From an uncultured Bacteroidales bacterium (lineage in GTDB: Bacteria > Bacteroidota > Bacteroidia > Bacteroidales > VadinHA17): a stretch of DNA of 64,000 nucleotides. The position numbers and the translations under genes were made by a program. The stretch's first letter is position 1. Each line of letters opens with the position of its first letter. Shown here piece by piece: positions 1 through 64,000 of the stretch. The notes under the pieces were generated by a model that was given only the letters and a program-made list of their open reading frames with translations, searched no databases and was not told where the DNA came from. The stretch is from assembly GCA_963828395.1 (NCBI GenBank), contig CAWHED010000006.1:216275-280274 (forward strand), in the 5' to 3' direction.

Positions 1-2
1 CA

Positions 3-266
3 GTAATTTGGAATAATAAAAGCCTTTTAAAATTGGAAGCTGAGTATTTCAGAAATCACAAGGAACTAAATAATATAGTTTATTTTAATATTGGTTCTTT
101 GGAAGATAAAGAATTTATAAATCTATTAAATGAATTAATTCAAAATATTCAAGCGCACAATTATAAGGGACTTAGGCTTGTTACACAAATATTCGAAGGA
201 GAGACTTATGTCTCAAGTCCTTCAGTTGCCCTTAATCATGGATTGAGGACATTATTTAAACCGTAG
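3..266 (+). CDS. C-terminal part of IroE-like/putative esterase (alpha/beta hydrolase), 5' end outside window
   Basis: Frame open from base 3 (VIWNNKSLLKLEAEYF...YFNIGSLE...IFEGETY...ALNHGLRTLF); matches the typical C-terminus of IroE/BesA-type esterases. Confidence 0.65.
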   Translation, partial: VIWNNKSLLKLEAEYFRNHKELNNIVYFNIGSLEDKEFINLLNELIQNIQAHNYKGLRLVTQIFEGETYVSSPSVALNHGLRTLFKP

Positions 267-295
267 AATTCCTATACAAACCAAAATCCATTCAT

Positions 296-1186
296 ATGAA
301 AATATTTTTTTTGACAACAATGGTTGCAGTATTCATGTTACTCTATTCAAATGGATTACTGGCTCAAACGACTGAAATACAAAATATTCCATTTGCCAAA
401 AAACGATTGGTATATCAAATTCCTGAAATGAAAAGTGTAATTAAAAATAATGGAATAATATATTATTCAGGGAAAGGAATGAATTTAAAAATGGATTTAT
501 ATACTCCGCCAAATATTGACAAAAATAAAAGGCTACCTCTTGTGATACTAATTAATGGCTATCCAGATTCTGTCCCTAAGAATTGGTTTGGCGTAAAGCA
601 AAAGGATTTAGAATTATTTGTATCGTGGTCTGAATTAATTGCCGCTTCTGGAATGATTGCAGTTAAGTATGAATCTGAAAAATCGCCTTTCGAAACTGAT
701 ACGTTAATTAAGTTCCTTCAAAAAAATGCCGAGAAATATAATATTGATTTGGACCGAATAGCAATTTTTGGATGCTCTGCAAATACTTTAACTGCTTTAT
801 CCCTATTGCAGGAATCCAGTAATATGGTTAAGTGTGCAGTTTTTTATTATAGTGCACTATTAACTCCTGACCAGAAGTATTTCAGTGACCTTGACACAGT
901 TTCAAAAGAAACTGGATATTATTGGGCGGATTTAAGAAAAGTACGTAAAATCCCACAAGAAATACCTTTATTCATTGTTAGAGCTGGGAGAGATCAATAT
1001 CAACTCATCAAAGAGACAACGGATTATTTTGTTTCAGAAATTATCAAACTTAACATCCCATTTACATTTATTAATTACGCTGAAGGTCAACATGATTTTG
1101 ATATTCTTGATGATACTCAAACTTCGAGAGAGATTATAAAACAAACTATAAATTTCTTACAAAGTCATTTGCTTAGTTTTGAATAG
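296..1186 (+). CDS. Secreted alpha/beta hydrolase (esterase/lipase-like)
   Basis: Signal peptide; LKMDLYTP..PLVILING, DRIAIFGCSAN nucleophile elbow, PLFIVRAGRD, GQHDFD catalytic His. Confidence 0.8.
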   Translation: MKIFFLTTMVAVFMLLYSNGLLAQTTEIQNIPFAKKRLVYQIPEMKSVIKNNGIIYYSGKGMNLKMDLYTPPNIDKNKRLPLVILINGYPDSVPKNWFGVKQKDLELFVSWSELIAASGMIAVKYESEKSPFETDTLIKFLQKNAEKYNIDLDRIAIFGCSANTLTALSLLQESSNMVKCAVFYYSALLTPDQKYFSDLDTVSKETGYYWADLRKVRKIPQEIPLFIVRAGRDQYQLIKETTDYFVSEIIKLNIPFTFINYAEGQHDFDILDDTQTSREIIKQTINFLQSHLLSFE

Positions 1187-1211
1187 TATAGTAATCAATA
1201 CAGTCAATCAA

Positions 1212-1709
1212 ATGAAAACATTTTGTTTAACAACACTGATAGTTGCCATTCTGTTACTTTGCACAAATGGGATACAGGCACAAACCACTCAAACAAAACT
1301 TGACCAAGTTGAATTAATGCAAGCTTGGGTTGGCACTTGGCAACGTGTTATTGGTAAAGATTCTATTCTGGTCTTAGAGTTCCAACAATATGGAAAGGGG
1401 TTTATACAAGATTTATCTCTTCTTACTAATGGAAATAAATCTATTCAGGGTAAAGCTTGTTATAGCTTTTCTGCAAAAGATGACAAGTTCAAAGTGTTCT
1501 CACTTACGGCTGATGGAAATTACTCAACATATCTTGTTTCTTTTATATCTGAAAAGAAGTGGGTTCAAAATCTGGTTCAAGACTTTAATCCTGAAAAAAC
1601 TCTTTTAAAAGGTGAAGGTGAACTTGTAACTCCAAATATTTATACTTCTACTTGGTTTGATTCAAATGGTGTAAAAACAGCAGAAGGTAAATGGACTAAA
1701 ATTAAATAA
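1212..1709 (+). CDS. Secreted hypothetical protein (beta-rich, lipocalin/DUF1579-like)
   Basis: ATG at 1212 gives a signal peptide ending AQTT; ELMQAWVGTW motif; beta-strand-rich mature part. Confidence 0.65.
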   Translation: MKTFCLTTLIVAILLLCTNGIQAQTTQTKLDQVELMQAWVGTWQRVIGKDSILVLEFQQYGKGFIQDLSLLTNGNKSIQGKACYSFSAKDDKFKVFSLTADGNYSTYLVSFISEKKWVQNLVQDFNPEKTLLKGEGELVTPNIYTSTWFDSNGVKTAEGKWTKIK

Positions 1710-1813
1710 ACAAAAACCTTTTCAGGTTCAAAAAAATGAGCAATCACATTAATTAGGTGGGTATTACGCATGCGTGATGACAGGTCAGACGTGAGGCTCG
1801 CTGAGAAGCAATT

Positions 1814-2497
1814 CTAAAGAGCCCCGTTGTCAGCGAAACTGTAATAATCCTTTCCGGTGACGATCAGGTGGTCAAGCAGCTGTATATCCATCAGCGCACC
1901 GGCCTCTTTTATTTTTTGGGTGATGCGTATGTCAGAGTCACTGGGACTGTTATTCCCCGAGGGGTGATTATGACATATAACCAGTCCTGATGCCAGGGTC
2001 TCTATCGCTTTTTTCATGACAATACGCACGTCCGTCACCGTGCCGCTGACGCCTCCCTGGCTTATCTTCATCCGCCCTGTGACCCTGTTCGCACGGTTGA
2101 GGAACAGTATCCAGAATTCCTCATGGGGCAGGTCTTCCATCAGCGGACTGATTATATTAAAGACATCTGACGACGAGCGTATCTGAGGATTTTCGTTAGC
2201 CTCCGCCATCTTTCGTCGCCGTCCCAGCTCCAGTGAAGCAGCTATTATGACTGCTTTGGCATCGCCCAGACCTCTTATCTTACGTATCTCCCCCGCACTG
2301 AGCCTTCCCAGCTCACCGAGGGAGTTGCCGGCCAGAGCCAGCAGTTCATGTGCCAGGTCAACGGCTGACCTGTTCCTGGTACCTGATCCTATCAGGATAG
2401 CCAGCAGCTCAGCATCGCTGAGGCTTGAGGGCCCCTTGGTCCAGAGCCTCTCACGGGGTCTGTCCTCGACAGCCCAGTCAGTAATTTTCAGTGACAT
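1814..2497 (-). CDS. radC: RadC / JAB-domain DNA repair protein
   Basis: DRPRERL, LSDAELLAILIGSG, HhH motif, HNHPSG..PS..D JAMM motif, LLDHLIV; start taken at MSLKITDW. Confidence 0.95.
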   Translation of the reverse strand: MSLKITDWAVEDRPRERLWTKGPSSLSDAELLAILIGSGTRNRSAVDLAHELLALAGNSLGELGRLSAGEIRKIRGLGDAKAVIIAASLELGRRRKMAEANENPQIRSSSDVFNIISPLMEDLPHEEFWILFLNRANRVTGRMKISQGGVSGTVTDVRIVMKKAIETLASGLVICHNHPSGNNSPSDSDIRITQKIKEAGALMDIQLLDHLIVTGKDYYSFADNGAL

Positions 2498-2527
2498 GCA
2501 GCAAAACGTATTATCCCACTGCAATAT

Positions 2528-2560
2528 AAAAAAAATAGCCGTCACCTGGCGGTGGCGGCT
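2528..2560 (-). terminator. Intrinsic terminator after tRNA-Glu/rpsT
   Basis: Stem AGCCGTCACC/GGTGGCGGCT followed by a T-run on the minus strand. Confidence 0.75.
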
Positions 2561-2582
2561 TAAAAAAAATGTCTTTACTGCC

Positions 2583-2837
2583 TTACTTAAGGCCGGATAC
2601 GTGTTTTGTTATCGAAGACTTGAGGTTTGAAGCTTTATTCTTATGAATAACATTCTTCTTTGCGAGCCTGTCAAGCATGGAATTGAGCTTGGGCAGCAAT
2701 TCACCAGCCTCAGCCTTATCAGTTGTTTTACGCATATTCTTAAGCGCGTTACGCATGGTGCGGGCATGGTACTTGTTACTTTCCTTCTTTCCTTCGGCCT
2801 GTCTTGTAGCCTTCAGTGCTGATCTGTGATTAGCCAT
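2583..2837 (-). CDS. rpsT: 30S ribosomal protein S20
   Basis: MANHRSALK...LDRLAKKNVIHKNKASNLKS signature. Confidence 0.97.
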   Translation of the reverse strand: MANHRSALKATRQAEGKKESNKYHARTMRNALKNMRKTTDKAEAGELLPKLNSMLDRLAKKNVIHKNKASNLKSSITKHVSGLK

Positions 2838-2859
2838 TGTTTCTGTTTATTAAAATGTG

Positions 2860-2931
2860 TAGTCCATAGGGGAATCGAACCCCTGTTACCAGGATGAAAA
2901 CCTGACGTCCTAACCACTAGACGAATGGACC
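2860..2931 (-). tRNA. tRNA-Glu (anticodon TTC), CCA not encoded
   Basis: Minus strand GGTCCATTCGTCTAGTGGTTAGGACGTCAGGTTTTCATCCTGGTAACAGGGGTTCGATTCCCCTATGGACTA folds as a cloverleaf with a GTTCGA T-loop. Confidence 0.97.
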
Positions 2932-3048
2932 TTAAAGAACTTAAAAAAGCGGATGCAAAGATGGTAGCTTTTTTTTGAACTGCAAAATATTTCGCCAAAA
3001 AAGACTTCCCGCCTTGTGTCCGCCATTAAATGGGCGTTTAAATATAAA

Positions 3049-3519
3049 CTAGAAGATGTACCTCACAGAAAGACCTCCGTTCCAATAGAACGGATCCGGT
3101 CCATGTGTCAGCTGTATGGAGGGCCCGACACCGAATGCAAAATTCAGCGGAATATCCTCAAGGGTATACTCAAGACCTATAACACCGTCTATACCGATCA
3201 ATATTCCTGCCGCGTGTTCATCATGGTATGTTTGATTCCAGAATCCGAGATGTGCTCCCGGGCCGACGAACCAGTCAAGGTTGGGCGTCCATCCGGTGGG
3301 GTTCTGCCATTCGTAATATCCGGCGAGTGCTAAATTATTTCCCCAGTAACCTGTACCCAGCAGGAATTCAAGCGCATTGGTCTTCGATATGAAAGTCTTA
3401 AAGGTGACTCCTGTCGGGTCACCCAATCTGAGGCCGATTGCTGATTTGTAACTCTGTGCATGCGCGCCAACAGTGACCGCTCCTAAAATCAACGCAATAA
3501 TCAATGTTTTTTTCATCAT
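3049..3519 (-). CDS. Small outer-membrane beta-barrel protein
   Basis: Signal peptide, AIGLRLG, alternating beta-strand pattern, C-terminal GGLSVRYIF. Confidence 0.8.
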   Translation of the reverse strand: MMKKTLIIALILGAVTVGAHAQSYKSAIGLRLGDPTGVTFKTFISKTNALEFLLGTGYWGNNLALAGYYEWQNPTGWTPNLDWFVGPGAHLGFWNQTYHDEHAAGILIGIDGVIGLEYTLEDIPLNFAFGVGPSIQLTHGPDPFYWNGGLSVRYIF

Positions 3520-3581
3520 GAAAATTTTTAATTAATGAACCACGAAATTAAAAAAAGAGAACATAAAAAACAGACTTTTGT

Positions 3582-4394
3582 TTACTTAAATAGCAACAGG
3601 CTTATCGCCATCACGCCCATGCCTGACACCAGTCCGTAAATTGCAAGGTGATGCTCGCCGTATTTTTCAGCAGCGGGAAGAAGCTCATCAAGAGAGATGA
3701 ACACCATAATCCCTGCTACAAAGGCAAAGAGTCCGCCCATGAGTGCTTCGCTCATTATCGGAAGGAGAATGAGGTAACCTGCCAGCGCACCCAGCGGTTC
3801 GGAAAGGCCGCTCAGAAAAGAGAGCCTGAAGGCTTTGCGCTTGCTTCCGGTGGCATAGTACACTGGCACCGATACGGCAATACCTTCCGGTATGTTGTGG
3901 ATTGCTATTGCCACGGCAATAGCAATACCTATCTGCGGATTGTTAAGTGCTGCGGTAAATGTCGCCAGCCCTTCCGGGAAGTTATGGATACCGATGGCAA
4001 GTGCAGTCATCATGCCCATACGCATAAGCCGGCCGCTCCTTGCCTCATCCTCGCCTCCTTCTAACTTCCTGAGTTCATGAGGATTCTCGTATGAAGGTAT
4101 AAGTCTGTCTATGATGCCGATAATCAAAATGCCTGCAAAAAAAGCCAGCACAGCTATCCACCATCCCTGGCGCATACCCATATTTTTTGTAAGCACCTCA
4201 CGTCCCTGTGCGAAGAGTTCTACAAATGACACATAGATCATCACACCCGCTGAGAAACCAAGACTTATTGTAAGGAATTTGGTGTTGGTTTTCTTTGCAA
4301 AAAAGGCAATGGTGCTGCCTATACCTGTCGAAAGACCGGCAAAAAGGGTAAGCATAAAGGCAATTAATACTGTATGGAGATCGGGATGCATCAC
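3582..4394 (-). CDS. zupT: ZIP-family zinc transporter
   Basis: [14 protein letters not shown] and [13 protein letters not shown] motifs; multiple TM helices. Confidence 0.93.
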
Positions 4395-5758
4395 TTATTT
4401 ATACTGACAAGTTCTTCGGCAAAACGTTGCACATCTGTACCGTTAAAATCACCGGAGCTCATAAGGAGGAAAACTACACCACTGCCTTCGACAGCCCTGA
4501 CCATATCAAGTAGTTGGAGCGAGTTGTCGGAGACAGTCACAACGCTGCTTCCGAAAGCTTCACTGACGGTTTCTGTCGCAAGAGACGGCAGTTCTTTCAT
4601 GGCGATGGCATGAGGATTAAAATAGATGAAGGCTTTATCGGCACAGGCGAGGGTTCCCCTGTACTGGCCGATGAAACCGGCGCTCAGGCTGCTGTAAGTG
4701 TGTAGTTCAAGCAAAGCCACAATCTTTTTAGAAGGATACTGTTCTTTAACCGCTTCCACAGTGGCCTTTACCTTTGACGGTGCGTGTGCAAAATCGAGAT
4801 AAACAATCCTTCCGTCCTTTGCGGCAAGCAACTGCAGACGCTTTGACGTTCCCGGGAAAGAACCGATGGCAGCATAGAACTGATCTTCAGTAAGGCCCGC
4901 TGCGAGGCAGGCCTCACGTGCGGCACTGAGATTTTGCATATTATGCGCTCCGAAGAAACCTGCCTTCACCATCCTGTTTATTGTCACGGCGTAACATCCT
5001 GTCTTGTTGACCATATAACCGTGAATATCATAGGGTACCTTCCTGATATCAGCACGGCAGTCAGCAGCAATTTTGACCGCTTCCGGATCATTGGCATAAT
5101 AGATCAGAGATCCGCCAGGCATTATAGTCGATGCAAAAATGGAGAACTGTTCACAATAGTTCTCAAAGCTGGGGAAGACGTTCATGTGATCCCACGCTAT
5201 ACCGTTAATGACAGCTATATGTGGTTTGTAAAGATGGAATTTTGGCCTGTGGTCAATAGGCGAGGTAAGATACTCATCACCTTCGATGACAGCTATCCGG
5301 GAATCGCTGCTCAGACCCACCATTGTCTCGTAACCGTCTATCGCTGAACCGACAAGATAGTCGAAAGGTATATTGTTGTGCTTAAATGCGTGCATTATCA
5401 TGGCGGTCGTGGTGGTCTTGCCATGACTGCCGCCAACCACTATCCGTAACTTGTCACTTGTCTGATCATAGATATATTCGGGGAAGGAAACCACATTCAG
5501 TTCCATCTTCTTTGCCGCGAGCAGTTCAGGATTATCTGCACGGGCATGCATCCCAAGGATGACAGTGTCAATATCACCCCTCAGTCTTTCGGGATACCAG
5601 CCATCTTTTTCAGGAAGGATACCTGCAGCGGCAAGCCGCGAACGCGACGGCTCGAAGATCTCATCATCAGAGCCGGTGACATCAAAACCTTTCATCCTGA
5701 GAGCGAGGGCCAGGTTATGCATTACAGCTCCGCCGACGGCTATAAAGTGTACTTTCAT
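4391..5758 (-). CDS. mpl: Murein peptide ligase (UDP-MurNAc:L-Ala-gamma-D-Glu-mDAP ligase)
   Basis: [24 protein letters not shown]-loop, EGDEY, DFAHAP; Mur ligase family, Mpl subtype. Confidence 0.88.
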
Positions 5759-5777
5759 GTTCAAGGATTCCTTCCGG

Positions 5778-5785
5778 CAAAAATA
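5778..5785 (-). promoter_or_regulatory. Bacteroidota -7 promoter element for mpl
   Basis: TATTTTTG on the minus strand about 20 nt upstream of the start; matches TAnnTTTG. Confidence 0.5.
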
Positions 5786-5824
5786 CCAAAATTGGCTATC
5801 TTGCATCTGCTTAAGAATGCATAA

Positions 5825-6664
5825 ATGAAGTTATCTCTCTTTAATATTTCAAATTTCAGGGTGGACGGCGGCGCCATGTTCGGAGTCATCCCCAAAGCCC
5901 TGTGGAGCAGGTCAACCCCTGCCGATGAGAACAATACCATTGTCCTGTCACTTAATTCAATCGTAGCGGAAACTGACGGCCATGTCATACTTGTCGATGC
6001 AGGATGGGGCGATAAACAGGATGAAAAATTCTTTCGTCATGCTCATCTTCATGGCGGCGCCGGGCTTTTAGGTGGCCTGGCCGGCTACGGATACAAGCCA
6101 GAGAATATTACAGATGTTCTTCTGACACACATGCATGCCGATCACTGCGGAGGATGTTTCATCAACGGCCCTGGCGGCAGTCAGTCGCCAGTATTTCCCA
6201 ACGCAAGATACCACGTCAGCCGTGCACAGTGGGAATGGGCCTCTGAGAATAATCCCAGGGAGGAGGATACCTACCTGACCGAAAATTTAAAACCTTTTGG
6301 CGAAAGCGGCAGGCTGAGCCTGATTGAAGACAATGGCGAACGGTGGCCCGGCGTAACCATACGGATATGTTACGGTCATACACCCGGGCTCATAGTGCCG
6401 GAGATCAGGTACAAAGACCGTGTATTTGTCTATACCGGTGACCTTATACCAACTGTTGCACATATACCCCTTCTATGGAACATGGCATACGACCTGCTTC
6501 CGCTGGTAACGATAGCTGAGAAACAGGAGTTGCTGAACGAGGCATTGGAGGGGAACTATATACTCTTATTCCAGCATGACCCGGTGGCTGAGTGCTGCAC
6601 CCTGACTGAAACGCCGAAGGGCATCAGGGCAGGAGTGAAAGGCAGGCTTACGGATTATTTGTGA
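5825..6664 (+). CDS. MBL-fold metallo-hydrolase (YtnP-like)
   Basis: DGGAMFGVIPK, THMHADHCGG metal motif, GHTPG. Confidence 0.9.
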   Translation: MKLSLFNISNFRVDGGAMFGVIPKALWSRSTPADENNTIVLSLNSIVAETDGHVILVDAGWGDKQDEKFFRHAHLHGGAGLLGGLAGYGYKPENITDVLLTHMHADHCGGCFINGPGGSQSPVFPNARYHVSRAQWEWASENNPREEDTYLTENLKPFGESGRLSLIEDNGERWPGVTIRICYGHTPGLIVPEIRYKDRVFVYTGDLIPTVAHIPLLWNMAYDLLPLVTIAEKQELLNEALEGNYILLFQHDPVAECCTLTETPKGIRAGVKGRLTDYL

Positions 6665-7674
6665 CTTGACGATGATGAACCCCTTATAACAAGCTCTGAG
6701 ATAATGACCTTTGTCTGCAGGGGAGCTCTGTAATTCTCGATGCGGTCAAGTAAAAGCTGTGCAGCTATCTGCCCCATCTCATATCCTTTCTGATCTACCG
6801 AAGTTAGTCCGGGATCAGTCAGAGTTGCAATCTGGCTGTTTGTGAAACCGACAACTGCAATATCACCCGGTATCTTTAGTCCATGACGTTTCACTATCAT
6901 CAGTGCCTGTGCTGCCGTCAGATCATTGACAGCAAAGAAGGCATCGGGCATGGGTTTTCTCCTGAGCAGCCCTGGTATTGTATTCTCTGCGCAATCTATG
7001 TCGTCGCATTTAATGATGTCATCCCTTGACGGCGTAAGCCTGTATTCCTTCATCGCCTTCAGGTATCCGCTGAGCCTGTGACGGGCAATGGCAAGCTGAG
7101 GCGGACCGGCAAGGTGTACAATGCGCTTTTTACCTGAACGGAGAAGATGGTTTACAGCTTTGTAAGCCCCTGTCTCATCATCTATAACTACCTTGTCTGT
7201 CTCAATCTCCTCGGCAACGCGGTCAAAGAAAACGAGTGGTATGTTCTTCTCCAGAATACTTCTGTAATGACCAAAGTCTGTGGTGGTCTTGGCTACCGAG
7301 GCGAGGATACCGTCAACGCGGCTTGAAAGAAGAGTCCTGATATTCTTGACCTCGTGCTCCCACATCTCATTGCTCTGACAGAGGATCATATTGTAATCTT
7401 TCCGGTAGACAACATCTTCAATCCCGCTGATCACCGTTGAAAAAAAATAATGCACCACTACGGGAATGATCACACCGATGGTCTTCGAAGACCCGCTCTT
7501 CAGGCTCAGGGCTATAGGGTTAGGCCTGTAGTTCCATCGCTCTGCCAGCTCATTCACAGCGTCGCGCGTGGCTTTGCTTATATCGGGATGATCTTGCAGC
7601 GCTCTTGACACTGTGGAAGGAGATATTCCAAGCTCCCGGGCAATGTCTTTAATTGTAATATTTTCTTTCCCCAT
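6655..7674 (-). CDS. LacI-family transcriptional regulator (MalR-like) of the starch PUL
   Basis: ITIKDIARELGISPSTVSRAL HTH, sugar-binding domain; divergent from susC. Confidence 0.93.
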   Translation of the reverse strand: MGKENITIKDIARELGISPSTVSRALQDHPDISKATRDAVNELAERWNYRPNPIALSLKSGSSKTIGVIIPVVVHYFFSTVISGIEDVVYRKDYNMILCQSNEMWEHEVKNIRTLLSSRVDGILASVAKTTTDFGHYRSILEKNIPLVFFDRVAEEIETDKVVIDDETGAYKAVNHLLRSGKKRIVHLAGPPQLAIARHRLSGYLKAMKEYRLTPSRDDIIKCDDIDCAENTIPGLLRRKPMPDAFFAVNDLTAAQALMIVKRHGLKIPGDIAVVGFTNSQIATLTDPGLTSVDQKGYEMGQIAAQLLLDRIENYRAPLQTKVIISELVIRGSSSSSHK

Positions 7675-7739
7675 ATCTGTCAAAAGTCACCATTGTAAAG
7701 ATAGCAAAATCAATTTGCCAAACTAATGCCTTAAATGAC

Positions 7740-7766
7740 TTCAAACGTTTGCGGTAACGTTTGCGG
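7740..7766. promoter_or_regulatory. Tandem LacI-type operators
   Basis: TTCAAACGTTTGCGG followed by TAACGTTTGCGG: CG-centred AAACGTTT palindromes between lacI and susC. Confidence 0.7.
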
Positions 7767-7887
7767 AAAAAAGCGATGAAAGTGTTGGTTTACTGATTAA
7801 AAAGGACGAATTTTATCAGCCTGACTGAAACAAATCTGATTAAGCAATAATAATTATTCTGTAAACTGTAACTAAACTGATCTATTT

Positions 7888-10851
7888 ATGGAGAAATTTT
7901 CTGGAAAACGGCTCTTCATGCTGACCTTCGGCATAATGATGAGTCTTGTTGTCTTAGGGCAACAGGTAAGAGTGTCAGGAACGGTTACCGATGCTGCCGA
8001 CAGATCGACTTTACCTGGGGTAAACGTCGTTGTCAGGGGTACGCTGACGGGAACCATTACCGGCATAAACGGAGAATACTCCCTGCAGGCAAAGCCCGGG
8101 GATGTTCTTGTGTTCACATTTATCGGTTATCTTCAGCAAGAGGTGGCTATTGGTAATCAGACCGTTGTCAATGTCGCCCTGCAGACTGATGTGCAGGCTC
8201 TTGAGGAAGTCGTGGTCATCGGTTATGGTACTGTTAAAAAGAGTGACAGGACCGGATCTGTAACGGCTGTAAGCTCTAAGGAGTTTAACAAGGGAGCTAT
8301 TGTCTCACCGCAGGACCTGCTGGTTGGTAAGACCGCGGGCGTTGTCATCACGACTGCCGGAGGTGCTCCGGGAAGTGGCGCAACGATACGTGTCCGCGGC
8401 GGTTCATCACTGAATGCATCAAATGACCCGTTGATCATTATTGATGGAGTGCCTATAGATAACAACAACGTATCAGGAAGCTCAAACTTCCTTTCATTTG
8501 TTAATCCCAATGACATTGAGACATTTACCATCCTCAAGGATGCCTCTGCAACCGCAATCTACGGCTCAAGGGCATCAAACGGCGTTATTCTCATAACAAC
8601 CAAGAAAGGTAAGGCTGGCACTCCGTTTACCGTTTCCTATGACGGAAATGTTTCAGTTGCCAATCCCATTGCTTTTCTGGATGTATTTTCAGGTGATGAA
8701 ATGAGGCAGATAGCATACGAAAAGGCCCAGGCTGGTCTTTACGATATTGATGACCTCAGCCTTCTCGGTTCGCAGAACACGAACTGGCAGAAAGAGGTCT
8801 TCCGCACAGCCGTGTCAAGTGATCATAACCTAAGCATGTCAGGTGCTGTTAAAAACTTCCCGTATCGTTTTTCAGTAGGATACACTGATCAGAATGGTAT
8901 CATGAAGAACACTGATATGAAGAGGTTCACGGGCTCTCTGAATCTTAACCCTACCTTCTTCGGTGATGCCCTGAAGGTAAACCTCAATCTTAAAGGGATG
9001 AATACCCACCAGAATTTTGGTGACTCCGGAGCTAACGGATCAGCAATCAGTATGGACCCGACCCAGGCTGTCATGGATGGCAATGAATCTTCAGCCGGAT
9101 ACTACCAGTGGGAAAATTACAACGCCAACCTTGGCACTCCCAACCCGGTTGAACAGGCGCTGGCAGGAGATAACAGATCGATTGTGAACAGGGTGATCGG
9201 AAACATTCAGCTGGATTATGCAATGTTTTTCCTCCCCGAACTCCATGCAAACCTTAATTTGGGTACTGATTATTCAACAAGTGACGGGCATAATAACCGG
9301 CCTGTGACTTCCCCGTCAACACTGACAAGTCCTCTGAATGGCAGGCTGACTGATTACAGCGGAACGAACAGAAATAACCTCCTCGATTTCTATCTCAACT
9401 ATGTAAAGGATCTGACCAGCATCAGCAGCAGGATTGATGCCACTGCCGGATATTCATGGCAGCATTTTCAGAGGGAGGGTGACAACTATTCCCGCGGTAT
9501 TATTGATGAACAGCATCAGCAATACACGAAGTCGGACAGCTCCTCATATATAACTGAGAACTACCTTGTATCATTCTTCGGTCGTGTGAATTACGTCCTG
9601 AATGAAAAGTATTTTCTGACCGCAACGGTGCGTGAGGACGGATCATCACGTTTTGCAGAGGATAACCGCTGGGGGCTCTTTCCCTCAGTTGCCCTGGCAT
9701 GGAAAATCAAGAATGAGTCCTTCCTGACAAATGTTAAAGCTATCACCGACCTGAAACTCAGGTTAGGCTGGGGTGTTACCGGCCAGCAGGATATCGGAAA
9801 TGATTATCCTGCCCAGGCAGTGTACAGAGAGTCATTGCAGGGTTCTTACTATCCCATAGGAGGACATTTCCTGCCTACCCTGAGGCCAAATGCTTATGAC
9901 CCTGATATAAAATGGGAGGAGACAACCACCCTGAACGCAGGACTTGACTTCGCCTTTGTTGCTGACCGTATCATCGGTTCGCTTGATGTCTACAAGAGAA
10001 CTACCAATGATATGCTGAATACGGTAACAATACCCAGCGGAAGCAACTTCTCAAACACTCTTCTCACAAACGTGGGCAGCATGGAAAACAGAGGTATTGA
10101 GCTCTCTCTTAATGTGGTTCCGGTTTCAACATCAGCTATGTCACTCAACATAGGTTTCAACGCAACTTATAACCAGAATGAGGTCACAAAACTGCTGATC
10201 ACTGATGATCCCAATTACATAGGTGTCCTTTACGGTGGCGGTATGACCGGCACGTTCCAGGTGACGAGAGTAGGATATCCGGTCAGATCATTTTTTGTCA
10301 ACAAACAGGTTTATGATGCAGACGGAAATCCTATCGAAGGCCTTTATGTTGATCTCTCACAGCAGGGAGGAGTTGTCAACGGAGATAACGCTGACAAATA
10401 CATCTACCATAGCCCGGCCCCTGAATGGCTGCTTGGCCTCTCGGCAAGATTTGAATATAAAAACTTAGATCTTTCGGCTTCAGCCCGAGGCAGCATAGGC
10501 AACTATGTTTACAACCAGGTGGCAGCAGGTGCATCTTATGACCAGCTGTATCAGATAGGCTACTTTAAGAATTTCACGAAGGCACTGGCCGAGACCAATT
10601 TTGTCAAGCGTCAGTTCACCAGCGATTATTATGTTGAGAATGCCTCATTCCTGAAACTTGACAACGTAAGTGCAGGATACAGGTTCGACAACCTTTTCGG
10701 CGCAGTTGGCGCCCGCCTGAGCTTCACGGTGCAGAATGCCCTGATATTGACAAAATACAGCGGCATTGACCCCGAGGTCAATGGAGGTGTTGACAACAAT
10801 TTCTATCCAAGACCCCGCACCTTCATACTAGGCTTAGGGCTTACCTTTTAA
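7888..10851 (+). CDS. susC: SusC/RagA TonB-dependent outer-membrane transporter
   Basis: CarboxypepD-like N-domain, plug motif KDASATAIYGSRASNGVILITTKKG, C-terminal YPRPRTFILGLGLTF. Confidence 0.97.
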   Translation: MEKFSGKRLFMLTFGIMMSLVVLGQQVRVSGTVTDAADRSTLPGVNVVVRGTLTGTITGINGEYSLQAKPGDVLVFTFIGYLQQEVAIGNQTVVNVALQTDVQALEEVVVIGYGTVKKSDRTGSVTAVSSKEFNKGAIVSPQDLLVGKTAGVVITTAGGAPGSGATIRVRGGSSLNASNDPLIIIDGVPIDNNNVSGSSNFLSFVNPNDIETFTILKDASATAIYGSRASNGVILITTKKGKAGTPFTVSYDGNVSVANPIAFLDVFSGDEMRQIAYEKAQAGLYDIDDLSLLGSQNTNWQKEVFRTAVSSDHNLSMSGAVKNFPYRFSVGYTDQNGIMKNTDMKRFTGSLNLNPTFFGDALKVNLNLKGMNTHQNFGDSGANGSAISMDPTQAVMDGNESSAGYYQWENYNANLGTPNPVEQALAGDNRSIVNRVIGNIQLDYAMFFLPELHANLNLGTDYSTSDGHNNRPVTSPSTLTSPLNGRLTDYSGTNRNNLLDFYLNYVKDLTSISSRIDATAGYSWQHFQREGDNYSRGIIDEQHQQYTKSDSSSYITENYLVSFFGRVNYVLNEKYFLTATVREDGSSRFAEDNRWGLFPSVALAWKIKNESFLTNVKAITDLKLRLGWGVTGQQDIGNDYPAQAVYRESLQGSYYPIGGHFLPTLRPNAYDPDIKWEETTTLNAGLDFAFVADRIIGSLDVYKRTTNDMLNTVTIPSGSNFSNTLLTNVGSMENRGIELSLNVVPVSTSAMSLNIGFNATYNQNEVTKLLITDDPNYIGVLYGGGMTGTFQVTRVGYPVRSFFVNKQVYDADGNPIEGLYVDLSQQGGVVNGDNADKYIYHSPAPEWLLGLSARFEYKNLDLSASARGSIGNYVYNQVAAGASYDQLYQIGYFKNFTKALAETNFVKRQFTSDYYVENASFLKLDNVSAGYRFDNLFGAVGARLSFTVQNALILTKYSGIDPEVNGGVDNNFYPRPRTFILGLGLTF

Positions 10852-10872
10852 TTTGTAAAATGATAAGCAGAT

Positions 10873-12507
10873 ATGAATAAAAAGATTGTAATATTCGGAA
10901 TTATACTTTCAGCACTGATGATCTCATCATGCGTGAAAGACCTGGATGTCACCCCGCAGGACCCGACCAGAATACTGGCAGGGAACCTGGGTGATGATCC
11001 TGTTTATATGCAGGAGGTCCTGGGTAAGATCTATGCAAGCTTCCTCATCTCGGGGCAGGACGGCACCAGAGCAGGTGCTGATATAGATGCTTCTGACGAA
11101 AACTTCTTCACCACCATGAGGGCTCTCTGGAACCTTCAGGAGATCACCACTGACGAAGCTATCTGCGGATGGGGCGATGCCGGTATAGCTGACCTTAACA
11201 CTATGACATGGAGCCCTACCAACCAGTTCCTCACAGCTCTGTTTCAGCGTCTCAGTCTCAGCGTCACATACGCAAATGACTTTATTATAAAAACTCAGGG
11301 AAATACCGATCCTGATATCGTAAAATATGTAGCTGAAGCGCGCTTTCTGAGAGCTCTGGCTTACTACTGGGCAATAGACCTCTTCGGCAAGTTCCCCTTC
11401 ACCACTGAAGCAGACGGCGTTGGCAAGTTCTTCCCCCAGATAGGTTCAAGAACTGAGATATTCAATTATGTTGAGTTTGAACTGCTCGAAATACAGAATA
11501 CTCTCGGAGCTCCAAAATTCTCATATCCGCAGGCTGACCAGGCTGCAGCATGGATGCTGCTTGCCAGGTTATACCTTAATGCCGAGGTCTACACAGGCAC
11601 TGCCAGGTGGGAAGACTGCAAGACCTACTGCGACAAGGTGATCGGCAGCGGAAGCTACTCGCTTGCAACTAATTACAGGCAGAATTTCAGCGCAGACAAT
11701 GACGGCGCCCATAACCCTGAGATGATCTTTGCCTGGGAACAGGACGGGATTTATACGCAGGGTTATGTTGGTACAACCTTCATTATTGAGTCATCCAGCG
11801 ATGCAGTCTATGTAAGGGCTGAAGATTTCCACGGACTGACTTCGAACACAAACTGGAACGGCAACCGTGCCAGGGTAAATTTCATGAATATTCTGGTTGA
11901 CACTGTTGCAACATACGGCAATATTCCTGTACCGGCCACTGATCCTACCTTTTCACTGGCCAAGGACAAGCGTGTCTTCCTGAAAATGAAGAAATCAATG
12001 AATATCCCGAGCGCATCCTCAAGTGGCGATTATGGTATCGGCGTTTATAAATTCACAGCCAAGAATGCTGATGGATCGAGACCGGCCAACTATAGCACTG
12101 CTTTTGCATGCACCGACTTCCCGATCTTCCGGCTGGCTGACGCATATATGATGAGGGCTGAAGCACTCTTCAGAATAGGCGGAGCTGCAAATATCGATGC
12201 TGCTGTGGCTGATATCAACTTAATAAGGGAACGTGCATACGGTAATACCACCGGTAACATCACCGCTACCGACCTTGACCTTGATTTCATACTTGATGAG
12301 CGTTGCCGCGAATTCTATTACGAGGCGCAAAGACGTACCGACCTTGTACGCTTCGGCAAATATACCGGCGGGGAATACTTGTGGCAGTGGAAAGGCGGCA
12401 CATTCGCAGGCCTGAGCACTTCCGAGCACATGGATCTTTTCCCGATCCCAGGTGATGAGCTCTCAGCCAATCCGAATTATAACGGAGTGAATAACCCCGG
12501 TTATTAA
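10873..12507 (+). CDS. susD: SusD/RagB glycan-binding lipoprotein
   Basis: Lipobox ISSC, EARFLRALAY, RLADAYMMRAEA, ER..EF..E..RRTDLVRFG. Confidence 0.96.
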   Translation: MNKKIVIFGIILSALMISSCVKDLDVTPQDPTRILAGNLGDDPVYMQEVLGKIYASFLISGQDGTRAGADIDASDENFFTTMRALWNLQEITTDEAICGWGDAGIADLNTMTWSPTNQFLTALFQRLSLSVTYANDFIIKTQGNTDPDIVKYVAEARFLRALAYYWAIDLFGKFPFTTEADGVGKFFPQIGSRTEIFNYVEFELLEIQNTLGAPKFSYPQADQAAAWMLLARLYLNAEVYTGTARWEDCKTYCDKVIGSGSYSLATNYRQNFSADNDGAHNPEMIFAWEQDGIYTQGYVGTTFIIESSSDAVYVRAEDFHGLTSNTNWNGNRARVNFMNILVDTVATYGNIPVPATDPTFSLAKDKRVFLKMKKSMNIPSASSSGDYGIGVYKFTAKNADGSRPANYSTAFACTDFPIFRLADAYMMRAEALFRIGGAANIDAAVADINLIRERAYGNTTGNITATDLDLDFILDERCREFYYEAQRRTDLVRFGKYTGGEYLWQWKGGTFAGLSTSEHMDLFPIPGDELSANPNYNGVNNPGY

Positions 12508-12525
12508 TCTTTAAACTATAGAGCA

Positions 12526-13572
12526 ATGAAGAAAAATTTAATAATATATCTGACATTCATTGGATTACTGGGCCTTTTCACAGGTTGTGAAGAGGACGGT
12601 ACAAAGGTCGTGATACTGACCAATCCGATTGCTCCGACGCTCAAGACGGTGCCTGACATGACCCTTTCGAGGGCCAACGCCGCTCAGGTGCTTGAGTTTG
12701 TCGGCACTCCTGTTGATCCGGGATTCCAGGCTTCAGCCACTTACAATCTTGAGGCTTGCGCCCCGGGAAATGCTTTTGCTGATGCAGTAACTATATATTC
12801 AGGAACTCAGGATACCTCCATTAAAATCACCCAAAGTGATCTCAACGGGATCCTTCTTAGAAAGTTCCCGGCAGACGCAGTCTCTTCGGTTGACTTCCGG
12901 ATCAGATCCGTTCTTGTTGTGGATGCCGGTACCGGAGCACCCGGTACTTCAGCTGATCCGATGGTATATTCTTCAGCTGCCAGGACAGCAGATGTTACCA
13001 CATATGGTCTTCCCCGCCTTGACCTGATAAATTCAGGCCTTACACAGAAGATTGAATCAGCCAAGGGCGACGGTAAATATTTTGGTTATGTCAAGCTTGA
13101 TGCTGCCAATCCGTTTACCTTGCTTGACCCTGATTCAGGTACTGCTTACGGAGCCAGCGGATCTGCACTTGCGGTAAACGGTGCAGCCATTACGGTTGGA
13201 GCCACAGGATGGCATAAACTAACTGTTGATGTCAACGCACTGACTTACAAGCTTGAAGCCTATATGATCGGGCTTGTCGGGTCAGCAACACCGAACGGAT
13301 GGAATTCACCGGACAGTAAAATGGATTATGACTCCACAACTGGTACATGGTCTATAACTATCACCCTCGTTGCCGGAGACATAAAATTCAGGCTTAATGA
13401 CGGCTGGGCATGGAACCTTGGTTATAATCCGGCTAACACAGGTAAACTGACTGATCTTTTCCATAACGGTGATAATATTACTGTAACACCTGGTAATTAT
13501 ACCATCACATTGACTATAACACAACCAACAGGGCCAACCGAAGCCGGTTCATGTACATTAGTTACAAACTAA
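12526..13572 (+). CDS. susE: SusE-like starch-binding lipoprotein
   Basis: Lipobox FTGC; SusE N-domain; GLVGSATPNGW...IKFRLND.W CBM repeat. Confidence 0.8.
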   Translation: MKKNLIIYLTFIGLLGLFTGCEEDGTKVVILTNPIAPTLKTVPDMTLSRANAAQVLEFVGTPVDPGFQASATYNLEACAPGNAFADAVTIYSGTQDTSIKITQSDLNGILLRKFPADAVSSVDFRIRSVLVVDAGTGAPGTSADPMVYSSAARTADVTTYGLPRLDLINSGLTQKIESAKGDGKYFGYVKLDAANPFTLLDPDSGTAYGASGSALAVNGAAITVGATGWHKLTVDVNALTYKLEAYMIGLVGSATPNGWNSPDSKMDYDSTTGTWSITITLVAGDIKFRLNDGWAWNLGYNPANTGKLTDLFHNGDNITVTPGNYTITLTITQPTGPTEAGSCTLVTN

Positions 13573-13599
13573 TCGTGAGAATATCTAAAAGAAAGATTT

Positions 13600-15441
13600 A
13601 TGAAAATAAAATCAATATACAAAATGATGATGGTCCCTGTGGCTGCCGCAATACTTTTTACCGGCTGCACAAAGGAGACATCGGATGTAAGGCTTGACCC
13701 GAAGCTGGGTACAGCCAAGATTACCAACATAACATCAAATTCGGCAATGGTGCAGGGATTTGTTGTAGCTCAGGGCGACGGCTTTACCGAAAGGGGTATT
13801 TGCTACGATATTGCAGCAAGCCCCACAGTGGCGAAGTCGAAGACCCTGTATACAGGGTCACTGACCTCAGCCACCTTTGATGTGGCTATTGCAGGACTGA
13901 ATTATGCTACGCAGTATTTTGCGCGCGCATATGCTGTCGGACCGACAGGTACTTTTTACGGTGAAGAGATGACCTTTACAACCCTGCCGGTTGTTCCGAC
14001 TCTTACAACTGCAGCAATAACGGCAGTAACCGGTAACTCAGCTGCTGGCGGAGGCGAAGTGACCGTTTCCGGCGGAGCTGATGTAACTGCCCGCGGTATA
14101 TGCTGGGATATAGCCGAAAATCCGACTATAGCCAAAAGCAAAACCACTAACGGGGAAGGTATAGGAGCGTTTACCAGCGCCATGACCGGCCTGCTTGGCA
14201 ATAAGACATACTATGTACGTGCTTATGCAACCAACAGTGCAGGTACCGGTTACGGTCCGCAGGTCTCCTTCAAAACAGATACTGACCTGCCTGCAGTGAC
14301 AACGACACCGGTGACAGAGATCACCAAGATCTCAGCAGTGTCAGGCGGTAATGTGACATATGACGGTGGCGGCACCATCAGTGCCAAAGGCCTCTGCTGG
14401 AGTTTGGATGCTGATCCGGACCTGACTGACAATGTCATTGCAGGCGGAACCGGAACCGGAGAATTTGTAAGCAACCTGACCGGGCTCACGTTATATACAA
14501 CGTATCATGTACGCGCTTATGCAACCAACAGCAAAGGAACCGTATACGGAAGTGATATTCAGTTTACCACACTGGCAAACACCCGCACGTGGAATGTGCC
14601 GGGCGGCTATGTGGCAGCAAGCTATCCGGGTGCAGGCTACAGCGACTGGTCACCGGGGTCATCGCCACAGGTGAAGAGCACTATTACTGCTCCGGACGCT
14701 ATCGAAGGATATGTTTATATGGCCGGCGCTTCAAACGAATGGAAGTTCGCTACCCAGAATGACTGGTCAGGTCCGAATTATGGCTCTGGCACACCAGCCG
14801 GCACGTTAAGTGAAACAGGCGGTAATATTGTATCACCTGCAGGCTATTATAAGCTTAATGTAAATGCAGCAGTTAATCCTATAACGTACACTGCCGTCGC
14901 AACGGTATGGGGTGTTATCGGTGATGCCACACCGGGAGGCTGGGGCGATGAAACAGCGCTGACATACAATCCGACACTCAGGATCTGGACGGGCGCAATG
15001 AATCTTACTGCCGCTGCAATCAAGTTCAGGGCCAACCATGACTGGGGCTATAATTATGGCGCTCCTGCAGGAAGCCAGAATCTTGTTGCCGGTGGTGACA
15101 ACATTTCGATATCAATGGCTGATGTGTATGCTATCACCCTTGACCTGAGCCATCCTAATGAGTATACATATAGGGCAGACAGATGGGGTATAATAGGAAG
15201 CGCAACTGCCGGTGGATGGGATTTTGATCAGAACATGACATGGAATGCCGTCAACGGTGTCTTCACGGCTACTCTGACACTGACTGCCGGTGACATCAAG
15301 TTCAGGGCTAATGACGACTGGGGTTATAACCTGGGGGGCCCGCTCGGTGCTCTGACACCAAACGGTTCAAATATTCCTGTTGCAGCCGGTACCTATACCA
15401 TTACTCTTAACCCATGGACAATGGTTTGCACAATAAACTGA
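13600..15441 (+). CDS. SusF-like starch-binding lipoprotein with three N-terminal FN3-like repeats
   Basis: Lipobox FTGC; three ~95-aa repeats ending (T)YYVRAYATN; C-terminal GVIGDATPGGW/KFRAN.DW CBM repeats. Confidence 0.8.
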   Translation: MKIKSIYKMMMVPVAAAILFTGCTKETSDVRLDPKLGTAKITNITSNSAMVQGFVVAQGDGFTERGICYDIAASPTVAKSKTLYTGSLTSATFDVAIAGLNYATQYFARAYAVGPTGTFYGEEMTFTTLPVVPTLTTAAITAVTGNSAAGGGEVTVSGGADVTARGICWDIAENPTIAKSKTTNGEGIGAFTSAMTGLLGNKTYYVRAYATNSAGTGYGPQVSFKTDTDLPAVTTTPVTEITKISAVSGGNVTYDGGGTISAKGLCWSLDADPDLTDNVIAGGTGTGEFVSNLTGLTLYTTYHVRAYATNSKGTVYGSDIQFTTLANTRTWNVPGGYVAASYPGAGYSDWSPGSSPQVKSTITAPDAIEGYVYMAGASNEWKFATQNDWSGPNYGSGTPAGTLSETGGNIVSPAGYYKLNVNAAVNPITYTAVATVWGVIGDATPGGWGDETALTYNPTLRIWTGAMNLTAAAIKFRANHDWGYNYGAPAGSQNLVAGGDNISISMADVYAITLDLSHPNEYTYRADRWGIIGSATAGGWDFDQNMTWNAVNGVFTATLTLTAGDIKFRANDDWGYNLGGPLGALTPNGSNIPVAAGTYTITLNPWTMVCTIN

Positions 15442-15488
15442 GTGGAAACCAGAATAACATAACGGTTTCTGCAGCATAGTTTTTTAAT

Positions 15489-15526
15489 ATCAAAAACCTC
15501 TTCTTGTTTCAGAAGAGGTTTTTGAT
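15489..15526. terminator. Strong hairpin terminator/attenuator between the susF-like gene and the amylase
   Basis: Perfect 16-bp stem ATCAAAAACCTCTTCT / AGAAGAGGTTTTTGAT. Confidence 0.85.
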
Positions 15527-15573
15527 TAATTTCAAAAGTAAATGCATTTTATCACCCCACTAAAAGATGAACG

Positions 15574-18384
15574 ATGAAAGCTAAACTGCCGGTACTGATC
15601 ATTGCCTTGCTTGAGTGGAGCTTAACAGTGAATTCACAGGTTATTACCGTCAATCCGGTGTTTCCCACATCTTCAGATGCTGTTGTAATCACTTTCAACG
15701 CAGATAAGGGAAACATGGGGCTTAAAGATTACCCCGGTGACGATGTCTATGCTCATGCGGGAGTGATCACTGACCAGAGCACAGACGGATCAGACTGGAA
15801 ATACGTAATTGCAGCCTGGGGTACTAATCTGCCCAAAGCGAAGCTCACAAAAGTGTCTGCAAATGTATATACTCTGACCATCTCTCCTTCGATCAGGGAG
15901 TTCTACGGTGTGCCCGCAGGGGAGAAGATACTTAAGCTTGCATTTGTCTTCAGAAATTCCGGCGGCGCTGTAACCGGACGTGATGTTGGCGGGACTGACA
16001 TTTTTTATGATGTCAGCGAAGCAGCCACCTTTCAGTTAATGCTCTCGCAACCCGACAGCTACACTTCACTTGTAAATTCCGGACAGCTGGTACCGGTTCA
16101 GGCTTCTGCCTCGGTATGCGATTCCATGATACTCCTGCAGAACAACGTCAGGATCACAAAAGTTACCGCAACGACTCTCACACATGACATTACTGCAGCA
16201 GGGTCAGGGCTTTTCAAGCTGGTTATAAGAGCATGGTATAATAATGTCATGAAGGCGGATTCGGCCTTCTATTTTATACGTACGACAGCCGTAACAGAGG
16301 CGGTGCCGGCCGGACTAAAACCCGGGGTCAATGTTACGGGTGACAACAGCGCCACTTTCCTTGTTTATGCACCGGGCAAGAACAGCATTTTTGTGATGGG
16401 CGACTTCAACGACTGGCTCTACTCTGATGCGGGCTTCATGAAAAAAAGCCCTGACGGCAACTGGTTCTGGCTGGCGGTTTCAGGTCTCGATCCTGCAAAA
16501 GAGTACGGTTTTCAGTATATGATCGATGAATCAATACGGATCCCTGACCCCTATGTCACAAAGGTGCTTGACCCGTCGAATGACAAATATATCGATGCAG
16601 CAACATACCCTGATCTCAAACCTTATCCGGACGGAAAGGCTGACGGTCTGGTGGCTGTCTTCCGGACCCGTCCGGCACAATATGCTTGGGAAAATAGCCC
16701 ATTCATCCCTCCGGCAAAGGAGGATCTTATTATTTACGAGCTCCTTGTCCGTGATTTCGTAGCGGCGCACGATTTCAATACGATCCGTGATACGCTTGAT
16801 TACCTTGACAGGCTGGGAGTGAACGCCATTGAATTCATGCCTGTAAATGAGTTTGAAGGGAACAACAGCTGGGGGTATAACCCTTCAATGTATTTTGCCG
16901 TTGATAAGTACTACGGGACAGCCGACAGCTTTAAGGAGTTGATCGATTCATGCCATGGCCGCGGAATAGCAGTTATTATGGACATGGTGCTTAACCATGC
17001 ATACGGGAGCAATCCCCTGGTGAGAATGTACTTCAACAACGTCACCAATCAGCCTGCTGCAAACAACCCATGGTTCAATGTCAGTGCGCCTCACACTGCA
17101 TTTAGCTGGGGATATGATTTCGATCATCAGAGTAATGTCACACAGGAGTTTGTTGACAGTGTCTGTCATTACTGGATCAGCGAGTTCAAGGTTGACGGGT
17201 TCAGATTTGACTTTACCAAAGGATTTACAAATACACCAACCAGTACCGATGCCGCCATGTCGGCATATGATCCTTCCAGGATTGCTATTCTGAAACGTAT
17301 CGGGGATAAGATCTGGTCATACAAGCCTGACGCCGCACTGATCCTTGAACATTTTACCGGTAACACGGAAGAAATGGAACTTGCATCATATGGTTTCCTC
17401 CTCTGGGGTGACGGTAAATGGAGGTACCAGGAACTTTCAAAGGGCAATGCCGCAGATCTGTCTGAAGCATCATGGAAAAACCTGGGCTGGTCTGTGCCAG
17501 GCGTCGTTGACTATATGGAGAGTCACGACCAGGAAAGGATCATGTACCTTAATCTATCCAGCGGCCAGGCGGTCACAGGATATGATATCAGGGAATTCAA
17601 GACCGCCCTGAAGAGGGTTAAGCTGTGTGCAACATTCTTCCTTACTATTCCCGGCCCGAAAATGTTATGGCATTTTCAGGAGCTGGGTTATGATTATGCT
17701 TTCAATTACAACAATGACCCGCTCGGGCCAAAGCCCGTCAGATGGGATTTTTATACTGAGGCTGACAGAAAGAATCTCTATAATAATTTCGCAGCCCTGA
17801 TAGCTCTCAAAAAAAACAATCCGGCTTTCTCCTCAGACAATTACTCGCTGTACCAGGCCGGCAAGATGAAAAGGGTGAATATACAGGATGCTGATATGGA
17901 TGTGGTTGTACTTGGTAATTTTGACCTCTCGCCGCAGACAATTGATCCGAATTTTACGAAAACAGGCACCTGGTATGAATTTTTCAAAGGCACGACACTT
18001 GACGTGACTGCTGCCAGTCAGAATACGCCAATTTCGCTTTTGCAGGGTGAGTACAGGCTATATACCTCAAAGCTGGTGACCCGTCCGTCATTCCTTACGG
18101 ACATTGACGAACAGGCGGCTGACGACAGCAATGCCGGGCTCCTGTTTGATGTGTATCCAAATCCGTTTACGGAAGAGACACAGATCAGGTTCACTGGTGA
18201 TGATGTTTACCAGCCTCATACGGTAGAGGTCTTCTCCGCGGATGGAGCGAGGGTGCATATTCTTGCTTGTCCCGCAGGTATCAGCGAGGTGTCGCTTGAT
18301 GGTACTTGTTTTGCCAGCGGGATATATTACGTCAGGGTCACCTCAGGCAGACTCTATTCGGTAAAGAAGATTGCCAGGTTATAA
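15574..18384 (+). CDS. Secreted GH13 alpha-amylase/pullulanase-like enzyme with T9SS C-terminal domain
   Basis: Signal peptide; CBM48-like region; WGYNP, DMVLNH, DGFRFDFTKG, YMESHD; C-terminal VYPNPF...GIYYVRV..KKI sorting signal. Confidence 0.92.
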   Translation: MKAKLPVLIIALLEWSLTVNSQVITVNPVFPTSSDAVVITFNADKGNMGLKDYPGDDVYAHAGVITDQSTDGSDWKYVIAAWGTNLPKAKLTKVSANVYTLTISPSIREFYGVPAGEKILKLAFVFRNSGGAVTGRDVGGTDIFYDVSEAATFQLMLSQPDSYTSLVNSGQLVPVQASASVCDSMILLQNNVRITKVTATTLTHDITAAGSGLFKLVIRAWYNNVMKADSAFYFIRTTAVTEAVPAGLKPGVNVTGDNSATFLVYAPGKNSIFVMGDFNDWLYSDAGFMKKSPDGNWFWLAVSGLDPAKEYGFQYMIDESIRIPDPYVTKVLDPSNDKYIDAATYPDLKPYPDGKADGLVAVFRTRPAQYAWENSPFIPPAKEDLIIYELLVRDFVAAHDFNTIRDTLDYLDRLGVNAIEFMPVNEFEGNNSWGYNPSMYFAVDKYYGTADSFKELIDSCHGRGIAVIMDMVLNHAYGSNPLVRMYFNNVTNQPAANNPWFNVSAPHTAFSWGYDFDHQSNVTQEFVDSVCHYWISEFKVDGFRFDFTKGFTNTPTSTDAAMSAYDPSRIAILKRIGDKIWSYKPDAALILEHFTGNTEEMELASYGFLLWGDGKWRYQELSKGNAADLSEASWKNLGWSVPGVVDYMESHDQERIMYLNLSSGQAVTGYDIREFKTALKRVKLCATFFLTIPGPKMLWHFQELGYDYAFNYNNDPLGPKPVRWDFYTEADRKNLYNNFAALIALKKNNPAFSSDNYSLYQAGKMKRVNIQDADMDVVVLGNFDLSPQTIDPNFTKTGTWYEFFKGTTLDVTAASQNTPISLLQGEYRLYTSKLVTRPSFLTDIDEQAADDSNAGLLFDVYPNPFTEETQIRFTGDDVYQPHTVEVFSADGARVHILACPAGISEVSLDGTCFASGIYYVRVTSGRLYSVKKIARL

Positions 18385-18389
18385 ATAAA

Positions 18390-18419
18390 ACAGAGCATGA
18401 GGTCCTCCCCATGCTCTGT
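18390..18419. terminator. Hairpin between the convergent PUL operons
   Basis: ACAGAGCATG / CATGCTCTGT inverted repeat between convergent stops. Confidence 0.7.
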
Positions 18420-18431
18420 GCTCCATGCCAA

Positions 18432-19805
18432 TTATTTCGTCAGCACCAGGTACCCCCATGCATCAAGTTGAACGGGTTTGCCCTTGGCCAGCTCATATAC
18501 TTCACCTGTGAACAGCTCGGTATAACTTCCGGCTGTAGCATCGTTTTTCAGCTTGACGCTCAGCGGCTTTTTGCCGAGGTTCAGGAGAACGACCACTGCC
18601 GCATCACCTTTTTCCCTCTTATAGGCATATACGTTTTTCTGATCAGTCTTCAGTGTCACCATAGTTCCGCCTTCTGTTCCGTGCCTCAGGGCAGGATGCG
18701 AAGTGCGCAAATGAACCAGCTTTGTGTAGAACGGACGCAGATCACTATCTTTCCACTCGATCGGGTCACGTTTGAAGAACTCAAGTCTCTTGTCGAGGTC
18801 AGCCTCCTGGCCGTTATAAAGCAGAGGCACACCCGGAATGGTGAAGAGATAAGCAGCAAATGCTTTCTGTGCATCACCAAGCTTTTCGTCTATGGTGCCG
18901 TTCCATGAGTTCTCATCATGATTGGTGAGGAACCTGAGCCTGTAAGAGTCTGCAGGATAGTAGAGCAGCTCATACTGCATCATGGTATCAAGGGCAGCAG
19001 GCCTGCGCTGACCGGCAGCAACGGCATTCATCAGGTGATGATGAGCCCATCCGTAGTTCATGTCAAAAGCCCTCTCAAGAAGATAGGAGTGTTGTTCGTC
19101 TTCTGCAAGCATGAGCACCGGCCTGATGGCATTGAGCTCCGTTGTGGCCCTGAACCAAAACTCCTCGGGTACCAGCCCCGGAAAGTCGCAGCGGTAACCG
19201 TCGACACCGGCCTCGGCAACCCAGAATTTCATGGCGCCAACCATATAATCCCATAACGGCATCGCCGTATAATCAAACTGAATGACATCAGTCCAGTCAA
19301 AGGGCGAAACAAAGTTGCCCGCCGAGTCCTTCTCATACCATTCGGGGAAATCAGTGGCAAGAGGATTATCCCAGGCAGAGTGATTGCCTACCCAGTCGAG
19401 GATAACATGAAAGCCCATGTCATGAGCCTTTGCAACCAGCGCTTTAAAATCATCGAGGGTACCGAACTCAGGGTTGACAGCCATATAATCCTTTATCGAA
19501 TAATAACTGCCAAGCTCACCTTTCCTGTTTTTCTCACCTATCGGGTAGATAGGCATGAACCACAAGACGTTAACACCCAGTTCTTTCAGCTGGGGCAGGG
19601 CTTTGTCAACACCGGCCAGAGTGCCCTCAGCGGAGAATTGCCTGACGTTGATCTCATACAGAACCATGTTACGGGTCCAGTCGGCATGAACGACAGTTGA
19701 TTTAAGCGGTTCCGGTACACTTACCGGTTTCGGGCGGCATGATATCGCCACAACGGCTATGCCAATTACGAGAATAATGATCTTGAAAATGTGCTCTTTC
19801 ATCAC
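18432..19805 (-). CDS. GH13 alpha-amylase family lipoprotein
   Basis: Lipobox AISC; YEINVRQF, DWVGNH, DGYRCD, NHDEN. Confidence 0.92.
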   Translation of the reverse strand: MMKEHIFKIIILVIGIAVVAISCRPKPVSVPEPLKSTVVHADWTRNMVLYEINVRQFSAEGTLAGVDKALPQLKELGVNVLWFMPIYPIGEKNRKGELGSYYSIKDYMAVNPEFGTLDDFKALVAKAHDMGFHVILDWVGNHSAWDNPLATDFPEWYEKDSAGNFVSPFDWTDVIQFDYTAMPLWDYMVGAMKFWVAEAGVDGYRCDFPGLVPEEFWFRATTELNAIRPVLMLAEDEQHSYLLERAFDMNYGWAHHHLMNAVAAGQRRPAALDTMMQYELLYYPADSYRLRFLTNHDENSWNGTIDEKLGDAQKAFAAYLFTIPGVPLLYNGQEADLDKRLEFFKRDPIEWKDSDLRPFYTKLVHLRTSHPALRHGTEGGTMVTLKTDQKNVYAYKREKGDAAVVVLLNLGKKPLSVKLKNDATAGSYTELFTGEVYELAKGKPVQLDAWGYLVLTK

Positions 19806-19812
19806 GGTCAGG

Positions 19813-21657
19813 TTAGTTTAGTTCTATTATCATTGCTGTTTTAGGTTCTATTTCAAACGATGTCAGGTCGTCAATGGTCTTTCCGGTGATGACTTCACGT
19901 CCTTTGTGGAAGCCATGGAGCGATTCAATGTACTTTTCCTTTGTGATCGTCCTGCTCTTCGTATCGTTGCTGTTGAGGATGACCATCACACTCTCCTTCT
20001 TATTATACCTGAAATATACATAAAGTCCGTCATCAGTGATATAATGTTTCAGCTTACCTGTATGGATCACATCCTTTTCTTTTCTCCAGTTGAGAAGATT
20101 CCTGGTAAAATCGAAGGCTTCCTTTTCTTCATCAGCAAGATTGGCCCCGGTGAAGACATTCTTATTATCGCCTGCCCAGCCTCCCGGGAGGTCTTCCCTC
20201 AGGAAACCGTCACCCTTGCTCTTGTCACCCTCCATTACGATCTCGGTACCGTAGTACAATTGAGGAATGCCTCTGGTAGTCAGAATAAAGCTCAGCCCCA
20301 GCTTGTAGACATTCAGGCTTTTCCCGGTCTCGGTGAAGAACCTTGTCATGTCATGATTGTCGAGGAATATTACGTTCCTGAGAGGCTCCGGATAAAGGAA
20401 ATCCTGCGAGAGCACGGAGTAAAGCCTTTCAACTCCGTCGTTGGAGTTGGCCGGAGAGGTGAATGCGGTGTGTGTGGCAAAGCATAACGGGAAGTCAGTC
20501 ACAGAGGGGAGGTTGGAGCGGTAACCGTCACTGTTTCTCTTGTCCAGAGACCAGTATGCCATCTGTGCCGGTTCATCAAACCATACTTCTCCGACAATAA
20601 AGAATCCGGGAAACTCATCGGTGACACGTTTTGCCCATCGTGCCATCATTTCAGGTTCAGGGTACGGATAGGTATCCATCCTGATGCCGTCGAGACCGGA
20701 CCAGGCTATCCACCAGAGGCTGTTCTGCGTCAGGTATGTCTCTACAAGAGGATTGCTCTGGTTAAGGTCAGGCATTGTAGGAGCAAACCAACCCTGCTCC
20801 ATCAGTCTTATATCTCCCTTTGCGGCATAAGGATCCATATATGTCGAAGCCTTGTAGTTCGTACGGGTAAACTCATCGAACTGGTGGATCCAGTCGCGCG
20901 AGGGCAGGTCTTTCATCCACCAGTGACCTGACCCGATGTGATTGAAAATCATGTCCATGACAACTTTTAATCCTTTGTCATGTGCCTGTGATACCAGTTG
21001 TCTGAACTCATCATTGGTGCCGTTTCGAGGGTCAGAACGGTAAAAGTCTGTTGTCGAATAGCCGTGATAGGATGATCTCTGCTGGTTGTTCTCAAGGAAT
21101 GGATTAAGCCATATAGCTGTCACTCCAAGGTCCTTCAGATAGTCAAGGCTGTTTATTATTCCCTTCAGGTCGCCACCGTGTCTTCCGCCAGGTTTACTCC
21201 TGTCAGGCTGTTCAGTCATCCCTTCGACAATGTCATTGGTCGGATCGCCGTTGGCAAACCGGTCAGGCATAAGCAGATACAGCACATCGGAGCTGTTGAT
21301 GCCCCGTGCCTTCCCTGAAGGTCTTTCATACAGCGGAAACAGATGAGTAAGGCTTTTTTTCCCGCTTGTGAAAATCAGTGTTATATTACCCGGAAGTGTC
21401 TCCCGGCTTATATCAAGGTTTACAAACAGGTAATTGGGATTTTCTGTTTTGACAAGGGTAGCCACCCTTACACCCGGATAGTCTGCTTTAACATCGTATG
21501 CAGCAATCCCCTTTCCATATACCATCAGCTGGAGAGCACTCTCCTTCATTCCCGTGAACCATGATGGCGGATCAACACGTTCAATAACCTGTCCGTTCAC
21601 CGGCCCAATGGCCAGTGCGAACAGTACAGCGATTAAATAAAATCTTGTATTCTTCAT
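19813..21657 (-). CDS. susA: SusA-like neopullulanase/cyclomaltodextrinase (GH13)
   Basis: ERVDPPSWF N-domain, YLLMPDRFANGD, DGIRMDTYPY, FLDNHD. Confidence 0.88.
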   Translation of the reverse strand: MKNTRFYLIAVLFALAIGPVNGQVIERVDPPSWFTGMKESALQLMVYGKGIAAYDVKADYPGVRVATLVKTENPNYLFVNLDISRETLPGNITLIFTSGKKSLTHLFPLYERPSGKARGINSSDVLYLLMPDRFANGDPTNDIVEGMTEQPDRSKPGGRHGGDLKGIINSLDYLKDLGVTAIWLNPFLENNQQRSSYHGYSTTDFYRSDPRNGTNDEFRQLVSQAHDKGLKVVMDMIFNHIGSGHWWMKDLPSRDWIHQFDEFTRTNYKASTYMDPYAAKGDIRLMEQGWFAPTMPDLNQSNPLVETYLTQNSLWWIAWSGLDGIRMDTYPYPEPEMMARWAKRVTDEFPGFFIVGEVWFDEPAQMAYWSLDKRNSDGYRSNLPSVTDFPLCFATHTAFTSPANSNDGVERLYSVLSQDFLYPEPLRNVIFLDNHDMTRFFTETGKSLNVYKLGLSFILTTRGIPQLYYGTEIVMEGDKSKGDGFLREDLPGGWAGDNKNVFTGANLADEEKEAFDFTRNLLNWRKEKDVIHTGKLKHYITDDGLYVYFRYNKKESVMVILNSNDTKSRTITKEKYIESLHGFHKGREVITGKTIDDLTSFEIEPKTAMIIELN

Positions 21658-23969
21658 TATCTGGTTATTTTCTTTTCTTCACCGGGTCCGAGAGTGAACT
21701 GTTCATTGTACACTGCCAGCGGTATTGATGCCTGCGAGAGGTTCACAACAGTCACTATCTTACCGTTAATCTCAACCCTGAGAGGATTATTCCTGTATCT
21801 TATTATAAAGGAGTAAGAACTCCATGCAGATGGTATTACGGGATTAAAACAGACTCTTTCCTTGTGTATTCTCATCCCGCCGAAGCCTTCAACAATAGAG
21901 AGCCATGTGCCTGCCATGCTCGTGATATGAAGTCCGTCCCTAACCTCCCTGTTGTAATCGTCAAGGTCGAGCCTGGCTGTTCGCAGGTAAAGCGTATAAG
22001 CTGTATCAATATCATGCAGCCTGGCTGCAAGTACTGAATGAATGCTGGGTGATAGGGAAGATTCATGAACACAGCGCGATTCATAAAAATCGAAGTTGCG
22101 TCTGATGGTTTCTTCCTCATAATCGTCTTCAAAGAAATAAATACCCTGAAGCACGTCTGCCTGCTTGATGAAGACCGAACGAAGGATACGGTCCCATGAC
22201 CAGTGCTGGTTAAGCGGTCTTTCGGCAGGTTCGAGATCTTTCACGGTCTGCTGCAGCTTATCCATGTATCCGTCCTGCTGCAGGAAGATGCCGAGGTCAT
22301 AATGCACCGGCAGACAGATGTTATTTATTATCTCATTCCAGAGAGTGAGTTCACACTCCGTATCAATCCGCGTGCGTGATATGACCGAGTTGAATTTCAC
22401 AACACTGGTTTTGCGAAGCCAGTCAAGTGAATCGACTGTATATTTCAAAGTCCATTTTGCCAGGGTATTGGTATACCAGTTATTGCTGACGTTGTTCTCA
22501 TATTCATTGGGGCCGGTGACACCGAGGATCACGTATTGCTTTTTTTCTTCTGACCAGTTACATCGCTGGGCCCAGAAACGCGAGATGGCAATGAGAACTT
22601 CCAGGCCGTACTCTGAAAGATAACCCTGGTCGCCCGTATGCCTTATATAGTTGTAGATCGCATATGCGATGGCCCCGTTGCGGTGTATCTCCTCAAAGGT
22701 TATCTCCCACTCGTTGTGACATTCTTCCCCATTCATGGTGACCATGGGATAAAGAGCTGCACCACTGGTGAAACCGAGCTTTGTAGCGTTCACTATGGCC
22801 TTTTCAAGGTGCTTATACCTGTATAGCAGCAGGTTGCGGGCTACATGCGTATCGGCGGTGCTCAGGTAGAAGGGCAGGACAAACGCTTCTGTGTCCCAGT
22901 AGGTGCTGCCGCCGTATTTTTCTCCTGTAAATCCCTTGGGCCCTATATTCAGCCTGGGGTCTTCACCGGTGTATGTCTGGTTAAGCTGGAATATATTGAA
23001 CCTGATACCCTGCTGGGCAGCTATGTCGCCCCTGATCACAATGTCTCCCATCTCCCATTTCGAGGCCCAGGCTTTGATATGACTTTCAAGCAATGCATCA
23101 AAACCTTTCTTAGCTGCCTCACCTGCCGATGCCATCGCTTTGCGTGCCAATCCTTCTACAGGATGGTTTGTCGATGAGAGTACAGCAACATATTTTTTTA
23201 CCTCAATGGTATCTCCGTTGTTATACTTGCAGGTCAGGGTGCAATGAGCAGTTTTTTCGCCGGTGCTCATCGTAATCTTATTTTTCACAACCTTGCCGTT
23301 GACGGTAAATGCATTCTCCATTGCCGTGGCCACCACGAAGGCAGTCTTGCGGGTCTGCGCAACCACTGCTGCTTTTAAACCGTCATATTCAGCAGATTCC
23401 TTCTCCCAGAATTTTTCATCATAGTTGGCGTCTTCATTATAGACATCGGCGTTCAGCCACGGAGCGACCTCCGCTGTTCCGCTGCCACCAGTGATCGTGA
23501 CGGCATAGCTTATTGCAGCTTTTTCGGGCTCGCTCATAGAGAGGAAACGCCGTGCGGTCACCTCGGCCATCCTGCCTGACGGCATGATTGCAGTGAACGA
23601 CCGCATCAACAACCCTTCCTTCATGTCAAGCACTCTGCGGAAAGCTTTTACTTTGCACTTTGCCAGATCAAGCAGCTCACCGTCTATTTTCACGTCTATG
23701 CCCGTCCAGGATGGGGCATTAGGCACTTTCGCAAAATATTCAGGGTAGCCGTTCTTCCACCACCCGACAACTGTCTTGTCAGGGTAATATATCCCTGCAA
23801 CGTAAGTACCCTGCAATGTATCACCCGAGTATCTCTCCTCGAAATTGGCCCGTTGCCCCATCATGCCGTTACCCAGGGCAAAAATGCTCTCTGAATCACG
23901 GCCTCTGTCTGGCTCAAAACGCGTCTCGATGATCTTCCATTCATCAGACTGAAAGCGTGAATATGTCAT
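21657..23969 (-). CDS. GH65 maltose phosphorylase
   Basis: IGPKGFTGEKYGGSTYWDTE, GPNEYE, KQADV, HESSLS. Confidence 0.93.
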   Translation of the reverse strand: MTYSRFQSDEWKIIETRFEPDRGRDSESIFALGNGMMGQRANFEERYSGDTLQGTYVAGIYYPDKTVVGWWKNGYPEYFAKVPNAPSWTGIDVKIDGELLDLAKCKVKAFRRVLDMKEGLLMRSFTAIMPSGRMAEVTARRFLSMSEPEKAAISYAVTITGGSGTAEVAPWLNADVYNEDANYDEKFWEKESAEYDGLKAAVVAQTRKTAFVVATAMENAFTVNGKVVKNKITMSTGEKTAHCTLTCKYNNGDTIEVKKYVAVLSSTNHPVEGLARKAMASAGEAAKKGFDALLESHIKAWASKWEMGDIVIRGDIAAQQGIRFNIFQLNQTYTGEDPRLNIGPKGFTGEKYGGSTYWDTEAFVLPFYLSTADTHVARNLLLYRYKHLEKAIVNATKLGFTSGAALYPMVTMNGEECHNEWEITFEEIHRNGAIAYAIYNYIRHTGDQGYLSEYGLEVLIAISRFWAQRCNWSEEKKQYVILGVTGPNEYENNVSNNWYTNTLAKWTLKYTVDSLDWLRKTSVVKFNSVISRTRIDTECELTLWNEIINNICLPVHYDLGIFLQQDGYMDKLQQTVKDLEPAERPLNQHWSWDRILRSVFIKQADVLQGIYFFEDDYEEETIRRNFDFYESRCVHESSLSPSIHSVLAARLHDIDTAYTLYLRTARLDLDDYNREVRDGLHITSMAGTWLSIVEGFGGMRIHKERVCFNPVIPSAWSSYSFIIRYRNNPLRVEINGKIVTVVNLSQASIPLAVYNEQFTLGPGEEKKITR

Positions 23970-23975
23970 TTAGGT

Positions 23976-24626
23976 TTATAGGTTTTTTAATTTTCCGACT
24001 GTAATTTTTCTAAGGTCGGGGATAACCAGGTCTGCCTTTCCCAGGAGCCCGGGATCTCCAACCCCCACACATTTCATTCCTCCGGCAATGGCAGCCTCGA
24101 TACCTGCCTGCGCATCTTCAAAAACAATACAACAGGACGGGTCGGTGTTAAGCTCCCGGGCGCCTCTTAAAAATACTTCAGGGTCAGGTTTGGCGGTGTG
24201 TATTTTGTTGCCGTCGACTATCACATCGAACATATCCGTGATCTTGATGCCGTCAAGTATCGTACGTGCATTTTTACTGGCTGATCCGATGGCCGTGAGA
24301 ATGCCTTCCTTACGCAGCTGCTTCAGCAGCCTGATACTTCCCGGAAGGATCTCATCAGGGGTCATGCCGGTAATGAACTCGACATACCACCTGTTCTTCC
24401 TGGCAGCCAGTTCTTCCTTTTCTTTCTCGCCCGGTGCAAGTCCGCCTACCCTGAGAAGGATCTCAAGGGAGGCCATCCGGCTGACACCCTTGAGTGCCTC
24501 GTTATCCGCTACGGTGAATTCAAAACCAAGTTCCTTTGCCAGTCGCCGCCATGCCATGAAGTGATACTTTGCCGTGTCGACAATGACACCGTCGAGATCA
24601 AAAATACATGCCTTAAGATCCATCAC
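23976..24626 (-). CDS. pgmB: Beta-phosphoglucomutase
   Basis: FDLDGVIVDTA HAD motif, KGVSR, KPDPEVF, FEDAQAG; adjacent to GH65. Confidence 0.95.
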   Translation of the reverse strand: MMDLKACIFDLDGVIVDTAKYHFMAWRRLAKELGFEFTVADNEALKGVSRMASLEILLRVGGLAPGEKEKEELAARKNRWYVEFITGMTPDEILPGSIRLLKQLRKEGILTAIGSASKNARTILDGIKITDMFDVIVDGNKIHTAKPDPEVFLRGARELNTDPSCCIVFEDAQAGIEAAIAGGMKCVGVGDPGLLGKADLVIPDLRKITVGKLKNL

Positions 24627-26170
24627 AATCTCTTATCGTCAACGTCTCTGACAAAATTCACCATCAGGGCAGCTATTACCATTGAAATTCCGCCGGCGAC
24701 AAGGGCAAGCATCGTGTTTTCGCTAAAGAGATGCTTGACCATGCTTCCTAATATACTGGCTGCAAGTATCTGGGGTATGACAATAAAGAAGTTGAATATT
24801 CCCATGTAGATGCCCATCTTGTTATGCGGCAATGAGCCGGTCAGTATGGCATAAGGCATTGAAAGGATGCTGGCCCATGCAAGGCCAACGCCAAGCATCG
24901 GTACGATAAGTAAGCCAGGCGTGTGGATAAGGCTGATGGCAGCAAGGCTGATACCCCCTATAAACAAACAAATCATATGGGTAATCTTTCTGGATGTGGC
25001 CCTGGCCAGTACAGGCAGCAGGAATGCCACAACAGCGGAAAATCCGCTGTAAACCCCGAACAGCACACCAACCCAGTTGGCACCCTTATTATATTCAATG
25101 GAAGCTGTATCTGTTGTTCCGTAAACCTGTGATGTTACGGCTGCGGTTGTATATATCCACATGGCAAACAGGGCAAACCATGTAAAAAACTGGACGGCAG
25201 CCAGCTGTCCCATGGTGGAGGGCATCCTTTTCAGATCGGTCAGGATGCTGTTCAGGCCGTTGTCCCCCTTGCCTGTCGATTGCATCATGCCTGCAAAGAG
25301 CTGCAGAAGACCGAAGAGTGAAACCCCACCGGTGACGATATACAACTCCTTTTCGAGATTAACCCTTGTGAGTATAAACGTTGACACCAGGCCGACAGCA
25401 AGCCAGATTATCCCTGGTTTGTAGAAATTTATGGTGCCCAGGGCCCTGAGCTCTGTGCTCTGTGCCTCTGCAGTCTTAATAACTTCACCCCTGGCAATTT
25501 TCTCACCCTTTTCAAACTCTTCCAGTTCTGCAGGTGAATATTCTTTTGTCCTGAAGATGGTCCATAACACTGCAGCAAGAAGGACTGCTGCACCGATATA
25601 AAATGAAAGCTTCAGGTTGAACGGAATAAGTTCCCCTTCACCTGGTACTGCAGGCACGTTGAACCAGTTGGCAAGGATCCATGGCAGGAAACCGCCAATG
25701 ACAGCACCAATGCCAATGAAGAAGCTCTGCATGGCAAACCCTGTTGTTCGCTGTTTTGAGGGAAGCATGTCTCCTACGAATGCCCTGAAGGGTTCCATTG
25801 AAATATTTATCGAAGCATCCATTATCCACAGCATCACCGTGGCAAATATCCATGTTGGCGAATTTGTAATGATGGCCAGTGCAAGGGAAGCCAGTATGGC
25901 ACCTGTCAGAAAATAGGGCCGGCGTCTGCCAAGACGGTTCCATGTCCTGTCGCTCATGTGCCCGATTATCGGCTGCACAAGCAATCCTGTCACAGGCGCG
26001 GCGATCCACAATATCGGAATATTGTCTATGTCGGCACCCAGTGTCTGAAAAATACGGCTTACGTTTCCGTTCTGAAGGGCAAAGCCCATCTGTATACCCA
26101 GAAATCCGAAACTCATGTTCCATATCTGCCAGAAGGAGAGTTGCGGTTTCCGCCTGAAGATCACGTTCAT
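24623..26170 (-). CDS. MFS maltose/maltodextrin transporter (SLC45/MalT-like)
   Basis: QIWNMSFGFLGIQ, GRRRPY, MGIFNFFIVIPQ; 12-TM pattern. Confidence 0.92.
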   Translation of the reverse strand: MNVIFRRKPQLSFWQIWNMSFGFLGIQMGFALQNGNVSRIFQTLGADIDNIPILWIAAPVTGLLVQPIIGHMSDRTWNRLGRRRPYFLTGAILASLALAIITNSPTWIFATVMLWIMDASINISMEPFRAFVGDMLPSKQRTTGFAMQSFFIGIGAVIGGFLPWILANWFNVPAVPGEGELIPFNLKLSFYIGAAVLLAAVLWTIFRTKEYSPAELEEFEKGEKIARGEVIKTAEAQSTELRALGTINFYKPGIIWLAVGLVSTFILTRVNLEKELYIVTGGVSLFGLLQLFAGMMQSTGKGDNGLNSILTDLKRMPSTMGQLAAVQFFTWFALFAMWIYTTAAVTSQVYGTTDTASIEYNKGANWVGVLFGVYSGFSAVVAFLLPVLARATSRKITHMICLFIGGISLAAISLIHTPGLLIVPMLGVGLAWASILSMPYAILTGSLPHNKMGIYMGIFNFFIVIPQILAASILGSMVKHLFSENTMLALVAGGISMVIAALMVNFVRDVDDKRL

Positions 26171-26302
26171 AGTCTGTTACCGGTTAGTTTTTATTACACT
26201 CAAGTCATAAGGTATTCAAAATTAGTCTAAAATCCGGTTCCCCAACATGGCATTGCTGCCACTTAGCCTTGATTTTTAGGGCGTTTGCGTTGGATTTGTT
26301 AT

Positions 26303-26317
26303 TTCAAACGTTTTCGG
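26303..26317. promoter_or_regulatory. LacI-type operator upstream of the MFS-pgmB-GH65-susA operon
   Basis: TTCAAACGTTTTCGG, 14/15 identical to the site at 7740. Confidence 0.65.
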
Positions 26318-26395
26318 CCTGAGATACATTTCTTTTTTCACGATCCTATTTAGATTAATTCTAAATAATAATTACCACTATTGCCTCACATTTCT

Positions 26396-26403
26396 TATAT
26401 TTG
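26396..26403 (+). promoter_or_regulatory. Bacteroidota -7 promoter element for fumarase
   Basis: TATATTTG about 30 nt upstream of the ATG. Confidence 0.5.
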
Positions 26404-26432
26404 ATACACGCTCAACCCTTAAAAACAATATC

Positions 26433-28046
26433 ATGGCTGACTTCATCTACGAAAAACCATTCCAGTTCGGGAGTGATGTAACAAATTACCGTCATCTGAC
26501 TTCTGACCACGTTAAAGTTACCGAATGCTATGGCAGGAAAATTCTCCAGGTAGACCCTGAAGCTCTTAAGATACTGGCACGGCAGGCCTTCATAGATGTC
26601 AATTTTTATCTGCGCACATCCCATCTTGAAAAACTTGCTGCCATACTTAAAGACCCTGAAGCTACAGACAATGACCGTTTTGTTGCGTGGATCATGCTTC
26701 GGAACACCGTGATCTCAGCTGAGGGTAAGCTTCCGTGGTGCCAGGACACCGGTACAGCAATCGTCATGGCCTATAAAGGAGAAGCTGTCATTACCGGTAC
26801 CGATGATGCTGAGTATCTCAGCAGGGGAATTTGGGAAACCTATGCTGAAAAGAACCTGCGTTACTCGCAGGTGGTACCCTCAACCATGTTCGAAGAGAAA
26901 AACACCGGCAGCAACCTCCCGGCTCAGATTGATATCAATTCTGTTCCGGGGAACGAATACAAGTTTCTTTTTGTCGCCAAGGGCGGCGGATCAGCCAACA
27001 AGAGCTTCCTGTACCAGCAATCGAAGTCATTGCTGAATGAGGCTTCCATGAGGAAGTTCATACGCGAGAAGATAGAAGACCTGGGTACGTCAGCCTGCCC
27101 GCCGTATCATCTTGCTGTGGTCATCGGGGGTACTTCGGCTGAGGCGACGCTCAAGACTGTCAAGCTCGCATCAACAGGTTATCTTGACGGTCTGCCCTCC
27201 ACGGGCAGTGCTGCAGGAAGGGCTTTCCGCGACAGGGAATGGGAGCAGAAAATCGAGTTAATATGTCAGGAGTACGGCGTGGGTGCCCAGTTCGGAGGGA
27301 AGTATTTTGTGCATGACGTGCGTGTGATACGCCTGCCGCGCCATGCCGCCTCGTGCCCGGTGGGAATAGGCGTAAGCTGCAGTGCCGACAGGAACATTGT
27401 AGGCAAGATCACCACTGAAGGGATCTTCCTCGAGCAGCTTGAGTTACATCCTGAAAGGTTCATGCCCGAAAAGGCTCCACAGCTTGATAAGCCTGTGGAG
27501 ATAAACCTCGACCGGCCCATGAAAGAGATCCTTGCCGAGTTGACAAAGTACCCCGTGAAGACCCGACTGAGCCTGAGCGGCACGCTGGTGGTGGCGCGCG
27601 ATATAGCCCATGCACGCATCAAACAGATGCTTGACGAGGGCAAACCCATGCCTGAATATTTCATGAACCATCCCGTCTATTACGCCGGACCGGCCAAAAT
27701 ACCGCAAGGTATGGCCTCTGGTTCCTTCGGGCCGACAACGGCAGGGAGGATGGACGGGTATGTAGAACTATTCCAGAGCCTCGGAGGGTCGATGATCATG
27801 CTTGCCAAGGGTAACCGCTCGAGGCAGGTGATCGATTCCTGCAAAAAACATGGAGGGTTCTACCTGGGTTCCGTGGGCGGACCGGCTGCTGTGCTTGCAG
27901 CGGAAAATATATTGTCAGTGGAGGTGGTCGCTTTTGAGGACCTTGGCATGGAAGCTGTCAGAAAAATAGTCGTAAAAAACATGCCGGCGTTCATTCTTAC
28001 TGACGATAAAGGCAACGATTTTTTCGATCAGTATAATAAGAAATAG
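26433..28046 (+). CDS. Class I (Fe-S) fumarate hydratase
   Basis: [31 protein letters not shown]. Confidence 0.95.
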
Positions 28047-28103
28047 CGATGCCCTGATTGGGCGTTGGTACTTCCGGCAATTAAAATAAAGGCAATCTGT
28101 TTA

Positions 28104-28130
28104 GACGCCCTGCCAGGGCGTCGCTTTTTT
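28104..28130 (+). terminator. Intrinsic terminator after fumarase (REP-like hairpin)
   Basis: GACGCCCTG CC AGGGCGTC hairpin followed by TTTTTT. Confidence 0.7.
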
Positions 28131-28248
28131 ATGATATAAAAAATCAATTGAAATTTAAAAAATGTATCAATACGTTAATCAAAAACATGAAAATATAATA
28201 AATATTGATATTTTTGTTCCCTTAAAATAACAATTCATTATATATTGT

Positions 28249-29914
28249 ATGTGCGGAATTGTCGGGGTATTTGAGCTGAAGAAAGATGCGGATGAATTGA
28301 GACCGCTGGTCCTGGAAATGTCAAAGAAACTGAGGCACCGGGGACCCGACTGGTCCGGAATATACTGCGGGGAGAAAGCTATCATAGCACATGAACGACT
28401 TTCAATCGTTGATCCGGAATCAGGAGGGCAGCCATTGTACAGCAAGGACCGCAGGCTGATACTCGGAGTAAACGGGGAGATTTACAACCATCGTGAGATA
28501 AGAGAAAGATACAAGGGTAAATATGAGTTCATGACCATGTCTGACTGTGAAGTCATTCTGGCACTGTATGCCGACAAGGGGAAGGACTTTCTTGATGAAC
28601 TGAGCGGGATATTTGCATTTGTGCTGTATGATGAGGTAAACGATTGCTACCTCGCAGCCCGTGACCATATGGGCATTATTCCGCTTTATATCGGATGGGA
28701 CATATACGGCAACCGATATTTTGCCTCGGAGCTGAAAGCCCTTGAAGGTACCTGCAGAAAAATTGAAGTCTTCCCTCCGGGTAACTATTTATTCAGCAAG
28801 AGCGGCGAATTCACAAAATGGTATCAGCGCGACTGGGTCTCGTATGATTCGGTGAAAGATGAGACAACCGATATCAGCCGGTTGCGTGATGCACTCGAGA
28901 AGGCAGTGCACCGGCAGATGATGTCTGACGTGCCTTACGGAGTGCTGCTCTCAGGCGGCCTTGACAGCTCAGTTATATCTGCAATAACCAAGAAATATGC
29001 TGCCCGGCGTATAGAGACAGATGACAGCAAGGAGGCATGGTGGCCGCAGTTGCACTCATTCGCAGTGGGGCTGGAAGGATCGCCTGACCTGATCGCCGCC
29101 CGGGAGGTGGCAGATCACATAGGCACCGTTCATCATGAGATACATATCACTGTTCAGGAAGGCCTTGATGCAGTGCGCGATGTGATATTTTTCCTGGAAA
29201 CATATGATGTTACCACTGTCAGGGCTGCAACACCTATGTATCTCATGGCAAGGGTGATCAAGTCGATGGGAGTGAAAATGGTGCTTTCGGGCGAAGGTGC
29301 TGATGAGGTGTTCGGCGGGTATCTTTACTTTCATAAAGCTCCCGGCCCAAGGGAGTTTCATGAAGAGACGGCACGCAAGCTGAGCAAGCTGCATCTCTAC
29401 GACTGTCTCAGGGCTAACAAGGCGCTGGCCGCATGGGGAGTGGAAGGCAGGGTGCCTTTCCTTGATAAGGAGTTCCTCGATGTCGCCATGCGGATTAATC
29501 CTGCAGACAAGATGGCCGGGAACGGCAAGATCGAAAAATGGATTCTGAGGAAAGCATTTGAAGATTATCTTCCTGACAAAATAGTATGGCGCCAGAAAGA
29601 GCAGTTCTCTGACGGGGTAGGGTATGCCTGGATTGACACTTTGAAAGAAATGACCTCCGCGTAAGGTAAGCGATGAGATGATGGCATCGGCAAGATTTAT
29701 GTTTCCGCTTAACACTCCTATGAACAAGGAGGAGTATTATTACCGGGCCCTCTTCACTGAGCACTTTCCTTCAGAGGCGGCGGCTATGACCGTACCCTCT
29801 GTGCCGTCGGTGGCTTGCAGCACGGCGGAAGCCCTGGCCTGGGACGAATCATTCAGGAATCAAAACGATCCCTCAGGCCGGGCCGTGAAAAACGTTCATA
29901 ACAAAGCCTATTAA
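28249..29914 (+). CDS. asnB: Asparagine synthetase B (glutamine-hydrolysing); frameshift near 29662
   Basis: MCGI Ntn start, HRGPD, LLSGGLDSS, RQKEQFSDGVG; C-terminal SVACST segment continues in another frame (29678..29914). Confidence 0.92.
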
Positions 29915-29962
29915 ACCAGCAGAGACGCCCAATCTGAATGTCTCTGCCTGCTGATTTGTAAA

Positions 29963-30017
29963 AATTCTTAATTCTTAACTCTTAACTTTAATTCTTAATT
30001 CTTAATTCTTAATTCTT
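29963..30017. repeat. Heptamer tandem array (AATTCTT)x8
   Basis: Directly visible; abuts the stop codon of the ferritin-like gene. Confidence 0.9.
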
Positions 30018-30517
30018 TACTGCCTCCTTGCCAGCATCAGCTCAAGATCCTCCCTCAGTGCATCAAGATCCTCCTCATGCTCAACTTCCTGCGATAGTAT
30101 GCCAAGGATCATGTTGTATGAGACCGGGTCGCCTTCTCGGGTGAGACCAAGCAGGTTATTGTAGGTTTTGATAGCGCATTGCTCTCCCTTGATATTCTGT
30201 TCAAGCACTTTCTCGACATAAGGATCAACAGGTGCATCATAACCGCAGTTGGTTATTTTCATCCACTCTGCAGGTGAAAGTACCGGTGTGCCTCCCAGCT
30301 GAATTATGCGCGTGGTAAGGAGCACGGCATGTGCCAGTTCCTCGGTTGCGTGAAGATCAAGCTCGGCAATCACGGCATCCTTCATGGGCCCCTTGACCAC
30401 CTTTGCACCAATCCAGTACTGGTAATAAGCCAGCCACTCATCGGCCAGCGCCTTGTTCAGAAGGCTGATGAGCTCATCAACGTTCATCTTAACGATTTCT
30501 CTTCCTTTTTGTGCCAT
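30017..30517 (-). CDS. Ferritin-like DPSL/bacterioferritin-related protein
   Basis: ALADEWLAYYQY, EELAHA, GEQCAI, EVEHEEDL di-iron ligands. Confidence 0.9.
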   Translation of the reverse strand: MAQKGREIVKMNVDELISLLNKALADEWLAYYQYWIGAKVVKGPMKDAVIAELDLHATEELAHAVLLTTRIIQLGGTPVLSPAEWMKITNCGYDAPVDPYVEKVLEQNIKGEQCAIKTYNNLLGLTREGDPVSYNMILGILSQEVEHEEDLDALREDLELMLARRQ

Positions 30518-30635
30518 TTTACTTTTATTTTTTTTGTTGGTCTAGGCCTGGTTATTTTACCGGGTACTTGATCCCGAAGTTCTTCATTGCCACCAGAGGA
30601 GTCAAGTTCCTTGTCAGAATCTGGTAGAACATTTA

Positions 30636-32117
30636 TCAGCCTGCCTGCTTTGACGCCCCACTACTATTAACTGCATAAAGCTTGTCCAGCACGTCAAGCA
30701 TGATCTCGTCAACGTTTTCACGGTTATGGATAGAGGCCATGATGCCGTATGCTGCAGCGCCCGTCTCTGAGCCTTTGCCTTCACCTTTGTTCATCAGCCC
30801 TGTAAATTTTGATGACAGTTTTCTGAACCATTTATCAGGGAGATACTTAGAGAGGGCTTTTGCCAGATAAACAACGACGTGTGATGACGCTGTTCTGATC
30901 TTGTGTCCTTCTGTTATAGCAACGGCATCTTTAAGTGCTGCTATGAACTCATCCTCATGGCCCGAGTTCAGATTTGATATTGTCATGTGAAGGGCGGGCG
31001 GGAACTGAAGTTTGTCGAGGTTCCATCCGGTTGCAGCCAGTTCATCACCAATAAGATAAATATCATGCCTGTCGGAAGTAAATGAGAAGACGCACATTGC
31101 AGGTTCACCGATCACGTGCAACCCCGGCATCGAGTTTATGGCATCCTTGATCTTTTTTGTTGTGCTCATCACCTCCTGGGCCATTTTCAGGTAGCCTTCC
31201 AACCCTATGGTTTTCAAGGCAGCCCATGCTGCAGCAATTGGCGCTCCTGATCTTGTCCCCAGCATGGTGGGCGAGGCATAGAGCCCCCCCGGCCAGGCGC
31301 TGAAGACGAAATACTGGAATTTTCTGAGCTCATGTGTCCTGTAAAGAATTACTGATGATCCTTTTGATGCATAACCGTACTTATGAACATCTGCCGAGAT
31401 TGATGTGACGCCTTTAACCCTGAAGTCGAACGGAGGTACCGGGTAACCCAGTCTTTCCACAAAGGGAAGCATCAGCCCCCCGAGACAGCAGTCGACATGC
31501 AGAAGAAGTTCATTTTTCAATGCTATTGGTGCCACCTCCTCAATGGGATCGATAACCCCGTATGGAAAGCTTGGTGCAGATACTGCAATCATGATTGTAT
31601 TGCCGTTTATCAGTTTGTCAACCTCAGCCGGGTTGACCTTTTTGTCAGGTGTCAGTGAAGCGTACCTGATGTGCACACCAACCATATCAGCCGCCTTGGA
31701 AAATGCCGGGTGGATAGTCACAGGGGCGATTATTTCCGGATCCTTAATAAATGGCTTGTGACGTTTTGCCCAGTCGCGGGCTGTCTTTACGGCCAAGAGG
31801 ATACTCTCCGAACCGCCTGTGGTCATGTTTCCTGCACACTCTTCCGTGGCATGCAGAAGCTCAGCTACCATCGCAACAGTCTCATTCTCGAGGGTTCTGA
31901 GCGATGTAAAAAGTGATGGATTCAGGGCGTTGTCGGAGAAGAAGAGCTGGTATGCCTGCTCAATGGTCTTTGCCTCCCTGGTCCCGGGGTGGTAGACATA
32001 ACCGAACATGCGGCCGTTGCGCCATGAGGCGTCGTTCGATCTGAGTTCATTCAGTTGCGAGATAATATCGTCGCCGTCAAGACCATTCTGAGGGATCCGG
32101 ACATTCTGTCTGTTCAT
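30636..32117 (-). CDS. PLP-dependent sphingosine-1-phosphate lyase-like aldolase/decarboxylase
   Basis: TTGGSESI, HPAF.KA, HVD.C.GG, SISADVHKYGY PLP-lysine, GTRSG, C-terminal YG...LDKLY extension. Confidence 0.8.
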   Translation of the reverse strand: MNRQNVRIPQNGLDGDDIISQLNELRSNDASWRNGRMFGYVYHPGTREAKTIEQAYQLFFSDNALNPSLFTSLRTLENETVAMVAELLHATEECAGNMTTGGSESILLAVKTARDWAKRHKPFIKDPEIIAPVTIHPAFSKAADMVGVHIRYASLTPDKKVNPAEVDKLINGNTIMIAVSAPSFPYGVIDPIEEVAPIALKNELLLHVDCCLGGLMLPFVERLGYPVPPFDFRVKGVTSISADVHKYGYASKGSSVILYRTHELRKFQYFVFSAWPGGLYASPTMLGTRSGAPIAAAWAALKTIGLEGYLKMAQEVMSTTKKIKDAINSMPGLHVIGEPAMCVFSFTSDRHDIYLIGDELAATGWNLDKLQFPPALHMTISNLNSGHEDEFIAALKDAVAITEGHKIRTASSHVVVYLAKALSKYLPDKWFRKLSSKFTGLMNKGEGKGSETGAAAYGIMASIHNRENVDEIMLDVLDKLYAVNSSGASKQAG

Positions 32118-32149
32118 ACGGTGGCACTTTAATTGCTGTACGTTATTAT

Positions 32150-32219
32150 CAAAGTTAAGCTACATAAACGCTGAAGTCAAGTAATTGGAACGGACTTTAA
32201 CCTATTATCGTTATTTTTG
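32150..32219. promoter_or_regulatory. Divergent Bacteroidota -7 promoter elements
   Basis: TAACTTTG (minus, 32150-32157) and TATTTTTG (plus, 32212-32219). Confidence 0.55.
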
Positions 32220-32238
32220 TTCCTGTAAAAACAGAACA

Positions 32239-34254
32239 ATGACACGCAGAACTGCCATAACATCAGCATACCTGTTATTAATCCCTCTTTTCACGCTGCA
32301 GGCCCAGGTTCTCGAGCCTGTCACATGGAGCTTCGGCAGCGAAAAGACAGCAGATAACAAATTCGACATAGTTATGACAGCTGACATTGATAACAGCTGG
32401 CATCTCTATGCAATGGATATAGCTGAAGGAGGCCCCATAGCCACCAGCTTTACATTTGAGGAGCCTTCGGGCTATACAATGGAGGGCAAACCTGTTGCCA
32501 TTGACAAGCCTGAGGTCAAATTTGACAACAGCTTCGGCATGGACATCGGAATGCACAGCGTTAAGGCCGAGTTCAGGCAGAAAATCACTGTTACCCAATA
32601 TCCTGCAAAGGTTAAAGGATTTGTGACTTTTATGTCATGTGATGACAAACAATGCCTCCCGCCACGGGATGTTGAGTTTTCAATGGTGATCAGTGGCGAC
32701 AGTGCGGCATCTGCCTCCACTGAGCAGATTAAGACTGCTGAATCTGTCTATGACAAGCCCCTGCAGACAGCCGGTGATGCCCCTGCAAAGCAGCAGGGAA
32801 AAGGTCTCCTTAAATTTTTCCTGTTGTCTATGCTTGCCGGATTTGCCGGTATTCTTACGCCTTGTGTGTTCCCGATGATACCTATGACAGTGGCTTTCTT
32901 TTCACAGGGAACGGAAAAGAAAGGATCGGCAATCGGGAAAGCACTTATTTTCGGACTGACCATCATCCTGCTTTATTCTTCTCTCGGTATCATCGTTTCT
33001 CTTACAAGTGCCGGTGCAGGTTTTGCCAATACTCTCAGCACGCATTGGTTGCCCAACACTCTTTTCTTTGCACTCTTCCTTGTTTTTGCTGCATCTTTCT
33101 TTGGTGCTTTTGAGATCATATTACCGTCAAAATGGGTAAGTTCATCTGACTCAAAGGTTGACAAGGGCGGGGTGCTTGCCGCATTCTTTCTCGGACTGAC
33201 AACCGTGCTGGTCTCTTTCTCATGTACGGGCCCGATCGTTGGTGCCCTGCTGGTTGAGGCTGCCTCGGGTGACGTTCTGCGCCCCACAACAGGCATGTTC
33301 GGCTTCGGCCTTGCCTTTGCCCTGCCGTTCACCCTCTTTGCCCTCTTCCCCTCATGGATGAAGAAGATGCCGAAATCAGGCGGCTGGCTCAACTCAGTCA
33401 AGGTGGTGCTGGGCTTCATCATGCTGGCATTCAGTTTGAAATTTGCTTCAAACATAGACACCGTCTATTCGCTGGGCATCCTTTCAAGGGATGTTTACCT
33501 GGCAATATGGATTGTAATATTTGTCCTGATGGGTCTGTACCTGATGGGAAAAATCAAATTCGAAAATGACAGTGATGTGAGTCATATCGGGGTTTTCAGA
33601 CTGGTGCTGATCATAGCTTCATTTTCATTTGCCTTATATCTTGTTCCCGGTCTTTTCGGAGCGCCGCTCACACGTATATCTGCCCTGTTGCCTCCGCGTG
33701 AAACATCAGGCTTTAATCTCCTGAAAGCGATTGGCGAAAACAGGGGGGGAAGTCCCGCTGTGAACACAGGATCAGCCGTTTGCGAAACACCAAAATATTC
33801 TGATTTTCTGTATTTTGAATACGGCCTGGAAGGCTACTTTGATCTTGAGCAGGGACTGGCATGTGCGCAGAAGCTTGACAAGCCGGTACTGATTGATTTC
33901 AAGGGCCACGCCTGCGCCAACTGTAAGCAGATGGATGCACGTGTCTGGTCTGACCCGGAAGTACAGAGACGCATAAGGGAAAACTTTGTGCTGGTGGCAC
34001 TGTATGTTGACGACCGCACTAAATTAACTGAAATGGAAGTGTTTGTTTCAAAGATAGACGGCAGGGAGAAGAAGACAATGGGCAAAAAGAATGAAGACAT
34101 CGAGATCTCAATGTTCAATTCCAATACTCTTCCTCTTTATGCAATTGTCGATCCTTATGGCAAGCCCCTGGTTGAAACCCGGGGCACTGACTTTGACATT
34201 CAGGAATACATCGACTGGCTCGACAGAGGAGTCAAGGCATTCGGAGAGAAATAA
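32239..34254 (+). CDS. dsbD: Thiol:disulfide interchange protein DsbD
   Basis: N-domain CDDKQC, TM domain TPCVFPMIP and SCTGP, thioredoxin domain CANC. Confidence 0.93.
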   Translation: MTRRTAITSAYLLLIPLFTLQAQVLEPVTWSFGSEKTADNKFDIVMTADIDNSWHLYAMDIAEGGPIATSFTFEEPSGYTMEGKPVAIDKPEVKFDNSFGMDIGMHSVKAEFRQKITVTQYPAKVKGFVTFMSCDDKQCLPPRDVEFSMVISGDSAASASTEQIKTAESVYDKPLQTAGDAPAKQQGKGLLKFFLLSMLAGFAGILTPCVFPMIPMTVAFFSQGTEKKGSAIGKALIFGLTIILLYSSLGIIVSLTSAGAGFANTLSTHWLPNTLFFALFLVFAASFFGAFEIILPSKWVSSSDSKVDKGGVLAAFFLGLTTVLVSFSCTGPIVGALLVEAASGDVLRPTTGMFGFGLAFALPFTLFALFPSWMKKMPKSGGWLNSVKVVLGFIMLAFSLKFASNIDTVYSLGILSRDVYLAIWIVIFVLMGLYLMGKIKFENDSDVSHIGVFRLVLIIASFSFALYLVPGLFGAPLTRISALLPPRETSGFNLLKAIGENRGGSPAVNTGSAVCETPKYSDFLYFEYGLEGYFDLEQGLACAQKLDKPVLIDFKGHACANCKQMDARVWSDPEVQRRIRENFVLVALYVDDRTKLTEMEVFVSKIDGREKKTMGKKNEDIEISMFNSNTLPLYAIVDPYGKPLVETRGTDFDIQEYIDWLDRGVKAFGEK

Positions 34255-34273
34255 ACTAACCTGAACGGAGGGT

Positions 34274-35110
34274 TCAGAATTTAACGCCTAATGACACCGA
34301 GAATCTTATCCCTGCCCACGGTCCGTCAACTGACATTTTGATTTCATCAGCTGTGGCGTCGATCGTTTGATTAATCAAAGGAGAATCAATTTTTAAGAAT
34401 TCATCTTCAATGTCTGTTTGATCTTGTGCAGAAAGAGGAGATGAAGGCAACCCGAGGAAATCGCCTGAGCTGACCCCGAAATGAGGTCCGAACATCTGCA
34501 AGTCGAGACACATGTGCTTACCCAGTCCCCATTGATAACCAGTCAGGAATCCTCCTGTATGAGATGTTATAGTGCCTCCGGTGTTAATAGTAATATCTTC
34601 TTCAAGATCATTTGTATACGGTATAGCTGCGTTGCTGAATTCATAATGTCCGTACCTGTAGAACAGTGAAATATAATAGCCTGTGCTGTATCCCTTCTTC
34701 CCGAGGTAGAATCTTATTTCGGGAGTAACACTATAGCTGCTAATTAAAACGTTCCTGAAAACATCCTCTGCTTCAGGATCTTCGAATTTAGCGGTCTTGA
34801 TAATCATATCAACGTAGGGGATATTCCTTTCAGGCATTAAACTGAATGATACTGCCGCAGAGACTCTTTTTGCGAGAGCCCTTTCATACTGAAGCGAAAA
34901 GTTTTTTAGTGCTAAAGAAGAAAGACTGAGCTTTATAAAGTTTTTTGAGGTCTTATCCTCGATTGTATAGTCATTTTGGGTTTCAGCAGAGGTTATTTGG
35001 GTATCTGCAGTAATCTCCCGTGAATCAGAGGTATTTCCTTGGGTTTCCTGTGCTGTCAGAACAGAAAGTGTACAGGCCAGGAACAGGGAAATAATTATCA
35101 GCTTTTTCAT
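34274..35110 (-). CDS. Outer-membrane beta-barrel protein (DUF3575-like)
   Basis: Signal peptide, SLQYERA, TPEIRFY, terminal SLGVKF. Confidence 0.7.
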   Translation of the reverse strand: MKKLIIISLFLACTLSVLTAQETQGNTSDSREITADTQITSAETQNDYTIEDKTSKNFIKLSLSSLALKNFSLQYERALAKRVSAAVSFSLMPERNIPYVDMIIKTAKFEDPEAEDVFRNVLISSYSVTPEIRFYLGKKGYSTGYYISLFYRYGHYEFSNAAIPYTNDLEEDITINTGGTITSHTGGFLTGYQWGLGKHMCLDLQMFGPHFGVSSGDFLGLPSSPLSAQDQTDIEDEFLKIDSPLINQTIDATADEIKMSVDGPWAGIRFSVSLGVKF

Positions 35111-35238
35111 TTGTTAATCAGGTTAGTTTACTTATAAACGCAAATCATCACATAAAGTTAAATTATGTACCAATTCAAAATAAATATTTTTGACCAACAG
35201 GAGTTTTGAACGGATGAAAAATCAGGAGCCTTGTGCCA

Positions 35239-36273
35239 TCACCTCTGGTTCTGATACTCCAGAACTTCATTATTATGCCGCCTGTTCTCGAGGATCCTTG
35301 AATAGTCGCGGGCGAGTTTGTTATTATAATCTGAATATGCTTTCTTCGCCCATGAGATGGCTGTTTCGAGGTCGCCGTTTATCTCATTTATTATGGCCAT
35401 ATTATAATGAGCCCTGCCGGCTATCTTCCTGTCAGGGTTGCTTGTCTCCTTTTCCCAGAGAACAGCTGCCTCATCCCATTCTCCGAGCTGCGCCTTACGT
35501 TTGGCGATCTTGAAATTATCAGTTCCTTTAACAAAGTAGTCGCGTATCGCCCTGAACTGGTAAGGAATGAGTCGAAGGGCGTAGATATGCCCCGCTTTGT
35601 TGCTCACCTCCTTTACAGCTGCCTTCCGGTTCATAAGCGCACTGACAGCAACTACCGGATTTATTCCTCTGCCTGTGAAGCCTACAGTCTCTGCGACTAT
35701 ATATTCATCAAGAATTGCCTTATCATCAGGCGAATAGATCCTCCAGCCTGTCTTGACGAGGATCTCCATTGAGGCTATATGTTCAAGAGCAGGGATGTTG
35801 CCGAGGGGTGTCCTGATCTGTGTTTTTCCCGTGGAATAGTTGATGTGTGTATCAGTATCGTACATCTCAAGTGCAAACAGTGCATCAGTGCCGTTCTCCC
35901 GGCATATGCCCTCTACCTGCTCCCATGTCAGAGGCGGTGGGAGGGAACCGACACCTGATGCTTTGAACTTAAGGTTAGTCAGCAGCTTCACTTCGCTAAA
36001 CCTGTCGTTTTCCTTCAGCTCCTGAGTGACTCCATTTATGGCTTCAAGTGTGCCAATCGAGTCAAGCTCTTCGCCCTCCAGCGTCAGGAGCTGGTCCAGC
36101 TTTTCAAGCGTTTTGGTCTGATCTGTGGGCTCGGACCTGTCTATAATTCCTATTGTCTTTATCTCCGGGGCAATTGTCACCGGCGCCGGTTGCGTCACAT
36201 TCAGATACAGCTCCTGTGTGGCACAGGAAGAGACGGCAAGGGCAATAAACGGAAAAACGTAGTACTTCTTCAT
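35239..36273 (-). CDS. Lipoprotein with C-terminal TPR (DUF6340-like)
   Basis: Lipobox VSSC after MKKYY; TPR helices AHYNMAIINEINGDLETAISWA. Confidence 0.7.
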   Translation of the reverse strand: MKKYYVFPFIALAVSSCATQELYLNVTQPAPVTIAPEIKTIGIIDRSEPTDQTKTLEKLDQLLTLEGEELDSIGTLEAINGVTQELKENDRFSEVKLLTNLKFKASGVGSLPPPLTWEQVEGICRENGTDALFALEMYDTDTHINYSTGKTQIRTPLGNIPALEHIASMEILVKTGWRIYSPDDKAILDEYIVAETVGFTGRGINPVVAVSALMNRKAAVKEVSNKAGHIYALRLIPYQFRAIRDYFVKGTDNFKIAKRKAQLGEWDEAAVLWEKETSNPDRKIAGRAHYNMAIINEINGDLETAISWAKKAYSDYNNKLARDYSRILENRRHNNEVLEYQNQR

Positions 36274-36403
36274 AGCTGATATATAAATATATTCAATAAT
36301 GATAAACGGAAAAAAGCCACGAATGGTATAGATCTGTTGCCCGCCCTGCAGTCTGACAGCTCCCTGTCCAGGCATACCATGCCGGGACTTTACGGTCGCT
36401 TCT

Positions 36404-37936
36404 CTATTCAAGCGAGCCTACTACCTTCTCAACCTCAATCAGAATCTCGCATGATTTTACCAGTTCCTTCATGGCGGTGTGGTCAGAATAGAGCGGACGG
36501 TCGATATCGAGGAAATCAACATGCTTTCTGATGACATCCTTTGCCGTCTGTACACCCTTTCCGAAACCGTATTCAGTTTTCCTGAAATCTAGTGCCTGTG
36601 CTGCTGCCATCAGTTCAATACCCAGCACACCGTAAGCATTGTCGAGTATCTGGTTGTTCTTTATGGCCGTGTTCATACCCATGGAAACGAAGTCCTCCTG
36701 GTCGGCTGCTGCCGGGATCGACTGTATGGATGCAGGCATAGACAGTATCCGCTGCTCCACTATCATCATATCGGCAGTGTACTGGCTGAGCATCATTCCC
36801 GAGAACATACCGGCACCCTTTGTAAGAAAATCGGGTAATCCGACACTGAGTGCCTTGTTATTAAGACGGTTCATTCTTCTCTCTGACATGACGCTTACCA
36901 TTGTTATGCATGCACCTGCCATATCCATCGGCACGCTTACAGGCGAACCCTGGAAGTTGGCACCGGAGAGCTGCAGGTTCTTATCGGGGAAGAAGATAGG
37001 ATTATCGCCCACGCCGTTAAGCTCTATTTCCACCTGGCTGAGGGCATAAGCAAGCATATCGTGCGCTGACCCTATGACCTGCGGGGTTGATCTCATCGAA
37101 TAGGCATCCTGTACCTTCGCTTTCACCTTGCCCTCCCTGAGGTCACCGCCGGCAACGCATTTGTTTATGGCTGCGGCGCTCCTGATGGCGCCTTTAAATC
37201 CACGTGCCTCGTGAAGCAGGGGTTCGTATGGTTTCATGTTGGCTTTCAAAGCCTCGAGCGACATGGAAGCAGCTATCTCAGCCTGTTTAAGCCAATTGTT
37301 GGCATCGACGAGCCAGATGGCGCTCATGGCGGTAAGCATATTGGAGCCGTTGATGGCTGCCAGTCCGTCGCGAGCCTGCAAACCGGGGATGGCTATCGCG
37401 GCTCTTTTCATGGCCTCTCCGCCATCGAGGAGCTCGCCCTTGTAATAAGCCTTGCCCTCACCCATGAGCAGAAGCGCTATCTGAGACATGGGAGCAAGGT
37501 CACCGCAGGCGCCTACCGATCCTTTCTGGCAGGCGAAGGGGGTGACACCCTTGTTGAGCATCTCTACATAAGTCTCTGTGATCTCAAGACGACAGCCGGA
37601 GTTGCCGTGTGCATGTACATTGATTCTTCCAAGCATGGCACCCCTGACAGTTTCAATGGAAGCAGGATCACCTATGCCGGCAGCATGGTTGTAAACAAGA
37701 TATTTCTGGAAATCCTTTATCTGGTTATCGTCGAGCACTATCTCAGAAAATTCGCCTATGCCGGTGTTGACACCGTACATGATCTCGTGGGCCACGATCT
37801 TCTTCTCAAGCATTGCGCGGCACTCAAGGATCCTTTTACGGGCATCGGGGTGCAGTTCAACCTTCTGACCGTGGCGGGCGACATTTACAATGTCATCAAC
37901 TGTCAAACCTGATCCGGTTATTATTAATGTGTTCAT
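36404..37936 (-). CDS. MIO-dependent aromatic amino acid ammonia-lyase (HutH/PAL family)
   Basis: YGVNTG.G, GSVGACGDLAP, QDAYSMR, DNP, GANF, QEDFVSMG. Confidence 0.9.
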   Translation of the reverse strand: MNTLIITGSGLTVDDIVNVARHGQKVELHPDARKRILECRAMLEKKIVAHEIMYGVNTGIGEFSEIVLDDNQIKDFQKYLVYNHAAGIGDPASIETVRGAMLGRINVHAHGNSGCRLEITETYVEMLNKGVTPFACQKGSVGACGDLAPMSQIALLLMGEGKAYYKGELLDGGEAMKRAAIAIPGLQARDGLAAINGSNMLTAMSAIWLVDANNWLKQAEIAASMSLEALKANMKPYEPLLHEARGFKGAIRSAAAINKCVAGGDLREGKVKAKVQDAYSMRSTPQVIGSAHDMLAYALSQVEIELNGVGDNPIFFPDKNLQLSGANFQGSPVSVPMDMAGACITMVSVMSERRMNRLNNKALSVGLPDFLTKGAGMFSGMMLSQYTADMMIVEQRILSMPASIQSIPAAADQEDFVSMGMNTAIKNNQILDNAYGVLGIELMAAAQALDFRKTEYGFGKGVQTAKDVIRKHVDFLDIDRPLYSDHTAMKELVKSCEILIEVEKVVGSLE

Positions 37937-38115
37937 TATTGTAATTATTAAAATGATTTAAAATGAGGATTATCAAGAAAATGATGGAATAACAGGTCGC
38001 ATCGACACCCGGGTTGGGCGTCTGTACGCGGGGCATTTTAAAACAATCCGGAGCGATTGATTTTGATTTTATATTCCAGTGTCCAGCTGTGTGTCATGAT
38101 CAATTGTTACGGTAC

Positions 38116-38123
38116 CAAATGTA
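38116..38123 (-). promoter_or_regulatory. Bacteroidota -7 promoter element for the ammonia-lyase gene
   Basis: TACATTTG on the minus strand. Confidence 0.45.
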
Positions 38124-38252
38124 AAACAAAAAATCAAAATATCATACCCGTGTAATCCCGCCTGATTTGTGCCGTAATATTTGACAATTATTGTTTAGAT
38201 TGGGTAAGGTTCTAAATATTTTTTGTATCTTTTGATGTAAATTACCAAACCA

Positions 38253-39626
38253 ATGAAAAAGAAGAATACTACAGGGTCAGCATTGGCTATTGTCCTGGCC
38301 ATTGCCCTGCTAACTCTTTCTGCCTTTGCCTTCATCAGATACCTTCCGCAGGAAGATCTTAAAGGCAAATATGCGTACAAAGAGTTTGAATCAGCAAAAA
38401 AATGCCGGTCCTGCCACCCCGGTATCTATGAGCAGTGGTCGCAGGCCATGATGTCACAGGCTTACACTCATCACTGGGACGAGATCGAGTATTTTAACCT
38501 TGCAGTGCCTCATGCTGAGGTCAAGCCTGAACTGAAAGGCCCTGTTGACGGATGCAACGGCTGTCACACACCCATGGGATATATGGAAGGGACGATGCCC
38601 CCTCCGCGTCCTGAGGAGAACAGCATGGCCAATGAATCTGTTTCGTGCGAGGTGTGTCACCTGACACAGAAAGCTCAAACCGATCCGCCGTTTAATTTCA
38701 GCTATTATATTGTCCCGGGCATGACCAAGTACAGCGGACGTGAGCCTGAGATTCAATCGCCGGCACACAAGATTGAGCAGAGCGATTTTCACAGGACCAC
38801 AGAGTTCTGCGGTAACTGCCACAATGAAAAGAATCCTTACGGCATCTGGGTCAAGAGCACCCAGCTCGAGTGGAAAGAGGGCCCGTATGCTGCCGAGGGA
38901 GTACGCTGCCAGGACTGCCACATGCCAAAGGGACCATATATTCTGGCACTGATGGGCAAAGAGCGTGATGATGCGCGCCTGCATCTGTTCCATGGTGCAC
39001 ATGATCCGGGAAAGGTGAGGGGTACCATCGAACTCAGAATACAACCTGATGTACGACAAGCAGAACCCGGGGACAATATCGTGTTCACTGTTGCTCTTTT
39101 CAACCAGAAGACCGGCCACAAATTTCCCACAGGTTCAGTTGAGGACCGGATCGCATGGCTCGATGTTGAGGCTACAGACGCTAAAGGGAAAACATATCAT
39201 ATCAATGTGGATAAGAAAGGTTTTGAAGGCGAAGAATACACAATATCAGGCGATTACCTTGCCTACCAGGATATGGGTATTCCACTGAAAATAGCTGATT
39301 TCAAGGGGGTTCAGCGCGATGGCATACCTTACGGCAACAGGATATTCAGAAAGCCTTACTTTGACGAGCAGGGAAGGATGACTATCATGCAGTGGAACAC
39401 TGCCAGCCAGGGTGTTGATTACAGGATTGGCCCGAGAGAAACCAAAGTTGAGAAACTTACATTCAGGGTACCCGATGAGGCTGCTCCGGGAGAGATGACA
39501 GTCCATGCTGTTCTTAATTACCAGTTGCTGGTCAAACCTGTGGCCGATTTCCTGAAGGTCCCTTCCGATGAATCAGCAATATTGATGGTGAACGAACATT
39601 CCACAAAAGTTGAGATACTCCCCTGA
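38253..39626 (+). CDS. Secreted pentaheme c-type cytochrome (c554/c552-like) with C-terminal beta domain
   Basis: Signal peptide; CRSCH, CNGCH, CEVCH, CGNCH, CQDCH; GHKFPTG motif. Confidence 0.9.
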   Translation: MKKKNTTGSALAIVLAIALLTLSAFAFIRYLPQEDLKGKYAYKEFESAKKCRSCHPGIYEQWSQAMMSQAYTHHWDEIEYFNLAVPHAEVKPELKGPVDGCNGCHTPMGYMEGTMPPPRPEENSMANESVSCEVCHLTQKAQTDPPFNFSYYIVPGMTKYSGREPEIQSPAHKIEQSDFHRTTEFCGNCHNEKNPYGIWVKSTQLEWKEGPYAAEGVRCQDCHMPKGPYILALMGKERDDARLHLFHGAHDPGKVRGTIELRIQPDVRQAEPGDNIVFTVALFNQKTGHKFPTGSVEDRIAWLDVEATDAKGKTYHINVDKKGFEGEEYTISGDYLAYQDMGIPLKIADFKGVQRDGIPYGNRIFRKPYFDEQGRMTIMQWNTASQGVDYRIGPRETKVEKLTFRVPDEAAPGEMTVHAVLNYQLLVKPVADFLKVPSDESAILMVNEHSTKVEILP

Positions 39627-39646
39627 TAACCATTAAACTTAAAAAT

Positions 39647-40852
39647 ATGGAACGTACATCATTTGCCAGGTTAACTATTCTGGTTGCAACGGCGTTATTC
39701 ATAGTTCCGGTTAAAAACGCCGAAGCCATTCCGGCCTTTGCCCGAAAATACCAGATCAGCTGCCAGGTGTGTCACACACCGGCTATGCCCAGGTTAAAAG
39801 CCTTTGGCGCTGAATTCGCCAACAACGGCTTCAGAATGACTGAGTACCAATCACCAAGATACTTTGTCGAAACGGGTGACGACAGGCTTTCTCTTTTCAG
39901 AGAGTTTCCACTGGCTATCAGACTGGAAGGGTATACAACCCTGAATTTCGAAAACGAAGGAACAGTTGATTTTGCCGCTCCCTTTGTAGTAAAGGTTCTT
40001 TCAGGAGGCGAACTCACTGATAAGCTATCGTACTATTTTTATTTTCTGATGAATGAAACAGGAACAGTAGTTGGTCTTGAGGATGCTTTCATGATGTATC
40101 ATGACTTTCTGGGTGCCGGCATAAATTTGTTTATCGGACAGTTCCAGGTTTCAGACCCTCTTTTCAAGGGGGAATTGCGGCTTACCCTTGAACCATATCA
40201 GATTTATGCCACCAGGCCGGAAAACTCGTCGGTTGACCTTAAGTATGACCGGGGAATAATGTTCGACAAGTCATTCAAGACGGGAACAACACTTGTCGGG
40301 GAAATAGTGAATGGCAGCGGACTGGATCCGGCATGGGGTGAATTCCTTTTTGATAAGGATAAATTCAAGAATTTTATGCTGAGGATAAGCCAGTCTATCG
40401 GAAAAAGAATATCAGTCGGCTTCTTTGGGTATACGGGGAAAGAGGAAATAAGTGACGATATTACAACCCCATACATAAGTGAGATGAAAATGTATGGCCC
40501 CGATGTGGCAATTGACATTGACCAGAAGCTGATGATAAATATGCAGTATGTCTGGAGGACAGATTCTGAAGTCTATAATTCAATTGAAGAGGAAACGCTT
40601 AATGATGTGGCCACTAAGGGAGGGTTTGTTGAGATTATCTATGCACCCAAAGGGGATATGAGCAAGTGGTACGTGACAGGACTTTTAAACCTTGTTGATT
40701 CGCAGATTGATGATCTTGATTATCAGGCTGGCACGGTTCATTTCGGCTACCTGCTGCGCCGCAATGTGAGGGTTGTGGCAGAAGGAACCTACATATTCTC
40801 AGGCGCCAGTCCGTACGCAAAAGCCAGCGCGGGGTTTGTGTCGGCATTCTGA
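39647..40852 (+). CDS. Cyc2-type fused monoheme cytochrome c - porin
   Basis: Signal peptide, then AIPAFARKY-x3-CQVCH-x4-PRL (Cyc2 N-terminal signature), then an amphipathic beta-strand region ending in Phe. Confidence 0.8.
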   Translation: MERTSFARLTILVATALFIVPVKNAEAIPAFARKYQISCQVCHTPAMPRLKAFGAEFANNGFRMTEYQSPRYFVETGDDRLSLFREFPLAIRLEGYTTLNFENEGTVDFAAPFVVKVLSGGELTDKLSYYFYFLMNETGTVVGLEDAFMMYHDFLGAGINLFIGQFQVSDPLFKGELRLTLEPYQIYATRPENSSVDLKYDRGIMFDKSFKTGTTLVGEIVNGSGLDPAWGEFLFDKDKFKNFMLRISQSIGKRISVGFFGYTGKEEISDDITTPYISEMKMYGPDVAIDIDQKLMINMQYVWRTDSEVYNSIEEETLNDVATKGGFVEIIYAPKGDMSKWYVTGLLNLVDSQIDDLDYQAGTVHFGYLLRRNVRVVAEGTYIFSGASPYAKASAGFVSAF

Positions 40853-41074
40853 TATTATTTGATCATCTACGAAGATCAAATTATTCTTCGCATTCTTTTG
40901 CTACAATAATCAGATCATCTACGATGATCATTTACACAGTACAATGATGGTCGTAGACCATCAAATTATTGTAGTAACCGTATTAGTACAATATACGATG
41001 GTCGTAGACCATCAAATTATTGTAGTAGTAGTATCAGTAAAATGATGGTCGTAGACCATCAAATTATTGTAGTA
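40853..41074. repeat. Cluster of five REP-like palindromic repeats (BIME/REPIN-like)
   Basis: GATGGTCGTAGACCATCAAATTATTGTAGTA at 40946, 40997 and 41044; inverted variants near 40855 and 40901. Confidence 0.85.
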
Positions 41075-42289
41075 GTAGCAGAATTGCCTAGGAAGGGCTC
41101 AACAGCGCGGTCGAATATTCCATGCATATAGGCAATGGCCATGCCATAGTTAGTTATCGGGATATCATGTTTTTTTGGGTCGCGAAGCCGGTTCACGAGC
41201 TGGCGGTGGGTCACCATGCATCCGCCACACTGGATGACAAGGGCATATTCTTCTATCAGGCGGGGAACTGCATCCAGTCCTGCCACGTTGTCAAACTTCA
41301 GCTTTTTGCCGGTGAAATTTGTCAGCCACCGGGGGATCTTCACCCTGCCGATATCGTCACATGAGACATTATGCGTGCATGATTCAAGAAGCAATACCCG
41401 GTCACCGTCCTTCAACCTGCTTATTTTGGGTGTTCCTTTCAGGTACTCTTCAAAATCGCCTTTCTGCCTGGCCAGCACGATGCTGAAGCCTGTCAGGGGG
41501 ATGTCACGGGGTATAGCGGCATTTACCTTACCGAATGCCTGGCTGTCAGTTACAACCAGTCGCGGTTTTATTCCGGTTTTGTTAAGGAAGGATTCTATCT
41601 CATTTTCCTTAAGTATAATGGCTGTACAGTCGTTGTCAAGCGTATCTCTTATTACCTGCATCTGGGGCAGTATCATCCTTCCTTCCGGGGCCTCGATATC
41701 AATGGGAGTCACCAGCAGGACAATATCTCCCGGACTTACAAGGTCACCGATGAGCCCCTGACTTTTCAGAGCCGATGCCGGCATGTTTTCCTTCAGTGCA
41801 CTGATCAGTTCCGGGTTATATATTTCGGAATGCACTGCAGAGTATTCCAGAACGTCATGATCAGTCTGACTTCTGACGGCCATCCTGAAAGATTCTGTCA
41901 CAGGAGACAGGTCACTCTTATTGTGCACAATGATGTAAGGGAGGTCAATGTCATTAAAACCTGCGATCAGATCAGTTTCATAATCGCCAAGCTGATTGTC
42001 TGATACGACCAGGATGGCAAAGTCTATCAGTTTAATGGCTGCCAACGACTTTCCGGTTCTGAGTTTTCCGAGCTCCCCGCTGTCATCAATTCCTGCCGTA
42101 TCAATAAAGATAATCGGTCCGATGCCGTGCAGCTCAACGCTCTTTTTAACCGGGTCAGTTGTTGTGCCGGCGACTTCGGATACGATGGCTATATCCTGTC
42201 CCACCAGGGCATTTATCAGTGAGCTTTTACCGACATTACTGCCGGCCAAATATTCCTACATGTGCCTTGCCTTCTCTTCCCTTTGACAT
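41059..42289 (-). CDS. hydF: [FeFe]-hydrogenase H-cluster maturation GTPase; frameshift in the P-loop near 42243
   Basis: MSKGREGKAHVGIFGR|SNVGKSS, GTTTDPV, DTAG, NKSD, ESCTH..DDIG, QCGGC. Confidence 0.9.
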
Positions 42290-42321
42290 AAAACAGCTTA
42301 ATTAATTCCAGGGTAAAATAA

Positions 42322-43511
42322 TCATTCTTCTTCGGATACCGGAGGTGTCAGCTTGCGTATCTGCGTTTCGGTATTTATCTCTTCGCTTTTCTTTTGCAGC
42401 TCATCAATGGAGATGATCTTTGCCCGTTTTTCAGTCGGCGGGTTCAGCTTCTCTGACTTTTCAAATTCAATGACCTGCTTCTGGAGGTCCTCCGGCAGGT
42501 CTTTCTGGCTCTTCAGGACAATATCAATGAATTCATTGGAGAAGTACTGATCGACCTGTATCCTTCGCTTGGCAGTATGGGCGAACTTTCCTATGATGCG
42601 GCAGATACTGTCACGGTCCTCGGGACTGAGTTTGTCGGCAAGATCATATTCCTCTATTTTTTTCAGGGAGAGGATAACCGGCTCAAGTGAATCTCTTGTG
42701 ATGACAAAGACGTCATAATCGCCCATCCTGTACGTAAGCTGTTTCAGTACATGGATGGTGTTGGTAGGCACAACGAGGAAAATTGATTTCTTGACATTTT
42801 CCTGGCTTGCGTACTTTTTTACGTTTTCCGTCTGGCTCTTTATGTATAGCGGAAAGTTTGTAAGGTCATCATTGGCAGGGCTCTTGGCATCGAAAATGAT
42901 ATATTCGCCACTTATTTCGATGGTGTTGTCAGGATTACCCCTGAACGGCACCGTATCGACATAGTTTACATGGTTAATGTCGCAGATCCTGATGACGGTG
43001 TTTTTAACATCAGTCTCGTGCTCAGACCATTGCCTTCTTCATGTTCTCAAGCCGCTCGGCTGCTTCCCTGACCTCTTTCGTCATTAAGTCTCTTGCGTTC
43101 CGCTTCGAGGCTCTCCTTGGTCTGATTTAGGCGGGCTATATTTTCGTTATAGTTTTTGAAATTATCCTCCTTGGAGGCTTCGAAAGCTGAATTCTTTTTA
43201 GTCAGCTCATTGATGGTTCCGGAATGCTCCCTTATCCGGGCACTGAGCTCTTCCACCTGCGCATCCTTCCGGGCTGAAAGCAGTTCGATATCCCTTATCT
43301 TCTGGGTAATACTGTCATTTCGGGTGGATATTTCAGTGATACGGTTCCTGAGTTTTTCGATGTTTTCCCTGTTGCTCTCCATATCTCTTGACAGAGCCCT
43401 GAATTCCTCATAGGCATCGAAGCTGAGGTTCCTGATCTTCCTCCACCTGAAGAGCCTCTGCCACCAGTTTAAGTCTTTGATCTGCGCAAAAAAGAGATTG
43501 AGTTTTTCCAT
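42322..43511 (-). CDS. Coiled-coil protein with C-terminal PD-(D/E)xK nuclease-like domain (RmuC/DUF2130-like); frameshifted near 43035-43075
   Basis: ORFs 43047..43511 and 42322..42951 join after removing two single bases; PDNTI...IFDAKS motif. Confidence 0.6.
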
Positions 43512-43548
43512 AGATGTAATGCCGGGGTAAAATTAGGAATAATAGGCC

Positions 43549-43630
43549 AAAGACAAAAGATAAAAAATAAAGACAAAAGTATAGCTCAATATGGCACGAC
43601 TTTTATCTTGTGACTTTTGTCTTTTGTCTT
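43549..43630. repeat. Inverted pair of heptamer arrays (AAAAGAC)n / (GTCTTTT)n
   Basis: Directly visible; could form a long imperfect hairpin. Confidence 0.75.
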
Positions 43631-43665
43631 GAAGGATATTAGGAACTATGCTCTGAGCCCTGTGC

Positions 43666-44172
43666 CTATCTGAGCCTTTTCAGAGACACAAACCATACTG
43701 TCTCCAGCCGCTGCTCTGATATCTTGCCATTCTTCTTCGTGAGCAGAATGAGTTCCTGCACTGTTGCCGGATTACCTACCGGCATGACGAGTCTTCCGCC
43801 ATCGGCAAGCTGGTCCTTAAGAGGCTGGGGTATACGATCCGCTGCTGCAGTAACGATAATTATATCAAACGGAGCATGTTCAGGCCAACCTTTGTATCCG
43901 TCGCCATATTTTGTCACGATATTCTGATATCCGAGTATCTTCAGCCTTACGGCTGCTTCTTTCGCCAGCTCAGGGACAATCTCAATGGTATAAACAGTAT
44001 CGACTATTTCGGCCAGGACCGCTGCCTGGTATCCTGATCCGGTGCCAATCTCAAGGGCTTTCTTTACCTTTGGCAGGCTTAACCAGCTCTGTCATGTAAG
44101 CAACAACGAAGGGCTGCGAAATGGTCTGGCTGTAACCGATCGGCAGGGGCTAGTCACTATAGGCTTCCTTTG
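43666..44172 (-). pseudogene. pcm: Protein-L-isoaspartate O-methyltransferase, 5'-truncated, with an in-frame TAG and a frameshift
   Basis: KEAYSD*PLPIGYSQTISQPFVVAYM, LEIGTGSGYQAA, GDGYKGWPEHAPFD; no N-terminus or start codon. Confidence 0.8.
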
Positions 44173-46413
44173 ATGAATGTATATGTATACTTAAGCAGCA
44201 CAGTCCTGTCCTGAAGAAAATGGCAGCCTGTATGGAAGTTCTGCCCGTTCCTGAGGGTCGAGATTGAATTCATTCCCTCATCATAGACTATGTAGAAATC
44301 ATTGCCCTCACGCGGGTTGTACCTGAACCGGAGATTAGTCACAACCTTATCTATTGCTGTATTATATTGAATATAAGCAGATAAGGAGGTTTTTGTGGTC
44401 ATTGTCAGCAGTCCTCTGACCCCCAGGATATGGTTAATAAAACGCATTGTACCCGAAGAGAGATTTACATAATCGAGATAATATGTGAGCCCGAGATCAA
44501 AACCGGCACCGATACTCAGTTTCGGTAGTGCAGAAAAAGAAAGCTTCCATCCGTCGTAGAATCTGCCTGCTTCCCCTGATAGTTCATAGGATAGTGGATG
44601 AGCGACTGATGAGCCGTATATGGCACTCAGATAACCAAATGAATATCTTCCGGGCGCAACTGAAGCCTGGTCATTTCCAAGTATAAGGGTATCGGCAAGA
44701 TCTTCAAGAAACCAATTAGCTGCGATGTTTCCATAGAATCCTTTCTTCGCCTCGAAATGCCATTTCAGTATTCCGCTTGTAGTCTCGTGAAGGCCGGTTA
44801 AAGTATTCCAGAAATCGTATGCTGTCAGTCGAAATTGTATGATACCTTAAAAAAGTCTCTCTCTCAGGCAGCCATCCGTACTGCAAAATTGTTCTTACTC
44901 CCTGGTAATTGTCTTTTACTTCAAATCCAACTCCGGGATTAAAACTTTTGCCGGACCAAGTATAGACAAGATCATAACCAAATCCTTTTATTTTCCTCCG
45001 CTGCCACTCAAATAAGAACCTCGAAGGTGCCAGATCGAAAACCCTGTTGACAGAATCCTGTTCAAACGTCTGCGCCCATTTAACAGTCAGAAATTCGTCA
45101 CCGATTACCCTGAACTGTCCGTCAAGTCCGTAAGCGATATTATAACTACCGTTCATTCCAAGTCGGCTTGTGATCATCCCGCCGACATATGAGTTCTGGT
45201 TGAAGACATTTCTTTTTGTTCTGAATATCCCGAAGTTTTCTGATGGATTTTCCTCAAAGGATGCTGTCTGCATATCGAGAAGACCAATATCCCATTTATT
45301 AATTCTTCCTGTCATTCTGACTCCGCCGTAGATCCTGACGGGATTTCCGTCATAGAGTCCTATTCTGCGGCTGTAGAACAAGTTGTTGCCGCCAAGGAAT
45401 GAGAAATCAAAAACATCGGCTTTTTCCTGGAAGAAGACTCTCTTTTCAGGAAAGTAAAGCGAGTACCTGGTCAGGTTAATTTTCTGATCGTCTGCTTCAA
45501 CCTGTGCAAAATCAGTGTTGACAGTAAGATCAACAGTAAGGTTGTTTGTTACGCTGTACTTTGCATCGAATCCGGCATCGAATTTAAATTTTGAAGTCAT
45601 CTCATATTCTGTTCCTGCATCATTAAGTTCGTTAACCTGGCCGATACCGCCTGTGATATATGGTGTCAGGTAAAAAGGCTTTTCGGGCATCAGGCCGGTG
45701 AATTCCATCACTGAGGTGATTGATGGTTTCCAGATGGCATTGGCAACCTCCGGGGAAATTGCAGGAAAACTTACCATCTCAGCTTTTACGGGCGGTAATT
45801 ACGAGACAGTTATTCCCATCAAGGTTTTATTTTCCTTTACCTGGAACCTGAGGCTTGAAAACGGAATTCTGATCTCGGCTGACCAGCCATTGTCATCAAT
45901 AACCGACATCGCATCCCAGAATGTGTTCCAGCTGAAACTCATGTCAGTATTCTGATCTGCCATATCATTCTGGAGAGTTCCCTCGGTACGTAACCCGTTG
46001 GGATTGGTCCAGAACATCACTGCATTCTGCCTGTCATTGAAAGTATCAATAATAATCCCGAGCCAGTCGCATTTAGCATTGGAATAATCCCGTTTTTTAC
46101 TGAAAGCTCTCAGGTCACCCGGGTTTTTATAGTCAAATACACCGGAGAAATAAAAATAGTCGTCATCATATGCGATCTTAATAACAGATCTTTCAGTCGG
46201 CTCATTTCCAAATACGGGGATATACATAACCATGGGTAAAGCCCGAATTGCCTCCCAGGCCTCTTCATCCGGTACTCCGTCGAAATTTATTGCGCCTGAC
46301 AACCTTGTTACTGCCATCGGTTCCTGAGACCAAAGATTAAGCGATACCAGTAAAAGAAAACAAGGTAAAAGCCTATGTGGCAAGAGTGAACCTGTTCCGG
46401 TGATTTTTTTCAT
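44157..46413 (-). CDS. CBM9-like/DUF5916 outer-membrane protein; several frameshifts
   Basis: DG..DE..W, W.AEIRIPFSSLRF, NTDFAQVEAD, FPEKRVFFQE, FYSRRIG, C-terminal LLKYTYTF, spread over several ORF pieces. Confidence 0.8.
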
Positions 46414-46548
46414 TGCCTTACCTCTACGGCTAAATCATATTGGCAGTCAAAAGCTTAGTCTGAAAGTGGAGGATAGTAAATTTAGCCCAAAATGAAACAG
46501 GAGTCAAGTTTTTTATTTTTAGGTCTTAGCCCGGATTCTCCGGTACCC

Positions 46549-46584
46549 ACTATTGCCTATTACCTATTGCCTTTTGCCTTTTTA
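46549..46584. repeat. Heptamer array (CTATTGC)n, degenerate
   Basis: ctattgc ctattac ctattgc cttttgc cttttt just upstream of cobB. Confidence 0.7.
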
Positions 46585-46597
46585 TTATATTCACATC

Positions 46598-47290
46598 ATG
46601 AAGAAACTGGTAATACTTACCGGCGCTGGCATGAGCGCCGATAGCGGTATAAAGACCTTCCGCGACAGCGGCGGACTGTGGGAGCAGTACCGTGTTGAAG
46701 ATGTGGCGTCTATTGATGCATGGCATCGCAATCCCGACCTGGTGCAATGGTTCTACAATGAGCGGCGCAGGCAGCTGGCAACGGCGATACCGAATGAAGG
46801 TCATAAAGGGCTGGCGGCCCTTGAAAAGGATTTTGACGTGCACATCATTACCCAGAACGTTGATAACCTTCACGAGCGCGGAGGCAGCACGAAGGTACTC
46901 CATCTTCACGGTCAGCTGACACAGGCGCGGAGCAGCATCAATCCGGATCTGGTTGCTGATATCGGATACCGTGATATTCTTCCCGGAGAGATAGCCCCGG
47001 ACGGGTCGCGGCTTAGGCCGAACATTGTATGGTTCGGTGAGGCTGTGCCTGCTATGGAAGAGGCTGCGGAGATAGCTTCGGGCGCAGAAATATTCGCTGT
47101 AATTGGCACATCACTTAATGTTTATCCGGCGGCCGGGTTGATCCATTACGTTTCTATGATGACTCCGGTGTTTCTCATCGATCCGAAACCGGTGCAGGTA
47201 CCTTCCATGCATGAGGTGGAATATATTCAGGAAGGGGCCGAGAGAGGAGTAGCTATACTGGTTGAAAGGTTGAGAGAGTTGAAGGGTTGA
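46598..47290 (+). CDS. cobB: NAD-dependent protein deacylase (sirtuin, class III)
   Basis: TGAGMSADSGIKTFRD, TQNVDNLHE, HLHG, RPNIVWFGE, GTSL.VYPAA. Confidence 0.95.
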   Translation: MKKLVILTGAGMSADSGIKTFRDSGGLWEQYRVEDVASIDAWHRNPDLVQWFYNERRRQLATAIPNEGHKGLAALEKDFDVHIITQNVDNLHERGGSTKVLHLHGQLTQARSSINPDLVADIGYRDILPGEIAPDGSRLRPNIVWFGEAVPAMEEAAEIASGAEIFAVIGTSLNVYPAAGLIHYVSMMTPVFLIDPKPVQVPSMHEVEYIQEGAERGVAILVERLRELKG

Positions 47291-47303
47291 GAAAGTTGAA
47301 GGG

Positions 47304-47738
47304 TTAAGTTTGGGTTGCCGGATTCGTAAGTTTAGTAATCCTGTCCCTGATTAGGGCCATTTTATCAAGACGGTCCAATGAAAGGGTTTTTTGCTGAAGG
47401 TCGATGAATTCGAACAGCAGAAGTGACTTCTCGGAATACTCAAGACAGCTATGCGGGTTACCCTGCGCATCGGCAAGCTCAGCCTCGGCATTGAACAGCT
47501 CGGCCAGGATCTCGAGATGACCGTTGGTGTAGTCATGCTTTTCGAGAAGCTCATGTGTCAGATCCTCTTTTGGTATTGACCTGAAGAACGCAGCATCCTC
47601 CTTCAGCATATCATAATATATGCGTTCAAGATTCTCAGTAGCCTGCTGAAAGTCCCCTTTCCTGACAAGCCCAAGGACAGAGGCGATCAGATCACCGAGC
47701 ATCTCAACCATGCGGAGGATGTAGTCTTTCTGGTACAT
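47304..47738 (-). CDS. Helical hypothetical protein (DUF6483-like)
   Basis: MYQKDYILRMVE N-terminus, all-helical TPR-like body. Confidence 0.65.
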   Translation of the reverse strand: MYQKDYILRMVEMLGDLIASVLGLVRKGDFQQATENLERIYYDMLKEDAAFFRSIPKEDLTHELLEKHDYTNGHLEILAELFNAEAELADAQGNPHSCLEYSEKSLLLFEFIDLQQKTLSLDRLDKMALIRDRITKLTNPATQT

Positions 47739-47859
47739 AAGATAAAGATAGTTGATAAGTTGATAAGTTGAGGGGTTGAAGGGTTATGCAAAACATGATA
47801 CGGTTGTGGAAATTTCCGGGCATTTTTACTAGATTGCGGCACCTTAAAATAAAATAAAA

Positions 47860-49426
47860 ATGAAGAAAGCCTTTCTCCCCGTTTTTCTGTTTTTGATCGC
47901 AGCAGGAGTATCAGCACAGCACAACAAGGTTACAGATCGAATTATTGAGATGGGCCGACTGATAACCGCACGATGCAACACCTTGATGTCATTGCAAATC
48001 GTTTCGGCGGAAGACTTGTTGGGTCTGATGCCTATGACAATGCTGCAGAATGGTGTGCTTCGGAGTTTAAAAAATGGGACATGGAAGTGATTATGGATGA
48101 AGCCGGGACTGTACCGGTAGGGTTCAATCGAGGTCCATGGTTCGGAAGAATGCTTTCAGACAACGGGATGATACTGCATTTTGCCACTCCGTCATACACT
48201 GCAGGCACAAAAGGCGTGCAGCGGGGGCATGTTCTCCTTGAACCAAATACCAGAGAGGAATTCGAGCGCATGAAAGGCGCTCTCAAAGGTGCATGGGTGC
48301 TGATAGGCGGTAAAAGCAACGGAATGGCTATTGACTGGTCGCTCAGCGCTGATTCGTCCCGGGCAAGGATCATCGCGGAGAACGATTCCGTCTCAAAGCT
48401 GAACCGTGAGATCATGAGGGAGAACTATTCCAATCGTGACAAACCACCGAAAGAACTTATTCCCCTGAAAGAAGAACCGGCACTCTTCTTCCGTGAGATG
48501 CGGGAGGCAGGCATACTGGGGATCATTCAGAAAGCTTCCGTGCCGATTTCAGCTCTTTATGACCGTAAGAACCTTGATAAGATAACTTTTGAGACACTGC
48601 CGACCGTATGTGATATCAAGCTTGACGAGCACCAGTATGCAGTCATCGAACAGATGGCAAAGGAGAGACAGTATTTCCTGCTGGAGTTTGACATACGCAA
48701 TCACTTTAAACCCGGTCCGGTCAAATATCACAATGTCATAGGAGTTATCCGTGGCACCAGGTATCCTGATGAATATGTGATGATGGGCGGCCACCTCGAT
48801 TCATACGATGCAGGTACCGGCGGTGTTGACGACGGCTCAGGCATCACACCTCACATGGAGGCGGCACGGCTGATCATGGCAGCAGGTGGAAAACCTGAAA
48901 GGACTATACTCGTATGCCTCTGGGCGGGAGAAGAATTCGGGCTGCTGGGCTCGAAGCACTGGGTAGAGAACAATAAGGAAAAACTGCCGAAAATATCGAA
49001 CTATTTCAATCGCGACGGAGGCCCGACAGTGGCTTCGGAGATAGTTGCTCCCGAAGCCATGTATGAGGATTTTGAGAAAGTGTGCAAGCCGCTGAACGGT
49101 ATCAATCCTGACTTTCCCTTTCAAACTGACAAAGCGCACCCAGCCGCCGCGCCCGAAGACCGACAAACGCGGGAGGATCAGATCATGCCCACTTTGCCAT
49201 GAACGGCGTGCCGACAATCAGGTTTGAAGCACCTGACAGCAAGGGATATAACTTTGACTACGGTGAGATATGGCATACCGAACGGGACACTTACGATAAG
49301 AGTATTGCCGAATACCAGGAGCATACCGCTGTCGTTACTGCGGTGGTCGTTTACGGACTTGCCAATCTTGATCATCTCCTTTCGAGAGAAGGACTTTACG
49401 CGGAAGAAGAGCCTGCAAAAAAGTGA
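47860..49426 (+). CDS. Secreted M28 family peptidase (carboxypeptidase Q-like); frameshifts near 47955 and 49120-49200
   Basis: Signal peptide; GGHLDS, DDGSG, GEEFGLLGS, WHTERDT over three ORF pieces. Confidence 0.85.
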
Positions 49427-49437
49427 GCCCAGAAAAT

Positions 49438-50157
49438 TTAAAGGGAAATGACCTCAGCCCTTAAACTTAAGGCGTCTATCTGGAGGAGGCGACCGTTGAG
49501 GGTTTCACCTGTTCCGGTGATGATCTTGATCACCTCGCATGCCTGTATGGCGCCTATTATGCCGGGCAGTACACCTATTACCCCGGGCGGATCGGTTTTA
49601 TTGTCGCCTGACATGTGAATCTCTTCGGGGAATAGATCCCTGTATGACGGCCCGCCCTTATAATTGAACACCGATGCCTGTCCCATGAACTGAAAGACAG
49701 CTCCGTATACCATTGGAATACCTGCACTGTAAGTGGCATCGCTGATCAGATACCGGGCCGCAAAGTTATCGCTGCAGTCAACAGCAATGTCATAACCGGC
49801 CAAGAGGTCCGGTGCGTTTTGCTCCGTGAGTTTTTCCGGGTATGACAGTACTTTTATCAGGGGGTTAAGATGGGAGATCCTTTTGGCTGCCGCTTCTGCC
49901 TTTATTTGCCCTATGTCACCGGTGGTGTAAAGCACCTGCCTCTGGAGATTGCTTACGCTGACAATATCAAAGTCGATGATGGCTATAGTGCCCACTCCGG
50001 ATGCAGCCAGGTACATAAGGACCGGTGAGCCAAGTCCGCCGGCTCCGATAACCATTACCCGGGCCATTTTAAGTTTTTCCTGTCCTGCCTCACCCAGGGC
50101 AGGTATGATAAGCTGCCGCTGATAACGTTCCAGATCTTCTTTTGTCAAAGCAGTCAT
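49438..50157 (-). CDS. HesA/MoeB/ThiF adenylyltransferase
   Basis: RYQRQ, GAGGLG, SNLQRQ, DCSDNF. Confidence 0.92.
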   Translation of the reverse strand: MTALTKEDLERYQRQLIIPALGEAGQEKLKMARVMVIGAGGLGSPVLMYLAASGVGTIAIIDFDIVSVSNLQRQVLYTTGDIGQIKAEAAAKRISHLNPLIKVLSYPEKLTEQNAPDLLAGYDIAVDCSDNFAARYLISDATYSAGIPMVYGAVFQFMGQASVFNYKGGPSYRDLFPEEIHMSGDNKTDPPGVIGVLPGIIGAIQACEVIKIITGTGETLNGRLLQIDALSLRAEVISL

Positions 50158-50300
50158 ACCTTCTTCTGATTACAACTGCTAACTTAAAAAATAAAACGGA
50201 ATAAGACTTCAAAATGCCTTACGGAGACTTATCAGGGGCAAAATGATTTATAAACGGTACAATTTTTGTACATTTTTATTATCACTCATACAGACCCTAT

Positions 50301-51548
50301 ATGAAAAATACTATGTTTAGCCTGACATTAATAATGATTGCAGGCATATTCGGATCAATGACATCATGTGAGAAGACCAAGGACAATACTCCGGGTGACC
50401 CGGTGCCGATAGATCTTTCTCTCAAACAAAAGGAAGTAGTTGCCTCGGCCAACAAATTTGCCTTCGATTTTTTTGTGCCGATACTTTCCGGGGAAGATGG
50501 AGCAGGGAATCTCATGATCTCACCGTTCAGTATTACCAGCGCGCTCTCAATGACTCTCAACGGAGCTGCAGGAGAGACGTTTGACGCTATGAATTCCGGT
50601 CTCCGTTATGAAGGCCAGACCATTGAGGAGATCAATGATACATACCTGAAGCTGATTGAAGAAATGATCCCTGTCGATGAACAGGTCATAATGGAAATAG
50701 CCAACTCGGCATGGGTGGAAGAAAAGTTCACCCCGAAGCAGGCTTTCATGGACGCTCTTGTTAAATGGTACATGGCCGAGGTAGAAAAGATAGATGTTAC
50801 AGACCCGGGAGCAGTCGACCTGATAAACGCCTGGATCGAGGACAAAACACATGACAAGATTCAGGACATGGTTGCATCACTGCCTGATAACCTTGCCATG
50901 CTTCTTGTTAATGCAGTCTATTTCAAAGGCAAATGGAAGCACCAGTTTGACAAGGATGACACTCATGACAGATCATTTTACTTAACTCCGGATGCACCTG
51001 TTGATGTCCCGATGATGTATCAGAAACAGAATTTTGCAATCGCCGGCACTGAAAATGCAACACTCGTTGAGCTGCCTTACGGACAGGGCAACTATTCAAT
51101 GGTGGTCATGCTGCCTGATGAGGGTGTATCGAATGAAGCAGCTGCCCTGACCCTCACACCTGAAAACTGGGCGGAGTGGATGGAGAGTCTCTCAGCTGGC
51201 ACAACAGAGGTGGAGATTTACCTGCCCAGGTTCAAGTATGAATACAAGCGTAATCTGAATGATGATCTTGCCAGTCTCGGTATGGGCATTGCTTTTGATC
51301 CGGATAATGCAGACTTTAGTAACATAAGTGATCTTCAGCTTTATATTACCGATGTTCTGCATCAGACCTTCATTGAGACAAATGAGGAGGGCACTGAAGC
51401 TGCCGCCGCTACTGTGGTAATTATTGGCACCACCTCGATGCCCCCTCAGACACCTGTCATTAATATAGACCGTCCTTTCCTCTATTTCATAAGGGAAACA
51501 ACAACAGGCACAATTGTATTTATGGGGCAGGTGACGGATCCGAGGTAA
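50301..51548 (+). CDS. Serpin-family lipoprotein (probably inhibitory)
   Basis: Lipobox MTSC; ISPFSI, NAVYFKGKW, hinge EEGTEAAAAT, DRPFLYFI. Confidence 0.95.
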   Translation: MKNTMFSLTLIMIAGIFGSMTSCEKTKDNTPGDPVPIDLSLKQKEVVASANKFAFDFFVPILSGEDGAGNLMISPFSITSALSMTLNGAAGETFDAMNSGLRYEGQTIEEINDTYLKLIEEMIPVDEQVIMEIANSAWVEEKFTPKQAFMDALVKWYMAEVEKIDVTDPGAVDLINAWIEDKTHDKIQDMVASLPDNLAMLLVNAVYFKGKWKHQFDKDDTHDRSFYLTPDAPVDVPMMYQKQNFAIAGTENATLVELPYGQGNYSMVVMLPDEGVSNEAAALTLTPENWAEWMESLSAGTTEVEIYLPRFKYEYKRNLNDDLASLGMGIAFDPDNADFSNISDLQLYITDVLHQTFIETNEEGTEAAAATVVIIGTTSMPPQTPVINIDRPFLYFIRETTTGTIVFMGQVTDPR

Positions 51549-51660
51549 TTTGCGATTTGCGAATTCCGAATTGCTGAATGCCCTGTGTGATTGTCGTTCT
51601 GGCCCCCGGCATTAATTTGAAATAAAATTCTTTCCTTTACTGCAGCAGCAGAAAGGAATA

Positions 51661-52608
51661 ATGTCAGGGATGTCCCTCACCTATATGGATTTTCTTGTCA
51701 GCGGTGTTTTGGCTACCATCATGTTCGGTGTCGGGCTGTCAATCAACATCAATGATCTTAAGAAGATACTTCATTCACCTAAACCTTTCTACCTGGGCCT
51801 CTTCGCACAGATGATCATTCTGCCGGTCATTGCATTACTGGCAGTATATTTTACTGATCTGCCGCCTGCCATCAAAGTGGGTTTTATTATTCTTTCTGCA
51901 TGTCCAGGCGGCACAACTTCAGGTTTTGTCACCGTTCTTTACCGCGGTAATGTGGCATTATCAGTGACTCTGACCACTATAAACAGCATTCTAACCCTCT
52001 TTACCATACCGCTGCTGACAAACATTGCCCTGACGTTTTTCATGGGCAGTCATTCTCCCTTTGAACTGCCTTTCATCAAATCATCCCTTGAGATATTCTT
52101 TGTGACACTTCTGCCTGCCGCGATCGGGGTTTTTGTCAGGTATAAGTTTCACAGTCTTGCTGAAAAGATCCAGAAGCCCGTCAGAACGGCAATGATCATT
52201 CTGTTTGCGGGGGTATATGCCATCATTGCCTTTGCTGACGAATCAAAAGGAGGGTCAGGCATCAGGCTCGACGAAGCTGTAAAAATATTTCCCTATGCTC
52301 TGGCTATCAATCTGTTGGGATTCGTGGCAGGACTGGCAATGGGAATGGTGGGGAAGACAGGTTTGCGGTCGTCATTCACCATGGGCATTGAGGTGGCATT
52401 GCAGAACACCACCCTGGCGCTGCTTGTTGCAGGGACGCTGATCCATAGCGACGAGATGGTCAAGCCCGCATTGGTCTATGCCTTGTTTTCATTCTGGACC
52501 GCGCTGTTGTATGGAGTTGTAGTCAAGAAGTACAATAAAGCGAAGTTGTTTGGGGAATTCAATGTCGAGAGGGAGCAAGGGAGCGAAAGGACGAGTGAGC
52601 GTCTCTGA
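51661..52608 (+). CDS. Bile acid:sodium symporter (BASS) family transporter
   Basis: MFGVGL, CPGGTTS, GNVALSV, EVALQN. Confidence 0.9.
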   Translation: MSGMSLTYMDFLVSGVLATIMFGVGLSININDLKKILHSPKPFYLGLFAQMIILPVIALLAVYFTDLPPAIKVGFIILSACPGGTTSGFVTVLYRGNVALSVTLTTINSILTLFTIPLLTNIALTFFMGSHSPFELPFIKSSLEIFFVTLLPAAIGVFVRYKFHSLAEKIQKPVRTAMIILFAGVYAIIAFADESKGGSGIRLDEAVKIFPYALAINLLGFVAGLAMGMVGKTGLRSSFTMGIEVALQNTTLALLVAGTLIHSDEMVKPALVYALFSFWTALLYGVVVKKYNKAKLFGEFNVEREQGSERTSERL

Positions 52609-52612
52609 GAAC

Positions 52613-54277
52613 TCAGTCCTGAGCCCCGCGTTCTGAGTCCTGCACCTTGAGCTCTGCACTTTTTGAGTAGTTCAATCCCATAACATCAAACCGCTCCATC
52701 ATCACTGGCAGCCTGACGGTGAATTCCTTCCAGTCTCTGCTCTCCGGTGCTGACCACAATACTTCCGAGAGAGCGGTCAGACGAGGCAGTAACATATACT
52801 CAGCCGTTTTGTCGTCTGTCACCATCTCGGTCCACAGGCAGGCCTGTGCGCCAATGATATGTTTTGCCTCATCCTCAGTCAATCTGTCAGGTACGGGCTC
52901 AAATAGGTAGACCTTTTCCAGGGTTATTATGCCGCTATAGGCGAGAGGCTCAGTCGCAGGGTCAGCCTGGTAAAGGTTGAAGTATGTATGTGAGATAGGT
53001 GTCATCACAACATCATGTCCGGCTTTTGCTGCTTCAATGCCTCCATCGAATCCGCGCCATGACATCACTGCAGCATCCGGGGCGAGTCCGCCTTCAAGTA
53101 TCTCATCCCAGCCGATCAGGTGCCTGCCTTTTGAGCTTAAAAACTTTTCCATGCGTTTAATGAAGTAACTTTGAAGCTCAGCCTCGTCTTTCAGTCCTTC
53201 TTTCCGTATCCGCGCCTGGCAATCCGGACACCTCCGCCATTCTTTCTTGTCAGCCTCATCGCCTCCGATATGAATGTACGGTGACGGGAAGAGGTCCATC
53301 ACTTCGGTCAGAATATCTTCCAGAAAAGCAAATGTTTCATCTTTTCCGGCGCAGTAAATATCAGTGATAGGCCATACCGATCCGGGGGGCACGGTGAAGG
53401 GTCCGCCTGTGCAGGAGTACTCGGGATAGGCAGCCAGTGCCGAGCTCACATGTGCAGGCATCTCTATCTCAGGCACAACGTTTATGTGACGTTCGGCGGC
53501 ATAGGCAACGACTTCCCTTATCTCCTCCTGAGTATAAAAGCCCCCGTAAGTTGCTTTCTCTCCGGGTTGCTGTGGCGGACGTGAGTTCCATGGTTTATCT
53601 TCCCGGTCAATACGCCATGCACCCACTTCTGTCAGACGCGGATATTTCTTTATCTCTATGCGCCATCCCTGGTCGTCAACAAGATGCCAGTGAAAGACAT
53701 TCATCTTGTGCATCGCGAGGATATCGATATATCTCTTAATGAAGCTGACATCAAAAAAATGCCGGCTGACATCGAGATGCATTCCTCTCCAGGCAAACCT
53801 GGGATAGTCAGTTATCGAAATGCAGGGCATTGTCCATTTAATGCCTCGGATTAAGGTGTCACTTTCTATCAGTACAGGAAGCAACTGCCTGATTGTCTGC
53901 AGCCCCCGCGAGAGGCCTGCAGGAGTACATCCGGTAAGAGTGACCTGCTTTTTCTCCACTGTCAGAAGATATCCCTCCGGGTTCATTTTAAGCGCGGTAT
54001 CGACGACAAGATTGATAGCGCCGTCAGTGCCTTCCTCCGTTTCAAGCGCAAAGCCGGTTGCCGGACGTAACATTTCAGCAAGAAAACCGGCCACATTTTC
54101 GGCCAATTCGCCACCGGTGTAATTTATTTCAGCCGACGGGCGCAGGGTGAAGCTTCCCTTTTCCTGTTCCATATGCACAGGTTGCGGAATTATCACGGGC
54201 ATTGATACCGGTTTTGTGGTGCATGAGACAATGGAAGCACTCACAGCCATAACAGATAAAAATTGACAAGTCTTCAT
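52613..54277 (-). CDS. GH20 beta-N-acetylhexosaminidase lipoprotein
   Basis: Lipobox IVSC; RGMHLDVSRHF, HWHLVDDQGWR, HIGGDE. Confidence 0.95.
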   Translation of the reverse strand: MKTCQFLSVMAVSASIVSCTTKPVSMPVIIPQPVHMEQEKGSFTLRPSAEINYTGGELAENVAGFLAEMLRPATGFALETEEGTDGAINLVVDTALKMNPEGYLLTVEKKQVTLTGCTPAGLSRGLQTIRQLLPVLIESDTLIRGIKWTMPCISITDYPRFAWRGMHLDVSRHFFDVSFIKRYIDILAMHKMNVFHWHLVDDQGWRIEIKKYPRLTEVGAWRIDREDKPWNSRPPQQPGEKATYGGFYTQEEIREVVAYAAERHINVVPEIEMPAHVSSALAAYPEYSCTGGPFTVPPGSVWPITDIYCAGKDETFAFLEDILTEVMDLFPSPYIHIGGDEADKKEWRRCPDCQARIRKEGLKDEAELQSYFIKRMEKFLSSKGRHLIGWDEILEGGLAPDAAVMSWRGFDGGIEAAKAGHDVVMTPISHTYFNLYQADPATEPLAYSGIITLEKVYLFEPVPDRLTEDEAKHIIGAQACLWTEMVTDDKTAEYMLLPRLTALSEVLWSAPESRDWKEFTVRLPVMMERFDVMGLNYSKSAELKVQDSERGAQD

Positions 54278-54359
54278 AAATCAAAAATTGTTAATCCTTT
54301 GGTCACGATAGCTTTAGCGAAGGTGACCTTGTTCGTAAATCAAAAATATCAGTTCCAAT

Positions 54360-55484
54360 TCAGTTAATAACCTGAATATCAAATATTTTATGCCTGTCGA
54401 ACTGAAGCCAGTATTTTATTGAATTCTGCCTGACCAGCTCCCAGTATATGTCAGAGTCAAGTCCGTTGACGAAGTTAATCTCTTTCAGTTCGGAAGAGAC
54501 TTTCTCTGCCAGTTCTTTTTTCAGGGTGATACGGATTGTTTTGCCTTTGTGGGTAAAATCAGCAGCCGGGAAGGAAAGCGTTCCGGTACTGACAGTAAGA
54601 AGTCCGTGGCCGGGTGTGGCTCCTGTACTTACCTGTATGCCATCGTTCATACAACTGAGGGGCGGTGTACTGCCGGCATGTGAGGTCACGCTCAACTCGT
54701 CAACTCCGGTGCAGAAATATTCGCGTGCACGGATACCCATCTTGACACCTATGATAGCAAAGACACCAAGATGTCTGTGCAGCTCGTTGGCAATGACTCC
54801 CGAAAACCACTCATCTTCACCGTACCTGTTACGTATCTCTGTAACGTAAGGCTGTAGATCAGACATATAGAATGAGGTGTCTGTCGGGATGGCTTGTATT
54901 ACCTGCATCTTCTGCACGGGCTTACGGATTTCAATAAAAAAAGCATCATTATTGAATGCTTCACCACCCTTGCCGTTACCGCTCACGGGCAGGAGCCCCT
55001 TAAGTACTTCATCAGCAGCTTCAGGAGCTGTCTTATAGTTAAACCCATCTTCACCGGGGAGGCCCTCATTGCTCCAGATTATCCGTTTCACTTTTTTTGT
55101 GAATGACGGAGCTCCCTTCATTGCTTCTGCTGCCGTTTTCAGCGACCCAAGGGCGATGAACGTAACTGGTGAAGTCTCTCCGTATAGGCACTCTTCAATG
55201 AGACTTATGGCCTCCCGGCCGGATGCCATGGGTAGTCCCTCATGCCAGAGGCTGTCAAGCATACTTCTGACAATATTGAATGCCTCGGGTGATTTATGAA
55301 ATCCGTCTGACACTGTGACTGCGAGTATCCTTACATCAGGCGAGGCCAGCAGCAAACAGATGGTTTTCTGGTCATCAATCCCACCGTCGGTATCAATAAT
55401 GACATAAAGCCCGGGTTTCCACGGATGGGCAGACAGCGAAATAAGCGCAATTAACAGTAATGAAGCAATTATGACTCTTTTCAT
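54360..55484 (-). CDS. Secreted nucleoside-hydrolase-like / FmdE fusion protein
   Basis: Signal peptide; IIDTDGGIDD nucleoside hydrolase motif; C-terminal ELHRHLG...SCMNDGIQVSTGAT FmdE motif. Confidence 0.75.
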   Translation of the reverse strand: MKRVIIASLLLIALISLSAHPWKPGLYVIIDTDGGIDDQKTICLLLASPDVRILAVTVSDGFHKSPEAFNIVRSMLDSLWHEGLPMASGREAISLIEECLYGETSPVTFIALGSLKTAAEAMKGAPSFTKKVKRIIWSNEGLPGEDGFNYKTAPEAADEVLKGLLPVSGNGKGGEAFNNDAFFIEIRKPVQKMQVIQAIPTDTSFYMSDLQPYVTEIRNRYGEDEWFSGVIANELHRHLGVFAIIGVKMGIRAREYFCTGVDELSVTSHAGSTPPLSCMNDGIQVSTGATPGHGLLTVSTGTLSFPAADFTHKGKTIRITLKKELAEKVSSELKEINFVNGLDSDIYWELVRQNSIKYWLQFDRHKIFDIQVIN

Positions 55485-55616
55485 CCAACCCGTTTCCCAA
55501 ATGTAATAATTAAACTGTTTCCGAAAACTGAAAGGCATATTGTATTCCGCAATCCGGCTTCAGGAAAGTTTTCATCAATCTTTTTTTATTATCTTGCCCA
55601 CCCTAATCTTTGGCGT

Positions 55617-57071
55617 GTGAAGAATAGGATATGGTTGTGGTTCCTGATCGGCCTGGTGGCCGGAGCGATTGTTTTTTTCGGGCTGGGGAAGGCAGTTGAA
55701 GCCACGTCAACTAATGATTTCTGCGCCTCGTGCCACGTTCATCCTCAAGCCACAGCAAGCTGGAAGCAGGGGGTTCATTATGCAACAGAGTCTGGTTACC
55801 GGGTCGCGTGTGCCGGGTGCCACCTGCCGCCCAATGGCCAGGGTTACCTGATTGAGAAAGTAAAGACCGGTTCACGTGATTTATGGAGTTACTGGACAAA
55901 GGATTCAACTGAATTCGACTGGGAAGCAGCCTCTTCTCTTGAGAGAGCTTCAAAACACGTTTATAATTCAACCTGCATAAAATGCCATGAGAATCTCTTC
56001 CCGGCAAAACTTACCCGTGAAGGATCTGATGCGCACCTCTATTACAAGCAGATGACAGAAAAGGGAGAGGAGCTGCAGTGCATCAGCTGTCACATGAATG
56101 CGGGTCACTACATAAAGGATTATGTGCACGGCAGCAATAAGGGTTTCGGTCTGGCAGAAAAGCAGGCAGATACAATTTATACATCCCCCGCCGCTGTCGC
56201 CTCTTTTACTGATTTTACAGAGCAGATACCCGGATCCGGGATCTCATTCAGGATGATTGCCCTGCCCGGCACTAATTTTACAATGGGAAGCCCCGACGGT
56301 GAACCGCTGCGTAACCCTGATGAGGCACAGCGAAAGGTCAGCATAGACTCATTCTTCATCGCTGAGGTGGAGGTTACATGGGATGAGTACATGGAATTTT
56401 ACAGACAGACAGCATCCGAAGGGAGGTCGACAGATACCGAGGGGTCGCGTCTTAAGAAGGAGAACCTTGATGCAGTCACAGGTGCTACACCACCTTACGG
56501 CAAGCCCGACCAGAACTGGGGCATGGGACAGAGACCGGCTATATCAATGAGCTATCATGCAGCTGAAACATATTGCCGGTGGCTCAGTCAGGTGACGGGC
56601 AGACATTATCGGCTGCCGACAGAAGCCGAGTGGGAGTATGCATGCAGGGCAGGAACAGAGACACCCTATTTCTTTGAAGGTGACCCCGCCAGGTTTGAGA
56701 AAAAAGGGCTTTTCGGAAGCAGGATCGATACTGCAATCATTGGCACTTATGTCATCTACCGGGGTAATAGTCAGTCAAAGACACAAGAGCCGGAGGCTGT
56801 TAAAGCCAATCCGTGGGGACTGAAGAATATGAGTGGCAACGTGGCCGAGTTCTGTTCTGACATATACGAAGGAACAACGGAACATGTCATCAGGGGAGGG
56901 TCATACCGTGACGGCGCTGCGGGTGTCAGGAGCGCAGCACGTGACCATACGCGCACTGATGCCTGGCTGAAGACTGACCCCCAGATGCCGAAGAGCATAT
57001 GGTGGTACTCTGATTGTTTTTATGTGGGGTTCAGGGTAGTATTGGATAAGGAATTAAAAGTTAAGATTTAA
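55617..57071 (+). CDS. NapC/NirT-type tetraheme cytochrome c fused to an FGE-sulfatase (SUMF1-like) domain
   Basis: N-terminal TM helix; CASCH, CAGCH, CIKCH, CISCH; FTMGS, EVTW, RLPTEAEWEYACRAG, NPWGL..MSGNVAE, RGGS, GFRVV. Confidence 0.88.
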   Translation: MKNRIWLWFLIGLVAGAIVFFGLGKAVEATSTNDFCASCHVHPQATASWKQGVHYATESGYRVACAGCHLPPNGQGYLIEKVKTGSRDLWSYWTKDSTEFDWEAASSLERASKHVYNSTCIKCHENLFPAKLTREGSDAHLYYKQMTEKGEELQCISCHMNAGHYIKDYVHGSNKGFGLAEKQADTIYTSPAAVASFTDFTEQIPGSGISFRMIALPGTNFTMGSPDGEPLRNPDEAQRKVSIDSFFIAEVEVTWDEYMEFYRQTASEGRSTDTEGSRLKKENLDAVTGATPPYGKPDQNWGMGQRPAISMSYHAAETYCRWLSQVTGRHYRLPTEAEWEYACRAGTETPYFFEGDPARFEKKGLFGSRIDTAIIGTYVIYRGNSQSKTQEPEAVKANPWGLKNMSGNVAEFCSDIYEGTTEHVIRGGSYRDGAAGVRSAARDHTRTDAWLKTDPQMPKSIWWYSDCFYVGFRVVLDKELKVKI

Positions 57072-57150
57072 GAATTAAAATTTGACCCATAAATAATAAC
57101 TGTTAACTGACAATACCCTCAGACCTCAGACCTTCAGACCTCAGACCTCA
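57048..57150. repeat. Two heptamer arrays: (AAGAATT)-like and (CCTCAGA)n
   Basis: 57048-57082 and 57117-57150, directly visible. Confidence 0.75.
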
Positions 57151-57205
57151 ATAACCGACAACAGATAACATAAAATAATAACTTTACTTCACACAAATAA
57201 CCATT

Positions 57206-58531
57206 ATGAAAAAATCACCAATTTCAAGAAGAAGTTTTCTGGGCACAGCTGCTGCTGCAGGTGCAGCAGGCATTGTTGTTCCGGCACTGATCACATCATG
57301 TGCACCTAAAAGTAAAAATGTTGTACTCCCCGTGATGCTCGACAAGGCACCTGACGGGCCGCTGCTTAAGGCAGGATTAATTGGCTGCGGCGGCCGGGGC
57401 ACTGGCGCTGCAATTAACTTCATCCATTCAGGTCCCAACCTTACAATTTCGGCACTTGGAGATGTATTCACTGACAGGATTGCCTCATGTCGTGAGCGTC
57501 TGGCAGAGGACGGCGTGCAAATAGCCGATGAGAATTGCTTCACGGGGTTCGATGCATATCAGAAGGTCATTGAATCGGGTGTTGATATTATACTTCTCGC
57601 AACTCCACCGGTGTTCCGCCCTGAACATCTCGAGGCTGCCGTGTCTGCCGGAAAACACGTCTTCATGGAAAAACCTGTCGCCGTTGATCCTGTAGGTGCG
57701 AGACAGATCCTGGCTTCGGGCGAGAAGGCCAAAGGAATGGAGCTTTCAATTGTTACAGGCACCCAGAGGCATCACCAGCATGATTACGTGGCTACCTGGG
57801 GCAAGGTGCAGGAAGGTATGATAGGCGATATTGTATCCGCCAACTGCTACTGGAACCAGGGGCAGCTCTGGTACCGTGAGCCCAATCCGTCATGGACAGA
57901 GATGGAATATATGATCCGCGACTGGGTCAACTGGAGCTGGCTGTCAGGCGATCATATCATTGAGCAGCATGTTCATAATATTGACATCATAAACTGGTTC
58001 ACAGGCAAGAGACCGGTCTCGGCAGTGTCATTCGGCTCGCGCCAGCGCAGACCCACCGGTGATCAATACGATTTCTTCAGTACAGACTTTATCTATGAGG
58101 GAGGAATACATGTTCACAGTATGTGCCGCCAGATAAACGGTTGCGAAAGCAACGTATCGGAATGGATACAAGGTACCAAGGGCACCAGCAACTGCCAAAA
58201 CACCGTATGGGATAAAGCGGGAACACAGCTGTGGAAGTATGACGGTTACAAGCTTGACGAGGCTGGTAAGATGACAGAAGATCTGGCCATCAGTCCTTAT
58301 GACCAGGAGCATATAGATTTTGTCACTTCGATACGCACCGGCAAACCGCTCAACGAGGCAGAATTTGTGGCTCACTCGACGATGGCTGGCATAATGGGAC
58401 GCGTCTCAGCATATACCGGCAAGCTAGTCACGTGGGATGAGATGATGAATTCCGAAATGAAGCTTGGCCCGAAGGTTTATGTTATGGGCCCGGTAGATGT
58501 ATCAAAAACGGTACCTGTCCCCGGTGAATAA
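57206..58531 (+). CDS. Tat-exported Gfo/Idh/MocA oxidoreductase (probable lipoprotein)
   Basis: SRRSFL Tat motif plus ITSC lipobox; GLIGCGGRG, EKP, EQHVHNID. Confidence 0.92.
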   Translation: MKKSPISRRSFLGTAAAAGAAGIVVPALITSCAPKSKNVVLPVMLDKAPDGPLLKAGLIGCGGRGTGAAINFIHSGPNLTISALGDVFTDRIASCRERLAEDGVQIADENCFTGFDAYQKVIESGVDIILLATPPVFRPEHLEAAVSAGKHVFMEKPVAVDPVGARQILASGEKAKGMELSIVTGTQRHHQHDYVATWGKVQEGMIGDIVSANCYWNQGQLWYREPNPSWTEMEYMIRDWVNWSWLSGDHIIEQHVHNIDIINWFTGKRPVSAVSFGSRQRRPTGDQYDFFSTDFIYEGGIHVHSMCRQINGCESNVSEWIQGTKGTSNCQNTVWDKAGTQLWKYDGYKLDEAGKMTEDLAISPYDQEHIDFVTSIRTGKPLNEAEFVAHSTMAGIMGRVSAYTGKLVTWDEMMNSEMKLGPKVYVMGPVDVSKTVPVPGE

Positions 58532-58546
58532 GTAAACACAACTTTT

Positions 58547-59488
58547 ATGAATTATAAACGATCACGTCGCAGCTTCCTGACAGGCGCTGCTGCTACCGGA
58601 GCGGCACTGTTTGCGGCTCCGGCGCTGCTCAGGGGAAGCAGTATTGCATCAACGCTGCCGGCTCCGGATAAACCATTCACCCTCGGATACGCTCCGTCAA
58701 TTGGCATGTTCCGCGAGCTGTGCGGCAGCGATGATGCAGTCGACAATATTAAATTCATACACGACAGGGGATTCCGGGCCGTCTTTGACAACGGTCTGCC
58801 AGGCCGCCCTCCGGCTGAGCAGGAACGAATCGCCGCTGAAGTGCAGCGACTTGGAATGATGATGGGACCATGGGTCCTCTATGCTGATTTCTCAACGACC
58901 TCCTTCGTTCTTAATCCACAGAAAGTACGGGATTTTTTGAAGGCAAAGGTGCAGGAGGGTGTTGATATAGTAGGGCGCACGGGCTTTAAAATGGCCCTCG
59001 TGGTCCCAGGACGGTACGATGAGAGACTGCATCATGATTACCAGCTTACGAATATGATTGACAACCTTAAGTTCTGCGCAGAGCTGGCCGAGCCCGGGGG
59101 TATGACCATTGTTATTGAACCGTTGAACACCCTGGCTGATCACCCCGGTCTATATCTTACACAGATGCCACAGGCTTACCAGATATGTGATGCCGTTAAC
59201 AGCCCTTCGGTGAAGATCGTGGAGGATCTGTACCACCAGCAGATCACCGAGGGCAACCTGATCCCAAACATCGAAGCTTGTTGGGACCAGATAGCGGCTT
59301 TTCATGTTGGAGATAATCCTGGCCGCCTGGAACCTGGCACGGGAGAGATAAATTTTAAAAATATCTTTAAATATCTCCGTTCACGCGATTACTCAGGTGT
59401 TATATGTATGGAACACGGCCAGAGCATCAAGGGTCCGGAAGGCATTAAGAGAGTTATTGAAGCATACAGGGAATGCGACCCGTTCTGA
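58547..59488 (+). CDS. Tat-exported TIM-barrel sugar isomerase/epimerase (Hyi/AP-endonuclease-2 fold)
   Basis: SRRSFL Tat motif; IEPLN, DLYHQQ, GDNPGR.EPGTGEIN, MEH. Confidence 0.9.
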   Translation: MNYKRSRRSFLTGAAATGAALFAAPALLRGSSIASTLPAPDKPFTLGYAPSIGMFRELCGSDDAVDNIKFIHDRGFRAVFDNGLPGRPPAEQERIAAEVQRLGMMMGPWVLYADFSTTSFVLNPQKVRDFLKAKVQEGVDIVGRTGFKMALVVPGRYDERLHHDYQLTNMIDNLKFCAELAEPGGMTIVIEPLNTLADHPGLYLTQMPQAYQICDAVNSPSVKIVEDLYHQQITEGNLIPNIEACWDQIAAFHVGDNPGRLEPGTGEINFKNIFKYLRSRDYSGVICMEHGQSIKGPEGIKRVIEAYRECDPF

Positions 59489-61203
59489 CTGAACGTGGGA
59501 ACACTATAAGCGATAAGTGGATCAAAGCATCCATTATTGGAACGATATGGGCTGCTGCCGAAATTGTTCTCGGTAGTTTTTTGCATAATCTCCGTGTGCC
59601 TTTCAGCGGTAATATCCTTACTGCCATTGCCCTTGTGATACTTATTTCTGTAAGCCATAAATGGCGTGAGCATGGGCTTTACTGGAGGGCAGGATTAATT
59701 TGCGCGCTGATGAAAACGATGTCACCCAGCGCAGTCATTTTCGGGCCTATGATAGCCATTATTGCAGAGTCAATGTTGCTTGAGGCTTCAGTTAGGCTCT
59801 TCGGCAGGACATTCGCCGGTTTTGTCATCGGTTCCATGCTCGCGATGTCGTGGAACCTTTTCCAGAAAATCCTCAATCTGCTCATTTTTTACGGTGGCAA
59901 GCTTGTTGACCTGTATTCTAACCTGACCAATTATGCAGCCAAAGAGCTGAACCTTAAATTTGACACCTTCTGGGCACCGCTGGTATTGCTGCTGGCTCTT
60001 TATGCAGCTTTCGGAGCTGCCGCAGCCGTGGTGGGTATTCGGACAGGCAGGAGGATCCTCTCCCGTCCTGCCGTAGAAGCCCTGGTGGAGAAGCCATCCG
60101 TCCGTCCGTCTGAATCGCGTTCCGGCCAGCCGTTTAATTACTCGCTGGCCTGGCTCGCAATTGATATTTTACTGGTTGCCGGAGCATTGGTTATAATCAG
60201 CCAGACAAAATGGATATTCTGGGTCATAACAGTGATACCTGTGTCGGTCATTCTGGCGGTACGCTATAAACGTGCCATGAGGCAACTTGCCAGACCCGGG
60301 TTCTGGATCACATTCGTGATCATCACGATGCTTTCAGCGCTGGCTTTCACCGCCTTTCAGCCCGGCAATACCAATATTGCGGAAGGAGTGCTCATCGGCA
60401 TACAGATGAATTTCCGGGCACTGATCATCATCGTTGGCTTCTCCGCCCTCGGCACGGAACTGTATAATCCTGCGATTCGCAAACTCTTCAGCAGAACACA
60501 CTTCAGGCAGTTGCCCCTGGCCCTTGAACTTTCTGCCGAAAGCCTTCCTTCAATGATTGCGGCAATGCCTGACCTGAAAACCGCCATCAAAGATCCTGCA
60601 TCGATACTCAGCAGCATGATATCGCATGTTGAAAGCCGGCTGAGTGAAGCCAGAGCCGAACAGAAGCGAAGAAAGAAAGTATATATAATAACCGGGGAAA
60701 CAGGCGAAGGAAAAACAACCTTCCTGCTTGGACTGAAAGACATCCTGAAAGAAAAAGGCATCAGGGTGGGAGGTATACTGGCACCGAGACTTATGGAGAG
60801 TGACATGACCATCGGATATGATATACTCGATGTCAGCTCAGGTGTAACAGCACCGTTTCTAAGACTCACCAACCCGGAAATTAAAGGAGTGGAAAGGTTT
60901 GCACAGATGGAGGAAGGGTACAGGGTAGGACTGAAAGCTCTTAACCCTGAGAATAACAGAGATAGTAACCTGATGATAATTGACGAAGCGGGTCCGCTGG
61001 AGATGAGAGGTGAAGGCTGGGCCGGACGATTGAGCCAGCTTTTGGAAATTAACGAGTGGCAGATTATGATTGTGGTCAGGAAAAGCCTCGTCAATGAGAT
61101 GGTCAGAAAATTCGGCATAAAGGATGCAGCGATTCTTGAGGTTGGCTCAATTGATTGTGGCAAAGTAGTAGATGAGATTATGAATTCAACCGAAAATGGA
61201 TGA
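59473..61203 (+). CDS. Polytopic membrane protein fused to a C-terminal P-loop NTPase (NTPase_1/THEP1-like)
   Basis: About 9-10 hydrophobic segments, then ITGETGEGKTT and IIDEAGPLE. Confidence 0.75.
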   Translation: MRPVLTERGNTISDKWIKASIIGTIWAAAEIVLGSFLHNLRVPFSGNILTAIALVILISVSHKWREHGLYWRAGLICALMKTMSPSAVIFGPMIAIIAESMLLEASVRLFGRTFAGFVIGSMLAMSWNLFQKILNLLIFYGGKLVDLYSNLTNYAAKELNLKFDTFWAPLVLLLALYAAFGAAAAVVGIRTGRRILSRPAVEALVEKPSVRPSESRSGQPFNYSLAWLAIDILLVAGALVIISQTKWIFWVITVIPVSVILAVRYKRAMRQLARPGFWITFVIITMLSALAFTAFQPGNTNIAEGVLIGIQMNFRALIIIVGFSALGTELYNPAIRKLFSRTHFRQLPLALELSAESLPSMIAAMPDLKTAIKDPASILSSMISHVESRLSEARAEQKRRKKVYIITGETGEGKTTFLLGLKDILKEKGIRVGGILAPRLMESDMTIGYDILDVSSGVTAPFLRLTNPEIKGVERFAQMEEGYRVGLKALNPENNRDSNLMIIDEAGPLEMRGEGWAGRLSQLLEINEWQIMIVVRKSLVNEMVRKFGIKDAAILEVGSIDCGKVVDEIMNSTENG

Positions 61204-61905
61204 TATACTCGGAAAAGTCAGACGTGAACTGAAAGATGCATCGGATGAAAAGACCAGGCAATCCGGTATGAGGTTCTTCAAGGAGGCGGTAAGTCTGTAC
61301 GGGGTCAGATCAGTCGATGTGAGACGGATCGCAAAGGACAGTTTTGATGCGATAAAAGGCCGAACAAAATCAGAGATTTTTGAACTCTGTGATGGACTTT
61401 GGCAGTCAGGTCAGATGGAGGAAACGTTCATAGCATGTGAATGGTCACATAAACTGAACAGGCAATATACCCCTGAAGATTTCCTGATTTTCGGGAAATG
61501 GGTTCACAAATACCTGAATAACTGGGCATCGTGTGACACACTGTGCAATCACACGATCGGAGATTTCGTTCAGATGTACCCCGATTATCTTGTTGAGCTG
61601 AAGAAATGGTCATTTTCTGATAACAGGTGGGTACGGCGGGCATCTGCGGTGTCTCTGATCGTTCCCGCCCGGCGCGGCAAATTCCTGCCGGACATTTTTG
61701 AAATAGCTGGGCATACTGTTACGCGATAAGGATGATATGGTACAGAAAGGTTACGGATGGATGTTAAAGGAGGCCAGCAAACCGTATCAGGAGGAGGTGT
61801 TCGATTTTGTCATGAAGAACAAAACGGTCATGCCCCGCACTGCACTGAGATATGCCATTGAGAAAGATGCCGCCGGAGCTCAGGGCAAAGGCAATGGAAA
61901 GGTAA
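61196..61905 (+). CDS. AlkD-like HEAT-repeat DNA alkylation repair protein; frameshifts near 61715 and 61865
   Basis: YGVRS, NNWASCD, NRWVRRAS, MVQKGYGWMLKE, RTALRYAIEK. Confidence 0.85.
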
Positions 61906-61907
61906 AT

Positions 61908-63457
61908 TTATTTGATATTGCTTGTTCTCGCTTTCCAGAAATCATTGAAACTGTTCACAGGCTCCTCGCACAGGTAGACTGCTGCCCCGTACTCACGTGC
62001 ATCGGGATCGGAGATTTTTCCAATGAGCCGGATGTCGGAAAACAGTTGCTTGCTACGTCTTCTCCAAGGTTATGGTTGATGTAGACTAGCGATTTTATCT
62101 CAACCGGGAAATCACGCGGGAACCAGTACCTGAAGCTCTCGTGGAAACTGACAGCCTCAGGTAATCCGTACTTCCTGCCGATAATTGTAATTGCTCCCGC
62201 CTGGCCATAGTTTTCTGCATAGATAATTGAGGCATTCTTTATCTTCAATCATTCTGTAAGCGCTGTCGGCGAGCGCGGTAAGCTCCTCCCATCCGATCAT
62301 ATCGGCATAATCCTGCGGAAGCGAGTGAATGGTACCATCTTCAAACCGGCATGCCAAGATCGATTCCGTATTTCTCATTAAGTACCCCGAAATAGGTTTT
62401 CAGCCCCTCCTTGTCCCAGACCGGCAACCCTGCCGGCACTCCCGGTATGGCGATCAGGATAACGACCAGAGGGAAGAGAATCCTCAGAGCCCCATTACGG
62501 AACCACCTGTCATAAGCTGTGCCCCCTGCTGCGATAAGGAAAGGCATTATCCCCAGGGTATAATAGCTTTTGCCCTTCAGAAACATAAGAGCAACGACAA
62601 CAAAGAGCGAAAGGAAGCCCAGGAACCTGAACCTGCCGGCTTCCCTGGCTGCAAGCAGGTAAATCAGGCCGGCTACGGTGAATATTGACCCGACGAAAGG
62701 CAGGAAAAGCTGTTCGGTGAAGAAACACCCCGGCATTCATGTAAACGAGCTGGGAATCGTACAGTTCGGATATATGGTTGAATACCGGGAAACCGTGCAC
62801 AGCCTGCCAGACCAGGTTGGGCAGGAAAATCAGGCCGCCGGTCAGATCATTCCAATCCAGAAATACCTGTTTCTGAACACGTCACGATGCCGTGTCAGCG
62901 GGCACTGTCAGCAGAAGACCCAGGAAGAGGAGCCCGGCGAGGTATTTGTTCAGGAGGGCAAAGCCGGCAGCTATTCCGAAGTAGATGAGAAAACTGTTCC
63001 TGCCGGTATTGATGTATTTGATAATCATCAACAGGCAGAGTGTCCACAGGAATATCTCAATGTGTACCGGGTGGAAGAGAAAGAAGGTCCTCATGAAAAA
63101 GCCGGACACAGTGAGTCCTGTGGCTGCAAGGATGGCACCGTAGCGTGTGCCTCCCAGTTCCCTGGCTATTGAGGCAACCAGGAAGATCATTAACCCGCCC
63201 AACAGGGATGCAAATAACCGGATGGCAAACAGCGAGTTGCTGAAGACCTGCTGTAACAGGAAGCTTACCCACCCAATCAGTGGCGGTACGGTGGCATAGC
63301 CGAAATCGGGGTGCTGCCCGAGCGACAGATACAGCAGCTCGTCGCGGTGATATTCAAGGTTATCATAAACCAGCAGCCGCACAGTAATATTCAGTAGAGC
63401 TATTGCCAGGATAACAGGATCAATTCTCCTGAAAATTGTTGCTACTTTCGTATCCAT
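61908..63457 (-). CDS. GT39/ArnT-like membrane glycosyltransferase; several frameshifts
   Basis: YHRDELLY, GY..VPPL, LLNKY, GKSYY, DYADMIGW, NYGQAGAI over four ORF pieces. Confidence 0.8.
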
Positions 63458-63999
63458 TCTTCAACGGAAATTACTTTTGCGTAACTCTTCATTGCTGCCA
63501 GAGTGGAAGCATGCACATCTGCTGCGGACACCTCGCGGTCACCGAATTTCAGGTTTCGTGACGCACAGGCATCATGAAGAAGAAAAACATAATAGCCAAG
63601 ATCACTGGCGGCACGCACCGCTGCCTCAACACACATATGCGTCTGCATCCCGCAGATAACCAAGGTGTCGACGCCAAGACTCTTAACATGCTCTGTCAGT
63701 CCTGTGCCGAGAAAACTGTTGACCTCTTCCTTTACGAATACCGCTTCGCCCGGTGCGGGTTTGACAAGGTCATTTATCTCCATCCCTGCCGCTGACTTAT
63801 GCTGGATGAAAATGACAGGATTATTTTCTGCCCGGGCTTGAGCAATTGCTATGGCAGCCTTTTCGGCTGCCTGAACCGGTTCAACCAGCTCAGACCGGCC
63901 TCCCGGGAAATAAAAATTCTGAATGTCAATCACCAGCAGTGCATAACTCTTTTGTGCTTCCATGACTGCTACTGCGGAGATCAGTGCGAGGAAGAGAAT
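63442..63999 (-). CDS. Isochorismatase-family cysteine hydrolase with signal peptide; 5' end outside window
   Basis: LLVIDIQN, K..VNSF, GMQTHMCV; frame open to the window edge (ILFLALISAVAVMEAQ). Confidence 0.9.
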   Translation of the reverse strand: MLFLALISAVAVMEAQKSYALLVIDIQNFYFPGGRSELVEPVQAAEKAAIAIAQARAENNPVIFIQHKSAAGMEINDLVKPAPGEAVFVKEEVNSFLGTGLTEHVKSLGVDTLVICGMQTHMCVEAAVRAASDLGYYVFLLHDACASRNLKFGDREVSAADVHASTLAAMKSYAKVISVEEWIRK

Positions 64000-64000
64000 T

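What the first reader, a model, noticed from the sequence alone, without database searches (positions are those of the whole stretch)
38253..40852. Cyc2-type cytochrome-porin paired with a periplasmic pentaheme cytochrome: candidate extracellular electron transfer conduit in a Bacteroidales-like anaerobe
Seen: a two-gene operon (20-nt gap) encoding a secreted 5xCxxCH protein and a protein whose mature N-terminus is AIPAFARKY-x3-CQVCH-x4-PRL, followed by a beta-barrel ending in Phe. Established: AxPxFAR[Q/K][T/Y]...CxxCH...PxL plus a porin is the Cyc2 signature, the outer-membrane Fe(II) oxidase of Acidithiobacillus and Zetaproteobacteria, whose usual partners are small mono/diheme cytochromes. 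Inference: in a polysaccharide-degrading Bacteroidota with hydF, this pair may move electrons across the outer membrane (metal/humic reduction, Fe oxidation or interspecies transfer). The pentaheme has extra His/Met residues and a heme-free C-terminal domain, so it may be catalytic.
Basis: partly seen in the sequence, partly recalled or inferred. Interest (0 to 1): 0.85.

Follow-up and report, generated by a model that had tools for sequence, protein, structure and literature searches.

The report
Cyc2-type haem porin with pentahaem partner
A Bacteroidales genome carries a tightly conserved two-gene unit, an outer-membrane pore with its own haem plus a five-haem periplasmic protein, that most likely carries electrons across the outer membrane, though which way and to what has not been tested.

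Summary
Window 38253-39626 (+) encodes a 457-aa secreted protein with five CxxCH. After a 20-nt gap, 39647-40852 (+) encodes a 401-aa protein with the complete published Cyc2 signature.

The second protein meets every Cyc2 criterion I could test:
- The motif, a single haem site and the length all fit.
- AlphaFold predicts a confident 16-strand barrel that matches 16-strand porins, including OprO and OprP.
- Profile-profile comparison shows full-length homology to Zetaproteobacteria/Gallionellaceae and Acidithiobacillus-type Cyc2 (99% probability).
- In trees it sits outside those two groups, in the heterogeneous "Cluster 3-like" part.

The pentahaem is a relative of Thermochromatium tepidum cytochrome c552 (haem cap plus Ig-like domain). 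That fold family also holds Geobacter ExtKL/MccSep, but this protein lacks MccSep's catalytic Cys and Sec.

The two genes are adjacent in all 20 of 301 sampled same-order genomes that have the porin, and in 17 of 119 motif-bearing loci from several phyla. No other neighbour is conserved. Haem c maturation (fused CcsBA) is present.

Function is inferred: an outer-membrane electron conduit whose direction is open. Cyc2 homologues in Bacteroidetes were already noted in print. I did not find the fixed pentahaem partner in the papers searched. This is a new variant of a known kind.

The parts
38253..39626 (+). Gene for a secreted pentahaem c-type cytochrome (457 aa), a c552/PHC-type protein
   Evidence: ORF. 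PDB sequence hit to 5ze8: E 9.3e-07 with the single sequence and 2.4e-10 with the profile. The Foldseek top hit is 5ze8, E 5.6e-12.
38253..38336 (+). N-terminal hydrophobic signal sequence (residues 1 to about 28). Cleaved signal or membrane anchor is not decided.
   Evidence: Sequence. Relatives have typical cleavable signals such as ...ISA|QT and ...SHS|QD. Read by eye; no predictor was run.
38403..38921 (+). Five CxxCH haem-binding motifs at residues 51-55, 101-105, 132-136, 186-190 and 219-223 (nt 38403-38417, 38553-38567, 38646-38660, 38808-38822, 38907-38921)
   Evidence: All five are invariant in 21 sequences. In the Ignavibacteriota-type relatives the first motif is CxxxCH.
39015..39623 (+). 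Haem-free C-terminal beta-sandwich (Ig-like) domain, residues about 255-457, with the invariant loop K286-x-G-H289-K-F-P-T-G-S-V-E-D-R299
   Evidence: In the AlphaFold2 model the 10-residue-block mean pLDDT is 63-97 over this part, and 73 or more in 18 of 20 blocks. The same architecture is reported for c552 and MccSep.
39627..39646 (.). 20-nt intergenic spacer; no terminator-like site inside it
39647..40852 (+). Gene for a Cyc2-family fused monohaem cytochrome-porin (401 aa)
39647..39727 (+). Signal peptide, residues 1-27, with probable cleavage at AEA|IP
   Evidence: Sequence; helix 2-19 in the model. Read by eye.
39725..39796 (+). Cyc2 signature: A27-I-P-A-F-A-R-K-Y35, C39-Q-V-C-H43, P48-R-L50
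   Evidence: The motif definition is from Keffer et al. 2021, passages read.
39911..40849 (+). Predicted 16-strand outer-membrane beta-barrel, residues 89-401, ending in ...GFVSAF
   Evidence: 16 strands, pLDDT mostly above 90. (273 PDB chains at E<=0.001; the top hits are 16-strand porins, including OprP 2o4v and OprO 4rjw).
40937..41078 (.). Tandem repeat of 47-51 bp, 2.9 copies, each with the palindrome TGATGGTCGTAGACCATCA. It lies in the convergent gap to hydF and may act as a two-way terminator.
   Evidence: 3 matches in the window, 0 expected. Its function was not tested.

Best explanation
The two genes form a self-contained module for an electron path across the outer membrane.

The 401-aa protein is exported and folds into a 16-strand outer-membrane barrel. 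Its N-terminal 60-residue segment carries one covalently bound c-type haem, as in Cyc2. The 457-aa protein is exported to the periplasm. There it carries five closely spaced haems in an alpha-helical cap on an Ig-like stem, as in T. tepidum c552.

Electrons would pass between a small, soluble redox species that can enter the pore (most likely iron) and the barrel's haem, then to the pentahaem, which links to the respiratory chain.

I slightly favour the direction known for every characterised Cyc2: oxidation of dissolved Fe(II). The electrons would go on to oxygen (haem-copper oxidase or cytochrome bd) or to nitrite (NrfA-like enzyme) in this genome.

What is shown:
- the gene structure and the motifs
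- homology to Cyc2 and to c552
- the predicted barrel
- strict conservation of the pair
- presence of haem c maturation and of terminal oxidases

What is inferred:
- haem attachment and cellular location
- contact between the two proteins
- the substrate and the direction

I put the conduit reading, whatever the direction, at about 0.7. The confidence given here is for the Fe(II)-oxidising direction.
For: The Cyc2 signature is complete, judged against the published definition: AXPXFAR[Q/K][T/Y], CXXCH, PXL four residues later, and at least 365 aa (passages read; sequence).

Fold. The model has pLDDT 88.8 and 16 strands. Foldseek finds 273 PDB chains at E<=0.001, led by 16-strand porins and including OprP and OprO. 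Those are the same two structures Keffer et al. name for Cyc2.

Full-length profile homology (hhalign):
- to 8 Zetaproteobacteria/Gallionellaceae-type sequences: probability 99.4%, E 1.8e-21, 344 columns
- to 12 Acidithiobacillus-type sequences: probability 99.3%, E 1.3e-20

Pair conservation:
- The pentahaem lies directly upstream, on the same strand, in all 20 of 301 sampled same-order genomes that have the porin. Two of those 20 copies are interrupted.
- It lies upstream in 17 of 119 motif loci, from Bacteroidota, Ignavibacteriota, Kapabacteria, Thermoanaerobaculia and others, at 52-85% identity.
- In 16 pair loci the only genes shared are these two.

Haem c maturation is present as a 1030-aa fused CcsBA open frame.

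For the direction:
- Characterised Cyc2 homologues are Fe(II) oxidases (passages).
- The genome has COX1, cytochrome bd and an NrfA/NrfH-like pair.
- COX1 was found in 15 of 20 pair genomes against 111 of 281 others in the same sample. Related genomes are not independent, so this is only a lean.
Against: No experiment or expression data bear on this locus, and no RNA run is on record.

The protein lies outside the two Cyc2 clusters with the best functional support. Keffer et al. call Cluster 3 function 'most uncertain'.

No COX1 was found in 5 of 20 pair genomes at E<=1e-30: four are 98-99% complete (G245, G049, G185, G249) and one is 89% complete (G072). Oxygen-linked Fe(II) oxidation therefore cannot be the whole story.

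The hosts look like organoheterotrophs. The window carries GH20, a serpin and an aromatic amino acid lyase.

The structurally closest pentahaem, c552, is described as low-potential. This rests on the title of Chen et al. 2019 as cited; I did not read the paper. A low potential suits an outward path at least as well.

Related Ignavibacteriaceae are described as Fe(III) reducers.

The haem cap of the pentahaem was poorly modelled (pLDDT below 50 for residues 31-73 and 96-225). Haem ligation is therefore not established.
Confidence: 0.4

Rival explanations
1. Same conduit, opposite direction. Electrons from fermentation or anaerobic respiration leave the quinone pool and pass through the low-potential pentahaem to the barrel's haem. 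There they reduce small soluble acceptors that can enter the pore, such as chelated Fe(III), humic-type quinones or flavins. This would give polysaccharide-degrading Bacteroidales an external electron sink.
For: - The partner is a multihaem protein of the c552/ExtKL fold family, not the small dihaem found beside Cyc2 in the Acidithiobacillus-like and Gallionellaceae-like loci.
- In Geobacter, extKL lies in a cluster with an outer-membrane porin gene and has been proposed to act in extracellular electron transfer.
- Cyc2 homologues occur in Fe(III)-reducing Ignavibacteriaceae and in Bacteroidetes from an anoxic humic bog.
- The pair occurs in 5 of 20 genomes without a detected haem-copper oxidase.
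- The genome holds at least 12 ORFs with four or more CxxCH.
- Measured Cyc2 potentials go down to -130 mV.
Against: - No Cyc2 homologue has been shown to work as a reductase in the papers read.
- One haem inside a pore cannot touch insoluble minerals.
- No inner-membrane quinol oxidase is linked to the pair. The NapC/NirT-FGE fusion in the window co-occurs with it in only 5 of 20 pair genomes.
- ExtKL itself has since been shown to be a periplasmic polysulfide reductase rather than a conduit part.
Confidence: 0.3
2. Not a conduit. The pentahaem is a periplasmic reductase or oxidase for a small solute, by analogy with MccSep polysulfide reductase. The barrel would be its dedicated uptake channel, with the barrel's haem serving as a sensor, gate or accessory redox site.
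For: - The pentahaem shares the five-haem cap plus Ig-like stem with MccSep and c552. c552 has been suggested to act in sulfur metabolism.
- The most conserved stretch of the whole protein is a loop of the Ig-like domain, G288-H289-K-F-P-T-G-S-V-E-D-R. MccSep's catalytic Sec also sits on a loop of that domain.
- The barrel resembles anion-selective porins (OprP, OprO, Omp32).
Against: - The protein has no cysteine outside the haem motifs and no in-frame TGA, so MccSep's Cys239-haem and Sec325 chemistry is absent.
- The ExtKL model scores 46.6 bits against a cut-off of 250.
- Six invariant and one near-invariant extra histidines are enough to close all five haems.
- A covalent haem kept invariant in a porin across 45 homologues argues for electron transfer through the barrel.
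- I could not align H289 to the Sec site because no MccSep sequence was at hand.
Confidence: 0.12
3. The database labels are right: the 457-aa protein is a NapC/NirT-type membrane-anchored quinol dehydrogenase. Its neighbour would be an ordinary porin that happens to carry a CxxCH.
For: - Several sources name relatives 'NapC/NirT family cytochrome c' or 'nitrate/TMAO reductase-like tetraheme cytochrome c subunit'.
- Pfam PF03264 scores 29.8 bits against a cut-off of 24.1.
- The window protein's N-terminal hydrophobic stretch is long enough to be an anchor.
Against: - The PF03264 match covers only residues 181-228, which is profile positions 34-77 of 174.
- The protein has five haems and a 200-residue Ig-like domain.
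- Its best structural and sequence match is soluble c552.
- Relatives have ordinary cleavable signals.
- The porin's haem motif and its surroundings are invariant and homologous to Cyc2.
Confidence: 0.05

Closest known systems
Cyc2 fused cytochrome-porins (Acidithiobacillus ferrooxidans Cyc2, Mariprofundus Cyc2PV-1, Ghiorsea Cyc2, Leptospirillum Cyt572)
   Same: - Signal peptide and one CxxCH.
- The AXPXFAR[K][Y] motif upstream and PXL four residues downstream.
- About 400 aa.
- A predicted 16-strand barrel like OprO/OprP, with a C-terminal Phe.
- Full-length profile homology.
   Different: - It branches outside the Zetaproteobacteria/Gallionellaceae group and the Acidithiobacillus group. It sits in a well-supported clade of Bacteroidota, Ignavibacteriota, Kapabacteria, Gemmatimonadota and Wenzhouxiangella sequences.
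- The partner gene lies upstream and encodes a 457-aa pentahaem, not a small downstream dihaem.
- The hosts are heterotrophs not known to oxidise iron.
- No activity data exist.
Thermochromatium tepidum penta-haem cytochrome c552 (PDB 5ZE8) and the 'PHC' family proposed for cable bacteria and Geobacter (ExtKL, Gsu2801)
   Same: - Five haem motifs in the same order, aligned across the protein. E is 2.4e-10 by profile.
- It is the Foldseek top hit by seven orders of magnitude.
- It has a C-terminal Ig-like domain.
   Different: - Only 18% identity.
- c552 is not reported next to a Cyc2-type gene, and its role is unassigned.
MccSep / ExtKL polysulfide reductase of Geobacter sulfurreducens
   Same: - A periplasmic pentahaem with an alpha-helical cap and an Ig-like stem.
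- It is encoded next to an outer-membrane barrel gene (extI).
- There is a weak NCBIfam match.
   Different: - It scores 46.6 bits against a cut-off of 250.
- It has no Sec/Cys site and no haem-ligating Cys.
- The partner barrel here carries its own haem and has 16 predicted strands. I could not check the strand number of ExtI, and do not rely on it.
Porin-cytochrome conduits (MtrAB/MtoAB/PioAB, Geobacter Pcc)
   Same: A periplasmic multihaem protein encoded beside an outer-membrane barrel, thought to pass electrons across the outer membrane.
   Different: In those systems a haem-free barrel sheathes a long multihaem protein (named from established knowledge of MtrAB; not tested here). Here the barrel is porin-sized and holds its own single haem. 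The partner has a bulky Ig-like domain.

Membership tests
Cyc2 fused cytochrome-porin | Single CXXCH near the N-terminus, after a signal peptide | tested here: met
   One CxxCH, at residues 39-43. The N-terminus is hydrophobic with AEA at 25-27. The signal peptide was read by eye only.
Cyc2 fused cytochrome-porin | AXPXFAR[Q/K][T/Y] motif upstream of the haem site | tested here: met
   A27-I-P-A-F-A-R-K-Y35, then three residues, then C39. The definition is from the passages read.
Cyc2 fused cytochrome-porin | PXL four residues after CXXCH | tested here: met
   H43-TPAM-P48-R-L50. P48 is invariant and L50 is at least 90% conserved in 45 sequences.
Cyc2 fused cytochrome-porin | At least 365 residues | tested here: met
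   401 aa.
Cyc2 fused cytochrome-porin | C-terminal 16-strand porin resembling OprO/OprP | tested here: met
   The AlphaFold2 model has 16 strands and pLDDT 88.8. Foldseek hits 2o4v at E 5.5e-10 and 4rjw at E 1.0e-09, among other 16-strand porins. This is a prediction only.
Cyc2 fused cytochrome-porin | Sequence homology to Cyc2 of known iron oxidisers over the whole length | tested here: met
   hhalign probability 99.4% (E 1.8e-21) to the Zetaproteobacteria/Gallionellaceae set and 99.3% (E 1.3e-20) to the Acidithiobacillus-type set, over 344 columns each. The reference sets came from MAG and isolate loci named by their record titles, not from the characterised proteins themselves.
Cyc2 fused cytochrome-porin | FeGenie HMM score and cluster assignment (1, 2 or 3) | not testable with these tools
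   The FeGenie models are not in any library offered, and Pfam and NCBIfam give no hit. Trees place the protein apart from the Cluster 1-like and Cluster 2-like groups, with a second Mariprofundus type, Nitrospira and Acidobacteriota sequences. No Leptospirillum anchor was in the set.
Cyc2 fused cytochrome-porin | Bound haem c and Fe(II) oxidase activity | not testable with these tools
   This needs expression, haem stain and assay. The genome does encode haem c maturation.
c552-type pentahaem (PHC family) | Five CXXCH in an N-terminal cap plus a C-terminal Ig-like beta domain, with similarity to 5ZE8 | tested here: met
   Five motifs. 5ze8 scores E 9.3e-07 and 2.4e-10 by sequence and E 5.6e-12 by fold. 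The C-terminal domain is confident, but the cap is not.
MccSep / ExtKL | NCBIfam NF040886 at or above its cut-off | tested here: not met
   46.6 bits against 250.
MccSep / ExtKL | Conserved Sec/Cys catalytic residue and Cys distal ligand of haem 2 | tested here: not met
   All 10 cysteines lie in the five CxxCH, and the ORF has no in-frame stop. The features are defined in the sections read.
NapC/NirT quinol dehydrogenase | Match along the NapC/NirT tetrahaem domain with an N-terminal membrane anchor | tested here: not met
   PF03264 matches only residues 181-228, profile positions 34-77 of 174. TIGR02161 scores 11.6 bits against 310.6.
MtrAB-type porin-cytochrome complex | Haem-free barrel around a long multihaem protein | tested here: not met
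   The barrel has its own haem motif and a porin-sized 16-strand fold. DmsE/MtrA family TIGR03508 scores 19.8 bits against 192.2 for the pentahaem.

The most novel reading that the evidence does not exclude
The pair is a minimal six-haem outer-membrane conduit special to the Bacteroidota-Ignavibacteriota lineage. A Cyc2-type haem pore would be wired to a pentahaem of the family that also gave rise to the MccSep sulfur reductase and, by a published suggestion, to archaeal cytochrome nanowires. It would let common polysaccharide-fermenting Bacteroidales of sediments, soils and digesters pass electrons outward to dissolved iron, humic quinones or partner cells. Cluster 3-type 'iron oxidase' genes counted in metagenome surveys would then often mark electron disposal rather than iron oxidation.
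Probability: 0.25. Interest if true: 0.8.

Novelty: new variant of a known kind. Interest (0 to 1): 0.55.

Why it matters
Cyc2 is the main marker gene used to score iron oxidation in metagenomes. The function of its most divergent branch is openly uncertain in the literature read here.

This locus shows that one well-supported sub-branch comes as a fixed two-gene unit with a c552-type pentahaem. It is common in public data: 3555 relatives of the porin at E<=0.001 in one search, and about 7% of sampled genomes of the order. Wherever sources give the porin a name, it is 'hypothetical protein'.

The unit is present in a cultured, non-iron-oxidising isolate, Marinilabilia salmonicolor. That makes the function of this branch directly testable by genetics.

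If the unit works outward, survey counts of 'iron oxidisers' would need revising. A large group of fermenters would also gain an external electron sink. If it works inward, heterotrophic Bacteroidales would join the organisms that draw electrons from Fe(II).

Tried and rejected
**Partner docking.** Complex prediction was run with the barrel (residues 27-401, alignment A1), the pentahaem (31-457, A2) and four haems. It returned 'no answer' (score 0.02, mark 0.32). This is no evidence either way.

**Expression.** The look-up of sequencing runs listed no RNA holder. The best DNA holder shares 0.24 of the sampled words. I did not lay reads, and I name no habitat from it.

**Inner-membrane partner by co-occurrence.** The NapC/NirT-FGE fusion in the window (55617-57071) was found in 34 of 301 same-order genomes, but in only 5 of the 20 pair genomes. 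I rejected it as a dedicated partner.

**Conserved third gene.** There is none. In 16 pair loci only the two genes recur, and the other 'hits' are antisense shadow frames. DsbD, hydF and the aromatic amino acid lyase are local neighbours only.

**Selenocysteine variant.** One relative (G049) showed an in-frame TGA in the search table. Reading the DNA showed a broken copy instead: an internal loss of the region with haems 3-5 and a frame change. It is not a Sec codon. The G010 copy is interrupted by a run of N.

**MccSep sequence for a residue-level comparison.** No match reached the family cut-off in 5 genomes reached through my loci. The structure is not in the PDB copy. Whether H289 sits at the Sec position is therefore untested.

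**Model coordinates.** They are not readable in the script box. I could not check whether the haem segment sits inside the barrel, or where H289 points.

**Literature.** Searches for the pair were: Cyc2 + Bacteroidales; Cyc2/Bacteroidota/Ignavibacteri; Melioribacter/multiheme/Cyc2; Cyc2 + pentaheme; Prolixibacter corrosion; Melioribacter ferrihydrite. None describes a Cyc2 gene with a c552-type pentahaem partner. He et al. 2019 already report Cyc2 homologues in Bacteroidetes and Ignavibacteriaceae MAGs. They may list these very sequences or their neighbours.


Full report
**What is there.**
One search confirms two same-strand ORFs: 38253-39626 (457 aa) and 39647-40852 (401 aa). They are separated by 20 nt, and no terminator-like site lies between them.

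Upstream is a 316-nt gap to a divergent aromatic amino acid lyase gene. Downstream is a convergent hydF.

The first protein has a hydrophobic N-terminus and five CxxCH motifs. It has no other cysteine.

The second reads KNAEA-IPAFARKY-QIS-CQVCH-TPAM-PRL after a hydrophobic leader and ends in GFVSAF.

Pfam and NCBIfam give no family for the second protein. For the first they give only generic multihaem families, plus a weak match to ExtKL at 46.6 bits against a cut-off of 250.

**Is the second protein a Cyc2?**
The definition comes from passages of Keffer et al. 2021:
- a signal peptide
- one CXXCH
- an AXPXFAR[Q/K][T/Y] motif upstream, said to be unique to Cyc2
- PXL four residues downstream
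- at least 365 residues
- a 16-strand porin resembling OprO/OprP

All of these are met.
- The motif residues are invariant or nearly so in 45 homologues down to 23% identity.
- An AlphaFold2 model built on that alignment has mean pLDDT 88.8 and pTM 0.85, with 16 strands.
- Foldseek against the PDB returns 273 chains at E<=0.001. They are led by 16-strand porins and include OprP (2o4v) and OprO (4rjw).

To compare with real Cyc2 sequences, I scanned one genome per species with a degenerate DNA pattern for the motif.

The titled records include Mariprofundus and other Zetaproteobacteria, Sideroxydans and Gallionellaceae, Acidithiobacillus, Nitrospira, Acidobacteriota, Gemmatimonadota, Ignavibacteriota and Bacteroidota. 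One is the isolate Marinilabilia salmonicolor.

The 119 loci hold 120 motif-bearing ORFs. 88 are complete and at least 365 aa; 32 were dropped as cut or short.

Profile-profile comparison of the window's family gave these results:
- against 8 Zetaproteobacteria/Gallionellaceae-type sequences: 99.4% probability, E 1.8e-21, 344 aligned columns
- against 12 Acidithiobacillus-type sequences: 99.3% probability, E 1.3e-20

The homology therefore runs through the barrel and is not limited to the motif.

**Where in the family.**
I built a FastTree of 89 rows and an IQ-TREE quick tree of 40 rows under a mixture model. They agree on three points:
- The Zetaproteobacteria/Gallionellaceae group is supported at 99 and 98.
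- The Acidithiobacillus-type group is supported at 100 and 100.
- Together they are split from the rest at 99 and 98.

The window protein lies in the rest. That part also holds a second Mariprofundus type, in line with the 'Zetaproteobacteria Cluster 3' of McAllister et al..

Within it, the window protein belongs to a clade supported at 100 and 99. The clade holds Bacteroidota, Ignavibacteriota, Kapabacteria, Gemmatimonadota and Wenzhouxiangella sequences.

I call this Cluster 3-like. The FeGenie models and a Leptospirillum anchor were not available, so the assignment is by exclusion. Keffer et al. state that function in Cluster 3 is the most uncertain.

**The partner.**
The pentahaem matches one solved protein by sequence: the penta-haem cytochrome c552 of Thermochromatium tepidum (5ZE8). 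E is 9.3e-07 with the single sequence and 2.4e-10 with a 21-sequence profile, and all five haem motifs are in register.

The AlphaFold2 model is poor in the haem cap, with pLDDT below 50 for residues 31-73 and 96-225. This is expected without haems. It is better over residues 255-457, a beta-sandwich whose block-mean pLDDT is 63-97.

Foldseek puts 5ZE8 first at E 5.6e-12. The next hit is at 2e-05.

Two papers place c552 in a wider group:
- A cable-bacteria study proposes a pentahaem cytochrome family. It holds c552, Geobacter ExtKL and Gsu2801, and the authors note a suggested relation to an archaeal cytochrome nanowire (passages).
- A 2025 preprint shows that ExtKL (MccSep) is a periplasmic polysulfide reductase with a five-haem cap and an Ig-like stem. 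Its haem 2 is ligated by Cys239, and a selenocysteine sits on a loop of the stem (sections read).

The window protein lacks both catalytic residues. It has no free cysteine and no in-frame stop.

It has six invariant extra histidines (H73, H87, H172, H244, H250, H289) and one near-invariant (H247). That is enough for bis-His ligation of five haems.

The most conserved stretch of the protein is a stem loop around H289. I could not test whether it corresponds to the Sec loop.

**Is the pair real?**
In a sample of 301 genomes of the same order:
- The porin was found in 20, from 14 of 209 genera.
- The pentahaem was found in 21.
- In all 20 porin-positive genomes the pentahaem lies directly upstream, on the same contig and strand.
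- Two of those copies are interrupted: one is broken internally and one holds a run of N.

Among the 119 motif loci, 17 have a pentahaem homologue upstream at 52-85% identity. They come from Bacteroidota, Ignavibacteriota, Kapabacteria, Thermoanaerobaculia and unclassified bacteria.

Within the 23-row clade:
- 15 rows, including the window, have the pair.
- 2 loci are cut too short to tell.
- 6 lack it although at least 1.9 kb of upstream DNA is present. These are four Gemmatimonadota and two Wenzhouxiangella-like rows.

Nothing else is syntenic across 16 pair loci.

Other branches have other partners:
- small dihaems downstream in the Acidithiobacillus-like and Gallionellaceae-like loci
- dihaems of 359-396 aa upstream in Krumholzibacteria, Phycisphaerae and one Acidobacteriota locus
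- small pentahaems of 166-180 aa downstream in Myxococcota, Binatia and one Bacteroidetes locus

**Host background.**
- The genome (3.76 Mb, 96.7% complete) has a 1030-aa fused CcsBA frame.
- A DsbD gene lies 4 kb upstream of the pair.
- It has a full-length haem-copper oxidase subunit I and cytochrome bd.
- It has an NrfA/NrfH-like pair.
- At least 12 ORFs carry four or more CxxCH.

It is therefore not a cytochrome-poor strict fermenter.

COX1 was found in 126 of the 301 genomes. It was found in 15 of the 20 pair genomes and in 111 of the 281 others. This is a lean, not a rule, and related genomes are not independent.

**Mechanism.**
The best-supported reading is an electron path across the outer membrane: a soluble species in the pore, then the barrel haem, then the pentahaem, then the respiratory chain.

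For the Fe(II)-oxidising direction:
- Every characterised Cyc2 works that way.
- Oxidases are present in this genome.

For the outward direction:
- The partner is a multihaem protein of low-potential type.
- Carriers exist in which no haem-copper oxidase was found.
- Relatives include Fe(III) reducers.

I put the conduit at about 0.7 overall. That divides into 0.4 inward and 0.3 outward. A periplasmic enzyme with a dedicated channel gets 0.12, and the NapC/NirT label 0.05.

**Novelty.**
Cyc2 homologues in Bacteroidetes and Ignavibacteriaceae MAGs are already in print (He et al. 2019). The membership itself is therefore not new.

The papers I searched do not describe the fixed pairing of this sub-branch with a c552-type pentahaem, or its presence in a cultured isolate. 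The searches were made; the term searches inside papers are listed under Tried and rejected. Supplements were closed and may hold relevant tables.

Wherever sources name the porin, the name is 'hypothetical protein'.

I rate it a new variant of a known kind, of moderate interest. It offers a clear route to test the uncertain branch of a widely used marker gene.

Noticed in passing
window 55617-57071 (+): A 484-aa protein fuses an N-terminal NapC/NirT tetrahaem domain (PF03264, E 1.1e-29) to a C-terminal FGE-sulfatase/SUMF1-like domain (PF03781, E 7.6e-35). It is followed by a TAT-signal GFO/IDH/MocA oxidoreductase and a xylose-isomerase-like TIM barrel protein. Relatives occur in 34 of 301 same-order genomes. 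I do not know what it does.
   Followed up: partly
window 40937-41078: A tandem repeat of 47-51 bp, 2.9 copies, each holding the 19-base palindrome TGATGGTCGTAGACCATCA. It lies between the porin gene and the convergent hydF, and the last copy overlaps the hydF stop.
   Followed up: partly
window 32185-34254 (+): A DsbD-type thiol:disulfide transporter (DsbD_N, DsbD_TM, thioredoxin-like). Its family supplies reductant for cytochrome c maturation. It lies 4 kb upstream of the pair but is not syntenic with it elsewhere.
   Followed up: partly
own genome, C7:111850-114496; C6:125739-127040; C5:581161-586328: Further multihaem genes lie outside the window. One cluster has 9-, 4- and 11-CxxCH ORFs. 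There is an 8-CxxCH lipoprotein-like ORF. A run of one 7-haem, one 5-haem and three monohaem ORFs lies just upstream of the fused CcsBA gene. None was characterised.
   Followed up: no
own genome, C4:249755-251066 (-): A second COX1 match is split into two adjacent pieces (profile 10-269 and 270-436) in separate open frames of 274 and 245 aa. It may be a frameshift, a broken gene or an assembly error.
   Followed up: no
window 50301-51548 (+): A full-length serpin (PF00079, E 1.7e-113) in a bacterial genome, next to a bile acid:sodium symporter family gene and a GH20 hexosaminidase.
   Followed up: no
loci L015, L035, L061, L084, L088: In the Ignavibacteriota/Kapabacteria-type pentahaems the first haem site is CxxxCH (for example CGTSCH) instead of CxxCH. 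The other four sites are standard.
   Followed up: partly
loci L033, L069, L054, L024; L055, L102, L072: Other Cyc2-like branches have their own multihaem neighbours. Small five-CxxCH proteins of 166-180 aa lie downstream in Myxococcota, Binatia and one Bacteroidetes MAG. Two-CxxCH proteins of 359-396 aa end 1-13 nt before the Cyc2-like start in Krumholzibacteria, Phycisphaerae and an Acidobacteriota MAG.
   Followed up: no
L126 (G049:C183:1-2600) and L045: There are two broken copies of the pair. In G049 the pentahaem lacks the region with haems 3-5 and changes frame. In L045 the pentahaem is in fragments and the Cyc2-like ORF stops after 124 aa. I could not tell decay from assembly error.
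   Followed up: partly

Follow-up and report, generated by a model that had tools for sequence, protein, structure and literature searches.

The analysis of a 64,000-nucleotide stretch of DNA from an uncultured Bacteroidales bacterium (the window) suggests that positions 55617–59488 encode a periplasmic sugar dehydrogenase whose electrons reach the quinone pool of the membrane through a tethered FMN and haems, a reading to which we assign a probability of roughly 55%. Directly observed were the domains, the flavinylation motif, the adjacency and phyletic co-occurrence of the genes, the independent fusions to haem modules and the adjacency of ApbE. The comparative data support a conserved unit composed of an FGE-like protein and a Gfo/Idh/MocA (Gfo) enzyme, rather than a three-gene module.

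Fusion of a tetrahaem NapC/NirT module to an FGE-like domain

The first gene (55617–57071, + strand; GTG start by ORF calling in the window) encodes a membrane-anchored tetrahaem protein of 484 aa. The first-pass annotation had proposed a NapC/NirT–FGE fusion within one ORF, and this was borne out by a transmembrane helix, four CxxCH motifs and matches to both PF03264 and PF03781. The N-terminal anchor (IWLWFLIGLVAGAIVFFGLG, residues 5–24, 55629–55688, +) was modelled as a helix covering residues 2–29. The NapC/NirT domain (residues 5–166, 55629–56114, +) scored 103.8 bits in Pfam against the PF03264 cut-off of 24.1, and the protein carries CASCH (36–40), CAGCH (65–69), CIKCH (120–124) and CISCH (155–159), encoded on the + strand at nt 55722–55736, 55809–55823, 55974–55988 and 56079–56093, respectively. 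The membrane anchor and the c-type haems together imply that the protein probably lies on the periplasmic side. Among the 34 haem-bearing rows of alignment A1, residues H42, H54, H140, H164, K81 and D88 were at least 90% conserved; the histidines are candidates for the distal ligands of the module, while the K81/D88 pair presumably resembles the quinol-site Lys/Asp of NrfH.

The protein resembles NrfH, CymA, NapC and TorC in having a membrane helix at its N terminus and four CxxCH motifs, and in scoring well above the cut-off for PF03264. It differs from them in carrying an FGE-like domain and in reaching no named NCBIfam subfamily threshold (NrfH, 74.2 vs 134.2; napC_nirT, 64.5 vs 310.6; TorC, 78.7 vs 478.2). 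Its partner is an NAD-type dehydrogenase rather than a nitrite, nitrate or TMAO reductase, and the flow proposed here would run towards quinone and not from quinol. Since 118 of the best 120 database relatives listed contain both PF03781 and PF03264, the architecture is not a chance occurrence.

The FGE-sulfatase-fold domain (residues 213–446, 56253–56954, +) matched PF03781 at 121.2 bits against a cut-off of 23.3. Its top Foldseek match was PvdO (5hha, TM 0.75 on target), an FGE-fold protein of the periplasm listed in NCBIfam as "dihydropyoverdine dehydrogenase", followed by FGEs (E values for PvdO and FGEs, 1e-16 to 1e-12); PorK/GldK, structural members of the fold, were also among the matches. 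In FGE, a copper-binding catalytic Cys pair follows the RGGS motif. No Cys pair was found downstream of RGGS (426–429) in the fusion protein, which reads YRDGAAGVRSAARD there; cysteine is absent from RGGSYRDGAAGVRSAARD, the site of the FGE copper Cys pair, and none is conserved at this site in 77 relatives, confirming the loss proposed earlier. PvdO shares the fold, the periplasmic location and the lack of the Cys pair, whereas neither PvdO nor FGE has a haem fusion. To our knowledge, neither has a Gfo partner.

The relationship to PvdO raised the alternative that the FGE-like domain is itself catalytic or substrate-binding for a non-sugar substrate, with the cytochrome as electron sink, for instance in a serine-to-formylglycine-type oxidation of a peptide or protein side chain helped by the dehydrogenase, or in a PvdO-like chromophore oxidation. 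One locus (L018) does have a sulfatase and a GH20 gene downstream of the FGE-like/Gfo pair. However, the copper-binding Cys pair is missing, this sulfatase falls outside the recurrent neighbour clusters, which consist of sugar enzymes and ApbE, and the Gfo partners retain the EKP and His residues of the sugar-dehydrogenase type, so that we regard such a role as highly unlikely.

Conservation in A1 also delineated a family-specific insertion, W450-x3-D-P-Q-x-P-K-S-x-W462 (56964–57002, +), in which W450, D454, P455, P458, S460 and W462 are invariant in 70 sequences. Residues 454–458 were modelled with pLDDT <50, and the insertion could possibly form a cofactor or partner surface.

Candidate flavinylation site on the FGE-like domain

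ApbE flavinylates the motif D-x-x-[S/T]-G-A-[S/T] (PMC12052999). The fusion protein contains an exact match, D285-A-V-T-G-A-T291 (56469–56489, +), in which FMN would sit on Thr291; the first-pass annotation had overlooked this site. Conservation in A1 reaches at least 90% at both D285 and T291, every one of the 77 aligned relatives ends the motif with T or S, and D..[ST]GA[ST] occurs in 119 of the 120 fusion relatives listed. Most relatives outside Bacteroidales carry D-A-[VI]-[ST]-R-P-[TS] instead of the G-A version. In the structural model, the heptad appears to lie on a flexible loop, predicted at low confidence (<50 for residues 268–287). The motif is absent at the aligned position in PvdO and human FGE. 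The genome that holds the window has just 11 copies of the canonical motif across 1.29 million residues of open frames, one of them in an RnfD/NqrB-family protein with an identical heptad.

Of the 80 loci, 24 contain an ApbE gene, in most cases beside the FGE-like gene; three of these neighbouring genes were confirmed by Pfam. None was found within the window or in any of the nine loci with the canonical motif; flavinylation here would therefore rely on the single, distant ApbE of the genome (G000:C8:62925-63620, 243.5 bits). The same genome also has genes for TatC, cytochrome c assembly and cytochrome bd. Together, the conserved exact motif and the adjoining flavin-transferase genes point to covalent FMN on the FGE-like domain.

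The exact motif on a predicted exported protein, with ApbE in the genome and adjoining the relatives, is shared with the ApbE-flavinylated proteins NqrC, RnfG, NosR, PceC, DUF2271 and DUF3570. The carrier, in contrast, would be an FGE-like fold rather than FMN_bind or DUF2271/3570, and most relatives of the domain bear the x-P-[TS] variant of the motif. Pfam detected no FMN_bind, DUF2271 or DUF3570 match in the fusion protein; FMN on an FGE fold is therefore without precedent and would represent a new fold for ApbE modification. The main texts of PMC8238504 and 10.1101/2024.03.13.584918 mention neither FGE, sulfatase, Gfo nor NapC.

The first-pass annotation had instead considered the Cys-less domain to be a cofactor-free docking or ligand-binding adaptor, with bound NAD(P)H reducing the haems directly. 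This is compatible with the conserved adjacency and the haem fusions, with the membership of the FGE fold in a binding-prone class that includes the matched PorK/GldK, and with the lack of any flavin-binding domain detectable by Pfam. Yet haems accept one electron at a time, and a hydride donor cannot readily reduce them unless something converts two-electron into one-electron transfer, a step that covalent FMN would provide and a bare adaptor lacks. An adaptor would also leave unexplained why the D-x-x-[ST]-x-[AP]-[TS] loop is conserved, its hydroxyl residue being invariant, and why ApbE genes lie nearby. Given the motif and these genes, the domain is probably not passive, and we consider a purely adaptor role unlikely.

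Conservation of the FGE-like/Gfo pair

The second gene (57206–58531, +) encodes a Tat-exported Gfo/Idh/MocA oxidoreductase of 441 aa, with Pfam matches to PF01408 (Rossmann NAD(P) domain, 47.8 bits), PF22725 (C-terminal Gfo domain, 40.5 bits) and the TAT signal PF10518 (23.8 bits vs a cut-off of 22.7); its SRRSFL Tat motif maps to nt 57221–57271 (+). It lies 134 nt downstream of the fusion gene and is separated by 15 nt from the TIM-barrel gene, and the next gene overlaps by 16 nt. As claimed earlier, two co-oriented SRRSFL Tat substrates follow the fusion, and both ORFs were recovered on the + strand with TAT-signal matches. Residues R8, R9, G60, G62, R64, G67, A68, E155-K156-P157 and H257 are invariant in 45 partner Gfo sequences, and the sugar-dehydrogenase-type EKP and His residues are thus retained across the family.

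In its Tat signal and Gfo fold, the enzyme resembles Zymomonas GFOR and the Bacteroides/Alistipes glycoside 3-dehydrogenases BT2158/AL3; a keto-sugar gene context is also shared, with a TIM barrel here and DUF1080 and ThuA in the relatives. It is not an orthologue of the BT_2158 family, scoring 27.7 bits against the NF058561 cut-off of 750. GFOR and BT2158/AL3 are thought to recycle their cofactor on a second sugar, whereas the conserved neighbour here is a haem, and probably flavin, protein.

Across 80 loci, 72 were usable (at least 1500 bp downstream of the FGE-like gene), and in 52 of these, spanning at least five phyla, a Gfo gene comes immediately downstream in the same orientation; 59 have a Gfo gene anywhere within the locus. 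The remaining 13 of the 72 yielded no Gfo match at the tblastn level; two loci lacking a tblastn match (L058 and L067) hold divergent Gfo genes by Pfam. For the NapC-fused loci, our script counted 14 of 15 with Gfo, and the fifteenth (L024) has a Gfo match 459 bp past the FGE match. An evenly drawn sample of 201 Bacteroidia genomes contained 12 with both genes, one with Gfo only, none with the FGE-like gene only and 188 with neither, and in 11 of the 12 the two genes are neighbours, with Gfo following the FGE-like gene. Because related genomes are not independent observations, these genome counts and the locus counts overstate the statistical weight. The association of the fusion or FGE-like gene with a Tat Gfo gene, on which the first-pass annotation depended, was therefore kept across phyla and within the genome sample.

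The FGE-like domain is fused to a NapC/NirT module with four CxxCH motifs in 15 loci, and 13 further loci carry one or two CxxCH motifs, with PSCyt1 identified in all 10 of those tested. The domain has thus been fused independently to two unrelated haem-c modules, NapC/NirT and PSCyt1.

That the genes are mere neighbours with no common function, as the frequent absence of the TIM barrel might suggest, is strongly disfavoured by these comparative data: same-strand adjacency is retained across at least five phyla, the phyletic pattern in the 201 genomes is near-perfect, and the FGE-like domain is independently fused to haem modules. Moreover, chance adjacency of Gfo and FGE-like genes should be rare because the genome contains only 21 PF01408 matches in 3.76 Mb.

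Accessory sugar enzymes

The third gene (58547–59488, +) encodes a Tat-exported xylose-isomerase-like TIM barrel of 313 aa (PF01261, 99.7 bits vs a cut-off of 31.1; SRRSFL; TIGR01409, 17.6 vs 16.7), an accessory outside the conserved core. It reaches no named equivalog cut-off (hydroxypyruvate isomerase, 120.2 bits vs a cut-off of 353.45), and the solved structures closest to it are 3ngf and the 3-keto-D-glucoside 4-epimerase 6wn6. Sixteen loci have an orthologue, and in 15 it carries a twin-arginine motif. The three-gene module originally envisaged thus held in part: the fusion with Gfo is conserved, while a TIM barrel is found in just 4 of the 15 NapC-fused loci and in 15 of the 72 usable loci overall, so that the second Tat enzyme partly fails the co-occurrence check set by the first-pass annotation.

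Other recurrent accessory genes encode ThuA (six loci) and 3-keto-disaccharide hydrolase (four loci), which, alongside the TIM barrel, agrees with the keto-sugar context claimed at first. Flavin-transferase and DUF1080 genes both occur among the neighbours, the former as the ApbE genes described above and the latter, with ThuA, in the relatives.

Proposed electron path

We infer four things here: flavinylation, a physical interaction of the fusion protein with Gfo, the substrate, and which way electrons flow. The Tat-exported Gfo enzyme, holding a non-exchangeable NAD(P), would oxidize a hydroxyl of a sugar or glycoside to the keto form. Its bound NAD(P)H would be re-oxidized by FMN, attached covalently to Thr291 by the cell's ApbE and presented on the flexible loop of the Cys-less FGE-like domain. 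The FMN would then deliver single electrons to the fused NapC/NirT module, whose four c-type haems would pass them to menaquinone in the membrane. Where present, the Tat TIM-barrel enzyme may isomerize, epimerize or eliminate on the keto-sugar product. Transfer from NAD(P)H (about −320 mV) to menaquinone (about −74 mV) is downhill. We know of no precedent for a flavin tethered on one protein taking hydride from NAD(P)H bound in a separate enzyme.

Electrons could also run in reverse, from menaquinol through the haems and flavin to a Gfo enzyme acting as a periplasmic reductase of, for example, keto-sugars or other carbonyls. NapC/NirT proteins are classically quinol dehydrogenases, Gfo-family reactions are reversible, and the first-pass annotation had allowed the chemistry to "feed or draw" on respiration. 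However, going by the generally known potentials, menaquinol is too weak to reduce NAD(P)+ without energy input, and the 3-keto-disaccharide hydrolase, ThuA and keto-sugar TIM barrel act downstream of oxidation; we find this direction quite unlikely.

The oxidative path proposed here would couple periplasmic 3-keto-glycoside chemistry to the respiratory chain, as in the FAD-GMC glucoside 3-dehydrogenase, LacABC and ThuAB systems, and ThuA homologues occur in the six related loci mentioned above. Those systems are cytochrome c-dependent, according to the available part of PMC8121099. Their catalytic subunit contains FAD, whereas here the Gfo subunit would bind NAD(P) and the putative flavin would reside on a separate FGE-fold carrier.

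More generally, we tentatively propose, at slightly less than even odds, that the FGE fold constitutes a new class of ApbE-flavinylated carrier in several phyla, whose FMN enters the Gfo active site, takes the hydride and feeds c-type haems, with dedicated ApbE enzymes serving the x-P-[TS] motif. In anaerobic Bacteroidales the acceptor haems would be those of NapC/NirT; in Verrucomicrobiota, Planctomycetota and Acidobacteriota they would be those of PSCyt1, and elsewhere separate acceptors would take their place.

Implications

Exported Gfo-family dehydrogenases initiate the recently described oxidative breakdown of glycosides in gut and soil bacteria, and operate in a compartment without free nicotinamide cofactors. 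The literature searched contained no published description of a haem–flavin link for an exported Gfo dehydrogenase and, in line with the first-pass annotation, no described system with this architecture. In the available parts of 10.1101/2024.03.25.586180 and PMC8121099, the cofactor of Tat Gfo enzymes is proposed to be non-exchangeable, the re-oxidation route for their tightly bound NAD is unsettled, and the suggested re-oxidants of NAD(P)H are a second sugar or "specialized proteins, such as cytochromes".

If correct, the haem–flavin partner would answer how the trapped NAD(P)H of exported Gfo enzymes is re-oxidized, and flavinylated electron carriers would gain a new protein fold. A widespread mis-annotation would be corrected as well, since thousands of proteins bear the name "formylglycine-generating enzyme" or "SUMF1/EgtB/PvdO family nonheme iron enzyme". 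Periplasmic sugar oxidation in anaerobic Bacteroidales would then be respiratory and energy-linked, and, should the wider proposal also hold, a general mechanism over several phyla would turn periplasmic NAD-enzymes into respiratory dehydrogenases.

Organization of the gene module

The three genes described in the first-pass annotation were found at exactly the positions assigned to them. The first (55617-57071, forward strand) encodes a 484-residue fusion protein, in which a hydrophobic N-terminal helix (residues 5-24) lies at the start of a NapC/NirT domain (PF03264, residues 5-166, 103.8 bits against a cut-off of 24.1) with four CxxCH motifs, read from the sequence at residues 36, 65, 120 and 155. 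It is followed by an FGE-sulfatase domain (PF03781, residues 213-446, 121.2 bits against a cut-off of 23.3). The annotation had described this second domain as cysteine-less, and RGGS (residues 426-429) is indeed followed by YRDGAAGVRSAARD, without the cysteine pair. The second gene (57206-58531) encodes a Gfo/Idh/MocA oxidoreductase (hereafter the Gfo enzyme) with an SRRSFL motif and a Pfam TAT signal, and the third (58547-59488) a xylose-isomerase-like TIM barrel with an SRRSFL motif and a TIGR01409 match barely above the cut-off. The intergenic gaps measure 134 nt (fusion to Gfo) and 15 nt (Gfo to TIM barrel); no terminator-like site was found in the 134-nt gap by a sigma-70 promoter/terminator scan, whose consensus does not cover Bacteroidota promoters.

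The stop of the TIM-barrel gene is overlapped by 16 nt by a gene for a 576-residue protein (59473-61203, forward strand) in which a long region of multiple membrane passes precedes an NTPase_1 (THEP1-like) domain (PF03266, 73 bits). L006 and L010, the two closest relatives, are the only loci where this gene comes after the module, so it probably lies outside the conserved unit. Upstream, a divergent gene (54360-55538, reverse strand) whose position is conserved in the same two relatives carries an odd combination of the N-terminal part of an inosine-uridine nucleoside hydrolase (PF01156) and an FmdE domain (PF02663). Further downstream (61196-62084, forward strand), a gene for DNA alkylation repair, matching positions 1-163 of the 213 in the PF08713 profile, stops at 61729 and a second ORF begins beyond its end, at 61737; a gene split or a frameshift may explain this arrangement.

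The FGE-like domain is joined to two types of haem module

A database search, in which 8000 candidates were scored, returned 7939 relatives of the fusion protein at E <= 0.001, and PF03264 and PF03781 occurred together in 118 of the 120 relatives listed. The NapC/NirT-FGE fusion is a large conserved family. Its listed members are annotated at source as "sulfatase modifying factor 1", "formylglycine-generating enzyme" or "SUMF1/EgtB/PvdO family nonheme iron enzyme". A role in sulfatase maturation was set aside, as the cysteine pair is absent and the recurrent neighbors are sugar enzymes and the flavin transferase ApbE.

Scanning one genome per species yielded at least 600 related stretches, of which the best 80 loci were kept; these span, going by record titles, Bacteroidota, Planctomycetota, Verrucomicrobiota, Acidobacteriota, Armatimonadota MAGs and a few others. 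Among the 80, the FGE-like domain is part of a NapC/NirT tetrahaem fusion in 15 loci with four CxxCH motifs, and in one more (L019) with three. In 13 loci its fusion partner is a single short cytochrome c domain or a pair of them, and in the other 51, two of which run off a contig end, it is preceded only by a signal-peptide-like N-terminus. All ten short-cytochrome forms tested combine PSCyt1 ("Planctomycete cytochrome C") with FGE-sulfatase. Two unrelated haem-c modules have thus been joined independently to the FGE-like domain, which argues that this domain takes part in electron transfer. The NapC-fused protein of L019 (8013-9494), from an Acidobacteriota MAG, has CX3CH spacing in its first haem motif (C-D-Q-F-C-H), and the Gfo gene that follows is split over several frames.

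The Gfo enzyme is the recurrent partner

Of the two Tat enzymes in the proposed module, the Gfo enzyme proved the conserved partner and the TIM barrel a recurrent accessory. Using the window proteins as tblastn queries, we found a Gfo homolog immediately downstream in the same orientation in 52 of the 72 loci that had 1500 bp or more of downstream sequence, and anywhere in the locus in 59. A script counted the gene in 14 of the 15 NapC-fused loci; the fifteenth (L024), whose Gfo match lies 459 bp past the FGE match, was missed because its FGE match was split. Among the 13 loci without a tblastn match, Pfam revealed divergent Gfo genes in two, L058 and L067. The TIM barrel, by comparison, was present in 15 of the 72 loci; of the 15 NapC-fused loci, 4 carried it. 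In Bacteroidales and a Flavobacteriaceae MAG it lies downstream, in Chitinophagaceae-type and Acidobacteriota loci upstream and divergent, and 15 of 16 orthologs keep the twin-arginine motif. Tandem duplicate FGE-like genes occur in L081 (2010-4346) and L085 (7812-10417), neither with a Gfo match in the locus; the FGE-like family exists apart from the dehydrogenase too.

In a retrieval-independent check, each protein was used as a query against 201 evenly drawn Bacteroidia genomes (Gfo at E <= 1e-50, FGE-like at E <= 1e-30). The Gfo ortholog was found in 13 genomes and the FGE-like domain in 12: both in 12, Gfo alone in one (G132), FGE-like alone in none and neither in 188, counts that we read as a pattern rather than a formal test because related genomes are not independent. 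The FGE-like gene was adjacent to and upstream of the Gfo gene in 11 of the 12 genomes with both; in the twelfth (G139), a fragmented assembly, the genes are on different contigs. Among the matches in this sample, the long frame of the haem fusion was found only in the source genome of the window and in G030. With 21 PF01408 matches in the 3.76 Mb of the source genome, adjacency by chance would be expected in less than about 1% of cases.

A candidate flavin attachment site in the FGE-like domain

The FGE-like domain had been proposed to act as a docking or ligand-binding adaptor between the dehydrogenase and the haems. An alignment of 77 FGE-like domains contained no conserved metal-type cluster and revealed two family-specific elements, a loop, D-A-[VI]-[ST]-x-[AP]-[TS]-x-P-[YW], and a C-terminal insertion, W-x3-D-P-Q-x-P-K-S-x-W. 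The loop of the window protein, D285-A-V-T-G-A-T291, matches the ApbE motif D-x-x-[S/T]-G-A-[S/T] exactly; FMN forms an ester with the final Thr or Ser of that motif, as described in PMC12052999. This canonical motif was present in 119 of the 120 listed fusion relatives, the remaining one having G-P-T, and the loop ended in T or S in all 77 aligned domains; in L019, R replaces the initial D (RAMSGPT). Nothing similar was observed at the aligned position of PvdO or human FGE.

The motif is rare in the source genome, with 11 occurrences in 1.29 million residues (open frames of at least 150 aa), a rate at which about 0.004 would be expected per 484-residue protein. One of the 11 is an identical heptad, DAVTGAT, in a protein of the RnfD/NqrB family, which is treated as an ApbE substrate in flavinylation papers. 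Two other frames of this genome may encode further ApbE substrates: a 489-residue frame with a DoxX domain and the motif DALSGAT (contig C5, 252558-254024; L088), and a 253-residue frame without a Pfam match carrying DAYSGAT (contig C10, 45404-46162; L090).

The AlphaFold2 model of the fusion protein had a mean pLDDT of 74, exceeding 90 in the FGE core; the haem domain was of low confidence because the haems were not modeled. Residues 268-287, which run into the motif loop (285-291), and 454-458, inside the conserved insertion, fell below 50, consistent with exposed, mobile stretches that might become ordered around a cofactor. Most likely, the FGE-like domain carries a flavin instead of serving as a passive adaptor.

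ApbE and supporting machinery

Three ORFs flanking FGE-like genes were identified as ApbE by Pfam (E 3e-74 to 2e-62). By tblastn with four ApbE queries, the transferase was present in 24 of the 80 loci, and gene-order clustering assigned it to position -1 in 11 loci, with 8 at +1 to +3. A local ApbE was found in 0 of 9 loci with the canonical G-A site versus 24 of 68 others (Fisher p = 0.05, a marginal value from related loci). We speculate that a housekeeping ApbE serves the canonical sites and that R-P-[TS] sites depend on one of their own. The source genome carries one ApbE gene, located on a different contig, and also encodes TatC, a cytochrome c assembly protein and cytochrome bd, so the machinery required by the model described below is present.

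A proposed route from sugar to menaquinone

In the Gfo partner family the twin arginine is invariant, and the Rossmann glycines, E-K-P and one His are conserved. Its nearest solved relatives are inositol dehydrogenases, DgpA and a sugar 3-ketoreductase (E ~1e-11); it is not an ortholog of the glycoside 3-dehydrogenase BT2158. For the TIM barrel, the closest matches are 3ngf and a 3-keto-D-glucoside 4-epimerase.

In our model, the bound NAD(P)+ of the Gfo enzyme would oxidize a sugar hydroxyl, the hydride would pass to FMN tethered on Thr291, single electrons would then move to the four haems, and these would reduce menaquinone. The direction of flow is proposed from midpoint potentials. A flavin would resolve the mismatch between two-electron and one-electron chemistry, which a bare adaptor cannot. 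A complex prediction for the FGE-like domain (186-484), the Gfo enzyme (36-441), NAD and FMN scored 0.00 and was counted neither for nor against the model. The main texts of two surveys of flavinylated systems (PMC8238504 and 10.1101/2024.03.13.584918) do not mention FGE, sulfatase, Gfo or NapC. Our searches found no published link of formylglycine with NapC, of FGE-sulfatase (PF03781) with ApbE, or of formylglycine with Gfo/MocA and cytochrome together, and nothing relevant linking ApbE or NapC with MocA.

Six NapC-fused loci share the gene order fusion, Gfo, second Gfo, ThuA, and the 3-keto-disaccharide hydrolase family occurs in four loci. In L009, L012, L013, L014, L015 and L017 (~9500-13600 in each), this larger variant comprises the NapC-FGE fusion, Gfo, a PF19051-type second Gfo and ThuA, with a 3-keto-disaccharide hydrolase and a further Gfo after ThuA in L013; one haem-flavin carrier may serve several dehydrogenases. 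Such neighbors suggest a context of periplasmic keto-sugar metabolism. The conserved unit is the FGE-like carrier with the Gfo enzyme, to which ApbE, the TIM barrel, ThuA and DUF1080 are accessories. Of the original proposal, the link of a periplasmic dehydrogenase to respiration is well supported by the comparative data, with a flavin carrier most likely taking the place of the passive adaptor.
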